Positions 1-64,000 are shown, counted from the stretch's first letter. The stretch: DNA of 64,000 nt from an uncultured Chloroflexia bacterium (GCA_963748625.1 CAVVJT010000007.1:896001-960000), one strand, 5' to 3'. Numbers and translations: made by a program. The notes: generated by a model from the sequence alone, not told the origin.

Positions 1-1
1 T

Positions 2-340
2 CCCCGAGCCCTGCTGCGCCGACCGCGGTGCCTGCCCTTCCCCATTCCTCGCCGGCCGCTGCGACGCCGGACGCCGCGCGAGGCGATCGCCTTGGCGCTC
101 CTGCCCGACGGGCGGATCCTGGCTGCGGGCGGCGTGCGGGTGCGAGCATCGGACACCGGAGACGACGAGACGCCGGTCAAGCTGACCGAGATGTATGACC
201 CGGCGACCGACACCTGGTCCAGGGGGCCGAACCTGCGCGAGCCGGGCGGCAGTGCGATCGCGGTCGTCCTTGCCGATGGCGACGTGCTGCTCCTGGGCGG
301 CTCGCTCACGGCGCCGGAGCGCCTGACCTTCGGCCCATGA
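2..340 (+). CDS. Kelch/galactose-oxidase-type repeat protein, C-terminal part (truncated at window edge)
   Basis: Kelch-like motifs LLPDGRILAAGG, EMYDPATDTWS and LADGDVLLLGG; frame is open to the window start. Confidence 0.7.
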   Translation, partial: PRALLRRPRCLPFPIPRRPLRRRTPREAIALALLPDGRILAAGGVRVRASDTGDDETPVKLTEMYDPATDTWSRGPNLREPGGSAIAVVLADGDVLLLGGSLTAPERLTFGP

Positions 341-447
341 GCGCAGGGAGCGCCAACCCTCCACTGCCTCCGACACTGTGAGGTCCCAATAGCACTGGTC
401 ATTGATCACATCCCACCCGACGATCTGGCCGATCAGAGGTACCTGAA

Positions 448-1845
448 ATGTCCACGATGCATCTGCTGGGCGGCGTCATCGCGCTGGTGCTCCTCGGGGC
501 CTGCTCGGCGGGCGAGCCGGTCGCATCGGGTGCCACGCCAGCACCTGGCGACACATCGCCCGCAGGACTGAGGACGGATGCGGCGGCGACCGACGTCGAC
601 CCGACGGCCGTCGGGTCGACCGCCGTCGGGTCGACCACGCCATCAGCCACGGCCGGCCCAGCGTCGTCGGAGCCTGCTGCGCCACCGTCGCCGGCCGACT
701 CCCCTGCGGAACCGCTCACGTGGACGAAGGCGGGGCGGCTCGACGTCGGTGACGGCGAGTTTCTCGGGCTGGCCCGCGTCGGCAGCGCTTACGTGGCATG
801 GGGGCATGCCTATCCCGACGACGCGGCCCGCGACGAGGGCCAGTGGGTACTGGCGACGTGGGCCTCCCTCGACCTTGATACATGGACCCAGACCCTGCAC
901 CGGGCCCCGGTCCGCGCCTGTGAAGGATGGGCTCCGGGCCTGGAGATGGAGAGTGAGTCCGTCTCCAGCGACGGAACGACGTTTGTGCTCGTGGCGTCCC
1001 AGGCAGCCCCGGACCCCGCGGTCGAGGACGGCTGCAACCGGCGTGAGGTCATCGCCCTGTCCACCGGCGATGGGTACACCTGGACCCGCTCGGTGCCGTT
1101 GCTGGCGTCGGACGGGACCTCCACCGGGTCGGCGTTGGGGCCATGGCGGGTACCCGGCGGCTGGGAGACGCATGCCGGGCCGCTCGAGGAGGCCGGGGCG
1201 TCCGTCTGGCAGAGCGCGGACTTGGTGACCTGGCAGCAGACGGGGGTCATCAAGGACCAGTGGGGACAGGGTGTCGCCGCGGTCGACGACGATGGCACCC
1301 GCCTGAGCTTCCGGTCGCGGGACGCGGGGGAGGCGCTGATCGCGTCCTCCGATGGTGTCCAGTGGCGGACGATCCGCACCCTCCCGTCGTCGTATGTTGG
1401 GGCCGGAGTCTTCGAGCCCGTGGCCGCCGACCAGCGATGGCTGGTGGTGCTGGCCCCGACAACTACAGGGAAGGCCCGGCTCCTGTTCTCGGAGGATCTC
1501 GAGACCTGGGAGCGGATCAACTTCCCGCGGGCTGGCATCGACTCCCTCCTCCGCACGCCCGCCGGCTGGATCGCCACCGGCTACACCCCGGAACCGCCCA
1601 GCGCCTGCGAGGGGGAGGGCGACGAGATGATCTGCCCCATGGAAGGTCCACCGGTCTACCTCGACCCCGCCGTGTACACCTCCGTGGACGGCCGGGTCTG
1701 GGTGGAGCGACCGGACTCGATGCTGCCGACGGGGCGGATGCCGGTCCTCGTGGACGACGGTTCATCAGTCCTGGGGCTCGCCGCCCAGGCGGGCGCAACC
1801 GGGCGGGTCGCCATCTGGCGGCTGGGGCCCATCCCTGGCGACTGA
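448..1845 (+). CDS. Lipoprotein with Pro/Thr/Ser linker and Asp-box (BNR)-like beta-propeller
   Basis: Lipobox LLGAC; repeated S-x-DG-x-x-W motifs (STGDGYTW, SSDGVQW, TSVDGRVW); GAGG RBS. Confidence 0.75.
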   Translation: MSTMHLLGGVIALVLLGACSAGEPVASGATPAPGDTSPAGLRTDAAATDVDPTAVGSTAVGSTTPSATAGPASSEPAAPPSPADSPAEPLTWTKAGRLDVGDGEFLGLARVGSAYVAWGHAYPDDAARDEGQWVLATWASLDLDTWTQTLHRAPVRACEGWAPGLEMESESVSSDGTTFVLVASQAAPDPAVEDGCNRREVIALSTGDGYTWTRSVPLLASDGTSTGSALGPWRVPGGWETHAGPLEEAGASVWQSADLVTWQQTGVIKDQWGQGVAAVDDDGTRLSFRSRDAGEALIASSDGVQWRTIRTLPSSYVGAGVFEPVAADQRWLVVLAPTTTGKARLLFSEDLETWERINFPRAGIDSLLRTPAGWIATGYTPEPPSACEGEGDEMICPMEGPPVYLDPAVYTSVDGRVWVERPDSMLPTGRMPVLVDDGSSVLGLAAQAGATGRVAIWRLGPIPGD

Positions 1846-1950
1846 GCGGCTTCCGGGCCCAGCCAGCTGACAGGTTGCGTGATCTGAGCCGAAATGCCTC
1901 TCGCTTGCGGCCCGGTAGCCGCCCAAGGTGACGCGTGGCGGGAGGTCCGC

Positions 1951-1976
1951 TGCAACAGGTCGCGGGCTCGCGCGTC
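1951..1976 (+). promoter_or_regulatory. Putative ECF sigma promoter TGCAAC-N16-CGTC
   Basis: Matches the ECF -35 AAC / -10 CGT consensus; a near-identical site lies on the minus strand at 4886-4912. Confidence 0.5.
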
Positions 1977-2064
1977 AACGTGTCGCCAGTCGAGCCATCA
2001 CAACGTCACTCGTAAGGCCGATCCGTGGATGGCGTCCCACCTGGACACAGAAGGGGTCATCCCG

Positions 2065-2601
2065 GTGGAGACGACCGAACCGCTCGCGAATGGATCGTCC
2101 CATGGCTGGGCTCGGATCGCCGCGGCCGGCCTGCTCGGGGCGCTCGGCGTCGCCAGCGTCCTGATCGGGGTCGGCCTGCGCGGGGACAACTCCGGGTACG
2201 GAATGCAGCTCTCCTTCGCCCGCATAGGCTGGCTGGCAACGTGCTCGCTCGCGGCCGTCATGATCCGATCCGACTGGCGAGGGCTCCTCGCAGCGTGGGT
2301 CGGGGCGCTCATCGCCCTGATGCCAGTCATACCGCTGAGCTTGAGCCACTCTTCCACGACGGCCGGCAACGCCTTCTGGATCGGCGCCTCGTACCTCCTG
2401 ATGGCCGTGTACGCCGCCGGGGCGCTCCTCCTGGCCAGTGGCGTGACCCGGGTCGTCAAGGCCGTCCTCTCGCCGATATGGGCCCGCCGGGTGCTGTTGA
2501 GCCTGCTGGGCGGCTTGATCGTGGTGACGGTGACGCTGCTGGTCCTCCCACCCGGCCCAGACACGGGGCCCCAGCCGGCGCCAACTGCCCCGTCGGGCTG
2601 A
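2065..2601 (+). CDS. Hypothetical integral membrane protein (about 5 TM)
   Basis: Multiple hydrophobic helices; GTG start after AGAAGGGG RBS (ATG 2029 is an alternative). Confidence 0.6.
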   Translation: METTEPLANGSSHGWARIAAAGLLGALGVASVLIGVGLRGDNSGYGMQLSFARIGWLATCSLAAVMIRSDWRGLLAAWVGALIALMPVIPLSLSHSSTTAGNAFWIGASYLLMAVYAAGALLLASGVTRVVKAVLSPIWARRVLLSLLGGLIVVTVTLLVLPPGPDTGPQPAPTAPSG

Positions 2602-2624
2602 GCGGCGGCGCCGCCACCGGCTCG

Positions 2625-3146
2625 TCAACGGAGGGCGTCGGCCGCCGTCAGCAGCTCGGCCTCCGTCACGCCCGGGCCGCTCAGCGTCACCCCGTGGATC
2701 ATGCACCCGAGGCCGCCGTCGTCCCACCAGACCGAGAGCGACCCCGGCTCGGGCCAGTCCGATCCGGCGACCCGGGCGCTCCTCCCGCGGGTGCTCGCGT
2801 GGTGGCCCCACTCGCCGTCAAGTGCGCTCACGAGGGACACATCCAGCCTGCGCCGCGGCGCGGACGGCGTGGCGACCCGCTCCCAGGTCACCTGGGAACC
2901 CCAGATCGCCCCGGGGCCATTGAGTCCACCGGCCAGGGACCCCGACATGCTCCATTCGGGACCCACCGATCGGATGGCGGGCGCGGGACAGGCCTTCGTG
3001 ATCTCGGGCCCGAGCACGGTCAAGCCCACCGACACACCGAGGACGACCACCGCCGCGAGTCCGGCGGCCAGGTCCGTGTGGCACAGGAGGCGGACGCTGC
3101 CGTCGGGGGCGACGAGCGGCAGTTGCGACGACGGCGATGTCCCCAT
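2625..3146 (-). CDS. Hypothetical membrane-anchored protein, possibly a 5'-truncated remnant
   Basis: One TM segment followed by a globular domain ending GVTEAELLTAADALR; start uncertain. Confidence 0.35.
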   Translation of the reverse strand: MGTSPSSQLPLVAPDGSVRLLCHTDLAAGLAAVVVLGVSVGLTVLGPEITKACPAPAIRSVGPEWSMSGSLAGGLNGPGAIWGSQVTWERVATPSAPRRRLDVSLVSALDGEWGHHASTRGRSARVAGSDWPEPGSLSVWWDDGGLGCMIHGVTLSGPGVTEAELLTAADALR

Positions 3147-3337
3147 CTGGGCTGTCGTGGTGGCGGGCGCAGACGGGACGGTCTACGCGACGGCGATCGA
3201 GTCCGGTGGGCACACGTCAACGACCATGCTTCTCGCGATCGCGCGGGACAGTGAGGCGGCCTGACGGTCGACCATCGTCGGCAGATGAACTGGTCGCCTC
3301 GGGCGGCGGCGCCGGGGCGGCGGCGCCCATCGGTTGA

Positions 3338-4753
3338 CTACCGGCCCTGGTCCAGGATCGCCTGGAAGTCGGTCGCCCAGAGGCCCGCTGACCCGGCGAC
3401 GTCCTGCTGTGTCCCGAACATGAGCAACTGACCCTGATGAACGACGATCGGGCCGACGCTCGGGGGTGCGGATCCGGGGCCAGCCAGCGCATCGGGAATC
3501 TCGGCGGCGATCGCCCAGGTGGCTCCGGTCGGTGACGTCCACACCACTCGACGGGCCGTGGGCAGTCCCGGGGCGTTGGCGGCGGATCCAAGGTCGAACG
3601 ACCCGCCGGCGGCGACGAAGCCTCGATCGGTGCCGATCAGCCCGCCGATGCGCAGTGTCGTCATCGCGGGCTCGCCCGACGTCGGCGGGGACGCACTCGG
3701 CAGCGGCGCCACGACCCCACTCGAGTCCTGGCGTTGCCAGGTGACGCCGTCCTGCGAGGTCCATACACTGGGCTCGGTGCCCGCAAACGCGTGCGACCTC
3801 CCCCCGAACGCGACAAGGTGCTGCCCGGCAGCGGCCAGCACCGGCGACGACCCGACATCGTGGAGGTCCTTCGTATCGGGAGCGGCCGTCCACGTCCGGC
3901 CATCCGCCGATGTCCAGAAGAGCGCCCGTGCATCCCCGTCCTCGCCCGGCGCCCAGCCGGAGGCGACATAGCCGGAGCCGAACGGGACCACGGATCCTGC
4001 CGAGTCGCCGCCCATGTCCGCCTGGCTGCGCGTCCAGGTCAACCCGTCGGCCGAATGCCAGGCCGCTGCCCGGCTGCCGCGTCGCCCTACCTCCGAGCCC
4101 ACGACGACGAACCCTCCAGGCCCGGCGGCGATGTCGTCAAGCGCTCCGGGTTCGCGTCCGGCGGAACCGGCGAACGCCGAGGCCGGGAGTGCCTGCCACG
4201 TCCGGCCGTCCACGGACGTCCAGGCAGCGGGCCGGCTCACGCCGTCCTCCACGCTCCCCACCGCGACCAGCCGGCCGGGCCCGGCGGCCACCGCTGCGAT
4301 GACGCCCGCCGGCCGGGTCACCTCCGCCGGTTCCCACGAGCGCCCATCGGGCGATGTCCAAATCCCGGCGATGTCGCCGGCCTCGACGGTCATCCCTGCG
4401 GTCCCCACGGCCACCAGGAGGTCCCCGGTGGAGACCAGGTCACTGACCCGGTGGGGCCCCAGACGGACGTCCCAGGTGATCTGATCCGGCGTCTGGCTGG
4501 CGGCCGGCCCACTGGTTGCCACCAGGGTCGGCGCCACCGACGCCAACGGAGTGGGCACCGCGGTCGGCTCGACGTTCGGAACTGCGGACAGCTCGACGGT
4601 CGCCATCGTCTCACCGCCGCCGGTCGCCGTGGTTGGTGCCGCACCGCCGCATGCCGCCAGCGCCATGGTCGCGATGGCACCCGCGAGCAGCACAACGAGC
4701 AGGTGCGTCAGGCGCGCCTCCCCAGCATTCGCCGCGACCAACGGAGCGCGCAT
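3338..4753 (-). CDS. Lipoprotein with WTSxDGxxW (Asp-box) repeats, beta-propeller
   Basis: Lipobox LAAC; about 6 W-x-S-x-DG-x-x-W repeats; ATG 4753 with GGAGG RBS. Confidence 0.8.
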   Translation of the reverse strand: MRAPLVAANAGEARLTHLLVVLLAGAIATMALAACGGAAPTTATGGGETMATVELSAVPNVEPTAVPTPLASVAPTLVATSGPAASQTPDQITWDVRLGPHRVSDLVSTGDLLVAVGTAGMTVEAGDIAGIWTSPDGRSWEPAEVTRPAGVIAAVAAGPGRLVAVGSVEDGVSRPAAWTSVDGRTWQALPASAFAGSAGREPGALDDIAAGPGGFVVVGSEVGRRGSRAAAWHSADGLTWTRSQADMGGDSAGSVVPFGSGYVASGWAPGEDGDARALFWTSADGRTWTAAPDTKDLHDVGSSPVLAAAGQHLVAFGGRSHAFAGTEPSVWTSQDGVTWQRQDSSGVVAPLPSASPPTSGEPAMTTLRIGGLIGTDRGFVAAGGSFDLGSAANAPGLPTARRVVWTSPTGATWAIAAEIPDALAGPGSAPPSVGPIVVHQGQLLMFGTQQDVAGSAGLWATDFQAILDQGR

Positions 4754-4885
4754 GGTCGTCCTCCAGGCTCCTGGCGGCACGATGTCGTGCAGCGGATCAC
4801 ATGTCGAACTGTCGTCCCTGACGTCCGCCACGGTCACTGTGGGTCCGGGTAACTGGAAAGGGAAAGAGGCGTCAGGCCCATGGGA

Positions 4886-4912
4886 GACGCCGGGCAGCGT
4901 GCCCCTGTTGCA
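4886..4912 (-). promoter_or_regulatory. Putative ECF sigma promoter TGCAAC-N17-CGTC
   Basis: Shares CCGCTGCAACAGG with the site at 1947-1959; upstream of the 4753 lipoprotein gene. Confidence 0.45.
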
Positions 4913-5003
4913 GCGGTCGCCGGCTCCGACAGGGTTCCCGGCGCCACGCCGGCGAGCCAACAATGCGCCACGCCCCAACGGGGGCGCCTAGGCCCTACAC
5001 CAA

Positions 5004-5120
5004 GCTCCGACTCGGGTGGGAGTCACCCAACGCCCCGACGTGCACGACCCGTGCACCCAACCCGGGGTAGACGACACGTGCCCCGCACGAGGGACCCGCT
5101 CCTGACTCGGGGTGGAGTCA
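5004..5120. repeat. Two copies of a palindromic GACTC-N6-GAGTCA motif (5004-5025, 5098-5120) plus a degenerate middle copy
   Basis: gctccgactcgggtgggagtca versus gctcctgactcggggtggagtca, in intergenic DNA. Confidence 0.5.
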
Positions 5121-5268
5121 AGGGCCCGGGACCGGCATGTGGCTGACGCGGCGCGCAGTCCCCGATGGTCGCCAAGCCGCTCGAGGAGGCCGTGGGCACA
5201 GACCTGCGCATCCGGCTTCCCCGCTGAGCTGGCCCCGGAGTGACGAGGGCCGGCAGGCCGAGCCTTCG

Positions 5269-6609
5269 TCAGACCCCGCTGTCGGCATAGTCGGGCAGGT
5301 CCTCGGGCGCCCAGGTGCGCGGCTCGTCGTCCACGCGGCGCAGGACCACGAACGCGATGACCACCCACAGCAGCAGGAACACCACGCCCGCCGGTTGTCC
5401 CCAGCCCAACGTGTGCACGGTGATCGCCCACATCGCGGGCCCGACGATCGCCCCGAACCGGCCCACCATCGAGTACAGCCCGAAGAACTGGCCGTAGTAG
5501 CGCGGCGGGGCAAGCCGGGCCATCAGCGGCCGGTCCGATGCCCAGAGCCCCGCCAGTGCGGCGCCCAACGCCGCGCCCGCGGGATAGATCAGCTCGTACG
5601 GAAGGGCGAAGACCGGGATTGCCGCGACCAGCGCGAAGATCGCCATCCAGAGGACCAGCACGCCGTCGAGGGTCCGCTTGGGGCCCACCCGGTCAACGAC
5701 CCGGCCCCACAGGAGGCCGGCCGGGATCGCCACGACGATGCTGATGATCACCACCAGCCCTGCGTCACTGAGCGCCATGTGGAGTGACGTGGTCGCGTAC
5801 ACCACCACCATGACGATGAGGGTGTTGGCGGCATCGGCGTAGAGCATGCGCCCGAGCAGGAACGGGAGGAGTCCCCGATAGCGGCGTGCGTGGCGCGCCG
5901 TGGCGGCCAACTGCGAGAAGGCCATGGGCGCCACCCGCCAGGTGAGCGGAGGCACCACTCGGGGCCGTTCTCCGACGAACAGGAAGGCCGGGACCGCGAA
6001 TACCAGGAAGCCGAGGGCGATGCCGCGGAATACGGCAGCGAAGTCGTCGAGCCCCGGCGCCTTGGGCAGGAGCACCATGCCGATGATGTACGCCAGGAGA
6101 GAGCCCACATAGCCCACCCCGACACCGATGCCGCCGATGCGTCCGCGGTTCTCGTCGGTGCTGACCTCCGGCAGGAGTGAGTCGTAGAAGACCAGGCCTG
6201 CCTGGAAGCAGACGACCGCGACCACGAACAGCAGGAACGAGAGAGCCTCGGAGGCCTGGACGAGGAGGAACGTCGCGGCGACACACAGGACGGTGGAGAC
6301 CGCGAGGAACGGGAGCCTGCGAGCGGCCTGGTCGCTGATCGCGCCCAGCACGGGGGCCATCACGAACACGATGGCCGCCGCCAGCGCTGCAAGCGAGCCG
6401 GTGACACCATCGACCTGGCCAGGCTTTGTGTACCCGAACACGTCCCGGACCAGTGTCGGGAAGTAGAGCGTGACGACCCCCAGGCTGAAGCAGGTGTTGG
6501 CGAGGTCGTAGAGCACCCAGCTCGCGACGCTCCGGCGCGGGATGGCGCGCGAGGACGACGGGGCGGTCACGCCGGGGGCGGCGATGGCGAGGGGTGATTG
6601 GGCGGCCAT
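5269..6609 (-). CDS. MFS transporter, UMF1/Atg22 family
   Basis: About 12 TM; SWVLYDLAN, FYDSLLPEV and GQFFGLYS motifs. Confidence 0.88.
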   Translation of the reverse strand: MAAQSPLAIAAPGVTAPSSSRAIPRRSVASWVLYDLANTCFSLGVVTLYFPTLVRDVFGYTKPGQVDGVTGSLAALAAAIVFVMAPVLGAISDQAARRLPFLAVSTVLCVAATFLLVQASEALSFLLFVVAVVCFQAGLVFYDSLLPEVSTDENRGRIGGIGVGVGYVGSLLAYIIGMVLLPKAPGLDDFAAVFRGIALGFLVFAVPAFLFVGERPRVVPPLTWRVAPMAFSQLAATARHARRYRGLLPFLLGRMLYADAANTLIVMVVVYATTSLHMALSDAGLVVIISIVVAIPAGLLWGRVVDRVGPKRTLDGVLVLWMAIFALVAAIPVFALPYELIYPAGAALGAALAGLWASDRPLMARLAPPRYYGQFFGLYSMVGRFGAIVGPAMWAITVHTLGWGQPAGVVFLLLWVVIAFVVLRRVDDEPRTWAPEDLPDYADSGV

Positions 6610-6611
6610 GG

Positions 6612-7169
6612 TCAGTCAGCTCCCGCCGGCGCCGGGGGCCAGCGTCGCAGGACGGCGAACAGGACGACCACGGTGCCGACGATGCCCAGCCAGTCGATGG
6701 CGTACCAGGCACCGTTCGCTATGGCCGCCGCGAGGGCGGATAGGTGCAGGAACAGCAGCCCGTATGCCGACAGGAGGACCGCGGCGATACGGGCCCAGCC
6801 ATACAGACGGTGGACGCCGATCCCCGTCGCGATGCTCAGCACCCCGACGATGGTGTGCGATGAGATGCCGAAGCCGAGGAACCTCCACACGGCGCCGCCC
6901 GTCAGGAACGGCGCATAGACGATCCCCATCCCGCCAGAGACGACCAGGACGACTGCTGCCGCGGTCACCCACCGGCTGCGGGGCCGGTCCGGGGGCTTCG
7001 TCGTGGAGTGCGCCGACCTCACGCGCCTGCCCCGCCGCGCCGTGTTCACGCGCCTGCCCCGCCGTGTCGAGGCCGGGGTCGGCGGATCGCCAGGTGCTGT
7101 GACATGGACGATCCCGGGGCACCCGGCCAAGCCGCCGGCAATCCATTCCGAGACCTTCGACATCCGCAT
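6612..7169 (-). CDS. Hypothetical 4-TM membrane protein (true start probably a GTG near 7022-7049)
   Basis: Four hydrophobic helices; stop lies just before the MFS start. Confidence 0.55.
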   Translation of the reverse strand: MRMSKVSEWIAGGLAGCPGIVHVTAPGDPPTPASTRRGRRVNTARRGRRVRSAHSTTKPPDRPRSRWVTAAAVVLVVSGGMGIVYAPFLTGGAVWRFLGFGISSHTIVGVLSIATGIGVHRLYGWARIAAVLLSAYGLLFLHLSALAAAIANGAWYAIDWLGIVGTVVVLFAVLRRWPPAPAGAD

Positions 7170-7482
7170 CTCGGGCTACCTCACACGGGACGCGTGGTCG
7201 GTCTGCCTTGCTGGTGGCCCGGTTCGGGACCGGGCGACGACGGGTCGACTGGGCCGCATGCAGCAGCCTGCCACACGATAGGACGACGGGGCGCCACCTT
7301 CGTTACTGGAGTTCGCCATCCGCGGCACCTGAACGGTACGAATGCCTCTCGTCGCGGTCGCCGGCGGTGACTACGATCACGGATCGGTGGGAGGCTCCGA
7401 CACGCGGTCACCTGCACCGGCCGCCCCGACCGCGCCGAGCCACTGGCGAGACCGGCCCGCCTGGCGTCCCGGAGGTGCGGAC

Positions 7483-7962
7483 ATGGCCCAAGCGGCTATC
7501 CCCGTCAAGGGGACCTCACAGCTCCACCTCGGGTGGCTCGGACTCGGGGCGATCGTCCTCGCCGTCGCGCTCGGCGCGGGCCTCATCGGCTACTTCGCTG
7601 GGACCCGGCAGCCGGCCGCATCCAGCGCTGACCAGGCATTCTCCGACCAGGCCGCAGCCGCCTGGAGCGGCACGTACGACCCGGCGAAGATCGCCGCCGT
7701 GTACGCGGCGGACGCGGTCTTCATGGACAACGTCGCAGGTGAGACGAGCACAGGGCTTGAAGCCATCCAGGCGAAGGCTTCCAACTACCTCACCAACTAC
7801 CAATTCGTCGTCGAAGTCGTGGCAGCGCCAGTCAGGCACGGCGACACGATCGTGTCGATCGTGCGCTACGGCACCGACAATACCGCCTCGAACACGGCGC
7901 TCGGGGTCATGCAGCTCAAGGACGGCAAGATCATCAGGCACAAGCTGTACGCATTCCCGTGA
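7483..7962 (+). CDS. Membrane-anchored SnoaL/NTF2-like protein
   Basis: GGAGG RBS; N-terminal TM; YAADAVFMD and LKDGKIIRH motifs typical of the NTF2 fold. Confidence 0.75.
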   Translation: MAQAAIPVKGTSQLHLGWLGLGAIVLAVALGAGLIGYFAGTRQPAASSADQAFSDQAAAAWSGTYDPAKIAAVYAADAVFMDNVAGETSTGLEAIQAKASNYLTNYQFVVEVVAAPVRHGDTIVSIVRYGTDNTASNTALGVMQLKDGKIIRHKLYAFP

Positions 7963-8054
7963 CGCACGAGCCGGTCAGACAGATGTGACCGCGGGGACCG
8001 AGTCCAACTGCACCGGCCTGTGTGACAAACGGTCGCCGGGTTCGTCTTAGCAGC

Positions 8055-8630
8055 ATGAACAGGCTGTCCGAGCCGACCGTGCCGGAGCAGGCAGCTCCCA
8101 TTGCGGAGCCGCTGCACCGCCACGTTGCCGTTGACGAGGCGGAGCTGGGCGAGTTGTACCTGACCTATCGCGGCGAGATCCTCGCCTTCCTGCTCCCCAT
8201 GACCCGCGACCGCGAGATCGCGGAGGATGTCCTCCAGGACACCTTCATCCGCCTCATCCACGAGGCCCGCGCGGGCCGGATGCCGGACAAGGTCCGGCCC
8301 TGGCTGTACCGGGTGGCGGCCAACGTCGCGATCTCCCGTGGGCGGCGGGTGACGAGCTGGCTCCGACTGCTGCCGAGGCTGCCGGACCGAGGCGAGCCGC
8401 AGCTTCCCGACGCCGAGCTCCTCGACCGGGAACGGGACGAGGAGCTGCACGCCGCTCTCGGCCGGCTTCGGCCGGACGCGCGGGCGGCGCTCCTGCTTGC
8501 AGCGCACGGGCTCAGCGGCCACGAGATCGCCGTCTCGATCGGCAAGTCCGACACGGCGACCCGCACGATGCTCTACCGGTCACGAATCGAGCTCCGACGC
8601 ATCATCGAAGCCGCGGGAGTCCAGCAATGA
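8055..8630 (+). CDS. ECF RNA polymerase sigma factor
   Basis: Region 2 AEDVLQDTF...WLYRVAAN; region 4 LSGHEIAVSIG...RTMLYRSR. Confidence 0.92.
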   Translation: MNRLSEPTVPEQAAPIAEPLHRHVAVDEAELGELYLTYRGEILAFLLPMTRDREIAEDVLQDTFIRLIHEARAGRMPDKVRPWLYRVAANVAISRGRRVTSWLRLLPRLPDRGEPQLPDAELLDRERDEELHAALGRLRPDARAALLLAAHGLSGHEIAVSIGKSDTATRTMLYRSRIELRRIIEAAGVQQ

Positions 8631-10588
8631 GCCGCTTGGACCACCGGGAACACGATCGTGCACTTCGCCTCGCGGCCGGCGGCATCGACTTCGGCCTGAC
8701 CGCCGCCGACGCGGCTGCCCTCGACACGCACCTGGTGACCTGCCCGTCCTGTGCCCGCGCTGCGGCGGCCATGCGCGCCGACGCCCTCGCGTTGCGGCCG
8801 CGGACCATGCCGCTGCCCTCGCGACGGGTCGATGACGCCGTGTTCGGGGCGATCGCCGGACGACGGACCTCCTCGCCCCCTGCGCTGGTCCTCGTCGCCG
8901 CAGCCCTGCTGCTCGTCGCCCTGGTCGCCACGGTCGCAGCCGCGGGCAGCATCCTCCTGCGGACCTGGCGGACGACGCCAACGATCGACGGTCCCCGGAT
9001 CACGGTCGACATGTCCGCCGAGGAAGTCGTGGCGGCATCGATCGCCGCCCACCTCAACCCTCCGCCGCTCATGCTGGTGACCGGGCTGGGCCCGCTCGAT
9101 GAGTACCGCACCAACTGGTACTCAGCGTGTGGGGCCCTCGACGACCTGGGTGATCGGCGCACCATCTACTGGCGCTACCTGTACGACGGCACCGGCTTCC
9201 GCCAGGAGTGCCGGTACGGCGGCGTCGTCGGTCGGCCGGGACCCCTGGGGGGCCAGTACGTGGGTGGCTTCGAGCTGCTCACGCCCGACGGGCATGGCAC
9301 CTGGGACGACGCAGAGTGGAGGCTCATCGACGGTCCCCTCCTCGGGCGCCCAGCGAACGCGCCGCTGGCCACTCCACTGTGGCTCAACTGGATCAACGTG
9401 GGTGCGGCAGACAACCCCGACGCGGGCAGGACCGTGACCTGCGACGCGTGGTCGCTCGGCCCGATCGAGGAAGTGGCACAACGCGATGCCCGGCTCGTCT
9501 CCTGCGGGGCGGACAGGTACTGGGTCGATCTCGAAAGCGGCCTCATCGTGAAGCGCGAGCGGGGCGGCGAAGTCCTGGCGGAGGCGCTGGCGTTGGAGAC
9601 CGGTACGGCACCGGACGCCTCCCAGTTCGCGATGCTCGACGTTGACTTCACGACGAGCCTGAGACCCGGCCTCCGGCCGGCGGCCATCACCCTCCCTACG
9701 CTGGAGGGGGACACCTGGTCCTCGGACTCCCTGATCGGGCAGCCAGCAGCGGTGCTCAGGCTGGACGACTGCACCGGCGATGGATGTCTCCGCTTCGAGG
9801 ACTTCGTCGATGCCGTGGCGGCACGCGGTGACGCGCTTCGTGCGGTCGTCATCGTGGGACGCGGCCTCTCCGGTGAAGATGCGGCGGCGGCCAGGGAGGC
9901 TGGCATTCCGCTGGTGCGCGATGATGGAAGCGGCTGGCCGCGCTGGGACTACTGGCCCGGACTGACCTTGTTCGACCCTGACGGCACCGTACGGGCGGTG
10001 GTCGATCCGCACACCGTGACCTCGCTCACAGCCGTGCTCGACGCGTTCTTGGCCGGGCAGCCCATCCCCGTCCCGCCTCCGTGGGATGGCGTGTTCACCG
10101 TTGGCGAGCCGGCCACGGCCTTGTACGGGCAGCGAGTCCGCGACGGCCGCCTGACCGGTGAGGCCTTCGACCTGGCCAAGCTGGCCGGGCGACCCGTGGT
10201 CGTCACCATCGGAGTCCCGGTCCAGCGCGAGATCAACCGGGGCGACGCGGAGAACGCCAAGGGCGTTGCCACGATCGCCGCCGCTCGCCGGGAGCTCGGA
10301 GCCGACCTGGCGTTCGTGGTGCTCGCCGGGTCTGAGGCCACGGCCGAGACGCTCGAGACGTGGACCCGGCTCCTTGCCGCGGAGGGGCTCACCGACGCCG
10401 ACGTCAGTCTCGTCGTCAGCGAGGACTCCTGGGGCCGGTGGGAACCGCTGGCGCGCGGGCCAGCCGGATCCATGGGAGAGCCCGGCATGCTCGTGGTGAC
10501 GCCGGACGGCAGTGTGGCCAGGATCTTCGGCGAGGGGCTGCCGACGACGGCCGAGCTGCGGCTGGCGGTCAACGAGGCGACGCGGTAG
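8627..10588 (+). CDS. Zinc-binding anti-sigma factor (zf-HC2) with TM and a large extracellular region
   Basis: HLVTCPSC (HxxxCxxC); ATGA overlap with the ECF gene; TM; two thioredoxin/TlpA-like segments. Confidence 0.8.
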   Translation: MSRLDHREHDRALRLAAGGIDFGLTAADAAALDTHLVTCPSCARAAAAMRADALALRPRTMPLPSRRVDDAVFGAIAGRRTSSPPALVLVAAALLLVALVATVAAAGSILLRTWRTTPTIDGPRITVDMSAEEVVAASIAAHLNPPPLMLVTGLGPLDEYRTNWYSACGALDDLGDRRTIYWRYLYDGTGFRQECRYGGVVGRPGPLGGQYVGGFELLTPDGHGTWDDAEWRLIDGPLLGRPANAPLATPLWLNWINVGAADNPDAGRTVTCDAWSLGPIEEVAQRDARLVSCGADRYWVDLESGLIVKRERGGEVLAEALALETGTAPDASQFAMLDVDFTTSLRPGLRPAAITLPTLEGDTWSSDSLIGQPAAVLRLDDCTGDGCLRFEDFVDAVAARGDALRAVVIVGRGLSGEDAAAAREAGIPLVRDDGSGWPRWDYWPGLTLFDPDGTVRAVVDPHTVTSLTAVLDAFLAGQPIPVPPPWDGVFTVGEPATALYGQRVRDGRLTGEAFDLAKLAGRPVVVTIGVPVQREINRGDAENAKGVATIAAARRELGADLAFVVLAGSEATAETLETWTRLLAAEGLTDADVSLVVSEDSWGRWEPLARGPAGSMGEPGMLVVTPDGSVARIFGEGLPTTAELRLAVNEATR

Positions 10589-10743
10589 GCGGACGGCCGG
10601 CGGGTGCATCCGGCATGCTGAACACGGCCAAACCGCCCCGGCACGCGGGACCTTCGACTGGTTGACCGCCGATCGCCTGCCCGCGACGATCAGCACACAG
10701 GGCTGCACCCACGCGTGGCCCGCACCACGGAGGGGAGGTGCCG

Positions 10744-12531
10744 ATGCGCCGGGTCGCCACGCTGCTGATCGCGGTCCTGTTCGCAGGCGTGATCCAGGCC
10801 ACGCCGGGCGCGGACGACCGGCAGGCCCGCGTGCTCGGCGCAGATACCGGGACCGGTGGCTGGGCGACACAGGGCGAGTACCGGGTGAGCCCGCGTCCGA
10901 CGAGCCTGGCCGATCGCAGCCGCGAGCCCATCGTCGCTGCCCACCCGTTCGATCCATCCCGCCTGGCCGTGACCTACCCGGTCGGCGGCGAGCACAGCCA
11001 CCCGGTGATCCGCATCAGCCGCGACGGCGGCCGGACCTGGCGTACCACGGCGACCCGCCCGCGCGGTGGCGGCAGCCATCCGATGGTCGCGTGGGGCCCC
11101 GGGCCGCGAGCCGGTACGGCGCGCCTCTACTACGCCGCGATGACGGGCGATCCCCTCGACTACCACTTCTCGGTGAGCTACAGCGACAACGAGGGACGGA
11201 CCTGGCGGCTCGGGTTCACGGCCGACCACACCCGCGGCTGGTTCGGCGGCTACGAGGACCTGGTCGTGGACACGAACCCGGCCAGCCCTAACTACGGGGT
11301 CCTGTACCTCGCGTACAACTGGCCCAAGGACCGGCTCCGCGGGACCGGCATGCGCGTGGTCGCCTCGGGCGACTACGGCAGGACCTTCTCCGAGGTGGAG
11401 ATCCCCAAGCTCGCCGCGCCACGCGGCTATCCCGACGCATGGCGGATCAGCTACCGGCTCACGACGGCCCCGGACGGGTCCGCCTACGTGGCGGGCTACC
11501 AGCTCGACATGCAGACGTGGCGCTACTCGGCACCCTTCTACAAGGGCGGCTACACCAACATCGGGCGGATCGCGTTCGGGGTCAGCCGGCTGTCCTACGA
11601 CCGGGCGAGGCGCACCCTGACCCGCGGGCCCAACGTGCTCGCGACCGTGCTGCCGGAGAACGCGTGGAACCTCGGCTGGACGCCCGGCATGCGGGGCGTG
11701 AATGTCGGCCTCGCCGAGCCGTGCTGGGCGACCGGGCTTGCGGTGGACGAAGCCGGACGGATCTACTTCGCGGTCGCGAGCTCCGGCCGCATCCGGATCG
11801 TCACCAGCGACGACCGGGGCCGGACGTGGCGGGTGCGCCACCTCCCGCAGGCACCCGAGGCCAAGGGCCGGGAGCAGCGGTCGATGCGCCCCGAGCTGGT
11901 CGTGGGAGGCGGCTTCATCGCGGTCCTGTTCCACACGGTCGACGCGTCGGGTCCGGCCCGGACCGCCGGCAATGCGGTTGCCGTGAGCTTCGACGGCGGC
12001 GCGACGTGGGACGGGCCTCGCCCCGTGAACCGGAGCCGCTGGCGGATCGGGCCGGTCATCGCCACGTACAACGGCCCGGGCCTGCGCGATCGGGCGGTGC
12101 TGCTCGCCGATGGCCGGACGCTGTACTTCGCGTACGGCGACGGGCGGGACGGGCGGTCAGCTTCCTTCGGGGCCCGGATCCGGGTCACGCTGCCGGGCCC
12201 GATCGAACCGCCGACCCTCGCCCACGCCCACGCCCACGCCCACGCCCACGCCCACGCCCACGCCGACATCGTCGCCCTCGGACTCGCCCTCGGACTCACC
12301 GTCGGCGTCAGCCACGGAGTCGCCAAGCCCCGAGCCGGCCGCATCCGAGTCGCCCTCGGCTGCGGCCGTGGAGTCGCCGTCAGCGCCACCGGCCGAGCTG
12401 CCGTCCCAGCCGACACCCGAGTCAGCCTCAGAGCCTCACGGCAGTCCAGCACCCTGAGCCCGCCGATGGTGCGGGCAGGACGACCCTGGCCCGTGACTGG
12501 GGCGGGCATCGCGCCCGGCGCCACATCGTGA
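10744..12531 (+). CDS. Secreted sialidase-like (Asp-box) beta-propeller protein; C-terminal tail apparently frameshifted
   Basis: Signal peptide; SRDGGRTW, SDNEGRTW, SDDRGRTW, SFDGGATW; a Pro/Thr/Ser tail is encoded in another frame, ending at 12457. Confidence 0.75.
   Translation: MRRVATLLIAVLFAGVIQATPGADDRQARVLGADTGTGGWATQGEYRVSPRPTSLADRSREPIVAAHPFDPSRLAVTYPVGGEHSHPVIRISRDGGRTWRTTATRPRGGGSHPMVAWGPGPRAGTARLYYAAMTGDPLDYHFSVSYSDNEGRTWRLGFTADHTRGWFGGYEDLVVDTNPASPNYGVLYLAYNWPKDRLRGTGMRVVASGDYGRTFSEVEIPKLAAPRGYPDAWRISYRLTTAPDGSAYVAGYQLDMQTWRYSAPFYKGGYTNIGRIAFGVSRLSYDRARRTLTRGPNVLATVLPENAWNLGWTPGMRGVNVGLAEPCWATGLAVDEAGRIYFAVASSGRIRIVTSDDRGRTWRVRHLPQAPEAKGREQRSMRPELVVGGGFIAVLFHTVDASGPARTAGNAVAVSFDGGATWDGPRPVNRSRWRIGPVIATYNGPGLRDRAVLLADGRTLYFAYGDGRDGRSASFGARIRVTLPGPIEPPTLAHAHAHAHAHAHAHADIVALGLALGLTVGVSHGVAKPRAGRIRVALGCGRGVAVSATGRAAVPADTRVSLRASRQSSTLSPPMVRAGRPWPVTGAGIAPGATS
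12221..12262 (+). repeat. (CCCACG)7 hexamer microsatellite
   Basis: Seven perfect copies read directly from the sequence. Confidence 0.95.
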
Positions 12532-12691
12532 CCATCGACTCTGTCGGCTGACGGTCACGCCGCGCAGGCTCTCGCGTCGCACAGGGTGTTGTGGGAGGCT
12601 CCGACGCGCGGTCCAGATCCCGGCCGCCGGGACCGCGCCGAGCCACTGGCGAGACCGACCCGCGCACCAGGGGGCGTCCCAGGAGGTTCAC

Positions 12692-13534
12692 GTGCGGCGT
12701 CTCGCCGTTCTCTTCACCGTGACCGGGCTGCTGGTCGCACTCGCCGCGCCTGGCGCGGCGGCAGCCTCGAGCCGTCCCATCGAATACCTGGCCCTGGGCG
12801 ACTCGCTCGCCTTCGGCTACAACCCGTACGGGGACCCGGCCAAACCGGCGGGGTACGTGAACTACGCCGGGATGACCGCGGACATGCTCCGCGACAAGGT
12901 GACCAATGCCTCCTGCCCGGGGGAGACGAGCAGCCACTTCATCGATCTCGAAGGGCCCGACCACGGCTGCGGGGCCTGGCGCTTCGGCCTCGGGGCACCG
13001 CTCCACGTGGCGTACAACACCTCACAGCTCGACTTCGTCGACGCGTTCCTGGCATCCCACCCGAAGACCCGGCTGATCACGATCGACATGGGGGCCAACG
13101 ACGTTGGCGCTCTCCGTGATCACTGCATGCAGCAGACCGACCCGATGAGCTGCTTCCAGGGAGGCCTGCCCGGCGTGCTCGCGACGCTGTCGGCGAACAT
13201 GGACACGATCTACCACCACATCCGGGTCGACGCCGGCTACAAGCACAAGGTTGTCGCCCTCACGGTCTACTCGCCGAACTACACCGACCAGTTGACGACG
13301 ATGGCGATCGCGGCCGCCAACCAGGTCGTCGTCGACCGTACGCTGGCCTGGAATGGCATCGTCGCTGACGGTTTCGCTGCCTTCGCAGCAGCAACCGCGT
13401 CGCACGGTGGCAGCTCCTGCGCGGCAGGTCTCCTGATCCCGCTGGCATCCGGCTCCGGCTGCGACGATCACCCGTCCGCGGCCGGCCACAAGCTCCTCGC
13501 CAAGACGATCGTGCGCGCGGTCCGCGCCGACTGA
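12692..13534 (+). CDS. Secreted SGNH/GDSL hydrolase
   Basis: ALGDSL block I, GAND block III, D-x-HP block V; signal peptide; GGAGG RBS. Confidence 0.9.
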   Translation: MRRLAVLFTVTGLLVALAAPGAAAASSRPIEYLALGDSLAFGYNPYGDPAKPAGYVNYAGMTADMLRDKVTNASCPGETSSHFIDLEGPDHGCGAWRFGLGAPLHVAYNTSQLDFVDAFLASHPKTRLITIDMGANDVGALRDHCMQQTDPMSCFQGGLPGVLATLSANMDTIYHHIRVDAGYKHKVVALTVYSPNYTDQLTTMAIAAANQVVVDRTLAWNGIVADGFAAFAAATASHGGSSCAAGLLIPLASGSGCDDHPSAAGHKLLAKTIVRAVRAD

Positions 13535-13548
13535 GTCCACGAGGCACT

Positions 13549-13582
13549 GGGGCGACCCGCGACTCCCGCTCCGGGTCGCCCC
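13549..13582 (+). terminator. GC-rich hairpin after the SGNH gene
   Basis: 11-bp stem ggggcgacccg / cgggtcgcccc; no U-tract. Confidence 0.4.
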
Positions 13583-13712
13583 TGACCGATGCGCAGGCCG
13601 TGTGCCGGCCTGTTCCCAGTGGATTCGAGCATCGCGCGGTAGCATCGTGCCCCTGCGACCCGAACAAGGCGCCGCGGCCAGGGAGCCATCGCCCGCTGAC
13701 GGAGCACGATCC

Positions 13713-14789
13713 ATGCCCGCACCCCGCACCACTGCGCTCCGCAACTGGCTCGCGGCCCCCCTGATCATCCTCGCCTCGCTGGCGCTCGTCGGGTGCGGCG
13801 CGGGGGCCATCACCCCCTCCGCGTCACCGGCATCACCGGCCGCGTCCACCCCGTGGTCCCTGAGCGACCTGCCAACGATCGGCACGCCCGCGGATGACGG
13901 CGCGCGGATCGTCAAGGAGGAGACCCTCTCCGAGCGGATGCGCGACCTGACGATCGAGTCGCCGTCGGTCGGGACGGTCCAGGTGCGCCTGCTGCTGCCG
14001 GCCTCGTTCGAGAGCGACCCTGCAGCCACGTTCCCGGCGCTCTACCTGCTCCACGGGGCCGATGGCGAGTACTCCGACTGGACTGAGAAGTCCGCCGTTG
14101 AGGGGACCACGGGGCCGACGGACCTGCTGGTGGTGATGCCCGCGGCCGCATCATCGTTCGCGGGCGAGTCGAACACCCAGGGGAGCGGACCCGCAGGCCG
14201 TGCAGCCTGGATGCCGTTCCACGCGACGGAGCTCACGCAGCTCATGGAGCGCAACTGGCGGGCGAGCGACGTCCGCGCGCTCGCGGGCCTGTCGCTGGGC
14301 GGCTACGGGGCGATCGCCCTCGCCGCCAAGAACCCGGGCCTGTACCAGGCAGTGGCGTCATACAGCGGCGCCCTCGACATGAAGGGCCTCATCGACAGCT
14401 ACCTCGAGGACGCCGATCCGGAGACGGTCGCCCAGATCGATGAGATCATCAGCGAGGGACACGAGCTGGTCGACATGACGCTCGCCGAGATGGCCCCGCT
14501 CCTCCGCGGCACGAAGGTGGTCTTCGTGTCGTACGGGAACGGCGAGCCCGGCCCGCTTGATCCCCCGGATCGGATCGCGGGCAGCCCGCTCGAGAAGTGG
14601 TGCGGGGGCGGCAGCGACCTGTTCGTGGAGGAGCTGCGCAACGCCGGCGTCCCGGTCACGGTGGACGACTACGGCGACGGCACCCACTCCTGGGAGTACT
14701 GGGATCGCGAGCTGCAGCTCTCACTGCCGCTCATGCTCGAGGCCGTCGGCCTGCCGGTCCCGGCCGAGCTTGCGTCGCCCGGCGCCTGA
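13713..14789 (+). CDS. Lipoprotein esterase, antigen-85-like alpha/beta hydrolase
   Basis: Lipobox LVGC; LYLLHG, nucleophile GLSLGG, GTHSWEYW. Confidence 0.85.
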   Translation: MPAPRTTALRNWLAAPLIILASLALVGCGAGAITPSASPASPAASTPWSLSDLPTIGTPADDGARIVKEETLSERMRDLTIESPSVGTVQVRLLLPASFESDPAATFPALYLLHGADGEYSDWTEKSAVEGTTGPTDLLVVMPAAASSFAGESNTQGSGPAGRAAWMPFHATELTQLMERNWRASDVRALAGLSLGGYGAIALAAKNPGLYQAVASYSGALDMKGLIDSYLEDADPETVAQIDEIISEGHELVDMTLAEMAPLLRGTKVVFVSYGNGEPGPLDPPDRIAGSPLEKWCGGGSDLFVEELRNAGVPVTVDDYGDGTHSWEYWDRELQLSLPLMLEAVGLPVPAELASPGA

Positions 14790-14801
14790 CCTGTGCCGGC
14801 G

Positions 14802-15326
14802 TCAGCGCGCCGGGTGCGCCATCGAGTCCACGATCACCACGACCGCGAGGATCAGCGCGTCGTCCTGGCCGGGAGCGACCTTCACGCCGTACGTGTCGCG
14901 CACGCGGAACCACTTCTTGCCGACCTCGGCGATCTTGCCCGAGTCTGACTCGATCTCGTACTGGTGGTCCACGATATTGCCCTGGACCTTCCACTTGCCG
15001 CCCCGCTCGAACTCCACGTCGTAGCGCTCGCGGAGCGGGGAGATCAGCGCCTTCTTGACCGTGGCCACCGTCGCGTCCCCGCGCTCGATGGTCATCACGT
15101 CCCGGACGGTGACCAGCTTCTCCTTGATCGCGTAGAGCTCCTGGCCGTTGGGAGCCTGGAGCACCAGGGTCTTCCTGATCCGGAGCGCCTTGCCGTCGAT
15201 GTGGAAGGCGCGCTGGCCCGCGCCGTTCTCGATCCAGTAGTCGTCGCCGATGGAGAACATCTGCTGGCGCATCTGGTAGACGTTCGGACCCGCGGACTCC
15301 CCGCGATCCTCGTGGTGTCGAAACAT
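14802..15326 (-). CDS. LURP-one-related/scramblase (tubby C-terminal-like) protein
   Basis: FSIGDDYWIE and KKWFRVRDTYGV motifs; GGAGG RBS. Confidence 0.88.
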   Translation of the reverse strand: MFRHHEDRGESAGPNVYQMRQQMFSIGDDYWIENGAGQRAFHIDGKALRIRKTLVLQAPNGQELYAIKEKLVTVRDVMTIERGDATVATVKKALISPLRERYDVEFERGGKWKVQGNIVDHQYEIESDSGKIAEVGKKWFRVRDTYGVKVAPGQDDALILAVVVIVDSMAHPAR

Positions 15327-15507
15327 CCGGACCTCCTGGGCGGCGCCGCGGCCGCCGGTGCAGCGATCGGCAGGCCAGTAGCGTAGCCCGACGAGGCCTC
15401 GGGCCGCTCATCCGCGATGGACGATGCCGCCCCTGGCGCCATCGGGCACGCTTTCGCCAAGGCGGTCCTGCCGCCCGTGACATGCCGCCTGCTCCAGGAG
15501 TACCCGG

Positions 15508-16638
15508 GTGCCGACTCGAGCCAGAACCACCTTCGCCAGCTTCCGGACACTGATCGCCGTGCTGGCGTTCACCCTCGTCGCCACGGGCCTGGGCGCCTGC
15601 GCCTCTCCTGCCGAGCAGGCCCTGCGTGGCCCGGTCTGGGCCCTGACCGCCACGACCTCCACCCTGCCCGCCTTCCAGGGCGTGATCCCGCCCGCCGAGC
15701 GCCTGCAGTACACGATCCAGTTCGCTCCGGCCGGGCGGTGGACTGGTCAAGCGGACTGCAACCAGGTGGCCGGCTCGTACACGACGACACGTCGCGAGGG
15801 ACTCGAGATCATGCTCGGGCCGTCCACCATGATGGCCTGCCCCGAGGGCTCGATCGCCCAGCTCTACCTCATCGCGCTGTCCAACACCGTGGGGTTCGAT
15901 GCCACGAACGCCCGCCTCACGCTCAGGCTCGACGGCGGCGGAACGCTGGAGTTCGTCGCGTCGGACTTCATCGCGGCCCCGGAGTCCCCGGACGCCAGTG
16001 CTGAAGCCAGTGGTGAGCCCAGCGCGGAGCCGACGCCGGTCGCGACCGCCACGCCGAAGCCCACGGCCAAGCCCACGCCCAGCCCGTCGCCCACGCCGAA
16101 GCCCACGCCCAAGCCGACGGCGACACCCGCCGCCACGCCCAAGCCGACGGCGACCCCCGCGCCAACCGCTGCCCCGCCCGCGACGGCGACCTGCGCCAGC
16201 GCCGACGGCACGATCACCGTGACCTATCCCGGCGCCTGGTTCACGGTCTCGGATGTCCCCGAGTACCAGTGCATGGCGTTCGACCCGGCGCCCATCGTCA
16301 TCGACCCGAACACGGGCATCCCGATCGCATCGGTGTACGTGGTCGCCAGCAACGCGGTCACCTATGACGAGGCGCTGATGGCAGCGACCGACACCCGGAC
16401 CTGGACGGGCGTCACGAAGGCCGCGGTCACGGTCAGTGGCCTGCCCGGCATGAAGGTGTCAGGCACGGCAAACGGGACCGGCTCCTACCCGGCGGGCACG
16501 TACCGGTATGCCTACTACGTGGATCGCGGCACGGATGGCGTGGTCGTGATCCAGACGACCGGGGCGGAGGGCAACCCGGACATCACCACCAACGAGCAGG
16601 TCGTGGACCAGATGGCGGGCAGGATCGTCATCAAGTAG
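15508..16638 (+). CDS. META (HslJ-like) domain lipoprotein with PT linker and a PsbP-like C-terminal domain
   Basis: Lipobox LGAC; GQADCN...STMMACP META motif; Pro/Thr repeat linker. Confidence 0.82.
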   Translation: MPTRARTTFASFRTLIAVLAFTLVATGLGACASPAEQALRGPVWALTATTSTLPAFQGVIPPAERLQYTIQFAPAGRWTGQADCNQVAGSYTTTRREGLEIMLGPSTMMACPEGSIAQLYLIALSNTVGFDATNARLTLRLDGGGTLEFVASDFIAAPESPDASAEASGEPSAEPTPVATATPKPTAKPTPSPSPTPKPTPKPTATPAATPKPTATPAPTAAPPATATCASADGTITVTYPGAWFTVSDVPEYQCMAFDPAPIVIDPNTGIPIASVYVVASNAVTYDEALMAATDTRTWTGVTKAAVTVSGLPGMKVSGTANGTGSYPAGTYRYAYYVDRGTDGVVVIQTTGAEGNPDITTNEQVVDQMAGRIVIK

Positions 16639-16766
16639 CAGACGGCCGGTGCCGTGCGGCCGGGGCAGGGCAGCATGGCGGCGGGTGGTCGCGGCCGTCC
16701 GCAGCGGGCCTTCGCGACCACGTAGGATAGCGGCGCCCAAGCCGGGAGTGAGCAGGGAGAGGCCCG

Positions 16767-17627
16767 ATGGCGACCACGCCTGTCCAGTCCGTCCAGCACG
16801 GCAACGCGTACAACATCTTCATCCTGGTCCTGACGTTGGCCTCGCTGGTGGTCATGGGCCTGCTGCTGCTGCCCCTCGACGAGCACACCATCACGCTGCT
16901 GCGCTTCTACGACAATGCGATCTGCTTCGTGTTCCTGGGCGACTTCGCCATGAACATGATCCGCACCAAGCCCACCCGCCAGTACTTCATCAACGAGCGT
17001 GGCTGGCTCGACCTGCTCGGGTCCATCCCGTCGCTGGGCATCTTCCAGTTCGGTGGCCTGCTCCGCCTGGCCCGGCTCAGCCGCCTCGCCCGCGTCGCCA
17101 AGCTGTTGCGCGGCAGCAACCGGACCGCGCTCATCAAGGACGTGCTCGAGAACCGCAGCGAGTACGCGGTCTTCATCACGCTGATGGCCGCCGGGCTGGT
17201 GCTCAGCACGGCCAGCGTGCTGATGCTCCAGGTGGAGAGCCAGTCGCCGGATGCGAAGATCCTCACCGGCCAGGACGCGCTCTGGTGGGGACTGGTCACC
17301 ATCACCACGGTGGGCTACGGCGACTACTACCCGGTGACCGGGCCGGGCCGCCTGATCGCCACGTTCGTGATGTTCTCGGGCGTGGGCATCATCGGCGCGC
17401 TGGCGTCGATCCTGGCCTCGATGCTCGTGCCACCGCCGAAGGAGAAGACGCCCGAGGACATCGCGGCGGAGGCGGCCGCAGATGCGGCCGATGCGGACAG
17501 GGCTGACCAGGCGGCGAAGGCCACAGCCTCGGCATCGGATGCCGTCGCGGTCGAGCTGGCCGGCCTGCGTGAGGAGCTCGCGGCGCTGCGCAAGCTGGTG
17601 GCGGCCGATCGGGCGCAGGACGCCTGA
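16767..17627 (+). CDS. Voltage-gated potassium channel (6TM, KvAP-like)
   Basis: Selectivity filter TTVGYGD; S4 segment RLARLSRLARVAKLLR. Confidence 0.92.
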   Translation: MATTPVQSVQHGNAYNIFILVLTLASLVVMGLLLLPLDEHTITLLRFYDNAICFVFLGDFAMNMIRTKPTRQYFINERGWLDLLGSIPSLGIFQFGGLLRLARLSRLARVAKLLRGSNRTALIKDVLENRSEYAVFITLMAAGLVLSTASVLMLQVESQSPDAKILTGQDALWWGLVTITTVGYGDYYPVTGPGRLIATFVMFSGVGIIGALASILASMLVPPPKEKTPEDIAAEAAADAADADRADQAAKATASASDAVAVELAGLREELAALRKLVAADRAQDA

Positions 17628-17657
17628 CGTCCGTCACGCGCTGACCGGCCGGCCGGG

Positions 17658-17855
17658 TCACATGGCGGGCTGGTAGCCCGCGGCCAGGAACTGCTCCGGG
17701 TCGTCCTTGAACTCGAGCAGGCAGCCCTTGCCGCAGAACACGTACTCGCGGCCCTCGTACTCGGTGACCAGGCCCTTGGCGCGGGCGGCGTCCGGGTCCG
17801 GGGTCATGCCGCAGACGGGGTCCTCGTTGGGGGCGACGGGGCGGTGGTCGGCCAT
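17658..17855 (-). CDS. YHS domain protein
   Basis: DPVCGM...YVFCGKGCLLEFKDDP. Confidence 0.88.
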   Translation of the reverse strand: MADHRPVAPNEDPVCGMTPDPDAARAKGLVTEYEGREYVFCGKGCLLEFKDDPEQFLAAGYQPAM

Positions 17856-17893
17856 GGTGGTCCTCGAGCTGGTGGCTGGGATGCGGAGGTCGG

Positions 17894-18553
17894 TCAATCG
17901 TAGCCGAGCGAGCGCAGGACGGGCGCCATCCGGGCGGCGGCCCGGGCCCGGTGCGAGATCGCGTGCTTCTCGGCGGCCGTCCACTGGCCCAGGGTGCGCC
18001 CACCCGGCGGCTCCTGGTGCGGCTCGAACAGCGGGTCGTAGCCAAACCCGCCATCGCCGCGGAGTCCGGTCGCGATGCGGCCGCGGCAGGTGCCCCGTCG
18101 CACGAGGAGGCGCTGGCCACCGCGCGGCCCCGCCTCACCGGGGAGGGCCAGCGCCAGCACGCACACGTAGCGCGCCCCGCGCTCGGCCGCCGGCAGCCCG
18201 TCCAGCTCCCGGAGGAGCCGGGCGTTGTTGTCCGCGTCGGTCGCGTCCGGCCCGGCGAAGCGGCGCGTGTAGACCCCGGGGCCGCCGTCGAGCGCGTCCA
18301 CCTCAAGTCCGGAGTCGTCGGCCAGCGTGGGCAGGCCGCTCCGGGAGGCGTAGTAGCGCGCCTTGATGCGGGCGTTGGTCTCGAAGGTGCTGCCGGTCTC
18401 GTCGGGCTCGCCCTCGATGCCCAGGTCGTCCGGACCGATGAGCTCCACGTTGTCGCCGAGGGCAAGCAGCTCGCGCAGCTCCCGCAGCTTGTGCTGGGAG
18501 CGGGTCGCGACGAGCAGCCGCCGGGCGTCGCCCACGAGCGGCCCTTCGATCAC
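17894..18553 (-). CDS. rdgB: Non-canonical purine NTP pyrophosphatase (HAM1 family)
   Basis: ADDSGLEVDAL, GFGYDPLF, ISHR; follows rph. Confidence 0.95.
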   Translation of the reverse strand: MIEGPLVGDARRLLVATRSQHKLRELRELLALGDNVELIGPDDLGIEGEPDETGSTFETNARIKARYYASRSGLPTLADDSGLEVDALDGGPGVYTRRFAGPDATDADNNARLLRELDGLPAAERGARYVCVLALALPGEAGPRGGQRLLVRRGTCRGRIATGLRGDGGFGYDPLFEPHQEPPGGRTLGQWTAAEKHAISHRARAAARMAPVLRSLGYD

Positions 18554-19326
18554 TACCTGCGCACCTTGGCGAGGGCAGCGGTCTGCGCCTCGAACAGCGT
18601 CTTGAGACCATCGTTCGCAAGGTCGAGCAGGCCGTCGAGCTGGGCTCGGGAGAAGGGCTTGCCCTCCGCCGTGCCCTGGAGCTCCACGTAGGCGCCGGCG
18701 TCGGTGCCCACGACATTGAAGTCCACCTCGGCTCGGGAGTCCTCCGAGTAGTCGAGGTCCAGCATGTTGAGGCCGTCGATGATCCCCACGCTCACGGCCG
18801 CCACGTGCCCGGTGAGGTGGCGGTCCATCCCGTAGGTGATCATCGCGGCCGCCAGCGCGACGTAGCCGCCGGTGATGGACGCGGTCCGGGTGCCGCCATC
18901 GGCCTGGATGACGTCGCAGTCCACGGTGATCGTGCGCTCGCCCAGGCGGGACATGTCCACCACGCCCCGCAGCGACCGCCCGACGAGGCGCTGGATCTCG
19001 TGGGTCCGCCCGCCGATCTTGCCCTTGGCCGACTCACGCTCCGAACGCTCCGCGGTTGCCCGCGGCAGCATCTCGTACGTGCCTGTGACCCAGCCGGTGC
19101 CCTTGCCGCGAAGGTGCGGCGGGACGCGGTCCTCGATGGTGGCCGCGCACAGGACCTGCGTGTCGCCAAACCGGATCATGCAGGAGCCCTCGGCCCACTT
19201 CTGGACGCCGAGGGTGATCTCGATCGGGCGCAGGTCGCCCGGGCCACGCCCGTCCGCGCGCACGTGGCCGCGATTGCCGATGCCGCCGGTGCCGCCGCTT
19301 GCGGGCGGCCGATTGCCGATGCTCAT
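18553..19326 (-). CDS. rph: Ribonuclease PH
   Basis: [35 protein letters not shown]. Confidence 0.97.
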
Positions 19327-20477
19327 GCGTTCGTCTCCCTGCGCTCGTCTGCCTTGGCGGCATCCCAGAGCGCGTCCAGCTCTTCGAAGGTCATGTCGCG
19401 CAGGGCCGTGCCGCGCGCGGCGGCCCCCAGCTCCACGTGCCGGAACCGCCGGCGGAACTTGTCGTTGGCGCCGCGCAGGGCGGCCTCCACCTCGATCCCG
19501 GTCTTGCGACCGACGTTCACCAGCACGAACAGCAGGTCGCCCAGCTCCTCGGCCCGGTGGGCGTCGGACTCCGCCTCGACGAGCTCGCCAACCTCCTCGC
19601 GCACCTTGTCCAGCACGCCGTCGATCGAGGGCCAGTCATAGCCAAGGTTCGCCGCCCGCTCCTGCATCTCCTGGCTGGCGGCGAGCGCAGGCAGCGAGCG
19701 GCTGATGCCGTCGAGCGCGCTCTTGAAGTCGCCGTCGGCGCCCTGGCCCGCGGCCGCCCGCTCGCCCTGCTTGATCCGCTCCCACTGGCGGTTCACGTCC
19801 GACGCGGTGCGCGCCTCGCTCTCGCCGAACACGTGGGGATGGCGACGGACGATCTTCGACGCGATGGCGGCCCACACGTCGGTCATGTCGAAGACGCCCG
19901 CCTCGGCCGCCAGCTGGGCGTGGAGGACGATCTGCAGCAGCAGGTCGCCGAGCTCGCCGGCAAGCTCCGGGGTGGCCTCGGCGCCGAGGGCGTCATAGAC
20001 CTCGTAGGCCTCCTCGAGCAGGTGGTTGCGGAGCGACTCGTGGGTCTGCTCGCGATCCCACGGGCAGCCACCCGGGGCGCGGAGGCGGGCGGAGATCCAC
20101 GGCATGCCCCACGGCGACGCCACGTCCGCCACGGGATCAACAGGCCCCAGGTACAGCGGTCCGGTGAGGTCCTCGCGGACGAGCTCACCGATGGTCGTCC
20201 CCTCGGGAATGCCGATCCGGCCGACCGGGTGGTCGGCCGGGTACAGGCGGCGGAGGAGGGCGATCGGCTCGGAGCCACCCGGGCCGTGGCGACCGGGCAG
20301 CGGCTCGACGGAGCCGTCCGGCGCCGCCAACCGGAGCCTGGCCGCCGGCACGACGAGCGTCGGCACGGCGGGTTCGAGCGGGGTGGCAGTCAGGCGCTCG
20401 CTGACGACGATGGCCAGCCCCCGACCCGGGTCGAAGGCCCAGCGCAGGCGTGCCTCGGCAAGGAGCGCGTCGAGCAT
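19323..20477 (-). CDS. mazG: Nucleoside triphosphate pyrophosphohydrolase MazG with an N-terminal extension
   Basis: [31 protein letters not shown]; tandem MazG domains. Confidence 0.93.
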
Positions 20478-20499
20478 CGCCTGCCCCGATCCGCCGGCG

Positions 20500-22218
20500 T
20501 CAGCTGGTGGCGCCGGTGATGGCCGGATCGCGCGTCACCTCGAAGGCGTCCCGTTCGGTGGTGTACCAGTCCCCGAAGACGGTGCTCCGCAGCTCGGCCT
20601 CCTGGTCCTCGTCGGGGGCCCGGGTCTCCTCCGCGTTGACGCGAACGAGGTAGATCCCCTCACCGTCCACCGTGACCGGGTCGGCGACCTGACCAAGCGG
20701 CGCCGCGAAGATCGCGTCCTCGAGCGTCCTGCCCAACTGGCCCTTGGCCACCCATCCCAGGCGCCCGCCCTGCGCGGCGTCCCCCAAGTCGGAGTTGTCG
20801 CGCGCGGCATCCTCGAAGGTGACAGTGCCGGCGGCAATGTCGCTCTTGAGCTTGGCCGCGAACTCCACGTCCGGCGGGAAGCGCTGGACCTGGATCACGT
20901 GGTACCCGAAGGCGGACCTGACCGGCTCAAGGAGCTGGCCGGGCTGCAGGCCCTCGGCCGAGATCGCCGCCCAGAACGCCGGGTCGATGGCGTCCTCGGT
21001 GGAGAAGTACGGCAGCTTGCCGCCGGTCGAGACGGCAGCGCCCTCATCGCTCTCGGCGCGCGCGATCGAGTCGAACAGGGTCGGGTCGGCCTTGAGCTTC
21101 TCATAGGTCGCCTTGGCCTTGGTCTCGGCGGCGGCCCATGCCGGATCGTCCTGGGCAATGGTGCTGGCGGCGTTGGGATCGCCGTTGGGCGAGTAGAGGA
21201 TGTGGCGGACGCGGATGGCGCCATCCCCGGACTCGCTCTGGCCCTCGGCGAGGAGGATCTGCTGGACGTCGCGCTGCGGCCCCTCGGCGAGGTATGGGGC
21301 GAGCACGGACTCCTCGAGCCGGTCGCGGGTGAGATCGCGGCGGAGCGCGGCGCGGAAGTCGTTGATGTCGATGCCCGCGTCCTTGACCTGCTGCTCCAGG
21401 GTCGCGTCCACCACGGGGTCGAGGATCTCGGTGACCCGGCCGATGCGGAAGGTGCCGTCAGCACCCTCGACCACCTCGGTCGGGGCGTCCTTGGCCGCAG
21501 CGAGGAGCGCCGCCCGGAAGGCCGTGTCGAGCGAGCTGGCATCATCGATGAACCCGATGTCACCTGCCTGGGCGGCGGATGCGTCGGTGGAGACCTCCTT
21601 GGCGATGGCGTCCCAATCGCCACCAGCCTTCAGGTCCGCGAGCGCCTTCGCAGCCTTGGCCCTCGCGGCAGTCTTCGCCTCGTCGGTGGGCAGGCTCTTG
21701 CCGGATTCGAGCTCCGGCGTCACGGCGATCATCCACGCATGCCGCAGCTCGGGGATGGTGGCCTCTTCGGTGACGCGCCCGGTGACATCATCCTCGGTGA
21801 TGGTCACGCCCTGCTTCGTGGCGAGCTCGGCCTGGATGGTGCCGTCGATGAGCTGCTCGAGCGAGATGGTGTCGATCTGCTGGAGCCGCTGCTCGATGAT
21901 CGCCTGGCGCGTGTCGGCATCCGTGGGCCGGATCTGGTTGGCGGCCAGGAGGGTCCGGAGCCGGCGGGTCTGGTAGTCGGCGCGGAACGTGTTGACCGCA
22001 ACCTGCTTCGCGTACGCGTCCTTGGTGATGGTCTGCCCGTTCACGGTGGCCACCGAGGCGAGGTGGTCGTTGTACCACGAGGCTCCCCAGGCCACGAGCA
22101 GCAGCAGGAGCGCGGCCACGATGGTGAGTCCGAAGCCGATGTTGAGCAGCGCGGACCGCCGGTCCCGATCATCCCAGGAGCGGGACCGGGTGGCGCCCTG
22201 CTTGGGGCGAGAGGTCAT
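20500..22218 (-). CDS. Membrane-anchored parvulin-type peptidyl-prolyl isomerase (SurA/PrsA-like)
   Basis: N-terminal TM; RVRHIL, GGKLPYF, PVRSAFGYHVI; several parvulin-like repeats. Confidence 0.85.
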   Translation of the reverse strand: MTSRPKQGATRSRSWDDRDRRSALLNIGFGLTIVAALLLLLVAWGASWYNDHLASVATVNGQTITKDAYAKQVAVNTFRADYQTRRLRTLLAANQIRPTDADTRQAIIEQRLQQIDTISLEQLIDGTIQAELATKQGVTITEDDVTGRVTEEATIPELRHAWMIAVTPELESGKSLPTDEAKTAARAKAAKALADLKAGGDWDAIAKEVSTDASAAQAGDIGFIDDASSLDTAFRAALLAAAKDAPTEVVEGADGTFRIGRVTEILDPVVDATLEQQVKDAGIDINDFRAALRRDLTRDRLEESVLAPYLAEGPQRDVQQILLAEGQSESGDGAIRVRHILYSPNGDPNAASTIAQDDPAWAAAETKAKATYEKLKADPTLFDSIARAESDEGAAVSTGGKLPYFSTEDAIDPAFWAAISAEGLQPGQLLEPVRSAFGYHVIQVQRFPPDVEFAAKLKSDIAAGTVTFEDAARDNSDLGDAAQGGRLGWVAKGQLGRTLEDAIFAAPLGQVADPVTVDGEGIYLVRVNAEETRAPDEDQEAELRSTVFGDWYTTERDAFEVTRDPAITGATS

Positions 22219-22371
22219 GGACGTGTGGATCCTTCGTTCGTGAGGGAGCCTTCCCGGCAGGAGATGGCAGCCGGTCGGCGCGGTTGCGGACGCGCCGCGG
22301 ATGGTACCGCATGCGCGTGCGAGGGCCGCATCGGGCCACTCGGGGCGAGCCGCATGCTACCCTCCGGCCCG

Positions 22372-23241
22372 ATGACTGCCAGATCCGAGGTCCCGGCCCA
22401 GTTCAGGTCCTCCGCGAAGCGGCCGGGACCGATCGGCCTCATCAAGGTCGGGATCACCGAGACGCTGTCGCGGAAGCGCCTCGTCGCGTACCTCGTGCGG
22501 GCGGACCTGCGCAAGACCGGTGCCGACACGTTGCTGGGCAACCTGTGGTGGATCATCGATCCGGTCCTCCAGATGGCCGTGTACTCGCTCCTCGTGACCA
22601 TCATCGGGCGCGGTGGCGGCATCGAGGACTACCCGCTCTTCATCTTCGCGGCGATCCTCCCCTGGAAGTGGTTCGACTCCACGGTCAAGGACGGGGTGAC
22701 CTCGGTCGTCAGCCAGGAACGGCTGATCAAGCAGATCTACTTCCCGAAGCTCGTGCTGCCAGTCTCGGCGTCCCTGGGCGGGATCGTCAGCTTCGGATTC
22801 GGCCTGGTCCCGCTCGTCGCGATGATGGTCCTCTTCTTCCCGGGCCACCTGAGCCTCTGGCTGCTGCTGATCCCGCTCGTCGCGATCGTCCAGCTGCTCT
22901 TCACCTCGGCATTCGCGATCGCGGTGGCCGCGCTGAACGTGTTCTACCGCGACGTCGGCAACGTGATGCGCCACGTCATGCGCTTCTGGTTCTTCCTCTC
23001 CCCGACCCTGTACGGCCTCGACCAGGTGGCCGAGCTGAGCAACAAGAGCGAGGTCGTCCGGGTCTGGTACCAGGTGAACCCGTGGACCCACATCTTGGGC
23101 TCCTACCGGAACCTCATCTACTACGGCATCGCGCCTGACTGGGTCGGGCTGCTTGCCGTCGGGGTCATCTCGGTCTTCATGCTCGCCGGCGCCATCCTGC
23201 TGTTCAAGCGCGTCGAGCCCGCCTTCGCGAAGGTCCTGTGA
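22372..23241 (+). CDS. ABC-2 polysaccharide export permease (Wzm-like)
   Basis: LGNLWWIIDP, LIKQIYFP, YRD, NP motifs; coupled to the ATPase gene. Confidence 0.9.
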   Translation: MTARSEVPAQFRSSAKRPGPIGLIKVGITETLSRKRLVAYLVRADLRKTGADTLLGNLWWIIDPVLQMAVYSLLVTIIGRGGGIEDYPLFIFAAILPWKWFDSTVKDGVTSVVSQERLIKQIYFPKLVLPVSASLGGIVSFGFGLVPLVAMMVLFFPGHLSLWLLLIPLVAIVQLLFTSAFAIAVAALNVFYRDVGNVMRHVMRFWFFLSPTLYGLDQVAELSNKSEVVRVWYQVNPWTHILGSYRNLIYYGIAPDWVGLLAVGVISVFMLAGAILLFKRVEPAFAKVL

Positions 23242-24047
23242 GCACCGAGTCCGCCGCCGCCAGCAAGATCGCCATCCACGCCGAGAACGTTGGCGTCAAG
23301 TACAACCTGCGTCTGACGCGGAAGGCGACGCTGCGCCAGACCATGATCCGCCGGGTCAAGCGGACCGGTGACAACTGGTTCTGGGCCCTGCGCGAGGTGG
23401 GCTTCACCGTCAACCACGGCGACTCGCTCGGCGTGGTGGGGCCCAACGGCGCCGGCAAGAGCACGCTGCTCCAGGTGCTGGCCGGAATCATCACGCCGTC
23501 CGAGGGCGACGTGCTGGTGGACGGGCACGTCTCCAGCCTGCTGACGCTCGGGGTGGGCTTCGACCAGGACCTTTCCGGCACGGACAACATCCGCCTCGCG
23601 GGCGCGTTCATGGGGATCGACCACAAGGTGGTCGAGGAGAAGCTGCCCGGGATCGTTGACTACGCCGACCTGGGCGAGTTCATCGACGCGCCGATCAAGA
23701 CGTACTCGTCGGGCATGCGGGCGCGTCTCGGGTTTGCGATCGCCACGTCGGTGGAGCCCGACATCCTGCTGCTCGACGAGGTCCTGTCCACGGGTGATGC
23801 CGCGTTCCGCGCCAAGTCCAAGGAGCGCGTCGGCGAGCTGGTCAAGGAGGCCAAGGCGATCGTGCTGGTGACCCACGACATGAACTGGGTGACCGAGTAC
23901 TGCAACCGCGCAATGCTCATCGAGCACGGGCGCATCTTCATGATGGGCACGCCCGAGGAAGTGGTCGGCGTCCACATCGAGCGCTCCGCCGAGCGTCGTG
24001 CCCAGAAGCAGGCCCAGGGCGTGTTCCAGGTGAAGCGCCGCCCGTAG
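23238..24047 (+). CDS. ABC polysaccharide export ATP-binding protein (Wzt-like)
   Basis: GPNGAGKST, YSSGMRARLGF, LLLDEVL. Confidence 0.93.
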   Translation: MSTESAAASKIAIHAENVGVKYNLRLTRKATLRQTMIRRVKRTGDNWFWALREVGFTVNHGDSLGVVGPNGAGKSTLLQVLAGIITPSEGDVLVDGHVSSLLTLGVGFDQDLSGTDNIRLAGAFMGIDHKVVEEKLPGIVDYADLGEFIDAPIKTYSSGMRARLGFAIATSVEPDILLLDEVLSTGDAAFRAKSKERVGELVKEAKAIVLVTHDMNWVTEYCNRAMLIEHGRIFMMGTPEEVVGVHIERSAERRAQKQAQGVFQVKRRP

Positions 24048-24096
24048 GCCTGCCGGCGCCGGCTGGAACCCCAAGCGGCGCGGTCGCGTGAAGGGG

Positions 24097-24819
24097 CTAT
24101 CCGCGACGATCGCGGAGCAGCTTGAACGCCCCGGTGACGAGGCCGATTGCGACCCCCAGGGCAAGCCCGCCCCGCCAGTCAAGGAGGGGACGGACATCGC
24201 CCGTGACCTTGAGCGCCACCATGACCAGCACGGCGCTCGGCCGGTTGATGCTGATGTTCTGGGCGATCATCGTGCGGACGAAGCCCTGCTCGAGCGTCGC
24301 GTCCTTGGCCACCACGTTCGACGCGATGCCCTGGCTGACGCGCAGCTCACGTGCCATCGCGGCACCGACGCTGCCGAACTCCACGGACATCGTGTCAGCT
24401 CGCCCGGCGCCGATACCGCCCCATTGGACGAAGACGTCGTCGGCCTGGAGGCGGCCGATGCCGCCCATCCGGACCTCGACCCTCTCCGCCGTGGCCTCTT
24501 CGATGCCACCGCGCTCGACCCGGATGCTGCTGGCAGCGAGGCGCCCCTGCGGCCCCTCCAGGAGCAGCGGCCCGGCGGGTGCGGCCGGGGACCCGCCGAG
24601 TGCAGCCACCTCGGCGACCGCCTCCGCGACCGCCGCCGCCTCCGCAGCCTCGGCTTCGGCGATGGCGTCGACACCTGCGGACGCGTCGACCCCGGCTCCT
24701 GCGGACGAGCCAGCGCCGGCTGCGGCGGACGCACTTCCGGCACCAGCAACGTCAGGTGCGCCATCGAGCGCCTCGTCGGAGCGGGTGCGCGTGCGGCGTG
24801 CGGGCGTCTCGTCGGTCAT
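24097..24819 (-). CDS. Hypothetical protein with 15-aa beta-solenoid-like repeats and a C-terminal TM
   Basis: About 7 repeats of pattern xAxxVxVxxGGIxxx; GAGG RBS. Confidence 0.65.
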   Translation of the reverse strand: MTDETPARRTRTRSDEALDGAPDVAGAGSASAAAGAGSSAGAGVDASAGVDAIAEAEAAEAAAVAEAVAEVAALGGSPAAPAGPLLLEGPQGRLAASSIRVERGGIEEATAERVEVRMGGIGRLQADDVFVQWGGIGAGRADTMSVEFGSVGAAMARELRVSQGIASNVVAKDATLEQGFVRTMIAQNISINRPSAVLVMVALKVTGDVRPLLDWRGGLALGVAIGLVTGAFKLLRDRRG

Positions 24820-25068
24820 GGTGGTCCTCGTCGGGTACGGGTCGGCCGCAAGGACCGACACGATGGCTTCTCCGGGGAGCCTACAGCACGGCGCGGGGCC
24901 TGCTCCGGGCCGGCGCCCACGCCGCGCATGGGCATCCCGCGCCCCAAGGGGCTATCCTGCGGCCGGACCTGACCGGGCGTCACCCGGCCGACGGCCGTTG
25001 CGTCAGCCCGGCTGCCGGGGGACACGAGCCATGGCGGATCTGCGGACCGCCGGGAGGATGCGCCACCG

Positions 25069-26316
25069 ATGAGCCGGAATGTGACTGCGGCCCTGGCCGT
25101 GCTCGTCCTCGTCCTTGGCGTTGGAGCCGGGATCGCTGTCGGCTTCCTCGTGCAGGACCAGGGCGGTCAGACGGCGGCGGTCGGCACGGCGACGCCCGGA
25201 CCGGTGACCCCGGTGCCGGCCACGGAGTCCCCGTCGAACGGGGCGCCGTCCACCACCGCACCCGGGGAGAGCGGTGAGCCGTCCGGCGCCCCGACGCCGA
25301 GCGCGGCAGCATCGCCATCCGTCGCTCCCTCTGCCACCCCGGCGCCCACCCCCGTCACCTACGCCGAGGCGCTCACCGGGCTGCCGGTCAGCGAGAAGGT
25401 CGCCAAACGGCGCGTGATCGCGGTGATGATCGATGACCTGTGGGCAGCCAGGCCCCAGTCAGGCCTCAGCAGCGCCAGCGTGGTCTGGCACGCTCCGGCT
25501 GAAGGCGGCATCCCGCGCTACATGGCCCTGTTCCAGGCTGGTAACCCATCAGCGGTGGGGCCCGTCCGCTCGTCGCGCCTGTACTACATCGCCTGGGCGT
25601 CGGAGTGGCGCTCGGTCTACACCCATGTGGGCGGGTCGCCCCAGGCGATGGCCTACCTGGCCACCGGCAAGGGCCGGGGCAAGGCGGTGTACAACGCCGA
25701 CTACAACCGGTGGGGCGGCAAGTACCTCTGGCGGATCAGCCGCCGGTCCTCCCCGCACAACGTCTACACCGACGCGAAGAACCTGCGCAAGCTGGCCAAG
25801 GCCGTTGGCGGCGACCCGTATGCCGAGGCTCCCAAGCCCGTCTGGAGCTTCGGGCCCGACGCGCCACTGGAGGCGCGACCGGTGGGCGGCACGATCACCG
25901 TTCCCTATCCGGCCAACAAGATCCAGTACAAGTACGACCGCAAGTCGAACACCTACCGGCGGACCGTGACCGCGGAGGGCAAGCAGGTCGACGCCGCCAA
26001 CGACACCCGCATCGCCCCCAAGAACGTCGTCGTGATGCAGGTCCAGTTCGTCCCGACCGGCGACAAGAAGGGGCGCCTTGACGGCCAGGTCACGGGCACG
26101 GGCAAGGCCTGGTTCTTCAGCAACGGCAAGGTGGTCAAGGGCACCTGGAAGAAGGCCGATTTCACGGCGCACACGCGCTTCTTCGATGCGGCCGGCAACC
26201 CGGTCGTGCTGACGGCGGGGCAGACGTTCATCCAGGTGATCCCGCGCTCCACGGCGCTGAGCTTCACGAAGGGCAAGATGCCCGAGGCAACGCCGGCACC
26301 GAGCACCCAGCCGTAG
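25069..26316 (+). CDS. DUF3048 (YerB-like) membrane-anchored protein
   Basis: AVMID...ARPQSGL, EGGIPR, GPVRSSR, PHNVY. Confidence 0.9.
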   Translation: MSRNVTAALAVLVLVLGVGAGIAVGFLVQDQGGQTAAVGTATPGPVTPVPATESPSNGAPSTTAPGESGEPSGAPTPSAAASPSVAPSATPAPTPVTYAEALTGLPVSEKVAKRRVIAVMIDDLWAARPQSGLSSASVVWHAPAEGGIPRYMALFQAGNPSAVGPVRSSRLYYIAWASEWRSVYTHVGGSPQAMAYLATGKGRGKAVYNADYNRWGGKYLWRISRRSSPHNVYTDAKNLRKLAKAVGGDPYAEAPKPVWSFGPDAPLEARPVGGTITVPYPANKIQYKYDRKSNTYRRTVTAEGKQVDAANDTRIAPKNVVVMQVQFVPTGDKKGRLDGQVTGTGKAWFFSNGKVVKGTWKKADFTAHTRFFDAAGNPVVLTAGQTFIQVIPRSTALSFTKGKMPEATPAPSTQP

Positions 26317-26390
26317 GCGACCAAGCCCGCGGGCGTCTCGCGGGCCGGGGGCGGGCCGTGGGCCGGGCACGCCGGCCCGCGTGAAACTCG

Positions 26391-26491
26391 GCGCCCATGC
26401 CGGCGCGAGGCCAGCGCCCAGGCCGGCGTGAGGGTCAGCGCCGCGGCCGGCGCGAGGACCGGCGCCCATGCCGGCGCGAGGGTCAGCGCCC
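26391..26491. repeat. Degenerate 24-bp tandem repeat (about 4 copies) running into the ppm1 stop codon
   Basis: Unit gcgcccatgccggcgcgagggtca and variants. Confidence 0.75.
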
Positions 26492-27307
26492 GGTCGTTGT
26501 CGGCTTCCGCTTCGGGCCGCGCCCGCGGAGCTCGTCCAGGCGCAGGCCGACCACCACGAACAGCGCCTCCACGATGATCCGGCGACTCATCTTGGACTGG
26601 CCGAGCCGGCGGTCGCGGAAGATGATCGGCACCTCGGTCACGCGCGCGCCGAAGCGCGAGGCGCGGTACGTCATCTCGATCTGGAAGACGTAGCCACCCG
26701 CGCGCACGCCAGTGAACGGCACCGCCGCGAGCGTGCTCGCCCGCCAGGCCTTGAAGCCGCCCGTCAGGTCATGGGGCGCAAGGCCCAGCACGATCCGGGC
26801 GAAGGTGGAGCCGCCACGCGAGACGAGCCGGCGGCCGATCCCCCAGTCCACCACCCCGCCGCCCTTCGTGTACCGCGAGCCGATCACGAGATCCGCGCGG
26901 TCATCAGCGATGGGCCGCACGAGGTCGGGCAGGACCGCGGGATCGTGCGACCAGTCCGCGTCCATCTGGATCACGACCGAGGCGCCCGCGCCGAGCGCCA
27001 CGCCGAACCCGTCGAGGTACGCCCGGCCGAGGCCCTGCTTCGCCGCTCGGTGGTGCACGCGGATCCGGGCATCGATCCTGGCGAGCTCGTCGGCGATGAC
27101 GCCGGTCCCGTCCGGGGACCCGTCGTCCACCACGAGCAGCGTCGCGCCCGGCAGGGCTGCCAGGATCGCGGCGGAGATCTCGCGGATGTTCTCGCACTCG
27201 TTGTAGGTGGGCAGCACGACCCAGACGCCGGTCCTCACCGCCGACGAGTCGGACGGCCCATCGACGGGCGCGGAGGTGGGTTCGGCAGGCAGGACAGCAT
27301 CGGTCAT
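26483..27307 (-). CDS. ppm1: Polyprenol-monophosphomannose synthase (GT2)
   Basis: PTYNE, VVDDGSPDGTG, QMDADWSH, GYVFQIEM. Confidence 0.9.
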   Translation of the reverse strand: MTDAVLPAEPTSAPVDGPSDSSAVRTGVWVVLPTYNECENIREISAAILAALPGATLLVVDDGSPDGTGVIADELARIDARIRVHHRAAKQGLGRAYLDGFGVALGAGASVVIQMDADWSHDPAVLPDLVRPIADDRADLVIGSRYTKGGGVVDWGIGRRLVSRGGSTFARIVLGLAPHDLTGGFKAWRASTLAAVPFTGVRAGGYVFQIEMTYRASRFGARVTEVPIIFRDRRLGQSKMSRRIIVEALFVVVGLRLDELRGRGPKRKPTTTGR

Positions 27308-27350
27308 GTCCGGGTGAGTGTACGCGGACGGGTCCGGGCCGACTGCGTCG

Positions 27351-30300
27351 TCAGGACGCGACGGCGACCGTGGTCGTGGTGCTGTTCGGGTTCCCCGCCG
27401 TGTCCTTGCCCGTCACCTTGACGGTCGCCGTGCCGGCGGGTCCCGTGCGGATGGTGAAGGTCGCCCGGTAGGCGCCGCTGGCAAGCTTGGTCGCGGTGAC
27501 CGTCACCGCGTTCCGGCCGGGCTGGGCGAACCGGACCACCGGCCGGCCCGCGAGGGGCTCCACGCTGCGGATGGTGACGGTGAGCGTCTGGCCCGCCTTG
27601 ACGGTGGCCGCCGACGGCGAGATCGCGAAGGCCGCGGCTCGCACGGAACGGGCGAGCTCCACGGTGCCGATGGTCGAGGTGACCGTGAGGCGGGCGGTGT
27701 AGACGCCCTGCGGCGCCCATGCGCCGTCCGCAAGACGGCCGTCCCAGGTCCACCGCCGGTCGCCCGCGCGCTGGTCCTTGCCGGTCCACACGGTACGCAC
27801 GAGCGCGCCGCGAGCGTCGTAGAGGCGCAGCTTCGTGGTCGCGGCGCGCGAGAGCCTCCAACTCAGCTGCGACTTGGCGAGGAGTGCATCGCCATCCTGG
27901 GGGTGGAAGCTGCCCGACCACCGGAGCGTGCTCGCCGTCCGGTCCACGGTGACCGGAGCCGTGACGGTGCGCCGGTTGCCGGCCGCATCGCGCACAGCGA
28001 CCTTGAACGTGTAGCGCCCATCGGCGACCGCCGCCCCCGACCGGGTCCGTCCATTCCAATTCCCTGACCAGCTGGTCAGGCCGTCCACGGCCCAGGAGCG
28101 GACGATCGTGGTGCCCTTGTAGATGCGCGCGACGCCTGTCGCCTTCTCGGTGCTCGACCAGGCCAGCGTCGCGGTATCCAGCGCCCCGTCACCGTTGGGG
28201 GCGAAGACACCGGGCGAGACGGTCGGCGCGATCGTCGGGGCCGTGGTGTCCACGGCGATGGTGTAGGCCTTCGCAACCCGGTTGCCGGCCGCATCGAATG
28301 CCGCGAGGGTGGCCGTGTAGCGGCCGTCGGCCACGCGGGCACCGGCGTCGTTCGTGCCGGCCCACGTCACCGCGGCGGTGGAGCCACCCCCGGCCACCGT
28401 CCGCACGACCGTCCCGGACGCGGCGGCGATCGTGACGGTCCATCGTGTGGCACCGCCGGTCGCCGCCAGCGCGAGCCTCGCCGTGTCGAGCGTGCCGTCC
28501 CCGTTGGGCGAGATGAGGGAGGTCGACGCCGAGGCCGCCGAGAACGTCGGGGCGACCGTATCCACCGTCACGGCATACAGCGCCAGTTGGGCCGCGGTCA
28601 CCGGTCGGGCGGACGGCGCCGTGGACATGGTGCCGCCGGCCCTGCCGACGAGCTGGAGCTGGTACCGGCCGTCCGGCACGCGGCTGCCGCCGACCCGTCC
28701 ATTCCAGGTGAAGCCGCGCGCGCCAGTACCGGTCGCGGGCACGTCGACGGTGCCCATCAGCTCGCCGTTGGCCCTGAACACCTTCAGGTCCAGGCTCTCG
28801 AAGGCCACCGCGCTGGTCCAGCGGATCCGCAGGCCGTCCTCGCTGCCGTCCTTGCCCGGCGAGAAGGTCCGCACAGCAACGGCGTCGGCTCCCGTCCCCG
28901 TTCCAGCGGTGCCGGCCGGACCGAAGTCCAGCTCCTTGATCCGGGCGTCGACGCGCGTGGTCGCCGGCGATCGGTACGGCTTGACGAATGCGGCCCCGCC
29001 CCCCGCAGCGGCGATCCACACGCCGCGTTCCACGAAGGAGACGGGCGACCATTCCCGGATCGGCTGGGTCACCTCGAACCAGGTGAAACCGTCCTCGGCC
29101 ACGGGTCCGCGGGTCACGGCCACGATCGTGCCCTCGGGCAGCGAGCCGAGGCGCACGGTCTCAGTGCCCGGCCCGGAGCGGTAGGCGAGACCGTCCTTCA
29201 CCACCCGCCCGAAGCCGCCGGCCTCGAGCTGGGGGTTGGCGGTCCAGACCTGGGGCGTCGTGTAGGTGCCCGTGTTGCCCTTGGTATCGCGGGCCCGGAC
29301 GCGGAAGGCATAGCCGTGCCCGTCCTTGCCAAGGTAGACCTCGGAGGTCGCCTTCGTGGCCGACAGCCAGTTGGCCCAGGCGCCGCCGTCAACCGAGACC
29401 TGCACGTCATAGGTCGCGATGGCGCTGACGTCCTTGCCGGCCCACGTCACCACGAACCCCTCGTCATCCTGGACGCCCGCCGTCGAGCGGATGCCGGCCT
29501 GGGGCGCGGACTTGTCCACCAGGAAGGACTCGGCAAAGGCGCGGTAGAGCTCCGCGTGGCCACCGTCGTAGCCCAGCGCCCACATGCCGGCACCCCGCAG
29601 GCCGTAGTCGTTCACCATCGCCAGGCGCAGCCTCGTGGACTGGGCGTCGTCGTACCAGACCTGGCGCCACCCGGTCACGCAGCCGTAGGTGTTCGTGCAG
29701 TTCTCGCGCTTGTAGGCGATGTAGGGGCTCTGTTCGACGCCATCCCAGCGACGGCCGTACTTCGTGACGAGCGGTGCCAGCGACTCGTAGTTGACGGCGG
29801 TGCTGTAGCCGTACTTGGCGCCGCTGCGGTTCTCGGCGCGCGGCTCGTCGGTGGTGGTGGACCAGGCGCGGCCGTACCACGGGAGGCCGAGGATGACCTT
29901 GCTGGGGGCAACGCGGGAGGTGTAGGCGCGAACGGTGTCCGTGAGGTCGTAGCTGCGGCCCGACAGCGGGTCGACGGAGCCCGACGAGCCGGACCCGCTG
30001 GTCCGGTAGTCATAGCCCATCACGAAGATCGCATCGGCGGCGCCGGATCCGACGGACGCCTCGAGCGGGTAGTTGCCGATGTAGCCGGTGGTGTCGTAGG
30101 TGAGCTGGTAGCCGCCCTTGATCCTGCCAAGCTCGCTGCGGATGGCCTTGAGCAGGGCGATGAACTCGCTCTCGTACCCTGAGGCGAGCGGTTCGAAGTC
30201 CAGGTTGATGCCGTCCGCGCCGCGGTCACGCACGGCGGCGGCGGCCTGCTTCGCAAGGTTCGCGCGCGCGGCCCGCGAACCGAGGAGCTCACGCTGGACG

Positions 30301-31262
30301 GATGCCTGCTTGGATGTCCAGGCGAAGACGCTGATGGTGAGCACGACACGCGTGCCCCGGGCATGGGCCTGGTTGATGACGCGGGTCATGCTGCTGCTGG
30401 TCCAGCCGCCCCAGCCCGTCGTGGCGGAGCCGTCGGCGTCCTTCTTGCGCAGGTTGCCGGCTGCATTGGCACCCACGGAGAAGTAGGCGATGGTGGAGAG
30501 CACGTCGTAGTTGAGCTTGCTCGATGCGTTGTTCAGCTCCCAGTACGGGAGGAAGCCGAACACCTGGCGCCGGAGGCCCGAGGCCGCGGCCGGATCGGCC
30601 GCGCCGGTGCCAGCGGGGGATCCAGCGACAGTCCAGGACGCGCCATCGGCTGTGGCAGGGGTGTCGGGGCCCGTGTCCGCCGGCGCGTCGACAGGCGCAT
30701 CGGGGATGGCGTCGAGGGTGGAGCCGTCAGGGCTGGCGTCGAGGGTGGGGCTGGTCACCGTGGCTCCCGCGCCCGGCTCGGACCAGATGCTGCCCTGGCG
30801 GGCTGCGGCCATGTCACGTCCGGTGACGCGGCCGGCGGGGAGGGCGGACGGCGCTCTGCCGCCAACCGGCCAGTCATCGTCCGCTCGGGGCGTGAAGCCC
30901 ACGGTGACGCGACCGCCCGGGGTGAAGTCGATGTCGTCGGCGGCGTGGGCCATGGCCTGCTCGTAGGCCGTGGAGGGGTCGGCGGTGTCGGGGATCGCGG
31001 TCGTCTGCTCAGGGATCGAACGTGCGGGGACGACGACGGCGGCAGGATCCGTGACGACCACCTCGACCGGGGCGGGTGGTGGCGCGGCCACAGCCCGATG
31101 CCCAGCGGCGCGATCAGCGGCGACCGGGGCGGTGGGAGCGCGATGGGGGGCGGCGGGGGCCTGCTGAACAGGCAGGACGGACGCTGCGAACAGCGCGACG
31201 AAGACAGCGCTACCGACGGTGCGCCAGCTCCCATGTGCCCTTGGGAGACGAGCCACGATCAT
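27351..31262 (-). CDS. Large secreted GH18 hydrolase with FN3/SH3-like and multiple FlgD-Ig domains
   Basis: DGINLDFE catalytic motif, MGYDY, GMWALGYD; repeated SPNGDG and WxGR...DGRY modules; GTG 31256 is an alternative start. Confidence 0.88.
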   Translation of the reverse strand: MIVARLPRAHGSWRTVGSAVFVALFAASVLPVQQAPAAPHRAPTAPVAADRAAGHRAVAAPPPAPVEVVVTDPAAVVVPARSIPEQTTAIPDTADPSTAYEQAMAHAADDIDFTPGGRVTVGFTPRADDDWPVGGRAPSALPAGRVTGRDMAAARQGSIWSEPGAGATVTSPTLDASPDGSTLDAIPDAPVDAPADTGPDTPATADGASWTVAGSPAGTGAADPAAASGLRRQVFGFLPYWELNNASSKLNYDVLSTIAYFSVGANAAGNLRKKDADGSATTGWGGWTSSSMTRVINQAHARGTRVVLTISVFAWTSKQASVQRELLGSRAARANLAKQAAAAVRDRGADGINLDFEPLASGYESEFIALLKAIRSELGRIKGGYQLTYDTTGYIGNYPLEASVGSGAADAIFVMGYDYRTSGSGSSGSVDPLSGRSYDLTDTVRAYTSRVAPSKVILGLPWYGRAWSTTTDEPRAENRSGAKYGYSTAVNYESLAPLVTKYGRRWDGVEQSPYIAYKRENCTNTYGCVTGWRQVWYDDAQSTRLRLAMVNDYGLRGAGMWALGYDGGHAELYRAFAESFLVDKSAPQAGIRSTAGVQDDEGFVVTWAGKDVSAIATYDVQVSVDGGAWANWLSATKATSEVYLGKDGHGYAFRVRARDTKGNTGTYTTPQVWTANPQLEAGGFGRVVKDGLAYRSGPGTETVRLGSLPEGTIVAVTRGPVAEDGFTWFEVTQPIREWSPVSFVERGVWIAAAGGGAAFVKPYRSPATTRVDARIKELDFGPAGTAGTGTGADAVAVRTFSPGKDGSEDGLRIRWTSAVAFESLDLKVFRANGELMGTVDVPATGTGARGFTWNGRVGGSRVPDGRYQLQLVGRAGGTMSTAPSARPVTAAQLALYAVTVDTVAPTFSAASASTSLISPNGDGTLDTARLALAATGGATRWTVTIAAASGTVVRTVAGGGSTAAVTWAGTNDAGARVADGRYTATLAAFDAAGNRVAKAYTIAVDTTAPTIAPTVSPGVFAPNGDGALDTATLAWSSTEKATGVARIYKGTTIVRSWAVDGLTSWSGNWNGRTRSGAAVADGRYTFKVAVRDAAGNRRTVTAPVTVDRTASTLRWSGSFHPQDGDALLAKSQLSWRLSRAATTKLRLYDARGALVRTVWTGKDQRAGDRRWTWDGRLADGAWAPQGVYTARLTVTSTIGTVELARSVRAAAFAISPSAATVKAGQTLTVTIRSVEPLAGRPVVRFAQPGRNAVTVTATKLASGAYRATFTIRTGPAGTATVKVTGKDTAGNPNSTTTTVAVAS

Positions 31263-31528
31263 CCTCACCTTGTATCCCGGCCTCACGAACTGGGGCTCGG
31301 AACCTGTCGGGCGGCCCATGGTCGGGCGGGGCCGGATCTCGACAGGACGGTCAGACTACGCCCATCGGTCAGGAATCCCATCCCTACCTTGGTCCCAGTG
31401 GGGACTAGTACGGTGCGGACTGGTGGGGTCTGATGGGGCAGTTGCCGCCCAGCCCGAGATCATCCGCACGGGGACGGGAGCCACCGACGGTGCGGTGGGC
31501 CGTGCCGACACTGACGTTCTTGGATCGT

Positions 31529-33811
31529 CTAGTGGAGGGCCAGGTACAGGTTCGACGACTGTGCGGCGCCCGTGCTGTCGTCCGCCGAGACCCGCAGGCG
31601 CACGGTGCCCGTCGAGCTCTTCTTGAGTGTGATGGTGGCCTTGTAGACACGCGTGTCGGTCTTCCTCATCGCCACGCTCCACGAGCCGATGCCGGGCTGG
31701 TAGACCCTCAGGCGGGGCGCTCCGTCCAGGCTCTCCGCGCTGACAGCCGTGACCGTGATCCTCTGGCCGCGTGCTGGCGTGGCGTCCGAGCTGGAGATCC
31801 GGAAGGCATCCGCAGTGACCAGGGCCGACTGGGACACCGTCACGGACCCGTTGCCCGCCGACACGACCGAGCGGTACGTGCCGCGCGGAACCAGCGCCCC
31901 GGCATCGTTACGACCGTTCCAAGCGACGGCCTGTGAGCCGGCCTCCAAGGCCTCGGAGGAGCGCAGGGTCCGGACCACGACGCCGGACGCGTTGCGGATC
32001 GTCCAGTCCACTGTCGCGGGCGAGGCGAGCGTGAAGCCCAGCGACACGGTGGCGCCGAGCCTGTCGCCGTCCTGCGGGAAGAAGACCTGGGCCGACGAGC
32101 GGACATAGCCGAGGGCGCCGTAGACCGTGACCGGGCGGGTCACGGGTGCGCTGCGGTTGCCGGCGTCGTCCACCGCGCGCAGCTCGATCGTGTACGCACC
32201 GTCGGGTGCCCACGAGCCGTCGGTCCGGCCGCTCCAGCGGACGGTCGCTCCGTCCGATCCGATGGCGGCCGACGCGCTTGCGACCTCCTCGTCACCAGCG
32301 AGGACGGTGGCGACCAGGCGCCCACGCTCGCTGGCATCGGCCGTGAAGGAGATCCCGTCCGTGACGCCGTCGCCGTCAGGCGTGATCACGGGAACCGTCC
32401 CGGAGGCAGCGGGGAGGTGGAGCTCCGGCGCCTCCGTGTCCACGGTGAGCTCCCCGCTGTCCTCCAGCGGTCCGTTGCCCCAGGCGTCGGAGGCCTCCAG
32501 CACCCAGCGGTACGTGCCGTTCGCGGCGTGTGCGGGCGCCCACGTGAGTTCGGGGCGGTCGCCCGTGCCCGACGCCTCCGCTCGCTCGCTCCCGTTGCGA
32601 TCCAGGATGCGCAGCGTCCAGTCCACGTCTTCCGACACCTGCAGGCGGACGGTGTAGCTGTCGCCGGAGTCGTCACCGTTGGGCGAGAAGATGCCCGCTC
32701 CGTCCTCGATCTCCCAGAGGCGCGGCGCCGTGCCATCGCGCGGCGTGAGCGAGGAGCCGGCCATGACGCCCTCGACGCCCGTGTCGGTATGGATGCCGTA
32801 GATGGGGCTGCCGTCGGGCGCCGGCTGCGGGTCCCGCCAGTCGACGCGGATCCTGTCGGTCGTGGCCAGGGTCGCAACCGGGCCGGCGCCGGCGACCAGG
32901 CTGGCGGCCGAGTCATAGACGGGGGTGCCGTCCGCGCTGGGGCTGGCGTTGCCGGGGACGGTGATCGAGGCCGGGGCGCGCGAGGTGTCTGCGTAGGCGG
33001 CGCCGGTCACGTCGGTGGTGGTGAGGCTCATCCGGCCGGTGAGCGACCGGTAGTAGGAGCCGGGTCGCTCGGGGTCCATCGCGAACTGGAAGCCCGGATT
33101 GCGCTCCGAGGCGTAGATGGACACGTTGTCGTGGGCGTCGGGCGCGTTCTGCCAGTAGTCGGAGATGGACTGGCGCGTGGTGAACAGCGCGTCGATGTAG
33201 TAGTCGTCGTGGCTGTGGCCGTTGGCGATGACTGCGCGGGCGCCAGCCTTGAGGAACGCGGCGGCGTAGTTGTCCACGCGCTGCTTCGCGGTCGACAGGC
33301 TCGGCTCGGCCCGGCCGGGCTCGGAATTGCCCGAGGCGTAGCAGAGATGGAACAGCAGCACGACCGCATTGGGCGCCGGATCGAGATCCCGGATGGAGGG
33401 CTCGCCGTAGTACTTGACCTCGTCATCGGAGAGCTTGCCGTTCCCGTTGACGTCGTAGTTGAGCCCGAAGCCGTCCTTGGTCGTGTAGTTGGGGTCGAAG
33501 GTGTAGGGGCTCGGCCATCCGTTGCCGTGGCCCAGGTAGACGATGACCGAGGCGCCGGCGACCGCGCTCTTCACCTTCGACCATGTCGCGTTGGGGCTGT
33601 AGACCTTCACGACGTTGGTGGTGTAGCGGCGGGCTGCGGCGTAGAGCTGGTCAGCGTTGGAGCGATAGCGATCGGTCGTCGAGTGGGTGGCGCCAACGAT
33701 GATCGCAACCTTGGGGTTCGCTGCGGCAAACGCGGTCGGGGCGGACGCGGGAGCCACGGAGCCGAGGCCGGCGACGAGGATGGCGACGAGCGCGACGAGG
33801 ACCTTGCGCAA
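31529..33811 (-). CDS. Secreted protein with a putative caspase-hemoglobinase-fold N-terminal domain and FlgD-Ig repeats
   Basis: Signal peptide after TTG 33811 (ORF open to 33913); YLGHGNG and LFHLCYASG; FSPNGD and FPQDGD modules. Confidence 0.75.
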   Translation of the reverse strand: MRKVLVALVAILVAGLGSVAPASAPTAFAAANPKVAIIVGATHSTTDRYRSNADQLYAAARRYTTNVVKVYSPNATWSKVKSAVAGASVIVYLGHGNGWPSPYTFDPNYTTKDGFGLNYDVNGNGKLSDDEVKYYGEPSIRDLDPAPNAVVLLFHLCYASGNSEPGRAEPSLSTAKQRVDNYAAAFLKAGARAVIANGHSHDDYYIDALFTTRQSISDYWQNAPDAHDNVSIYASERNPGFQFAMDPERPGSYYRSLTGRMSLTTTDVTGAAYADTSRAPASITVPGNASPSADGTPVYDSAASLVAGAGPVATLATTDRIRVDWRDPQPAPDGSPIYGIHTDTGVEGVMAGSSLTPRDGTAPRLWEIEDGAGIFSPNGDDSGDSYTVRLQVSEDVDWTLRILDRNGSERAEASGTGDRPELTWAPAHAANGTYRWVLEASDAWGNGPLEDSGELTVDTEAPELHLPAASGTVPVITPDGDGVTDGISFTADASERGRLVATVLAGDEEVASASAAIGSDGATVRWSGRTDGSWAPDGAYTIELRAVDDAGNRSAPVTRPVTVYGALGYVRSSAQVFFPQDGDRLGATVSLGFTLASPATVDWTIRNASGVVVRTLRSSEALEAGSQAVAWNGRNDAGALVPRGTYRSVVSAGNGSVTVSQSALVTADAFRISSSDATPARGQRITVTAVSAESLDGAPRLRVYQPGIGSWSVAMRKTDTRVYKATITLKKSSTGTVRLRVSADDSTGAAQSSNLYLALH

Positions 33812-34012
33812 TGGGGGTTGGCTCCACGACAGGTGTGTGGTTCCACTGTCGGCGCGCGTGTGACGCGGTGCCATCGCGGGATGGTCCGGGTGGGCGACGG
33901 ACAGAGGGACCACCCCGATGGCGGAGGAGGTGGGTCAGGTATGGTGCCGCGTGGTTCGGGCCCGGGCCGGGTGGCGCGCGGGTGGTGCACGGGCGGTGCG
34001 CCCGGCGGTTCG

Positions 34013-34942
34013 TCAGCGGGCCTGAAGCGACCGCAGGAGGGCGGGTGCTGCGTCGGCGAACGCCTCCTGCCACGGGCGCATCGGCTCGCCCGACGGCAGC
34101 GGGGTGGGCTCCAGCACGGCCCACGCCGGTGGCGTGGACGCGCGCTGCCAGGTGCTGCCCGGGACGTCCACGACCTCCACGCCGATGCCCGTGGCTCGCA
34201 GGACCTCCCGTGCCCAGTCGGCCCTGGTCGCCCGGCCCCCGTTCACGAGATGGTGGATCCGCCAGCGCTCGCCGTCCCCGGCGACCGCGTCCGATCCGAC
34301 CAGCTCCACGATCGCCTCAGCAAGATCGGGGGTGTACGTGGGCACGCCGGTCTCGTCCGCGACGGCGCGCAGCGACTCACGGGCCTCGCGGGCACGGAGC
34401 GCGGCGCGGGCGATCTTCTCGGGGAAGTCGTTGCCGGGCGGGCCGTACAGCCACGACGTGCGCACGATGCCCAGCCTGCCGCGGGCCCCGTCCGCCTCGT
34501 AGGCCGCGATCGCGAGACGCTCGGCCTCCGCCTTGGCGGCGCCATAGGCGTTGATCGGGCGGCGCTCATCGTCCGGGGCATAGCCCAGGCCGTCGGTCCG
34601 GGTCCCATCGAAGACCTCGTTGGTGGAGATGACGACGAGGTCGATGCCCCGGGAGGCGGTGGCGCGGGCCACCTCCCCCACCGCGGTGCCGTTGCGCCGC
34701 ATGGCCAACGCCGGATCCTTCGCGCAGCCGTCCACGTCGGTCCAGGCCGCCGTCAGGATCACGACCTCGGGCCGCTCGCGGTCGAACAGCGCACCGGCGG
34801 ATGCCGCGGTGACCGCGTCGAGCTCGAACTCCGGCTGGTCCCAGCCGATGGGGCCGCGCGTGCCCGTGAACGGGGCGTCCTCCAGCGCTTCGACGAGCGC
34901 GCGGCCAAGGCGGCCGATGACGCCGATGACCGCGACCCGCAC
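34013..34942 (-). CDS. rmlD: dTDP-4-dehydrorhamnose reductase
   Basis: GVIGRLG, AAWTDVD, STNEVFDG, YGAAK, PTY. Confidence 0.9.
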   Translation of the reverse strand: MRVAVIGVIGRLGRALVEALEDAPFTGTRGPIGWDQPEFELDAVTAASAGALFDRERPEVVILTAAWTDVDGCAKDPALAMRRNGTAVGEVARATASRGIDLVVISTNEVFDGTRTDGLGYAPDDERRPINAYGAAKAEAERLAIAAYEADGARGRLGIVRTSWLYGPPGNDFPEKIARAALRAREARESLRAVADETGVPTYTPDLAEAIVELVGSDAVAGDGERWRIHHLVNGGRATRADWAREVLRATGIGVEVVDVPGSTWQRASTPPAWAVLEPTPLPSGEPMRPWQEAFADAAPALLRSLQAR

Positions 34943-34946
34943 CCGG

Positions 34947-36116
34947 TCAGGCCCCGGCGCCGGGCGTGTCGTCCGCCCTGTCGATCGCGGTGACCGCGGT
35001 GACCGCCTGCCCGCGGGCGAGCCGGTCCGCGTACTGCCGTGCGTAGTAGCTGTCCCAGTCGCCCCGCTTGGCGCCCTCGACCCAGTCCGCGTGTGCCCGG
35101 TACCACGCGACCGTCGCGGGCAGGCCCTCCTCGAAGTCCACCTGCGGGGTCCAGCCCAGCGCCGCAAGCTTCGCGCCGTCCATCGCATAACGGCGATCGT
35201 GGCCAGGCCGGTCCGGCACGGAGCGCACGAGCGACCAGTCGCGTCCGGTGGCGGCCAGCAGGCGGTCGATCACCTCCCGGTTCGGCAGCAGCCGCGCACC
35301 GGCCACGTTGTACGCCTCACCGGCCTCACCGTGGCGCAGCACGAACTCGATGCCGGCGGCATGGTCGGTCACGTGGAGCCAGTCGCGGACCTGCATGCCG
35401 TCGCCGTACATGGGCAGGTGCTCGCCCGCGAGCGCGTTGGTCGTGAACAGCGGGATGAGCTTCTCGGGATGCTGGTACGGGCCATACGTGTTGGAGCCGC
35501 GCGTGGTGACGACGTCGAGGCCGTAGGTGACGTGGTACGCGCGCACCAGCAGCTCCGAGCTGGCCTTGGCGGCGGCGTACGGGCTGCGCGGTGCGAAGGG
35601 GTCGGTCTCGACGGAGTGCCCGGCGGGGATGTCGCCGTAGACCTCGTCCGTGGAGACCTGCAGGAAGCGAGGGGCGGGCCTTGCCTGGCGCTCGCCGCGA
35701 GCGGCCCGGTCGGCCTCCGCGCGGATGGCCTCGAGCAGCACGTGGACGCCGATGACGCCGGTGCGCAAGAAGGCCTCCGGGTCGAGGATCGAGCGGTCCA
35801 CGTGGGTCTCGGCGGCCACGTTGACGACGGCATCGGCCTCGGCGACCAGCGGCCCCACGATCTCCGGGTCCGCGATGTCGCCGTGCACGAAGGTGAAGCG
35901 GGCGGCCTGTTCCGCGTCCTGCTCGACCTCCGCGAGGTTCGCGCGGTTGCCCGCGTACGTGAGCTTGTCGAGGACCGTGATCCGGGTCCCGTCGCGGCGG
36001 GCCAGGATCCGGCGGACCAGCTCCGAGCCGATGAACCCGGCGCCGCCGGTGACCAGAAGGTTGGCGCCGCCGCCGATGTGGTCGGCCAGGCCCGCGGTGT
36101 GGTCGGCCAGGCTCAC
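34947..36116 (-). CDS. rmlB: dTDP-glucose 4,6-dehydratase
   Basis: TGGAGFIGS, LDKLTYAG, ETHVDRSI, STDEVYG, DRPGHDRRY. Confidence 0.96.
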   Translation of the reverse strand: MSLADHTAGLADHIGGGANLLVTGGAGFIGSELVRRILARRDGTRITVLDKLTYAGNRANLAEVEQDAEQAARFTFVHGDIADPEIVGPLVAEADAVVNVAAETHVDRSILDPEAFLRTGVIGVHVLLEAIRAEADRAARGERQARPAPRFLQVSTDEVYGDIPAGHSVETDPFAPRSPYAAAKASSELLVRAYHVTYGLDVVTTRGSNTYGPYQHPEKLIPLFTTNALAGEHLPMYGDGMQVRDWLHVTDHAAGIEFVLRHGEAGEAYNVAGARLLPNREVIDRLLAATGRDWSLVRSVPDRPGHDRRYAMDGAKLAALGWTPQVDFEEGLPATVAWYRAHADWVEGAKRGDWDSYYARQYADRLARGQAVTAVTAIDRADDTPGAGA

Positions 36117-36880
36117 GCGGGATCCCGCGGGCGCTCGACCGGCCTCGGCAGGCGGCCAGCCGCGTCGTCGATCTCGGCCATCTCTGCGGCGCGCAGGAGG
36201 CTGGGGACAGTGCCGGCGTCGGCCCAGTGCCCTTCGTAGACGGGCGCGAACAGGCGGCCGCCGGGGATGTAGTGGTTGAGGACGTCCGTGATCTCGAACT
36301 CCCCACGTCCCGACGGCGCCAGGCCCTCGATCACGTCGAATGCGTCCGGGCGGAGGAAGTAGACACCGATGGGGATCAGGTCGCTCTTGGGCACCTTGGG
36401 CTTCTCCTCGAAGCCGGCCACACGACCTGCCGCATCGAACTCCGCGACCCCGAAGCGTTCCGGATCGGGAACGCGGTAGAGCAGGGTGCCGGCACCGTGC
36501 TGGCCGTCCTCGAACTGGCGCGCGAGTGAGGCGAGCGGATCGCCGCGGAGGATGTTGTCGCCCAGGACCACGCAGAAGCTGTCGTCGCCGATGAAGTCCC
36601 GCGCGAGACCGATCGCGTGCGCGATGCCCAGCGCGCCACGCTGGTACCGGTAGGTGAGATCGAGACCGAAGTGCCGTCCGTCGCCGAGCAGCTCGACGAT
36701 GTCGCCGACGCTCTTGCCGCCGACGATGACCATGACCTCGCGGATCCCCATGCCCGCCAGGGTGTCCAGCGGGTAGTAGATCATCGGCCGGTCGTAGATC
36801 GGCAGGAGGTGCTTGTTGGTGACGATGGTCAGCGGGTAGAGGCGCGTTGCCGTACCGCCTGCCAGCACGAGGCCCTTCAT
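36113..36880 (-). CDS. rmlA: Glucose-1-phosphate thymidylyltransferase (short form)
   Basis: LAGGTATRLYPLT, NKHLLPIYDRPM, EEKP, GEFEITD. Confidence 0.92.
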   Translation of the reverse strand: MKGLVLAGGTATRLYPLTIVTNKHLLPIYDRPMIYYPLDTLAGMGIREVMVIVGGKSVGDIVELLGDGRHFGLDLTYRYQRGALGIAHAIGLARDFIGDDSFCVVLGDNILRGDPLASLARQFEDGQHGAGTLLYRVPDPERFGVAEFDAAGRVAGFEEKPKVPKSDLIPIGVYFLRPDAFDVIEGLAPSGRGEFEITDVLNHYIPGGRLFAPVYEGHWADAGTVPSLLRAAEMAEIDDAAGRLPRPVERPRDPA

Positions 36881-36888
36881 GGCGCGGA

Positions 36889-36897
36889 AGGGTAGCA
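36889..36897 (-). promoter_or_regulatory. Extended -10 (TGcTACCCT) for a probably leaderless rmlA transcript
   Basis: 8 nt upstream of the ATG with no SD; the identical motif precedes the wzm-like gene (22355-22363). Confidence 0.55.
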
Positions 36898-36907
36898 GGG
36901 GTGCGGA

Positions 36908-37069
36908 GCCACGGATGCGGCGTCGGCCACGGATGCGGCGTCGGCCACGGATGCGGCGTCGGCCACGGATGCGGCGTCGGCCACGGATGCGGCGTCGGCC
37001 ACGGATGCGGCGTCGGCCACGGATGCGGCGTCGGCCACGGATGCGGCGTCGGCCACGGATGCGGCGTCG
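36908..37069. repeat. Perfect 18-bp tandem array, 9 copies (GCCACGGATGCGGCGTCG)
   Basis: Read directly; no spacers. Confidence 0.97.
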
Positions 37070-37088
37070 GCTGCTGGCACCCAGGCGC

Positions 37089-37240
37089 CCTCCCGCTCGG
37101 CGGGCCTTGCGTGCAGGATCCCGCTCAACCCGCCCGCTGGCAGGCACGGACGACCGTTCCGCGCCGAAATTCGAGGGATTTGTGCCGCTGGGCGGGCCAG
37201 GCGTGCAGCATCCTGCGCACAGTGCCCGGCCGGCGGCAGG
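37089..37240. repeat. 152-bp palindromic REP/MITE-like element, copy A
   Basis: Aligns without gaps to 38869-39020 (107/152 identical by hand count) and to 44855-45006; four CCCGC-N3-GCGGG-like cores. Confidence 0.85.
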
Positions 37241-37482
37241 CGGGCTGCCGGGCGGCGGGGTCCTCGGGCGGACCACAGGCCACAGGGCGGCGGCTCATGG
37301 CCTGGCTCCGCGCCGCCACACCATCGCTACCGCCGTCCCAGCGTCCCTATCACGAATGCGCGGGATACAAGGGCGGGCACTCGGCGACGTCCTTGCCGAG
37401 GCCCTGCCGCCCTTGAACCCGAGGAGATCATCCCGCTCGCGCCACTGCGACCCCGAGATCTCTTCTGATCCTCACAACGCGC

Positions 37483-38085
37483 TCAGCCGGCGAGATAGGA
37501 CTCGCACTCCGGCACGACCTTCGCGGCCGGACCGCACAGGACCCACGTGTCATGGACCACCAGCGTGTAGTGCCGGTCCTCCTGCGAATACGACACGGCG
37601 ACGGAGTCCCAACCCCCACCCTGGCTCGACGGCGAGGTACGGAAGCCGAGGAGAACCTCCGCACGGTCCGCGTACTCAGGGAAATCGCACCGCGTCGTCA
37701 TCCTCGCTCCGGTGACCGGAACGATGTCGCCGGCGATGCCGACAGGAGGGAAGCCCTCCCTCCCGAGGAATGCCTGGTCGTCGCCCTCCGGGACATACCG
37801 GACGCTCGCGCCGAGGAACTCCCAGTCGTCGTGCGTCCCGATCGTGTGATCGGGCCGCACGTCATCGATGACCACCTCGTCGCCCGCGGCAAGGCACAGG
37901 CGGACCGCCACCGTGTAGGTCTTGCCGGCGTTGACGGGATCGAGCGCGAGCGTCTGGTCGCCCCGCCCCTGTGCATTCGTGGAGAGCGGGCCCCCGCCGG
38001 CATCGTGTCGCGTGGGGCCATTCGCACAGGCCGCGAGCCCCGCTGCAATGACTACTGCCAGCGCAATACGAGTGAGCCGGGACAC
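37483..38085 (-). CDS. Hypothetical lipoprotein (cargo between elements A and B)
   Basis: Lipobox LAAC; GGGAG RBS. Confidence 0.7.
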   Translation of the reverse strand: MSRLTRIALAVVIAAGLAACANGPTRHDAGGGPLSTNAQGRGDQTLALDPVNAGKTYTVAVRLCLAAGDEVVIDDVRPDHTIGTHDDWEFLGASVRYVPEGDDQAFLGREGFPPVGIAGDIVPVTGARMTTRCDFPEYADRAEVLLGFRTSPSSQGGGWDSVAVSYSQEDRHYTLVVHDTWVLCGPAAKVVPECESYLAG

Positions 38086-38163
38086 AGACGCGCTCCCCCT
38101 TCGTGATGACGACCAATCCTATGCCGTCCTGAACGTATCCCGCACATTCGTGACGGGCCAGCG

Positions 38164-38847
38164 TCAGAGCACGATCAGGCCGCTCACCGGTGGCAACCTT
38201 CCGGATCGCAGCGCCTTCGCAATTGCCGGACCGTCCAGCGGCAGGAGCAGGCGCAGGGCCTCGCGCTCGTGACTGAGCACCTCCTCGTTGTGGCGGGAGC
38301 GGGCTACGGCAAGGATGACGATCTTCCCGCGGCGGTCGTCCCGCAGCTTGAGCTGCAACCGGCGCTCGAGGGCCTGGACGTCGCCGAGGCGACTCTCTGC
38401 GTCAACGAACGCCAGCTCTGCGAGGTCGGAGATGGTGGCATCCCACGCTCGAAGGTCACCGGGCATGGGCAGCCCGACCTCGCGTGCCACCTGCAGCGGC
38501 GCGGCGGGAAGGATCCCGAGCCGCTCGATGAGCCGCTGCTGGCCGGCGTCGCGAATGGGACTCCCCTCCGGGAACAGCCGCACGGACAGTGACAGCCCGA
38601 GCGCCCGAGCAGATCTGGCCACCGCGCACAACGAGGGGTCAGCGTTCTCCCCGCGTTCGAGGCGACTCAGCTGCGACGACGAAATCCCAGCGGCACGAGC
38701 GACAGCCGGCTGACTGATGCCAAGCGCGATCCGGGTGTTGTGCAGCTCGTCGGCCATGCCCGATATGACGCGACGAGCGTCCTCGTCACCGAGCTCGACC
38801 GGACCTCTGCGCACAGACACGACACGATGATGGCCGCCGTCGCTCAC
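38164..38847 (-). CDS. XRE-family HTH fused to a PD-(D/E)xK-like nuclease domain
   Basis: HTH SQPAVARAAGISSSQLSRLERG; C-terminal REV...RAWD...VDAESRLGDVQALERR...KLRD; GTG 38820 is an alternative start. Confidence 0.75.
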   Translation of the reverse strand: MSDGGHHRVVSVRRGPVELGDEDARRVISGMADELHNTRIALGISQPAVARAAGISSSQLSRLERGENADPSLCAVARSARALGLSLSVRLFPEGSPIRDAGQQRLIERLGILPAAPLQVAREVGLPMPGDLRAWDATISDLAELAFVDAESRLGDVQALERRLQLKLRDDRRGKIVILAVARSRHNEEVLSHEREALRLLLPLDGPAIAKALRSGRLPPVSGLIVL

Positions 38848-38868
38848 CGCCCGCTTACACGCCTGTCG

Positions 38869-39020
38869 ACAACCGCTGGGCGGGCGTTGTGGGCAGGATT
38901 GCGCGCAGGCTGCCCGCTGGCAGGCACGAACGACCCTGCGGCCACTGGATCCGAGGGGTTTGTGCCGCTGTGCGGGCAGATTGCGCAGGATCCCTCACGT
39001 GAGGCCCGCCGGGCGGGCCG
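38869..39020. repeat. 152-bp palindromic REP/MITE-like element, copy B
   Basis: Direct, ungapped homolog of copy A; lies about 20 bp upstream of the HTH-nuclease ORF. Confidence 0.85.
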
Positions 39021-39049
39021 CCGCAGGAGCCACGGGCCACCGACAGGGC

Positions 39050-39293
39050 CCGCGGGCGCGAGGTGGGCCGCGGGCGCGAGGTGGGCCGCGGGCGCGAGGT
39101 GGGCCGCGGGCGCGAGGCGCGGGCGCGAGGTGGGCCGCGGGCGCGAGGTGGGCCGCGGGCGCGAGGTGGGCCGCGGGCGCGAGGTGGGGCCGCGGGCGCG
39201 AGGGGGCCGCGGGCGCGAGGTGGGCCGCGGGCGCGAGGTGGGCCGCGGGCGCGAGGTGGGCCGCGGGCGCGAGGGGGCCGCGGGCGCGGGGGG
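39050..39293. repeat. 18-bp tandem array, about 14 copies (CCGCGGGCGCGAGGTGGG), G-rich on the plus strand
   Basis: Read directly; a few copies carry small indels. Confidence 0.95.
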
Positions 39294-39308
39294 CCGGGCG
39301 CGGGCCCC

Positions 39309-40274
39309 TTACGGCTTCGCGGTCGGCTTCACCTTGGGCGTGGGCTCGGGCGTGTAGCAGGGCACCTCGCCCTCGGGCACTGTTCCCTCCGTGCCGCACG
39401 GGACGGCCTGTTCCTCGATGGGCGGCAGCCCGCCCACGTAGTCGGTGATCACCAGCGCAAGCTCGAACGAGTCGAGGTTCGCGGCCGGTGCGAGGAATGC
39501 TGTCTGGACAACAGCGTTCGCATCCCGCTCGACGTCCACCACGGAGCCCACGATGAGCCCCTTCGGGTACGGCGAACGGATGCCGCCATCGACCGAGATG
39601 CCCGCGGTGAACACCTCCTCGTCGATCGCGATCTCCACGGCCGAGTCGATGTTGCGCATCACGAGCACGCCGCCCGCCTGGCCCACGATCTCGCCCTGGG
39701 CCCGGGAGTCCACGAGCTGCCCCACGACGGTGGAGGAGGCATCGCTGACCAGCGTCACCTTGGCGAACGTGGGACCGACGTCGGTGACCCGGCCGGCCAG
39801 CGCGCCGCCCTTGACCACCACGGTGTCGTTGAGCTCGATACCGTCCTCGGTGCCCTTGTCCACGGTCACGATCCGCCGGTTCTCCAGCAGCTCGCGACCG
39901 ATGACGCGGACCGCCACCGTCTCGTGGTCGAAGCCGGACTGGAGCTGGAGGAGCGCCGACATCTCGTCGTTCTCCGACCGCAGCCCCTCCAGCCGGGCGT
40001 TCTCGTTCCCGAGGCGCTCGTTCTCATCCCGCAGGGCGGCGTTCTCCGAGCGCAGCTGGTCGATCTCGCCGATGGCGGCGAAGACGCCGTCCACCCCGTA
40101 GGCCACCGACGCCAGCGCACCCTGGAACGGACGCAGCGCATACGACAGGCCCCGCTGCAGGTCCTGGACGTAGGGGTTGGCGGAGAACGCCATGAGCAGC
40201 AGCGTGATCGCGATGAGGATCGCGAACGTGATTCCCCGCCGACGGCCCTGCTTGCTGCTGACGATCGCGTTCAC
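39309..40274 (-). CDS. mreC: Rod shape-determining protein MreC
   Basis: TM, coiled coil, VDKGTEDGI, YPKGLIVGSV; follows mreB. Confidence 0.93.
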   Translation of the reverse strand: MNAIVSSKQGRRRGITFAILIAITLLLMAFSANPYVQDLQRGLSYALRPFQGALASVAYGVDGVFAAIGEIDQLRSENAALRDENERLGNENARLEGLRSENDEMSALLQLQSGFDHETVAVRVIGRELLENRRIVTVDKGTEDGIELNDTVVVKGGALAGRVTDVGPTFAKVTLVSDASSTVVGQLVDSRAQGEIVGQAGGVLVMRNIDSAVEIAIDEEVFTAGISVDGGIRSPYPKGLIVGSVVDVERDANAVVQTAFLAPAANLDSFELALVITDYVGGLPPIEEQAVPCGTEGTVPEGEVPCYTPEPTPKVKPTAKP

Positions 40275-40328
40275 GGCGCTGGCTCCGGGTGCCGGCGGCG
40301 GGCGGGGCCCGGCCGCGGGGGCAGGCCC

Positions 40329-41387
40329 CTAGCGGAGGGGACGGCTGTAGGTGTCGGTCACGAGGACGCGCTCCATCGACGGGTTCGTCAACTGCTGGAG
40401 CACGACGCCCGTCCCGCGCGCCACGCAGGTCAGCGGGTCGTCGGCGACGTGGACTGGCATCTGGGTCGCCTCGGCAACGCGGCGGTCGAGGCCTGCGAGC
40501 AGGGCGCCGCCACCGGCGATGACGATGCCCTGGTCCATGATGTCCGCCACCAGCTCCGGGGGCGTCTCCTCGATCGTGTCCTTGATGGTGTCCACGATCA
40601 TGGCCACCGAGACCTCGATCGCCTCGCGGATCTGGTCGGCACCGACCTCGACAGAGCGGGGCAGGCCGGTGAGCAGATCCCGTCCGCGGAGGGTGACCCG
40701 CTGGGCGTCCCATTCGCCGGGGTACGCGGACCCGATGGCGATCTTGATGTCCTCGGCCGTGCGCTCGCCGAGGAACAGGTTGTACTCGCGGCGGGCGTAG
40801 TTGACGATGTCCTGGTCCATCTCGTCGCCGCCGATCCGGATGGACCGGGACACGACGATGCCGCCCAGCGAGATGACCGCCACCTCGGTGGTGCCGCCGC
40901 CGATGTCCACGATCAGCGAGCCGGAAGGCTCCGACACGGGCAGCCCGGCGCCGATCGCTGCGGCCATCGGTTCCTCGATGAGGCGGGCCCAGCGGGCGCC
41001 CGCGTTGAGGGCGGCGTCACGGACTGCGCGCTTCTCGACCTCGGTGACGCCCGACGGGATGCCCAGCAGCATCCGGGGCCGCGGGATCAGGCCCACCCGG
41101 TCGTGCACCTTGTTCACGAAGTACTTGATCATCTGTTCCGTGACGTCGAAGTCGCTGATGACGCCGTCGCGGAGCGGACGGACCGCGATGATCGATGCGG
41201 GCGTGCGGCCGACCATGCGCTTCGCTTCGGCCCCGATGGCGAGGACGCGCTTGGTCTTTGCGTCGATCGCGACCACCGACGGCTCGCTGATCACGATGCC
41301 GCGATCGCGCACGTGCACGAGCGTGTTCGCGGTGCCGAGATCGATCCCGATGTCGCGGGAGAAGAGGCCGAGGAGTCGGTCGAACAT
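40329..41387 (-). CDS. mreB: Actin-like rod shape-determining protein MreB
   Basis: IDLGTANT, EEPMAAAIGAGL, DIGGGTTEVA. Confidence 0.98.
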   Translation of the reverse strand: MFDRLLGLFSRDIGIDLGTANTLVHVRDRGIVISEPSVVAIDAKTKRVLAIGAEAKRMVGRTPASIIAVRPLRDGVISDFDVTEQMIKYFVNKVHDRVGLIPRPRMLLGIPSGVTEVEKRAVRDAALNAGARWARLIEEPMAAAIGAGLPVSEPSGSLIVDIGGGTTEVAVISLGGIVVSRSIRIGGDEMDQDIVNYARREYNLFLGERTAEDIKIAIGSAYPGEWDAQRVTLRGRDLLTGLPRSVEVGADQIREAIEVSVAMIVDTIKDTIEETPPELVADIMDQGIVIAGGGALLAGLDRRVAEATQMPVHVADDPLTCVARGTGVVLQQLTNPSMERVLVTDTYSRPLR

Positions 41388-41618
41388 GAGGGCGGACGGT
41401 TCCTTGTTGCGACGCCGGGAGCCGACGGAGCGACCGGCGCTCGGCTGGCCCGGCGGGCCGAGATCGAATTGGTGTCGGGGAGGCAGACCCGTGAAGAGGA
41501 CGGGTGCGCCTGTGCAGTATACCGGCCGTCCAGCGGGGCACCCTTGAGGCGCCCCTGCACTCTCGGGGTTGTCCCTCCAGGTGGCCGGCGGCGGACAACC
41601 CCGTACCGATGGGCTACG

Positions 41619-41641
41619 TCAGGAGTACTCCTGATGGAGTA
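41619..41641. promoter_or_regulatory. Palindromic operator-like site (TCAGGAGTACTCCTGA; NarL-type 7-2-7 TACTCCT-GA-TGGAGTA)
   Basis: Between divergent mreB and the DGC gene, about 25 bp upstream of a TATGGT -10 at 41666. Confidence 0.5.
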
Positions 41642-41896
41642 CGGGCCGCCCGACGTCGGGAGGACTATGGTCCCGGTCCCGAACCGCGGCCAGTCCCCTG
41701 CGGAGACGGACCTGGGAGGGACGACAGCCCCGCGGGCCGTGCGGGCACGGCAGACGGGCCCACGCAGCTGTCGCGAACGCCCGGGCCTCGCGCGCAACCG
41801 ACCCCACACCGGCTGTGACCTAGGGGGAGCGCGGGAGGTCCGGCCGAAGGCGACAACCCGGACCGGTCCCCCGTCCGGACGAATGGTCGTGCACAG

Positions 41897-43342
41897 GTGA
41901 GTGCCCTGATGGACGTCCTGGTCCTGTCTTCGTCGCATCCATCGCGTGGTCGCGGCATACCCGGCGAGCTCCCCGTGGGGAGCCCGCTGTCAGCCCAACG
42001 GCGCTGGTGGGCGGCGCTCGTGCGCCTCGGCGGCCACGGTGGCTCCGTCCCGGGTCCCGTGTCCGGCGCCGTCGCCACGCGCCGCAACCCCCTGCTCGCC
42101 TACACAGGGGCCTCGATCATCCTGGGTCTGGGCATGCTCACCGTGAGCACCGCGATGGTCCCTCTGGGCACGGCGATCGATCCCGGCCTGCCTGGCACCA
42201 CGCTCGCCGGCCCCACGGGCGGGCTGCTGCTGTGGCTGATGTTCGGCCTGCTCGGATCGGTGCGCGTGCTGCGCACGCCTGACGGCGGCCACATCACCTT
42301 CCACATGCCGTTCATCGGCGCGGCCATGATCCTGGGCGGCCCCACCGCCGGAGCGTGGGTCGCATTCCTGTCCACCATCGAGCGCCGGGAGCTGGAGTCG
42401 CAGCCCTGGTACGGCATCCTCGCGAACCACGCCGTGCTCGCCATCGCCGCGGTCCTCGGGGGAATCGTGACCGGTGTCGTGGCGGAGGCGCTGGGCATCG
42501 GCGGTGAGGCGGTTGCCGCCGGCCCCTGGGATGCCGCCACGTTCGTCGCGGCGGGCGCGGGCGCGCTTGTGCTGGCGATCGTGGCCACGGCGATGGGCGC
42601 GGTCACCGTGCTCCTGCGCGACGGGCTCACCAGGCACGCCTTCCTCGAGGCGCTCCTGGGCATGCTGGGCCGGGTCACCGCCCTGGAGATCGGCCTCACC
42701 CTCGTGCTCGCCCTCGCCTTCGTGCAGGTGGGCTGGTGGACACCCGCGCTGATCGGCGCATTCGTGCTCGCGATCTGGGACAACCACCCGATGCCCACGC
42801 CCGACGCGCTGACCGGACTCCAGATCGCCGAGGGGTTCGACCGTCGCCTCGAGACGGGCCTGGGGCGGATGCGCCGCGGCATGACTCCGGGCGCGACGAT
42901 GCTCATGCTGGACCTCGACCTGTTCAAGCGGGTGAACGACAGCTACGGCCACGCCGTGGGCGACGAGGTCTTGCGCGAGATCGGGGTCCGCCTCAAGGGC
43001 CAGGCCCGCCGGACCAACGACATCGCGGGCCGGCTGGGCGGTGACGAGTTCGCGCTCTTCCTGCCGGGCCTGCTGGATCCGGTGACCGCCGTGCGGCGCG
43101 CCCAGGAGGTGCACGACGCCGTCTGCGAGCCGATCGCCACCAGCGTCGGGCCGATCACGGTGGGCGTGTCGGTGGGGGTGCTAGTCATGGAGTCGTGGGG
43201 AGGCGTCCCGTCCGTGGCGGCCGTGCGGAAGCGCGCGGACCAGGCGATGTTCCACGCCAAGCGCGCGGGCACCGGCGTCCACCGCTACAACCCCGATGAG
43301 CCCGCACCGTTCGACGACGAGCGGATCGAGGGTCTGCGCTAG
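41897..43342 (+). CDS. Membrane-bound diguanylate cyclase
   Basis: Multi-TM N-terminus; DLDLFKRVNDSYGH, RxxD I-site (RTND), intact GGDEF; start uncertain. Confidence 0.92.
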   Translation: MSALMDVLVLSSSHPSRGRGIPGELPVGSPLSAQRRWWAALVRLGGHGGSVPGPVSGAVATRRNPLLAYTGASIILGLGMLTVSTAMVPLGTAIDPGLPGTTLAGPTGGLLLWLMFGLLGSVRVLRTPDGGHITFHMPFIGAAMILGGPTAGAWVAFLSTIERRELESQPWYGILANHAVLAIAAVLGGIVTGVVAEALGIGGEAVAAGPWDAATFVAAGAGALVLAIVATAMGAVTVLLRDGLTRHAFLEALLGMLGRVTALEIGLTLVLALAFVQVGWWTPALIGAFVLAIWDNHPMPTPDALTGLQIAEGFDRRLETGLGRMRRGMTPGATMLMLDLDLFKRVNDSYGHAVGDEVLREIGVRLKGQARRTNDIAGRLGGDEFALFLPGLLDPVTAVRRAQEVHDAVCEPIATSVGPITVGVSVGVLVMESWGGVPSVAAVRKRADQAMFHAKRAGTGVHRYNPDEPAPFDDERIEGLR

Positions 43343-43376
43343 GCGATGGCTCCCGGCCCACGGGCCGGTCGCACCA

Positions 43377-44552
43377 TCAGCGCCAGTGGACCTGCTCGCC
43401 GTGCTCCCCCATGAGCGGGGCGCCCTCGGCGAACCGCTCGAAACGGAACGGGGAGATGTCCACGCTCGTCGCCGCACCGTCGAGGATCAGCTCGCTCATG
43501 CCCAGGCCGATCGCTGGCGCCGTCTTGAAGCCCGTCCCACTGTGGCCGCAATCGAGGTAGAAGCCGTCCGGTCCCGCCGCGCCGGCCGGCCCGAGGATCG
43601 CGCGCTGGTCGGGCGTGAGGCCATCCTGACCGCTGTGGTCGAAGCGCCAATCACCGTCGATGAGCCCGGGCACGCGGCGGATGATCCGCTCGGTGGCGCG
43701 CTCCGGGAACGTGGGTGCGGCGGCGGCCGTGTCGGCATCGGGTGAGCCGCCCATCTGGTCGTCGTCCTCGAGGCCCACGAGGACCATATCGTCGCCCTCG
43801 GGTCGGAAGTACATCCCGTTGGCGATGTCGATCACGACCGGGACCACGCCCGGCACGGACGCCGGCACGCCCAGCACGCCGGTGTCGTGGCGCCAGACCG
43901 TGATCGGGAGGTCCATGCCCGCGAGGGCACCGACGCGGCCCGCCCAGCCGCCCGCGGCATTGACGATGACGGGGGCGTCGATGTCGCCCTTGGTCGTCTT
44001 CACGCCTGTGACCCGCCCGCCAGCGGTCGTGATCGCGGTGACCTCGGCGTTCTGCCACAGGCGCGCACCCTTGTCCTTGGCCGCGCTGACGAACGCGCTG
44101 CAGGTGAGGTACGGGTCGGCATAGCCCGAATCCGGCTCGTAGGCAGCCACCTCGTCGCCGATCTCCAGGCCGGGGTAGAGGTGCCGGATCTCGTCGGCGG
44201 CGAGCACGCGGGAGTCCACGCCAATGGCGCGGTGCGAGGCGCTGTTGGCGGTCACGCGGTCGAGGCGGTCACCGGCCTCGATCCAGACGAAGCCGGTCCG
44301 GCGGAAGCCGCACTCGTAGCCGACGCGATCGGACCAGTTGAAGAACCACTGCTGGGAGGCCCAGGCGAGCCTCGCTTCAGCGAGGAGGTCGTAGTAGACG
44401 CGGACCAGGCCGGAGCTGCGGCCAGTGGCGCCGGCAGCGAACGATGATCGCTCCACCAGCGCGACCTTGACGCCACGCGAGGCGAGGTGGAAGGCCAGGC
44501 TGGAGCCCTGGACCCCCGCGCCGATGACGATGACGTCCGCCGTGTCCGCCAT
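43377..44552 (-). CDS. FAD-dependent oxidoreductase (DAO/sarcosine oxidase beta family)
   Basis: GAGVQG Rossmann motif, TPDQRAILG, GHSGTGFKTAPAIG. Confidence 0.92.
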   Translation of the reverse strand: MADTADVIVIGAGVQGSSLAFHLASRGVKVALVERSSFAAGATGRSSGLVRVYYDLLAEARLAWASQQWFFNWSDRVGYECGFRRTGFVWIEAGDRLDRVTANSASHRAIGVDSRVLAADEIRHLYPGLEIGDEVAAYEPDSGYADPYLTCSAFVSAAKDKGARLWQNAEVTAITTAGGRVTGVKTTKGDIDAPVIVNAAGGWAGRVGALAGMDLPITVWRHDTGVLGVPASVPGVVPVVIDIANGMYFRPEGDDMVLVGLEDDDQMGGSPDADTAAAAPTFPERATERIIRRVPGLIDGDWRFDHSGQDGLTPDQRAILGPAGAAGPDGFYLDCGHSGTGFKTAPAIGLGMSELILDGAATSVDISPFRFERFAEGAPLMGEHGEQVHWR

Positions 44553-44648
44553 GGGTTGCCCTCTCGTGTCGATGCCTGGCCGGTGCCTGTCGCGCTCCGT
44601 CGTGGGCCAGTATCCGCCAGTAGCGTCTCCGCGCGCCCGGAGTTGCGC

Positions 44649-44878
44649 CAGCGGCGTTCTCCGCGGCCATCCTCCCGCCAGGCGGGCCCTGCGTCAGCGG
44701 CGTTCTCCGCGGCCATCCTCCCGCCAGGCGGGCCCTGCGTCAGCGGCGTTCTCCGCGGCCATCCTCCCGCCAGGCGGGCCCTGCGTCAGCGGCGTTCTCC
44801 GCGGCCATCCTCCCGCCAGGCGGGCCCTGCGTCAGCGGCGTTCTCCGCGGCCATCCTCCCGCCAGGCGGGCCCTGCGT
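44649..44878. repeat. Perfect 46-bp tandem array, 5 copies
   Basis: Unit cagcggcgttctccgcggccatcctcccgccaggcgggccctgcgt; its last 24 bp are the left end of element C. Confidence 0.97.
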
Positions 44879-45006
44879 GCACAACTTCGCGCAGTCCTCC
44901 CGCCCAGCGGGCAGCCAAGGCCGGATTCGGCGCAATCCGGGTGCCTCCGCCCGCGTGGCGGCAGATCTGCACAGGATTCTGCAGACAGCGCCCGCTGGGC
45001 GGGAGG
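44855..45006. repeat. 152-bp palindromic REP/MITE-like element, copy C
   Basis: Terminal inverted repeats cctcccgccaggcgggc / gcccgctgggcgggagg; same length as A and B, ends conserved, centre diverged. Confidence 0.8.
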
Positions 45007-45072
45007 CCGAGCGCCACACCAGTCGAAGCGAGCGCCAGGCCAGACGATTGGAGCGCCGCGTACCCTTCACCC

Positions 45073-45579
45073 ATGAGCGACCCGACCATCCGCGCCGCCT
45101 ACCCGTCCTGGCCCCTCTACAACCGCCGCCTGCGCGACGCCGTCGCCGGCCTCACCGCGGACCAGCTCGCCTTCCAGCCGTCGGAGGACCGCTGGCCGAC
45201 CTGGGCGACGATCGGCCACCTCGCCTGCCAGCGCGTCTTCTGGCTGTGCGACTTCGCGGACGCGCCGGGCGCCGCGACCTCTCCCTTCCCGGATGCGGGC
45301 AACAACTGCCCGGGTGACGACGACCTCGAGCACGTCCTCTCCGCCGCCGACCTGGCGACCGCGCTCGACGCCACCTTCGCCATCGTCGAGTGGTGCCTGG
45401 ACCACTGGACGGTCGAGGACCTCGCGGCCGAGATCGCGCACCCCGAGTGGGGCGAGGACCGCGTCCACACCCGCGGCTTCTGCCTGGAGCGGGTGTTCGC
45501 CCACGATGTCTCGCACATCGCTGAGCTCAACGAGCTGCTGCGCCTGGCCGGCGCCGGGCAGATCGACCCCTGGGGCTGA
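45073..45579 (+). CDS. DinB/YfiT-family protein
   Basis: TIGHLA...H-D-V-S-H-I-A-E metal-site motif; leaderless-type TACCCT -10. Confidence 0.85.
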   Translation: MSDPTIRAAYPSWPLYNRRLRDAVAGLTADQLAFQPSEDRWPTWATIGHLACQRVFWLCDFADAPGAATSPFPDAGNNCPGDDDLEHVLSAADLATALDATFAIVEWCLDHWTVEDLAAEIAHPEWGEDRVHTRGFCLERVFAHDVSHIAELNELLRLAGAGQIDPWG

Positions 45580-45782
45580 CGGGGCGGCCGGCCGTCAGTC
45601 GTCCGCAACGATTGTGGTGGCCCGGCGTCTCATGCTGGGGTGGGGCACCCGGTCCCGCGCAGATCACTGGCGAAGGACATGACGCACAGCTCTGGCGACA
45701 GGCCGGCCCGAGCGGGACCATCGGGATCGGCGACGGAGTTGCGGGTCGACAGGCGCGTCCCATTGGGAAAGGCGGCGACCAG

Positions 45783-46274
45783 GTGGTCACTCGATGGCGG
45801 CGGCTCCTCGCCTGCGTCGGAGGCGGCCTGCTGATCGCCGCAGGCATCGTCGGCTGCGAGCGCGCACTCGTCATCCCGTCGGGCGCGCAGACCGTCCACG
45901 CGACGGTCACCCGTGACTCGGTGCGGATCGAACCTGCGACCGTCCATGCGGGCATGGTCTACATCACCGTGGACACGGACGGCTCCGAGCTGGTGTTCAT
46001 CAGCGGGAGCGACGCCGAGAGCGGCGAGGGCGGCCAACCTCGGCTGGGCGGGCTCACGGACGTGCGCCTCGACGCCGTCCTCCACGGCGACCTGGCCGAC
46101 GTCTCCATCGCGTCCGGCTTCCGCAGCGGCGGCGAGCTGGGGAACGCGAGCGAGCTTGGCGAGCTCTCAGTCGGGAAGTACCTCTTCCTGGCTGACGGCA
46201 TCGTGAACCTGGAGCCAAGGGCAAACGACTCCATCCCCCTCGACGCCGTGGCCGTGCTCGAGGTCGTGCCCTGA
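45783..46274 (+). CDS. Hypothetical lipoprotein, possibly cupredoxin-like fold
   Basis: Lipobox IVGC; IEPATVHAG...LSVGKYLF pattern. Confidence 0.55.
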   Translation: MVTRWRRLLACVGGGLLIAAGIVGCERALVIPSGAQTVHATVTRDSVRIEPATVHAGMVYITVDTDGSELVFISGSDAESGEGGQPRLGGLTDVRLDAVLHGDLADVSIASGFRSGGELGNASELGELSVGKYLFLADGIVNLEPRANDSIPLDAVAVLEVVP

Positions 46275-46313
46275 AGACGGCGCCATGCGGATGGCCGGTG
46301 AGCTCCGGAGGGA

Positions 46314-47378
46314 ATGATGTCAGACACAGCGAGAACCACTCCCCAAAGTTCCCCGCATCGGCGCTCGCGCCGTCGATGGATCCTTGTGCTGGTGGTCGGT
46401 GTCGTGGTCGTTGCCGGCGTTGCCTGGGCATCGGCGATCGGCTACATCGCCTCGACCACGCTCATGTACGGCGACGCGGAGAAGCACGGCTGCCCGACAC
46501 CGGCCGAGCAGGGCTGGGCGTACGAGGCCGTCAACTACGACATCGCGCTCGACCAGCGCCTCCCCCTGGACAACCCGGACTGGCTCACGGACTGCCCGAA
46601 CCACGGCGCCGGAACCGCCCGCGACGACGTCGTCTCGTCGGACGGGGTGCGCCTCGCGGGCTGGTACATCCCCTCGGGCGATGGCGATGACGCAACAGCG
46701 CCGACCATCGTCATCGTGCATGGCTGGGGTGTCTCCAAGTCCGACGCATTGCGCTATGCCGTCCCGCTCCACGACGACTGGAACCTGCTCCTCGTCGACA
46801 CCCGGTCCCAGGGCCGGAGCGGCGGCGACTGGATGTCCTTCGGCGTTCGCGAGGTCGAGGACGTCCGCGCGATGGTGGACTGGCTCGAACGCACCAAGGC
46901 CCCGTCGAAGATCGCGATCGTCGGGGACTCCGGGGGCGCTGCGGCTGCCGCCAAGCTGGCTCGGACCGATCCCCGCATCGCCGGTCTCGTGCTCGAGTCG
47001 GCGCATGCGCGCCTGCGCAACGCGCTGGAGCAGAAGTTCGGCGCCGATCCGCTTGGCCAACCGGTCGCGGTCACCGTGCCGATCGGGATGGCGGCCTTCT
47101 GGGTCCGGACGGGCGTCTGGCTCGGGGATGCGGACCCGCTCGACGCGATCGGCGACCTTGGCGACCGGCCACTGGCGATCAGCTACGGGACGCAGGACAC
47201 CACGGACGTCCCGGCGCTGAACGCCCAGGTGCTGAACGACGCGGCCCTCGCTGCCGGGGTGCCGGTCGAGATGCACGCCTGCGAGGGAGCGGGGCACGGG
47301 AAGGTCATCAACACGTGTCCGGACGCCTACCGGGACTGGGTGAACGCGTTCATGGAGCAGGTCTTGGGCGAAGGCTGA
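46314..47378 (+). CDS. Membrane-anchored alpha/beta hydrolase
   Basis: IVHGWG, GDSGG nucleophile elbow, GAGH. Confidence 0.88.
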   Translation: MMSDTARTTPQSSPHRRSRRRWILVLVVGVVVVAGVAWASAIGYIASTTLMYGDAEKHGCPTPAEQGWAYEAVNYDIALDQRLPLDNPDWLTDCPNHGAGTARDDVVSSDGVRLAGWYIPSGDGDDATAPTIVIVHGWGVSKSDALRYAVPLHDDWNLLLVDTRSQGRSGGDWMSFGVREVEDVRAMVDWLERTKAPSKIAIVGDSGGAAAAAKLARTDPRIAGLVLESAHARLRNALEQKFGADPLGQPVAVTVPIGMAAFWVRTGVWLGDADPLDAIGDLGDRPLAISYGTQDTTDVPALNAQVLNDAALAAGVPVEMHACEGAGHGKVINTCPDAYRDWVNAFMEQVLGEG

Positions 47379-47477
47379 TACGGCGGACCATGGCGAAGCA
47401 GGGTGCCGACGCTCGCGGTGGCCTGTCCAGGAGTGGGACGTCGGCCGGAGCACCGCAGGGCCACCGGTCCCGGCTGC

Positions 47478-48236
47478 CTACGCCGCCCGTCGCCGGTCGC
47501 CCGGCCGGTCGAAGCTGACGCCGCGATCCCGCAGCGACACCCACGCGTCGTGGCCGATGACCACGTGATCGAGCACGTCGATGTCGAGCAGGCGGCCGGC
47601 AGCGATCGCCTCCGCGGTGAGGTGGAGGTCGTCCGGCGATGGCGTCGGGTCGCCCGACGGGTGGTTGTGGACGAGGACGACTCCGCTCGCGTCCAGGCGG
47701 ACGGCGTCCCGGAACAGCTCCCCGACGCGCACGAGCGACGCGGAGACATTGCCGGCGTAGCAGGTGGACACGCGTCGCACGACGTTCTTGGCATTGAGCG
47801 CCAGCACGCGCAGCTCCTCGCGCTCGAGACGGCCCATCTCCACCATGAGGCGGTCCGCGACGTCGCGCGGGGAACGGATGACCCACTGGCCGGACGGCCA
47901 GTCCGCGACGGAGCGGCGACCCAGCTCGAACGCGGCGGCAAGCCTGGCCGCCTTCGCCTCGCCGACACCAGGGATCGCGGTCAGCTCCACGTCGGACGCC
48001 CGCGCGAGCGCCGCCACGGACGCATGGCGGGTGAGCGCCTCCTCGGCCAGGTCCATCGCGCTGCGCCCATTGGCGCCGGTGCCCCAGACGACGGCGATCA
48101 GCTCGGCTGCCGACAGGCCGGAGGGACCGCGCAAGGCCAGACGCTCCCGGGGGCGCTCCGCGGCCGGGAGGTCCCGCACGGAGCGCGAGGCCCGAGGGTG
48201 CGAGGGCCGCTCGGGAAACAGGTCGTCGGTTGTCAT
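47478..48236 (-). CDS. radC: RadC / JAB-domain protein
   Basis: ERPRERL, HhH GVGEAKA, HNHPSGDPTPSPDD, LDHVVIG. Confidence 0.95.
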   Translation of the reverse strand: MTTDDLFPERPSHPRASRSVRDLPAAERPRERLALRGPSGLSAAELIAVVWGTGANGRSAMDLAEEALTRHASVAALARASDVELTAIPGVGEAKAARLAAAFELGRRSVADWPSGQWVIRSPRDVADRLMVEMGRLEREELRVLALNAKNVVRRVSTCYAGNVSASLVRVGELFRDAVRLDASGVVLVHNHPSGDPTPSPDDLHLTAEAIAAGRLLDIDVLDHVVIGHDAWVSLRDRGVSFDRPGDRRRAA

Positions 48237-48415
48237 AGCCGCGCCTCGGGTGGGCGGCGGAATGGTCTGGTGTCCCCGGGCCCGGACGACGGAAGCCCGC
48301 CGATTCCCCCCGCCGTCCGGACCCTGAGGACACGACGAAGACTACGGATGCCCGCTTATGGCCGGCTCACACCGGACTTCGCGCCAACTTTGGCCGCGTC
48401 CACGGCGAGCCGGCC

Positions 48416-49510
48416 CTACTGCAGCGAGGACGCGGCCGCGTAGGCCAGCAGCACCTGGAGCCCGTTGAACGCGGCGTGCAGGCCGATCGGCGCCCACAGC
48501 GACCGGCGCGCCAGGAAGACCCAGCCCAGCACCACCGCCACCGGCAGGAGCGCCACGAACGAGAAGAGCGCGCGCTGGATCCCCTCTGCGAAGGACGCAT
48601 CGAACAGCGTCACCACGTGGGCGAACGCGAAGAACACGGCACCCCGGATGATCGCGGGTCGGGCGCCGTACGCCCGCGCCCATGCCGTCGTGGTGAAGCC
48701 GCGGAAGAACAGCTCCTCGCCCAGGGGCGCCAGGATCGCCGCGGCGGCAAGGTTCAGCAGCAGGCCGCCGGCGTCCACCGACGGCGGCAGCGGTGACGGC
48801 GGCGGGGTGAGGAACACGCTCAGCACGAGGCTCAGCGCGATCGTCATCACGAGCACCGGGACCGCGAGGACCGCGCCCACCGCGAGCTCGCGCAGGGCGG
48901 CGGCCGCCGGCTGGCCGAGGCCCATGTCACGCCAGGTCAGCGCCCCCTGGGACACCACGAAGGTGCGGATGACGAAGACGTAGACCAGGGCGGTGATCGC
49001 GAGCGACAGCGTGGTGGCCGCCGGCGCCGACGCATCCAGGCCGATCGCCGAGAGGGGGGCCAGCACCACGACCGTCAGCAGCAGCGTGATCACCACGATC
49101 GTGACGAATGCCAGGACCGGCGACGGTCCCCTGTAGGCGAGATCGGTCCGGCTCGACCGCTCCACCGCCTGGGACCCGGTGGCGGCCATGAGGCCCAGCG
49201 AGAGCGCGACGATGCCGAGCAGGAACAGCCAGCGCGCGGCACCCGATCCCGAGCCGGCCGCACCGATGGAGACGAAGACCGCGCCACCGCCGATCAGCGT
49301 GAGCAGCCAGGCGACGAGGTAGAGGCCGGGGACGCGTCGGCCCTCGAGCGAGAAGATGCCCGGCGTGGCAGGCGAGGCCGGGGGCGCGTCGGGCTTGTCG
49401 CGCGTATCGGGCGCGTCGCGCGTGTCGGGCGCATCCCGCGTGTCGAGCGCGGCGGGCGCCGGGTCGTCGGCAGGCGAGGCCGGGGGCGCGTCGGGCTGGA
49501 GGTCGTCCAC
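48416..49510 (-). CDS. CPBP (Abi/CAAX) intramembrane metalloprotease
   Basis: EELFFRG, FAFAH, HAAFN. Confidence 0.9.
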   Translation of the reverse strand: MDDLQPDAPPASPADDPAPAALDTRDAPDTRDAPDTRDKPDAPPASPATPGIFSLEGRRVPGLYLVAWLLTLIGGGAVFVSIGAAGSGSGAARWLFLLGIVALSLGLMAATGSQAVERSSRTDLAYRGPSPVLAFVTIVVITLLLTVVVLAPLSAIGLDASAPAATTLSLAITALVYVFVIRTFVVSQGALTWRDMGLGQPAAAALRELAVGAVLAVPVLVMTIALSLVLSVFLTPPPSPLPPSVDAGGLLLNLAAAAILAPLGEELFFRGFTTTAWARAYGARPAIIRGAVFFAFAHVVTLFDASFAEGIQRALFSFVALLPVAVVLGWVFLARRSLWAPIGLHAAFNGLQVLLAYAAASSLQ

Positions 49511-49556
49511 CGGACGCCCGGTCAGCGAGTCCTCGGATGCTCCCCGGGTCGGTCGG

Positions 49557-50171
49557 TCAAGGCTCCGGGGTCTGGCCCGAGCCACTCGAGGCCGAGCGCG
49601 GGCCCGATGTCCCGCGAGCCCGTGCGGCGATCCGCGACTGGACGGACGGCTGCTCGCGCCCGCCGGGGATCGCCTCGTAGGCGGCGAGGTCAACGCGCTC
49701 GAAGTCCTTGCCGCACCATGCGCAGAGCGACCAGTCGAGGCCCACGAGACGCCCGCAGTTGGCGCACACACGGTTGAGGCGGGTCCGGCAGGAGGGGCAG
49801 ATGATCCACTCGTCGTGGATCCGCCTGTGGCATGCCGGGCACGTCCTGATCTGCTCGACCTCGGCGAGGAGCGCCTCCTCCGCGAGGTTGCGCTCGTAGA
49901 CCTCGCCGATCTTCTCGTGCGGGCGCACGATCCGATACACGATGATCCCGAACACGAACAGGACCGGCGTGAACAGCACGATGAGCGCCGCCGCCAGGTA
50001 CGGGAGGATCGGGTTCTCGGACCGGAGCTGCATGTCGCGGAAGGCCCAGTAGGCGGCCGCGAGCCACAGGATCACGAAGTAGACGGCAATCGACTGGATT
50101 GCGAACTGGACGATCGGGCTGGCGAAGAAGCCGCCGATCGTCTCGCCGATCGTATTGAGGATCTCGTCCAT
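49557..50171 (-). CDS. Membrane protein with a double zinc ribbon
   Basis: Two TM segments; four CxxC pairs (CPAC, CPSC, CANC, CAWC). Confidence 0.85.
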   Translation of the reverse strand: MDEILNTIGETIGGFFASPIVQFAIQSIAVYFVILWLAAAYWAFRDMQLRSENPILPYLAAALIVLFTPVLFVFGIIVYRIVRPHEKIGEVYERNLAEEALLAEVEQIRTCPACHRRIHDEWIICPSCRTRLNRVCANCGRLVGLDWSLCAWCGKDFERVDLAAYEAIPGGREQPSVQSRIAARARGTSGPRSASSGSGQTPEP

Positions 50172-50312
50172 GCGGGAGTGTGCGGCCTCCGGGAAGGGGC
50201 GGAAGGCGCCGTCGGCGCGTCCGGGAGTGTAACAGGAGGGCACGTCGCGCCCCTGCCGTCGTGCTCACGTCAGCGGGTGACGACCGGGAGGGCGCCGACG
50301 TGACGTCCCTGT

Positions 50313-51287
50313 TCAAGGGCCGGTACGGGGGCCGTCGCCGGATCCCTGCACCTCACGCGGCACCGCGATCATCGTCCAGGCGGACGCCCTCACGCCCGTG
50401 GCCACGGATGCAAGCACGAGACTGCCCAGCCAGATGGCCACCCAGACCAGCACAGCAGCAATCGCGATGAGCGGCCCACGCTCCTCGACCAGGATGTCGC
50501 GTACCCGGGTCCAGCCGATCGCCGCCGCCACCAGCGACGGCCCAAGCAGGAACGCCACCAGCAACTGGCCGCCGATCGCCGTCCCGAGCACCCTGAGCGG
50601 CCGGCGGACGACCTCGTACCAGCCAAGGACCCACGCCGCACCCACGCTCCGGCGCTCCAGCACGAGGCGCCGCACGCCCATCGCCGCCGCGGCATCCGCG
50701 AGCAGCCACACGAGCAGCAGTGCGGCCAGGTGGAATGGCATCGCCCCGACGATCCGGACCGGCAGCGGCGTCAGCAGGTCGTCGGGGAGGACGAGCTCGC
50801 GATAGACCACGTCGTACACGTGCTGTGCCGAGAGGGCCATCACCACGACCACCGGACCCAGGGCAAGCAGTCGGATCACCGTCACGCGGAGGGTTCCGGG
50901 CGCCCCCTCGAGCGAGATCGCCTCGAGCGCGCCCTCGTCGGCAGCGGCCTCGAGCGTCACGCCGATCCCGTACCGCTCCGCCCATGCGCCCAGGATCACG
51001 GCACCGGTCACCAGCGCGAACCCGCCGAGCGTCCCGATGGCCGCCAGCAGGACCAGGCCCATCGTTGGCACGCCGAACACGAGGGTCGTCAACGGCGCTC
51101 CGAGCATGGTCTGGATGCCCGTGGGCGTGGGCAGCACGAGGATCGGCCAGCCGACCACCACGAGGCCGCCGCCGGCGAGGAAGCCGAGCAGGCCCAGGGC
51201 CCACGCGAGCGGACGCACGAGCGTGGCGACGATCGCCGTCGCCCATGCCTCGCCGATGGGGAGCCGCCGCGCGGCGGCCCCGGTCAC
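50313..51287 (-). CDS. Hypothetical multi-TM membrane protein
   Basis: About 7 hydrophobic helices; follows the UPF0182 gene. Confidence 0.7.
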   Translation of the reverse strand: MTGAAARRLPIGEAWATAIVATLVRPLAWALGLLGFLAGGGLVVVGWPILVLPTPTGIQTMLGAPLTTLVFGVPTMGLVLLAAIGTLGGFALVTGAVILGAWAERYGIGVTLEAAADEGALEAISLEGAPGTLRVTVIRLLALGPVVVVMALSAQHVYDVVYRELVLPDDLLTPLPVRIVGAMPFHLAALLLVWLLADAAAAMGVRRLVLERRSVGAAWVLGWYEVVRRPLRVLGTAIGGQLLVAFLLGPSLVAAAIGWTRVRDILVEERGPLIAIAAVLVWVAIWLGSLVLASVATGVRASAWTMIAVPREVQGSGDGPRTGP

Positions 51288-51329
51288 GGTGTCGCCGAAG
51301 CCCCGGTCACGGTGTCGCCGAAGCCCCGG
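51277..51329. repeat. 23-bp tandem duplication at the UPF0182 stop / next-gene start junction
   Basis: gccccggtcacggtgtcgccgaa twice, plus a partial third copy. Confidence 0.9.
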
Positions 51330-54300
51330 GGGAGGCCGTCAGCTCGGTCAGGCGGGTGAGCGCCGCACCCACAAGGTCCAGCTCCGCCTCGTAGCGGGCA
51401 AGGTCGCCCGCGCGGAGGGCCTGCTGCGCCAGCTCGTAGTGCTCGTTCGCGTATGCGATGAGGCCGTCAACATCGGTGGGCAGGCCACCGGGCGGGGCCG
51501 TGGTGGGCTGCGCGGTGGGTCCGGGTGTCGCGGTGGGGCCGGGTGTCGGCGTCGGAGTGGGCGTGCCGTTGCCCTCCCCCTGGAGCGCGAGGAGCTTGGT
51601 GAGCGACTCGCCCAGGGTGTCGCCCCAGACGATTGTGGTGGGGCTGGCCACCACGATCTTCTGGAACTCCGGGAACGCCGCCGACGTGGACTGCAGGTAC
51701 ACCGGTTGCAGGTAGAGCAGCGAGTCACCCACCGGGACCACGATCAGGTTGCCGCGGATGACCTGCGATCCGGACTGGTTCCAGAGTGAGATCTGGGCGG
51801 AGATCGACGGGTCCTGGTCGATGCGGGCCTCGATCTGGGCCGGTCCGAAGATGGTGGTGTCGGTCGGGAAGCGGTATGCCACGACCTGGCCGAGATTCGG
51901 GCCATCATTGCGGGCGGCAACCCACGCGATCATGTTCGGGCGGGCCTTGGCGATCATCGGCTGGAGCAGCAGGAACTCCGCCTTCGGCTCCTCCGGCATG
52001 CGCATCACCACGTAGTACGCCTCGGAGGGGAGGCTCTGCTCGTTGGTCTGCGCTTCGGGGACCGTCCACAGGTCGGTGTTGTTGAAGAACGTCAGCGGCT
52101 GCGTGACGTGGTAGGAGCCGAACATCCGGGTCTGGACGTTGAACTGCTCCTCGGGCGTGCGCAGGTGGGCCGCCAAGCCATCGGGCAGGTCTTCGATCGG
52201 CTCGAACACGCCCGGGAAGACACCGCTCCAGGCGCGGATCAGCGGGTCGGACGGATCCGCAATGAACAGCCGCATGCTGCCGTCGTAGGCGTTCATCGTG
52301 ATCTTGACGCTGTTGCGGATGTAGTTGAACGTCTCGCCGGCCAGCCCGGAGCCCTCTCCGAGGTCCCAGCCACTGAACCAGTTGGCGTTGGGGAAGTCAC
52401 TGCTGATCGTGTAGGCGTCCTGGACGTAGACGAGACTGCCCTCGGCGTCGATGACGAGGTACGGATCCTTGTCGTAGCGCAGGAACGGCGCAATCCGGTC
52501 GAGCCGCTCGTGGAGCGTGCGGTGGAACAGCAGCTGGCTCTCGGCCGTGATCTGGTCCGAGATGAGCATGTCCAGGTCTTTGAACCGCGCGGCGAAGAGG
52601 AGCCGCGACAGGGTGGTGTCAAGCGGGACGCCGTTGGTGCCGGACCAGCGGGTGGTCTCGTCCACCGTGGTGGTGCCCTGCGTGCGCGGGTAGTCGAACT
52701 CGGCCTGGCGGGCGCGGACCACGACGTAGCGGTCGTCCACCTCGCCGAAGTAGATGCGCGGCTGCTTGATCTCGGGCGCGCCATTGGTGGACAGCGGCGG
52801 CAGGTCCTTGATCCAGAGGTTGGGCTGGCCCTCCTGGGTGACCTCGTTGACCGGGACCATCGCCATGCCAATGCCGTGCGTGTAGATGATCCGCTGGTTG
52901 ACCCAGCCCGTGGCCTGCTGGTTCTTCTCGATCGCCATCTCGCGACCCGAGAGCATCACCTGGCGCAGATCACCGTTCACGTAGTAGCGGTCGGTGTCCA
53001 CGTCATTGAAGTCGTAGTACTGGCGGACCGTCTGGAGCTGGTCGAGCGTGACCTGCAGCGGACGGTAGTCCCACAGGCGGGCGTTGGTGAACGTGTCTGC
53101 CTCGGACCGCAACGCCTCCTCGGTGAGGGGCGCGGTCCCGCCGTAGTCCCGCGACACCCAGTCGTCCAATCCAAAACCGAGTTGGGTCATCGCGATGTTG
53201 TTGGCGATGTACGTCTGTTCCTGGGCGTAGGTGTTGGGGTCCACGGTGAGGCGCTGGATGGCTTCCGGGTACACCCGGCCCAGCACGATCGACGCCGAGA
53301 ACCAGATGATCATCACGGCGCCCAGCGGCCACATCCAGCGGGTGAACGCGCCGCCCACGAGCAGGGCCGCGGCCAGGGCCGAGAGCACCATGAGCACGTC
53401 GTAGGCCATGAAGCGGGCGTTGGCGTCGGTGTAGGACACGCCGACCGCAACACCCTGGGTGCTGTAGACCAGCTCCCACTTGTCGAGCTGGTAGCCCACC
53501 GCGACCGTGAGCAGGTACAGGCCCGCGAGGATGGCGAGGTGCACGCGGACGCGGGTGACGAAGACCTCGCCTCCGCGGCTGGTCTGGAGGAAGTAGCGCG
53601 CACCTGCCACGGCGAGGGCCGCGAGCAGGAGGCCGTTCGCCGTCGCCTGGGCGAAGCGCAGGAAGGGCAGGTCGAACAGGAAGAAGCTGATGTCCTGGCC
53701 GAAGACGGGATCGGTGACGGCCTCCGTGGGCGAGAAGGGCACACGGTTGACCCACAGCAGGAGCGTCTCCCACGTGCCCGACACGGTGCCGGCGACGCCG
53801 AGCGCGATGACCACGGCCATCCCGGCGATCAGCCACTTGCCCACCGGGACGAGGTCGGGGATGTCGTCAGGGTTGACCGAGATCGACTCCATGGACGGGC
53901 CGCGGCCCGAGGGGCCGCCCGGGAAGCCGCCCGCCGTGCGCGCCTGGCGCTCGGCCTGGCGCTGCGTCTCGGTCCAGCGCGCGGCCCACTCCTTGAGGCG
54001 GCCGGGCTTGTCGGGATCGGCCGGCGGGACGAGTCGTCCGGCCAGCCAGAGGTTGAGCCAGAGGAACAGCAGGGCGACCAGGAGCGTGGCTGCGAACAGG
54101 CCCACCTGGACGCCGATCCGTGTCCAGAAGACCGAATCGAAGCCGATGGTGCCGTACCAGATGGCATCGGTCCAGATGTCCACGATGGTGCCGGCGAGCA
54201 GGAAGAACAGCACGATGGCGGCAACCACGGCCACGATGGCGCCCTGCCGGACCATGGTCTTGCGCGAGGGCGGCGTCATGCCACCTCCGCTGCCCCGACC

Positions 54301-54534
54301 GGGACGGCGCGACCCGCCGCCACCTGCGTCACCGCCATCGCCGCTTCCGCCGTCGCCCGCCCGGCGGCCCCGCGGCCGGATCGGCGTGGGCTCGTCGTCA
54401 CGCTCCTCGCCAGCGTCCTCGCTGTCCGCATCATCGTCGGAAGAGGGGGAATCATCATCGCGCGGCGCTCGCCCCTCGGCCTGCGCACGGCGGCGGTCGA
54501 GCTCGCGTAGGAACTCGTCGAACAGGTCGCCCAT
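51307..54534 (-). CDS. UPF0182 family membrane protein
   Basis: DPVFGQDISFF, NARLWD, YTHG, PRIYFGE, NYIRNSVK, GNLIVVPV. Confidence 0.95.
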   Translation of the reverse strand: MGDLFDEFLRELDRRRAQAEGRAPRDDDSPSSDDDADSEDAGEERDDEPTPIRPRGRRAGDGGSGDGGDAGGGGSRRPGRGSGGGMTPPSRKTMVRQGAIVAVVAAIVLFFLLAGTIVDIWTDAIWYGTIGFDSVFWTRIGVQVGLFAATLLVALLFLWLNLWLAGRLVPPADPDKPGRLKEWAARWTETQRQAERQARTAGGFPGGPSGRGPSMESISVNPDDIPDLVPVGKWLIAGMAVVIALGVAGTVSGTWETLLLWVNRVPFSPTEAVTDPVFGQDISFFLFDLPFLRFAQATANGLLLAALAVAGARYFLQTSRGGEVFVTRVRVHLAILAGLYLLTVAVGYQLDKWELVYSTQGVAVGVSYTDANARFMAYDVLMVLSALAAALLVGGAFTRWMWPLGAVMIIWFSASIVLGRVYPEAIQRLTVDPNTYAQEQTYIANNIAMTQLGFGLDDWVSRDYGGTAPLTEEALRSEADTFTNARLWDYRPLQVTLDQLQTVRQYYDFNDVDTDRYYVNGDLRQVMLSGREMAIEKNQQATGWVNQRIIYTHGIGMAMVPVNEVTQEGQPNLWIKDLPPLSTNGAPEIKQPRIYFGEVDDRYVVVRARQAEFDYPRTQGTTTVDETTRWSGTNGVPLDTTLSRLLFAARFKDLDMLISDQITAESQLLFHRTLHERLDRIAPFLRYDKDPYLVIDAEGSLVYVQDAYTISSDFPNANWFSGWDLGEGSGLAGETFNYIRNSVKITMNAYDGSMRLFIADPSDPLIRAWSGVFPGVFEPIEDLPDGLAAHLRTPEEQFNVQTRMFGSYHVTQPLTFFNNTDLWTVPEAQTNEQSLPSEAYYVVMRMPEEPKAEFLLLQPMIAKARPNMIAWVAARNDGPNLGQVVAYRFPTDTTIFGPAQIEARIDQDPSISAQISLWNQSGSQVIRGNLIVVPVGDSLLYLQPVYLQSTSAAFPEFQKIVVASPTTIVWGDTLGESLTKLLALQGEGNGTPTPTPTPGPTATPGPTAQPTTAPPGGLPTDVDGLIAYANEHYELAQQALRAGDLARYEAELDLVGAALTRLTELTASPGASATP

Positions 54535-54561
54535 CCCCGCAAGTCTAGGCGAGAACCGGAC

Positions 54562-55101
54562 TCAGGGCCGATGGAGGCTTGCGACCGCGCTGGCGAACCC
54601 CGCAAGCACCTGCTCAGCGAGCTTGTTCGAGGTCATCGTCGCGGCCAGGGCCGGCTCCCACTTGAAGGCCGCCCGGATCACGAGCGGGCACCGCCAGGGG
54701 CGTGCCTGGTCCTCCGGCGGGTAGAGCGGGGTGAGCCGCACGCAGAGGCGGCCGTCCTCCTCCCGGACCAGCCCCGAGAGCGCACCCGCGAAGGCGGGGC
54801 CAAGCCGCATCAGTGGTGGCTCCGGCGGCGGGCCGGCAGCCGGGCCGACCTCGCGGAAGGAGATGACGCCCTCGTCGTCGGTGATCCACAGGACGCCCAG
54901 CCACCAGTCGTCCGGGCCATCCTGGGGGCGGGCCATGCCGGCCCCGAGGCGGCGCCCCCCGACGGTAAGCTCGTACGGCTTGAGGTAGCCGGGACCGGGA
55001 TGCGGCAGTCGTTCAGGCACGCGAGCGAGGATACCGGCTGCCGCTCGGCCGCCCTCGTCCCCCCTCGGCCTGAGGTCCATCCTGGTCGGCCGGAAATCCA
55101 T
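54562..55101 (-). CDS. Hypothetical protein (start may be ATG 55080)
   Basis: Protein-like ORF co-oriented with its neighbours. Confidence 0.55.
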   Translation of the reverse strand: MDFRPTRMDLRPRGDEGGRAAAGILARVPERLPHPGPGYLKPYELTVGGRRLGAGMARPQDGPDDWWLGVLWITDDEGVISFREVGPAAGPPPEPPLMRLGPAFAGALSGLVREEDGRLCVRLTPLYPPEDQARPWRCPLVIRAAFKWEPALAATMTSNKLAEQVLAGFASAVASLHRP

Positions 55102-55271
55102 CCCTGCAAGGATGGAATCGCCCTGCCGATCCGCGTGGGGATGGAATCGGCCGACGGCGTGCGGCGGTCGCGCCCGAAGTCCGACCTTCAGTGCGCCAGC
55201 CCTGCACGCTCGGCCCCGAGATCATCTCCACGGGGATTGATCGTCCTTCCTATCCCCGTGGGGATGGAATC
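55097..55271. repeat. Four-core palindromic element (ATCCCCRYGGGGATGGAATC-like cores in two pairs)
   Basis: Cores at about 55097, 55129, 55224 and 55252; 28-29 nt spacing within each pair. Confidence 0.7.
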
Positions 55272-55876
55272 TCCCCGGTGGGCGGCGCATCGGCCGGATG
55301 GAGCTCGGCAGGCCACTGTCCCTCGACCGGGACTCCGTCGTCCCCGATCGCGTGGTCGCGACTGGCAGCCTCGGGCGCCTCGGCGGCATCAAGTGCTTCG
55401 TCGGCCGCCTCGGGCGCCTCGGACCCAACCACGGGATCGTGACCGGCAAGTCGCGCCGCCTCCGCAGCCGGCAGGTCGTCCACGTGGATCCCGAGCTGGG
55501 ACATCGCGTCCGCCCGCAGGGCAGCCCGCTCCGCCTCCTCCGCCGCGAGCCGCGCCTCCGTCTCCAGGCGCAGCATCTCCCGCTTGACCTCGTTGGACGG
55601 CTGGGCAAGCGACGCCTGATGCTCGCGAGCCGACGCCGCATCCGCCTCGTCGCCGGTGATCAGGGACAGGAACCGGCTGCGGGGCCGGGCGACCGCGGAG
55701 CGGGCGCGCAGAATCGCCTCGGCATCGAGCGTGGTCACACCCTTGATGTCCGCATCGGTCCCAGGTGTGCTCACCAGTTGAGCGTCGCAGGACGGGCATC
55801 GTTCGGCGCCGGGCACCGGCAGGGCAGCCGAGCACCACGGGCAACGCGGCGCAGGGCCGCTCATCGGGTCGGTCAT
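55250..55876 (-). CDS. Hypothetical zinc-ribbon protein
   Basis: N-terminal CPWC...CPSC; coiled coil. Confidence 0.7.
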   Translation of the reverse strand: MTDPMSGPAPRCPWCSAALPVPGAERCPSCDAQLVSTPGTDADIKGVTTLDAEAILRARSAVARPRSRFLSLITGDEADAASAREHQASLAQPSNEVKREMLRLETEARLAAEEAERAALRADAMSQLGIHVDDLPAAEAARLAGHDPVVGSEAPEAADEALDAAEAPEAASRDHAIGDDGVPVEGQWPAELHPADAPPTGEIPSPRG

Positions 55877-55932
55877 ATCTGGATTGTGAACCCCCGGTGC
55901 AACGTGGCTACTCCCCCGAATGGCCTAGTCGC

Positions 55933-57699
55933 TCACTCCCATTCGATAGTGGCGGGCGGCTTGCTGCTGATGTCGTACACGACCCGGTTGACCCCGGGGA
56001 CCTCGTTGACGATCCGTGACGAGATCTTGCCCAGCACGTCGTACGGGAGCTTCGCCCAGTCTGCCGTCATCCCGTCCTCGGACGTCACGGCGCGGATCGC
56101 AACCACGTTGGCGTAGGTGCGCCCGTCACCCATGACCCCCACCGAGCGGACCGGCGTGAGGATCGCGAACGACTGCCACACGCTGCGGTACAGGCCTGCG
56201 GCCTTGATCTCGTCGATCACGATCCAGTCCGCGTCGCGCAGGGTGTCCAGGCGCTCGGCGGTGACCTCGCCCAGGATCCGGATCGCGAGACCCGGCCCGG
56301 GGAACGGCTGGCGCTGGACCATCGCCTCGGGCAGGCCCATCGCCATGCCGACGTTGCGCACCTCGTCCTTGAACAGGTAGCGCAGCGGCTCGATCAGCTG
56401 GAAGCGCAGGTCCGCCGGCAGCCCGCCAACGTTGTGGTGCGTCTTGATCTTCTGGGCAGTCTTGGTCTCGGGCGTCGTGCTCTCGATGACGTCCGGGTAG
56501 AGCGTGCCCTGGGTGAGGAAGTCGATCTGGCCGATCCTGGCCGCCTCCTCCTCGAAGACCCGGATGAACTCGTCGCCGATGATCCGGCGCTTCTGCTCCG
56601 GGTCCGTGACACCGGCGAGCCGGGCCAGGAACCGCTCGCGGGCGTCCACCATCACGAGCCGCATGCCGAGATTGGCCTCGAAGGTGACGCGCAGGAGCTC
56701 CGACTCCTTCTTGCGCATCAGCCCGTGGTCCACGTAGATGCAGGTGAGGCGGTCACCGACCGCGCGATGGACGAGGGCCGCAGCGACCGCGGAGTCCACG
56801 CCGCCCGAGAGCGCGCAGATCACCTGGCCGGTCGAGCCGGTCGCGGCCGCATGGCGATCCACGCGCTCGCGGATCTCGGCAACGGTGGTGTCGATGAAGT
56901 TGGCAGGTGTCCAGGCGGGTGCGATGTGCGCAATGCCGGTGACGAAGTTGCGCAACACATCCCGACCGCGCGGCGTGTGGACGACCTCGGGGTGGAACTG
57001 GATCCCGTAGAGGTTGCGCTCCGGCGCGGCCAGACCGGCGTATGGCGTGGAGTCCGTCTGCGCCGTCGCCCGGAAGCCCTCCGGCAGCCGCGTGATCGAG
57101 TCGCCATGGCTCATCCAGACGGGCTGCTCGCGGTCGATGCCGGCGAACAGGCCGTCCTCCTGGGTGATCAGGACGGTCGCCGGGCCGTACTCGCGCTTGC
57201 TCGACGGCTGGACGTCGCCGCCCAGCTCGAGGGCCATGAGCTGCGCGCCGTAGCAGATGCCCAGGACAGGCAGGCGCCCGCTCCAGATCGACCCGTCCGG
57301 CTTGGGGGCGCCCTCGTCGTAGACGGACTTGGGGCCGCCCGACAGGATCACGGCCCGCACGCCGCGGCGCTCCAGCTCTGCCAGAGGCGTGTCGTGGGGC
57401 AGCAGCTCGGAGTAGACGTTGAGCTCGCGCACGCGGCGGGCGATCAGCTGGGCGAACTGGGAGCCGAAGTCCAGGACGGCGACGACGCCGGGCTCGGGCA
57501 CGACGGCCGCAGCTGGCGGGTCGGTGGGCGAGCGATCCGGCGGCGGCGCATCGAGGGCGACCTCGAGGTAGGCCTCGACCTCCGCGTCATCGGGCGCCAG
57601 CACGCGGTGGCCCGCGTTCGCGGCCTCTCCGTGGACCGTCTTGCCGCGGTCGCGTGCCGGGTCCGGCACCGCCTGCTGCTGCTCGTCCGACTCGGTCAA
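55933..57699 (-). CDS. guaA: GMP synthase (glutamine-hydrolysing) with an N-terminal extension
   Basis: [39 protein letters not shown]; TTG start with GGAGAGG RBS. Confidence 0.98.
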
Positions 57700-57770
57700 C
57701 GACCTCTCCCGTGCTGTCGTGCGATCGTGTGCGCAGAGTCTACCGGCAGGCGACCCCAGGGAGGTTCCCG

Positions 57771-58076
57771 TTGACGTACTCGATCGGTGCACTCGACCGT
57801 GCGACCGGCGACCTCGGCGTCGCGGTCCAGACCCGCTGGTTCGGCGTGGACGCGTGGGTGCCGTGGGTTGAGGCCGGCGTCGGTGCGGTCGCCACCCAGT
57901 CCTTCACCGAACCTGGGCACGGGTTCCACGGGCTGCCTCGCGACGCGGAGGCGCGCGACGCGTTTGCACGGGCCACCTCGGTCGAGTCCCGGTCAGGCGA
58001 GCACCTCCGCCGCTTCGCCGAGGCCGGGCACCTGCCGGGCGGAGACGACACGCTGCGCCGGCTCGGGCTGGCCTGA
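57771..58076 (+). pseudogene. Internally deleted DUF1028 (Ntn-hydrolase-like) gene
   Basis: GGAGG RBS + TTG; TYSI...[10 protein letters not shown]...[10 protein letters not shown]-terminus joined directly to a short helical tail; only about 100 aa. Confidence 0.7.
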
Positions 58077-58206
58077 CCGCGGCAGCCCTCAACCGCAAGG
58101 TCACGGTCAGCGGCGAACGGCGTCTTCAGGCCGAATCGGCCTTGCTGCCCTCAAGTCGCGCGCCTAGCGTCCAGCGAACAGGGCCGTACCAAGGAGGGAC
58201 GTCTGC

Positions 58207-59646
58207 ATGCGAGGTACCCGTTTCCCGAGTGCGCCCCGTGCGCTGGTGCTGGCGGTGGCGTTCGCCGTGGCTATCGGAGGGACCGTGGGGGTCGCGCCAG
58301 CTCAGGCAACCGCGCTGACCCCGACCACCACCTCGATTTCGCAACCGGACCTCAACCCCAAGCCCGTCGGCCGGACGACGATCATCCCGGTCAGCATCAC
58401 GCCCACCGTCACCGGCGGCACGGTCGAGTTCTTCGACGGGCTCGTGTCCCTGGGCACGATGCCGGTGCAGACTGACGGCACGGGCTCCCACTCGGGCCTG
58501 CCGATCCCTACCGACTTCGCCGAGGGCACCTACAGCATCGTCGCGCGGTACAGCGGCGACGCCAGCTTCGAGGCGTCTCAGAGCACCACGCTCGTGTTCG
58601 TCGTCGGGCCGCGGCCCACGATCGCGACGATCATGTCGGTCACCGGCCCGCGTGACAGCTCCGGCCTCACCGCCCAGGCACACGACACGATCCAGGTCAG
58701 CGCGAGCGTGACCGACAGCGGCGTCAGCGGCACGCTGGGAACCGCGCCGACCGGGACGTTCGACATCAAGGTCGATGGTGTGACGAAGGCCTCGTACAAC
58801 CCCGCCTTCGAGTCCTCGACATCGCTCGACACCGGGACATGGAGCCTGGGCGAGCACGACATCACCGCGGTCTTCAACGCCACGGGCACCGACTACGCAT
58901 CGTCCGCGCCGTCGTCAGCCTGGATCATCAACATCGTCGCCAATGTCGTGGAGGCCACCGGCCTCGCCGCCAGCAACCCCACCTTCTATCCGTACAAGGA
59001 CGGCTACAAGGACACGACCAGTCTGCGCGGCACGCGCGCCGAGCCGGCGAGCGTTGCCGTCAAGGTGGTGAACAGCTCCAGCAAGACCGTCAAGAGCGCC
59101 TCCGTCCCGCTCGGCACCGGCGCCTGGTCGGTGCCCTGGAATGGCCGGACCAGCACCGGCGCCATGCTCCCAGCGGGCACCTACACCGTCCGCCAGACGG
59201 TGACCGACGCCCACGGTGCCACGAAGACGTTCACAACTTCGGTGAAGCTATCGGCCAAGCGGCTGTACTCGTACACGAAGACGTACAAGAAGACCGTGTC
59301 GGACCGCTCCGCCGGCAGCCCGTCAAAGGGCTGGATCGGCTGGAAGTTCTCGCTGCCGTCGGCGACCGTCTACAAGAAAGTCGTCTTCGCCGTGTACGGG
59401 AAGTCGGGTTCGCCACGCGGCGTGTTCGGGCCGCACGACTACTCGGTCTGCCCGAGTGCCACGGCGTGGAACTGGCAGTGCACAAACCCCTACGCGACCT
59501 TCCCTTCGAGCTGGTCGTGGAAGTCGGTGACCGGCTCAGTCACCCGGAACCGCCATGGAACGACCGTTCGGATGTATGCCATCGCCGGCAACCGGACGGC
59601 AGTGCAGTACGGGCGCGTGACCGTCACGTACGGCGTTCTCAAGTAG
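58207..59646 (+). CDS. Secreted protein with Ig-like (Big) domains and a FlgD-Ig domain
   Basis: Signal peptide; GTVEFFDG...ARYSGD Big motif; WNGR...LPAGTY. Confidence 0.8.
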   Translation: MRGTRFPSAPRALVLAVAFAVAIGGTVGVAPAQATALTPTTTSISQPDLNPKPVGRTTIIPVSITPTVTGGTVEFFDGLVSLGTMPVQTDGTGSHSGLPIPTDFAEGTYSIVARYSGDASFEASQSTTLVFVVGPRPTIATIMSVTGPRDSSGLTAQAHDTIQVSASVTDSGVSGTLGTAPTGTFDIKVDGVTKASYNPAFESSTSLDTGTWSLGEHDITAVFNATGTDYASSAPSSAWIINIVANVVEATGLAASNPTFYPYKDGYKDTTSLRGTRAEPASVAVKVVNSSSKTVKSASVPLGTGAWSVPWNGRTSTGAMLPAGTYTVRQTVTDAHGATKTFTTSVKLSAKRLYSYTKTYKKTVSDRSAGSPSKGWIGWKFSLPSATVYKKVVFAVYGKSGSPRGVFGPHDYSVCPSATAWNWQCTNPYATFPSSWSWKSVTGSVTRNRHGTTVRMYAIAGNRTAVQYGRVTVTYGVLK

Positions 59647-59678
59647 GCACCGCGCCCGCGCCGACGGGCAGCGCACGC

Positions 59679-59711
59679 ACTTCGGCCCCCGCCCTCGGCG
59701 GGGGCCGAAGT
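59679..59711. terminator. Perfect 15-bp hairpin between convergent genes
   Basis: acttcggcccccgcc-ctc-ggcgggggccgaagt. Confidence 0.75.
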
Positions 59712-59751
59712 CGTCGCACGCGTCCGCAGAGGCCCGCCTGCACGGCCGGTC

Positions 59752-60774
59752 CTAGCCGGCGAATGCGTCGCAGGAGTGCTGGTCGGGCAGGAGCTGCTGC
59801 AGGGCGATCGTCGCGGTCCCCTGCCTGCCGGCCGCCCAACGGAGGGTCGGCGCCTGGCTCAGTGCCGTCAGGTCGTGGGGGAACTCGACGCCCGCGGCCT
59901 GCTCCGCTGCCACCATCGCCTCGGCCGTGGCGCGTGTGATTACGGCGCACCGCTTGGTCTGGCCCTTCTCCTCGTCCGGTACCACGGTCCCGACGCCCTC
60001 TAGGCCGCCCGCGAACGGCCATGCGACGTCCGCGATGTCAGCATCCTGGCTGCGTGGGCCGTCCGGGCCGCGACGGAGCGTGACGTGGAGCAGGTACTCC
60101 GCCGGGCTGTACGGCTGCGCCGACTCCACGACGAGTTCGGGCGGGATCCAGGTGCCGGCGTCGCGGATTCTCGCTGCGAGGGTGCCGAGGAGGTCCATCT
60201 CCGGCGGCACGATCCAGAAGGCGGGGTCGTAGTCGCCCGGGCTGCCCGTGCCCACCCGGACGATGCCGCCGGCGCGCGGGATGGTGAAGGCGTAGCCGGT
60301 GACGCCGCGACCGGGCGGCTCGGCGCCGGGACGGACCGTCGCCCAGTACTCAGCGGGAGCCTCGAGGAGTCCCGTCGCATCGAGCTGCTCGCGCATCCAG
60401 GCGATTCCATCGGCCCCGACACGCAGCTGCTGCACTCCTGCGCCGTCGTTCCACACGACCAGGCCGTCGTCCCGCACCACGGTCGCGGTCCCCACGGCCA
60501 GCACGTCGTCCGTCCAGTGCAGCGTGAACACCAGTGCCCCCGTCCGGGTGGCCGCCGTCGAGGCGGGCGAGGTCGCGATCGGGGTCGGGTCCACGGGAAC
60601 GACGGGTGCCAGGGTCGGCGTCGATGGGGCGGCTCCGGACGCCTCGGATGGGGCGGCCGACGGGACGGTCGGACCAGCGCTGCCCGGAGGAGCCGGTGAT
60701 GCGCAGGCAGCCAGCACGACCGCCAGGATTGCCGGAACTCCCACCGAAACCAGGGATGCCATCGACGTCCACAT
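59752..60774 (-). CDS. Hypothetical lipoprotein
   Basis: Lipobox LAAC followed by a Pro/Ser/Thr linker. Confidence 0.7.
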   Translation of the reverse strand: MWTSMASLVSVGVPAILAVVLAACASPAPPGSAGPTVPSAAPSEASGAAPSTPTLAPVVPVDPTPIATSPASTAATRTGALVFTLHWTDDVLAVGTATVVRDDGLVVWNDGAGVQQLRVGADGIAWMREQLDATGLLEAPAEYWATVRPGAEPPGRGVTGYAFTIPRAGGIVRVGTGSPGDYDPAFWIVPPEMDLLGTLAARIRDAGTWIPPELVVESAQPYSPAEYLLHVTLRRGPDGPRSQDADIADVAWPFAGGLEGVGTVVPDEEKGQTKRCAVITRATAEAMVAAEQAAGVEFPHDLTALSQAPTLRWAAGRQGTATIALQQLLPDQHSCDAFAG

Positions 60775-60850
60775 CACCGCACCTCGGGGATGGGACGCGA
60801 GGGGTGCGGAGCGCGTTTCTGCTCGGCGCGGCCGACGCTGTCCGCGCGGC

Positions 60851-62017
60851 CTACTTCCCGCGCAGCTGCCAGCTCTTGCCCTCGGTGACCACGGACGGGG
60901 CGTAGACGATCTCGACGTCGTGCATCTCGACGATCGTCCTCGCGCCCAAGGCGGCCATCGACTGGCGCAGCGCACCCATCAGGTTCTGGGTGCCGTCCGT
61001 GACGTGGGAGGGGCCGTTGAGGATCTGGTCGAGCGTGCCAGCGGTGCCCACCTTGATCCGCGTGCCGCGCGGGAGCACGGGCGACGGGGCGGCCATGCCC
61101 CAGTTGGTGCCCTTGCCCGGGGCTTCGACCGCACGGGCGAGGGGCGAGCCGAGCATGACGGTGTCGGCGCCGGCGGCGATCGCCTTCGCGATGTCACCGC
61201 CCCGCTTCATGCCTCCGTCGGCGACCACGGGGACGTAGTGGCCGGTCTCGGCGAGGTAGGCGTCGCGGGCAGCGGTGACGTCGGCGATGGCGGTGACCTG
61301 CGGGATGCCGATGCCCAGCACCTCGCGCGTGGTGCATGCGGCACCCGGACCCACACCCACGAAGATCGCCGCCGCACCCTGCTCCATCAGCGCGAAGGCA
61401 GCTTCGGCGTTGGTGGTGTTGCCCACCGCGACAGGGATGGGCATGCGGCGGGTGAACTCCGCGAGGGAGAGTGGCTCGTAGCCGGACGCGATATGACGGG
61501 CCGAGCTGACCTGGCTCTGGACGAGGAACAGGTCCGCGCCGGCCTCGGCGCACAGCTGGCCGAAACGCTGGGCGACGCCGGGCGTCGCCGAGAACGCGGC
61601 CCTGGAGCCCGCGGCATGGAGCTCGGCGATGCGACGGGCGATCAGCTCCTCACGGATCGGCGCCTTGTAGGCGTCGGCGAGGATGTCCTGCACCTCGCCG
61701 TCGGGCGCGGCGATGATCCGGTCCAGGATCTCCGACGGATCGTCGTAGCGGAACTGGACGCCCTCGAGGTTGAGGACGGACAGGCCGCCGAGGCGGGCCA
61801 GCTCGCCGGACAGGCGCACATCGGCGACGGCGTCCATGGCCGCGGCGAGGACCGGAACGGCCAGCGCGATACCGCAGAAGTCCTGGGCGAGCACCACATC
61901 GGCGGGATCGACAGTGTCGGTGCCGGGGGCGAGGCTGACGTCCTCGAAGCCGTACGTGGGCCGGATGGCGTCCACCTTGGAGCGGAAGACCCGCCGGTTC
62001 GCCAGGGTCTCGGTCAT
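60851..62017 (-). CDS. guaB: IMP dehydrogenase family protein (GuaB3-type, no CBS domains)
   Basis: GFEDVSLAPG, GVGPGAACTTR catalytic loop, ADGGM, MLGS. Confidence 0.9.
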   Translation of the reverse strand: MTETLANRRVFRSKVDAIRPTYGFEDVSLAPGTDTVDPADVVLAQDFCGIALAVPVLAAAMDAVADVRLSGELARLGGLSVLNLEGVQFRYDDPSEILDRIIAAPDGEVQDILADAYKAPIREELIARRIAELHAAGSRAAFSATPGVAQRFGQLCAEAGADLFLVQSQVSSARHIASGYEPLSLAEFTRRMPIPVAVGNTTNAEAAFALMEQGAAAIFVGVGPGAACTTREVLGIGIPQVTAIADVTAARDAYLAETGHYVPVVADGGMKRGGDIAKAIAAGADTVMLGSPLARAVEAPGKGTNWGMAAPSPVLPRGTRIKVGTAGTLDQILNGPSHVTDGTQNLMGALRQSMAALGARTIVEMHDVEIVYAPSVVTEGKSWQLRGK

Positions 62018-62146
62018 CGTGTCGCCCTCACCCGCAATTCCACTCCTCCGTCGCAGGATCACAGTCTACCCGCCTCACCGCCGACCCCCATACTGGAGGG
62101 AAGTCGCGCCCAGCCCATGGGCACCAGACGTCACGAGGGGGCCACG

Positions 62147-62992
62147 ATGGCCAAGGACAGGGCAAAGGCGGGCAAGGCAGCCGAGCTGGATCTTGCAGAA
62201 CCGCCCGAGCGGGCGGTGAAGATCAAGGCCAAGACCTACCTGGAGGAGCTCTCGAAGCTGCAGTTGGAGCTCTCGAAGCTGCAGGAGTGGGTCAAGGCCA
62301 AGGGCCTCAAGGTGGTCGTGCTCTTCGAGGGGCGCGATGCCGCCGGCAAGGGCGGCTCCATCAAGACGATCACCATGGGCCTCAACCCGCGTGTCGCGCG
62401 CGTGGTCGCCCTCCCCGCCCCCACCGAGCGCGAGCGCACGCAGTGGTACTTCCAGCGCTACGCGGCGCACCTCCCGGCCGCCGGCGAGATCGTGCTGCTG
62501 GACCGCAGCTGGTACAACCGCGCCGGCGTCGAGCGGGTGATGGGCTTCGCGTCGCATGACGAGGTCGAGGAGTTCTACCGCTCCTGTCCAGAGTTCGAGC
62601 GGATGCTCGTGCGGTCCGGGATCATCCTGATCAAGTACTGGTTCAGCGTGTCCGACCAGGAGCAGGAGCGCCGGTTCCAGGCCCGCATCGAGGATCCGAC
62701 CAAGCGCTGGAAGCTCAGCCCCATGGACCTGATGTCCCGGACGAAGTGGGTCGAGTACTCGATCGCCAAGGACGAGATGTTCCGCCACACGGACATCAAG
62801 CAGGCCCCGTGGTACGTGGTCCAGGGCGATGACAAGAAGCGGGCGCGGCTGAACGTGATCAGCCACCTGCTCTCGCTCATCCCGTACGGGGACCTCACGC
62901 CCGATCCGATCGTGCTGCCGCCGAGGGAGCCGGATCGCGGCTATGTCCGCCCGCCGATGGAAGAGCAGACGTTCGTGCCGCAGAAGTACTGA
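62147..62992 (+). CDS. ppk2: Polyphosphate kinase 2
   Basis: FEGRDAAGKGG, WYFQRY, DRSWYNRAGVERVMGF. Confidence 0.97.
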   Translation: MAKDRAKAGKAAELDLAEPPERAVKIKAKTYLEELSKLQLELSKLQEWVKAKGLKVVVLFEGRDAAGKGGSIKTITMGLNPRVARVVALPAPTERERTQWYFQRYAAHLPAAGEIVLLDRSWYNRAGVERVMGFASHDEVEEFYRSCPEFERMLVRSGIILIKYWFSVSDQEQERRFQARIEDPTKRWKLSPMDLMSRTKWVEYSIAKDEMFRHTDIKQAPWYVVQGDDKKRARLNVISHLLSLIPYGDLTPDPIVLPPREPDRGYVRPPMEEQTFVPQKY

Positions 62993-63003
62993 GGGCTCCG
63001 CGA

Positions 63004-63537
63004 TCAGGCGGTGGGGCGGCGTGCGACGCGTGACCCGTCCGCGTCCAAGAGGAACCAGCGGGCCAGCTCCGGGTCCAGGAGCTGCTCGCGCAGGCGCCGC
63101 ATGGACTCCGCATATGACGGCCAGATGGCCAGGCGCGGGGCGTCGGCGGCCGGGACCCAGCGCAGGCCGTCGTGCTCCCACGAGGGGCGCGGCTCGGCGT
63201 CGGGGCGCACCCGGGCGGCGAAGATCGCTGACACCACCACCGCGTCCGTGCCCTCGTCGTAGAACGGGGCCACCTGGTCCAGGTCGTACCAGGCCTCGAT
63301 CTCGGCCGGGCCCAGGCCGGTCTCCTCCGCCACCTCGCGCATCGCGGCGGCGGGCACACGCTCACCGGGCTCGATCCCGCCCGTGACGCACTGCCAGAGC
63401 CCCGGGAAGATCCGGTGCGGCGCCCTCCGGATCAGCAGGATCTCCAGGCGGTCGGTGTCGGGGCGGATGTCGGCGTCGGAGGCGGGCGCGGCCACCCGGA
63501 AGATCCAGCATTCAATCAGATCGGGCCGCAGGCTCAT
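63004..63537 (-). CDS. NUDIX hydrolase (NudB-like)
   Basis: WQCVTGGIEPGE...AMREVAEETG; EH motif. Confidence 0.9.
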   Translation of the reverse strand: MSLRPDLIECWIFRVAAPASDADIRPDTDRLEILLIRRAPHRIFPGLWQCVTGGIEPGERVPAAAMREVAEETGLGPAEIEAWYDLDQVAPFYDEGTDAVVVSAIFAARVRPDAEPRPSWEHDGLRWVPAADAPRLAIWPSYAESMRRLREQLLDPELARWFLLDADGSRVARRPTA

Positions 63538-64000
63538 CGGCTGTCGTCCTCCAGCGCCTGTTCGAGGCGTTCGAGCTGCTCCAGGTGCATCAGGTCATGG
63601 ACGCCAGCGAACAGCAGCCACTCCCCGCAGCGCATCCTCCCGACCAGCGGGTGCTCCAGCGGACAGGGATCCGACTCATGGCCGACGATGGACCGGGCGG
63701 CTCTCGCCACGATCCGGGAGCTCACGGCAATCCGGCGGAGTAGCTGCTCCGGCCCGGCGTCGGCCGCGCCGGGCACACCCGGTACAACCGCGGGGGCTTC
63801 GGCCGGCCAGCGTCCCGTCGCGGCCAGCGCGCCGGCCATCGCGAGGCCGGCACGGGCGTCGCACGCATGGCCGATCGCCTGGGCGACATTCCACTCCGCC
63901 TCACCGCCCGGCATCGCGAAGGCGCGGCCCGGCAGGACAGCGACCGCGGAGGCAATGGCGTCCGCAACCGCACCGAGTTGCCGCGCCACCCGCTCCGCGC
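63534..64000 (-). CDS. DinB-family protein (5' end outside the window)
   Basis: WNVAQAIGH...HP...HDLMHLEQ. Confidence 0.8.
   Translation of the reverse strand, partial: AERVARQLGAVADAIASAVAVLPGRAFAMPGGEAEWNVAQAIGHACDARAGLAMAGALAATGRWPAEAPAVVPGVPGAADAGPEQLLRRIAVSSRIVARAARSIVGHESDPCPLEHPLVGRMRCGEWLLFAGVHDLMHLEQLERLEQALEDDSR

Follow-up and report, generated by a model that had tools for sequence, protein, structure and literature searches.

Organization of the locus between mreC and the RmlA-like gene

The window, the whole stretch of DNA analysed here, comprises 64,000 nucleotides from the genome of an uncultured Chloroflexia bacterium (GCA_963748625.1, CAVVJT010000007.1:896001-960000), and positions are counted from its first nucleotide. 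Read from mreC towards an RmlA-like gene, it contains an 18-bp tandem array of 14 units, element B, a gene encoding an XRE-type helix-turn-helix (HTH) and a predicted nuclease-fold domain, a lipoprotein-like gene, element A, and an 18-bp tandem array of nine units. The symmetrical layout described in the original prediction was recovered using TRF, profile searches and ORF analysis, with every feature at the position claimed. The features are as follows:

36113-36880, minus strand: NTP_transferase (RmlA-like) gene (PF00483, 180 bits), backbone gene bordering the block beyond array L
36908-37071, no strand: tandem array L, 18-bp unit (TRF)
37084-37246, plus strand: element A, full-length copy of palindrome family F1 (nhmmer profile; covariance model R1)
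37483-38085, minus strand: lipoprotein-like gene, 200 aa, inside the bracket (ORF)
38164-38847, minus strand: gene for the XRE-HTH protein with a predicted PD-(D/E)xK fold (Pfam, alignments, AF2 models, structure searches)
38863-39025, plus strand: element B, full-length F1 copy (nhmmer profile; covariance model R1)
39050-39296, no strand: tandem array R, 18-bp unit (TRF)
39309-40274, minus strand: mreC (PF04085, 96.8 bits), backbone gene bordering the block beyond array R
44849-45012, plus strand: third F1 copy in the window (nhmmer, 91.7 bits; C7:940849-941012)

The four genes of the block and its backbone (RmlA-like, lipoprotein-like, HTH and MreC) are all encoded on the minus strand. mreC is present in all 41 genus genomes, and 9 of these 41 carry a member of the HTH/nuclease-fold family, in either orientation, at the mreC|rmlA junction. 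An empty site in relatives was a check suggested in the original prediction, and the junction is empty in 17/30 relatives, in which the RmlA-like gene directly follows mreC; the spacer among relatives ranges from 29 to >1500 bp, with and without the gene. In addition, a contig in X7, one of four sequencing runs, joins position 36917 to 39322, representing the empty site in a relative of at least 88% likeness. All shares in the sequencing runs were at most 0.11, no RNA run was among those listed, and the four runs yielded nothing on excision or on the length of the arrays in this organism. The CCTGCTAC-type motif, which is conserved upstream of rmlA, is still present just below array L. GC3 is 0.80-0.83 in the HTH and lipoprotein-like genes (0.83 in the latter) versus 0.92-0.95 in their neighbours. 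The lipoprotein-like protein carries a signal peptide with a lipobox-like LAAC, the lipobox being read by eye from the translation, and has five homologues besides itself, sharing 36-83% identity. Among the 43 other family genes examined, not one has this gene as a neighbour, making it peculiar to the present locus. The proposal that the system carries cargo genes comes down to this single gene and was not borne out.

The HTH/nuclease-fold protein

The longest ORF encodes 227 aa, and most homologues are 218 aa long, with the alignment starting at residue 10; a GTG at the codon for residue 10 gives a start at 38820 and a protein of 218 aa, and this is the probable true start. The HTH occupies residues 32-88, where HTH_31 (cut-off 27) scores 43.1 bits and HTH_3 (cut-off 23) scores 31.6 bits, and its structural matches include HipB, C.AhdI and ClgR at Z 9.5-10.5. 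The nuclease-like domain spans residues ~95-227. AF2 modelled the full protein with a pLDDT of 88.9 and the domain alone with a pLDDT of 88.0 and a pTM of 0.84, the secondary structure of the latter being a helix, three strands, a helix and a strand. When the full model was searched with VIA, the C-terminal domain matched 1y88_A (Z 9.4, rmsd 2.9, 101 aligned), XisH (2okf_B, 9.2), NucS (2vld_B, 8.0), Card1 (7.8), 3dnx (7.7) and Can2 (7.4). The domain alone matched 1y88_A (Z 8.4) and 2okf_B (8.0); the best values of 8.4-9.4 are middling scores, only slightly higher than the background of Z = 7-8 stated for VIA, and at least 26 of the 50 matches listed for the domain alone bear the name of a nuclease, a restriction enzyme or a junction resolvase. 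Foldseek returned McrC, YaeQ, Hjc and Bax1 as weak top matches for the domain alone, with nothing at E <=0.001, and only HTH proteins for the full model. A search with a homologue returned only unnamed Chloroflexota HTH clusters. Judging from the models, the C-terminal domain has a restriction-endonuclease-like (PD-(D/E)xK) fold, in agreement with the original prediction (VIA and Foldseek on models).

Conserved positions in this domain are E123, D131, R133-A-W-D136, (D/E)149-x-E151, D156, Q158, K167 and R169-D170-D171. In an alignment of 57 sequences, whose members are only 36-57% identical to this protein, E123, R133, W135, D136, R169 and D170 are invariant and E149, D156, Q158 and K167 are at least 90% conserved, while E151 is kept in at least 90% of 36 sequences. 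The acidic positions singled out in the original prediction as RAWD...DAE prove to be conserved, with D136 invariant and positions 149 and 151 acidic in at least 90% of one or the other alignment. In the model, D136 lies on strand 2, (D/E)149-x-E151 on strand 3 and K167 on the next helix. The acidic motif reads D...(D/E)xE, and because a glutamate here replaces the canonical lysine of (D/E)xK, nuclease activity is not assured. A lysine-less PD-(D/E)xK variant is known from BamHI, and the D...ExE triad of this family presumably resembles that site.

The C-terminal domain corresponds to no family in Pfam, NCBIfam, PADLOC or PHROG, and the family profile gave 0 matches against PDB sequences. The family comprises ~1,200 sequence clusters, whose members are listed in databases only as 'XRE-family transcriptional regulator'. 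Seven close homologues of the present protein share 65-97% identity. A RodZ identity, considered for the mreBC neighbourhood, was rejected on a sub-threshold HTH_25 score (18 bits versus a cut-off of 24.6), the lack of a DUF4115 match, the predicted C-terminal nuclease fold and the absence of the gene from the mreC|rmlA junction in 17/30 relatives. No GIY-YIG match was found in the protein with Pfam or NCBIfam. Likewise, Pfam gave no match of the protein to PF01797 (HUH-Y1, RAYT), and the whole genome (98.3% complete) gave 0 matches to this family, the control being positive in 6/14 known genomes; in line with the RAYT independence originally proposed, this genome has no RAYT/Y1 gene.

Elements A and B belong to a dispersed palindrome family

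Elements A and B are gapless direct copies, as had been claimed, and are 73% identical over 144 nt (37093-37236 versus 38873-39016); a whole-genome BLAST search gave 79% over 105 nt (E 2e-19). The arms of each element are complementary to the opposite arms of the other copy over 53-54 nt at 74-77%, and nhmmer matched both strands (119 bits on plus and 68 on minus for A; 102 and 57 for B), indicating that each copy is itself palindromic. The R1 covariance model detected A at E 1.4e-19 and B at E 5.5e-18. The gene-proximal edge of element B lies 16 nt upstream of the GTG of the longest ORF, or 43 nt if the start is at 38820.

A and B had been regarded as a private pair of this locus, but they are two of 43 full-length copies of F1, a family of ~160-nt compound palindromes dispersed through the 4.6-Mb genome. 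F1 elements consist of terminal and inner CCCGC-N4-GCGGG hairpins, each arm also carrying an inner inverted repeat of the TGCGYGCAGGA type; F1 and its kin measure 150-165 nt and contain about six hairpin modules. F1 copies are mutually only ~57-70% alike, suggesting that the family is old or constrained, without visible present activity. It was detected strongly in this genome only, with weak R1 matches in 3/40 genus genomes when 71 candidates were scored per genome. A total of 41/43 copies are distant from any family gene, which suits action in trans, although an unrelated repeat would look identical. A structured-RNA reading of the elements was rejected, as RNAalifold on 25 copies found compensatory change in 2/25 pairs and a covariation term of -0.47. 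Folding z-scores were -0.77 (not significant) for element A and -3.8 for element B, and the only Rfam match in 36500-39700 was sub-threshold (sR45, E 0.87).

Tandem arrays sit at the element ends. Array L (period 18, 9.1 copies, 100% matches, all units identical) abuts the outer end of A with a 12-nt gap, its other end lying 28 nt upstream of the start codon of the RmlA-like gene, while array R (period 18, 14.2 copies, 93% matches) abuts the outer end of B with a 24-nt gap and begins 13 nt past the mreC stop codon. At the third F1 copy, the left end is overlapped by an array of 5.1 copies of a 46-bp unit (44644-44878; TRF), which includes the terminal hairpin of that element. In all, an array lies no more than 60 bp from 16/43 F1 copies, compared with 0.58 expected by random placement (maximum 4 in 1000 trials), and array-adjoining copies number 6/30 for family F2 and 6/21 for family F3. 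The array unit recurs on the other side of the element, as in a target-site duplication, at 0/17 array junctions. The genome is rich in minisatellites (155 arrays of period >=9 and >=3.5 copies). Among 2368 spacers, 28 contain an element, 70 an array and eight both (Fisher odds ratio 15), a rough test in that the GC3-based gene caller extends ORFs over repeats and places 28/43 elements in spacers.

Cognate repeat families at paralogs and in other genomes

This genome encodes three further paralogs of the 38164-38847 gene, two of which are flanked by palindrome families of their own. Two F2 copies, 80% identical to each other over 143 nt, enclose paralog p2 (C7:665397-666029). Downstream of p4 (C10:414609-415262) is an F3 copy, and upstream of it is a partial copy of 65 nt with 97% identity; no element was found at p3. 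F1, F2 and F3 occupy 43, 30 and 23 loci, respectively, without overlap. The gene-flanking copies of F2 and F3 are divergent family members (88-98 bits versus 110-128), and 18% of F2 pairs are at least 95% identical, near-identity that suggests recent multiplication of F2.

The same arrangement was found in three other genomes of the genus. In G001, the gene lies between two 100% identical 173-nt copies, with ~8 other matches in the genome; in G006, the flanking copies are 85% identical, with ~20 others; and in G030, they are 73% identical, with ~15 others. The association between protein family and palindrome that had been proposed is thus seen in six gene-repeat pairs across four genomes, with the flanking copies direct in all five full pairs. 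A repeat is called genome-specific here if a DNA search of the other genomes did not find it, a search that missed a 79%, 85-nt BLAST match. Flanking repeats of at least 60 nt occur at 9/43 family genes, whereas 0/60 other genes from these loci have them (Fisher p 2e-4).

Across 44 genus loci of ~10.6 kb, 14 of the 18 long palindromes lie within 800 bp of the gene, and in metagenome loci, all five long palindromes lie 177-317 nt upstream of it. The expectation that homologues would have palindromic flanks was supported at 18/44 genus loci (union of detections), while at 26/44 no flanking repeat and no long palindrome close to the gene were detected. Detection was insensitive: the ungapped palindrome finder and the gapped self-alignment both miss A and B, and all palindrome counts are therefore lower bounds. 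Among the four site-1 relatives covered by the palindrome search, no palindrome was found in L105, L118 or L123 and one was found in L138, and at syntenic site S3 the flanks are kept between species (70-79% over 85-175 nt). A metagenome scan for close relatives of this gene gave a best identity of 48%. Within clades, family genes occupy fixed syntenic sites (family tree by FastTree, midpoint-rooted, without support values), suggesting that the gene itself moves rarely and in this respect is closer to a resident RAYT than to an insertion sequence. Among 248 genes within 1.2 kb of the 94 element copies, only histidine kinases, NuoF-like proteins and ABC ATPases recur besides this family. The link between gene and palindrome is real, cognate and recurrent, and flanking is not universal.

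Comparison with known systems

As far as the available text of the RAYT/TnpA-REP and REP/REPIN literature goes (PMC3116915, PMC3337134, PMC5581495, PMC3479197, PMC8266576, bioRxiv 10.1101/2021.07.10.451892), the REPIN-RAYT system resembles the present one: copies of a palindromic repeat flank an enzyme gene and are also scattered genome-wide, each enzyme lineage has one repeat family, with several systems in one genome, and within clades the genes occupy fixed syntenic sites, suggesting long vertical residence. However, RAYT is an HUH/Y1 nuclease, whereas the enzyme here combines an XRE-HTH with a predicted PD-(D/E)xK fold. The elements here are compound palindromes of 150-165 nt, whereas REPs, in the text available, are palindromes of 20-40 bp (PMC3733652) or REP doublets. 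Judging from the same sources, the flanking copies are direct here and inverted there, copy numbers are in the tens rather than the hundreds, and tandem arrays at element ends set the present family apart.

The GIY-YIG ssDNA nucleases of the Ssn family, with their NTS/SRM motifs, also share a small nuclease gene with a cognate hairpin repeat on both sides and lineage-specific repeat variants dispersed around genes. According to the accessible part of the source, 42% of SsnA homologues are flanked on both sides by the hairpin motif, Ssn homologues each cut their own motif variant of 20-50 nt, and SsnA lowers transformation (PMC11893778). By comparison with that account, the catalytic domain here is unrelated, an HTH is added and the elements are 3-5 times longer; Ssn is ssDNA-specific with a role in transformation, whereas the present family is known from genes and repeats alone.

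Structure comparison indicates a core fold in common with the PD-(D/E)xK nucleases AF1548 (1y88), XisH (2okf), NucS (2vld) and Hjc, and the model secondary structure likewise places acidic residues on the second and third strands. However, these nucleases have no sequence similarity to the present protein and are without an XRE HTH fusion or a repeat partnership. MITEs, Correia elements and BIMEs are non-coding structured intergenic repeats of 100-300 nt. The present elements are also non-coding, structured and intergenic, and F2, with its many near-identical copies, is similar to MITEs and mosaic palindromes in this respect. They appear to differ from MITEs in that neither a parent IS with a DDE transposase nor any transposase family recurs near the 94 copies, no target-site duplication was seen at the 17 array junctions, and they have a dedicated, flanked nuclease-fold gene. 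No paper describing an HTH/PD-(D/E)xK enzyme in partnership with palindromic repeats came up in a limited literature search, which cannot prove absence.

Interpretation of the proposed gene-palindrome partnership

Collectively, we consider it reasonably probable that the protein is an undescribed XRE-HTH and PD-(D/E)xK DNA enzyme for which the flanking and scattered palindromes serve as substrates or binding sites, in a partnership like those of REPIN-RAYT and Ssn-NTS but with an unrelated enzyme. DNA recognition by the enzyme would depend on sequence or structure, and its active site would be a D...(D/E)xE variant; each protein lineage would retain, to either side of its gene, copies of a palindrome family of its own, and this family would persist, and at times multiply, elsewhere in the genome. 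In such a scheme, an HTH dimer may read the inner inverted repeats of the element, after which the nuclease domain would cut the element at its outer ends, which form the base of the extruded hairpin or cruciform, or close to that base. Repair of the break could then copy or maintain elements and, as a by-product, turn the neighbouring 15-25 bp by stuttering into the tandem arrays that adjoin the elements. In the original prediction, the HTH was hypothesized to bind the CCCGC-N3-GCGGG cores and the nuclease to nick or cut them.

An alternative scenario is that the protein is an autoregulated XRE repressor, in which the C-terminal nuclease-fold domain is inactive and serves dimerization or ligand binding; its operators would lie on repeats spread or kept by other means, with the gene-proximal copies regulating the gene. 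XRE proteins usually recognize inverted repeats located upstream of the genes encoding them; the commonest single feature of the family loci is an upstream palindrome at a fairly constant distance (about -180 to -320), and the (D/E)xK position without the canonical lysine points in the same direction. However, elements of 150-160 nt with six hairpin modules far exceed the size of an operator, copies also lie downstream at 9/43 genes, where they have no obvious operator role, and the tandem arrays at element ends are left unexplained. Moreover, the full acidic and polar active-site set is invariant or nearly so across the 57 sequences, and such conservation among divergent sequences argues for a catalytic or metal-binding site. 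We therefore regard the repressor as unlikely, though it is the alternative that best survives.

The protein could instead act as a gatekeeper in the manner of Ssn, cutting its cognate repeat in incoming or single-stranded DNA and thereby limiting transformation or recombination, in which case the repeats would be genomic marks rather than multiplied passengers. The layout matches that of SsnA as far as its description could be consulted (PMC11893778), and repeat families are lineage-specific here too. However, the enzyme class differs, being HTH and PD-(D/E)xK rather than GIY-YIG; the elements measure 150-160 nt compared with the 20-50 nt given for Ssn motifs in the accessible text; and 20-45 copies per genome are low for a self-mark. 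Duplex or branched DNA is the usual substrate of PD-(D/E)xK enzymes, which also speaks against this role, and we consider it improbable.

A coincidental gathering of palindromes, minisatellites and accessory genes in dispensable spacers, with no functional link between protein and repeat, would suit the minisatellite-rich genome (155 arrays), the variable mreC|rmlA spacer and a GC3 suggestive of foreign DNA, but it is already disfavoured and highly improbable given three paralogs in one genome each with its own family and no mixture, the same pattern in three further genomes, flanking repeats at none of the 60 control genes in the same loci, and no other small gene family recurrent beside the elements.

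Within the favoured reading of a DNA enzyme partnered with palindromes, a more specific proposal is that the family constitutes a third independent replicator made of a repeat and a resident nuclease, in which an HTH-guided, BamHI-like lysine-less enzyme mobilizes ~150-nt palindromes by cruciform or hairpin cutting in Chloroflexota (Limnocylindria), with protein and palindrome co-diversifying and repeated cuts at element ends generating the variable tandem arrays and hence minisatellites. We put this forward tentatively, as possible rather than probable.

Significance

To our knowledge, repeat-enzyme partnerships (REPIN-RAYT and Ssn-NTS) are the only long-lived, vertically inherited sequence populations known in bacterial genomes. 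The two published partnerships that were found involve HUH and GIY-YIG enzymes. If the present interpretation is true, a third version, built on an HTH and a restriction-enzyme fold, would exist in a lineage of uncultured soil and freshwater bacteria, and the repeat-partner lifestyle would evolve repeatedly from different nucleases. The protein would also be a candidate nuclease against long palindromes, specific for sequence or structure. Since the arrays sit exactly at element ends, the partnership would further provide a testable explanation of why these genomes have so many perfect minisatellites, and it would put a name to a family of ~1,200 clusters so far listed only as transcriptional regulators.

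Organization of the locus

The symmetrical arrangement noted between rmlA and mreC, in which two tandem arrays (L and R) enclose two palindromic elements (A and B) that in turn bracket a lipoprotein-like gene and a gene with an XRE-type HTH and a nuclease-like domain (hereafter the HTH gene), was borne out. The minus strand carries every gene of the stretch from mreB to the RmlB-like gene, and the features are as follows.

34947-36116, minus strand, RmlB-like dehydratase
36113-36880, minus strand, RmlA-like nucleotidyl transferase (PF00483, 180 bits)
36908-37071, array L, 18 bp x 9.1 (100% matches)
37084-37246, element A, match to the F1 palindrome profile
37483-38085, minus strand, lipoprotein-like gene (ORF)
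38164-38847, minus strand, HTH gene, with the XRE HTH at the N-terminus
38863-39025, element B, match to the F1 palindrome profile
39050-39296, array R, 18 bp x 14.2 (93% matches)
39309-40274, minus strand, mreC (PF04085, 96.8 bits)
40329-41387, minus strand, mreB (PF06723, 475 bits)

Elements A and B, each a palindrome in its own right, are 73% identical over 144 ungapped positions (79% over 105 nt by BLAST, E 2e-19). The lipoprotein gene is additionally bracketed by a 19-nt inverted repeat (18/19 complementary), with one arm (38135-38153) 11 nt below the HTH gene stop codon and the other (37350-37368) 115 nt past the lipoprotein stop. Neither arm has further copies elsewhere in the genome at up to 2 mismatches, and the pair could mark the boundaries of a cassette that was inserted separately, serve as two sites for protein binding, or allow RNA pairing over a long range.

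Protein family and predicted fold

A word-indexed search recovered at least 401 members of the HTH family, most of 218 aa and some labelled Candidatus Limnocylindrales. A profile of the C-terminal 133 residues retrieved 1,179 representatives at 50% clustering (822 with E <=1e-10), in which this domain almost always spans residues ~86-218 of ~217-aa proteins; it had no match in Pfam, NCBIfam, PADLOC, PHROG or PDB sequences. AlphaFold confidently modelled the whole protein with a pLDDT of 88.9 and the domain alone with a pLDDT of 88.0 (pTM 0.84). An exhaustive structural search was led by PD-(D/E)xK proteins, namely AF1548 (Z 9.4 and 8.4) and XisH (Z 9.2 and 8.0), followed by NucS, Card1 and Can2, and then by restriction enzymes, Bax1, VRR-NUC, Vsr and Hjc; at least 26 of 50 rows were nucleases by title, supporting the restriction-endonuclease-like fold proposed earlier. 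Foldseek gave weak matches in the same direction, none at E 0.001. RAWD...DAE had been correctly picked out as the variant motif. In the model, strand 2 carries D136 and strand 3 carries (D/E)149-x-E151; in alignments these residues, together with E123, D156, Q158 and K167, are invariant or almost so. A Glu takes the place of the canonical Lys in the motif, as it does in BamHI.

Association of the gene with palindromic repeats

The original prediction called for a genome-wide copy number of the A/B element, and an iterated nhmmer profile placed A and B in a dispersed family, F1, with 49 loci in the 4.63-Mb genome (71% GC), 43 of them full length (>=140 nt). The F1 consensus is a near-perfect palindrome of ~155 nt with a variable centre. 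In each arm, a CCCGC-N4-GCGGG hairpin at the end is accompanied by a TGCGYGCAGGA-type inverted repeat and another hairpin, CCGC-N-GCGG; copies are only ~57-70% alike, with invariant hairpin stems. The data make no case for F1 as a structured RNA: it has no Rfam family and shows almost no covariation, and the fold energy of A is unremarkable. The window contains a third copy, at 44849-45012. Its left end is overlapped by a 46-bp x 5.1 array (99% matches; array and element together span 44644-45012), whose unit includes the terminal hairpin of the element.

Of the 43 F1 copies, only 2 are close to a family gene, and none comes within 30 kb of the other three paralogs in this genome (p2, p3 and p4; 47-52% identical). 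The absence of a gene-repeat tie in this first look, restricted to F1, was overturned by comparing each paralog's own flanks. Paralog p2 lies between two copies of a second palindrome family, F2 (30 loci), that are 80% identical over 143 nt. Downstream of p4 is a 160-nt palindrome belonging to a third family, F3 (23 loci), and upstream of the gene a 65-nt partial copy (97% identical). No palindromic element flanks p3. There is no overlap between the three families. Besides the HTH family, the only families to recur among the 248 genes near 94 element copies were histidine kinases, NuoF-like proteins and ABC ATPases, which are large and generic. The whole genome contains no Y1/HUH (RAYT) gene, in line with the proposed RAYT-independence.

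The flanks of homologs, in which palindromes had likewise been anticipated, carry such a signal in the genus. In three relatives, a direct pair of ~150-173-nt palindromes encloses the gene; the two copies are 100% identical in G001 (~8 other matches in the genome), 85% in G006 (~20) and 73% in G030 (~15). A survey of 44 loci in the genus covered 40 with 5 kb either side of the gene and the four of this genome. Repeats of at least 60 nt flank 9 of 43 testable family genes, compared with 0 of 60 neighbouring genes from these loci (Fisher p 2e-4). Of the 18 long palindromes, 14 are no farther than 800 bp from the family gene, and 18 of 44 loci, counting A and B, have a flanking repeat and/or a near palindrome; these counts are lower bounds because the detection misses A and B. 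In 21 metagenome loci (homologues 34-48% identical), all five long palindromes lie 177-317 nt upstream of the gene, and one locus has a flanking pair of 143 nt (84% identical).

Tandem arrays at the element ends

Arrays (period >=9, >=3.5 copies) occur within 60 bp of 16 of the 43 F1 copies versus 0.58 expected under random placement (maximum 4 in 1000), and a rough spacer-level test of element and array together gave an odds ratio of 12-15. Arrays also stand beside 6 of 30 F2 and 6 of 21 F3 copies, and just outside the flanking elements of p2 and p4. They abut the outer ends of the element directly, often with shorter arrays on the opposite side, and in several cases the repeated unit takes in the terminal hairpin. 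The unit sequence differs at every F1 and F3 locus. Simple target-site duplication was ruled out as their origin, as the unit recurred across the element at 0 of 17 junctions.

F2 lies within a longer repeat of roughly at least 300 nt, with ~20 near-identical copies (e.g. C10:1092506-1092746, C2:26507-26730 and C2:40437-40660), made up of a left arm, 2-5 repeats of a 17-nt unit depending on the copy, the palindrome itself (150 nt) and a conserved stretch of ~90 nt on the right. It resembles a non-coding element that has multiplied recently and carries its own variable-number repeat. The genome is also unusually rich in perfect minisatellites, with 155 arrays by the same thresholds, including a 12-bp x 90 array at C10:551084-552241 and an 18-bp x 28 array at C7:1002241-1003180.

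Residence and movement of the gene

At least eight recurrent syntenic sites hold family members across species. In a FastTree phylogeny, proteins of sites 2-8 group by site, each site forming one group (support values not considered), and at site 3 the flanking ~150 nt are conserved between species (70-79%). These patterns indicate long vertical residence of the gene and its flanks, as has been described for RAYTs.

At site 1, the mreC-rmlA junction, the empty site sought in relatives was found: the two genes are direct neighbours (gap 29-241 bp) in 17 of 30 loci, and in one metagenome contig 36917 is followed directly by 39322, with the entire 2.4-kb block missing. A family gene occupies the site in 5 of 30 loci (9 of 41 genomes by coordinates), and is co-directional with mreC in this genome and G015 but convergent in all others. 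The window's gene groups with p2 and p4 of its own genome and with one relative's locus (L103), apart from other site-1 genes. It is read as having arrived in this lineage specifically, at a site also used by other family members. Third-position GC is 0.80 in the HTH gene and 0.83 in the lipoprotein gene versus 0.92-0.95 in mreB, mreC, the RmlB-like gene and other neighbours, consistent with a more recent or foreign origin. The suggestion that the system carries cargo is reduced to a single anecdote, since no other family member has the lipoprotein gene beside it and this gene has only five homologues.

In the mreC-rmlA gap of G035 (L080) and G018 (L101/L138), the family gene match falls into two overlapping pieces, with a TGA inside the match in L080, and the gene there may be a decaying copy. 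A CCTGCTA(C/G)(C/G)CT motif is conserved ~10-20 nt upstream of the RmlA-like start codon (36881-36907) in the window and in 17 of 17 empty-site relatives (loci among L077-L102), and may be a -10-like promoter element very near the start codon. As the inserted block starts just upstream of this motif, the sequence formerly upstream of it has been displaced.

A putative repeat-enzyme partnership

The gene and the palindromes are best explained as a repeat-enzyme partnership of the type formed by REPIN-RAYT and Ssn-NTS (GIY-YIG ssDNA nucleases with hairpin repeats), run by an unrelated, putative HTH/PD-(D/E)xK enzyme. The HTH would guide recognition of the inner inverted repeats, and the cut would fall where an extruded hairpin or cruciform has its base, which corresponds to the ends of the element. 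Repair of the break would maintain and sometimes multiply the elements, and would also stutter the adjoining DNA into arrays. Such a mechanism brings together a fold that is both junction-resolvase-like and restriction-like, the long palindromes and the precise placement of the arrays. That the protein is a plain autoregulator, with operators carried by the repeats, is unlikely, and a role as an Ssn-like gatekeeper is less probable again. A coincidence of gene and repeats is highly improbable.

No publication that pairs an HTH/PD-(D/E)xK enzyme with palindromic repeats turned up in a limited literature search. Within the proposed repeat-enzyme partnership, the protein probably binds these palindromic elements; the chances that it also cuts them appear about even, and it may, with somewhat lower likelihood, be the agent that spreads them.
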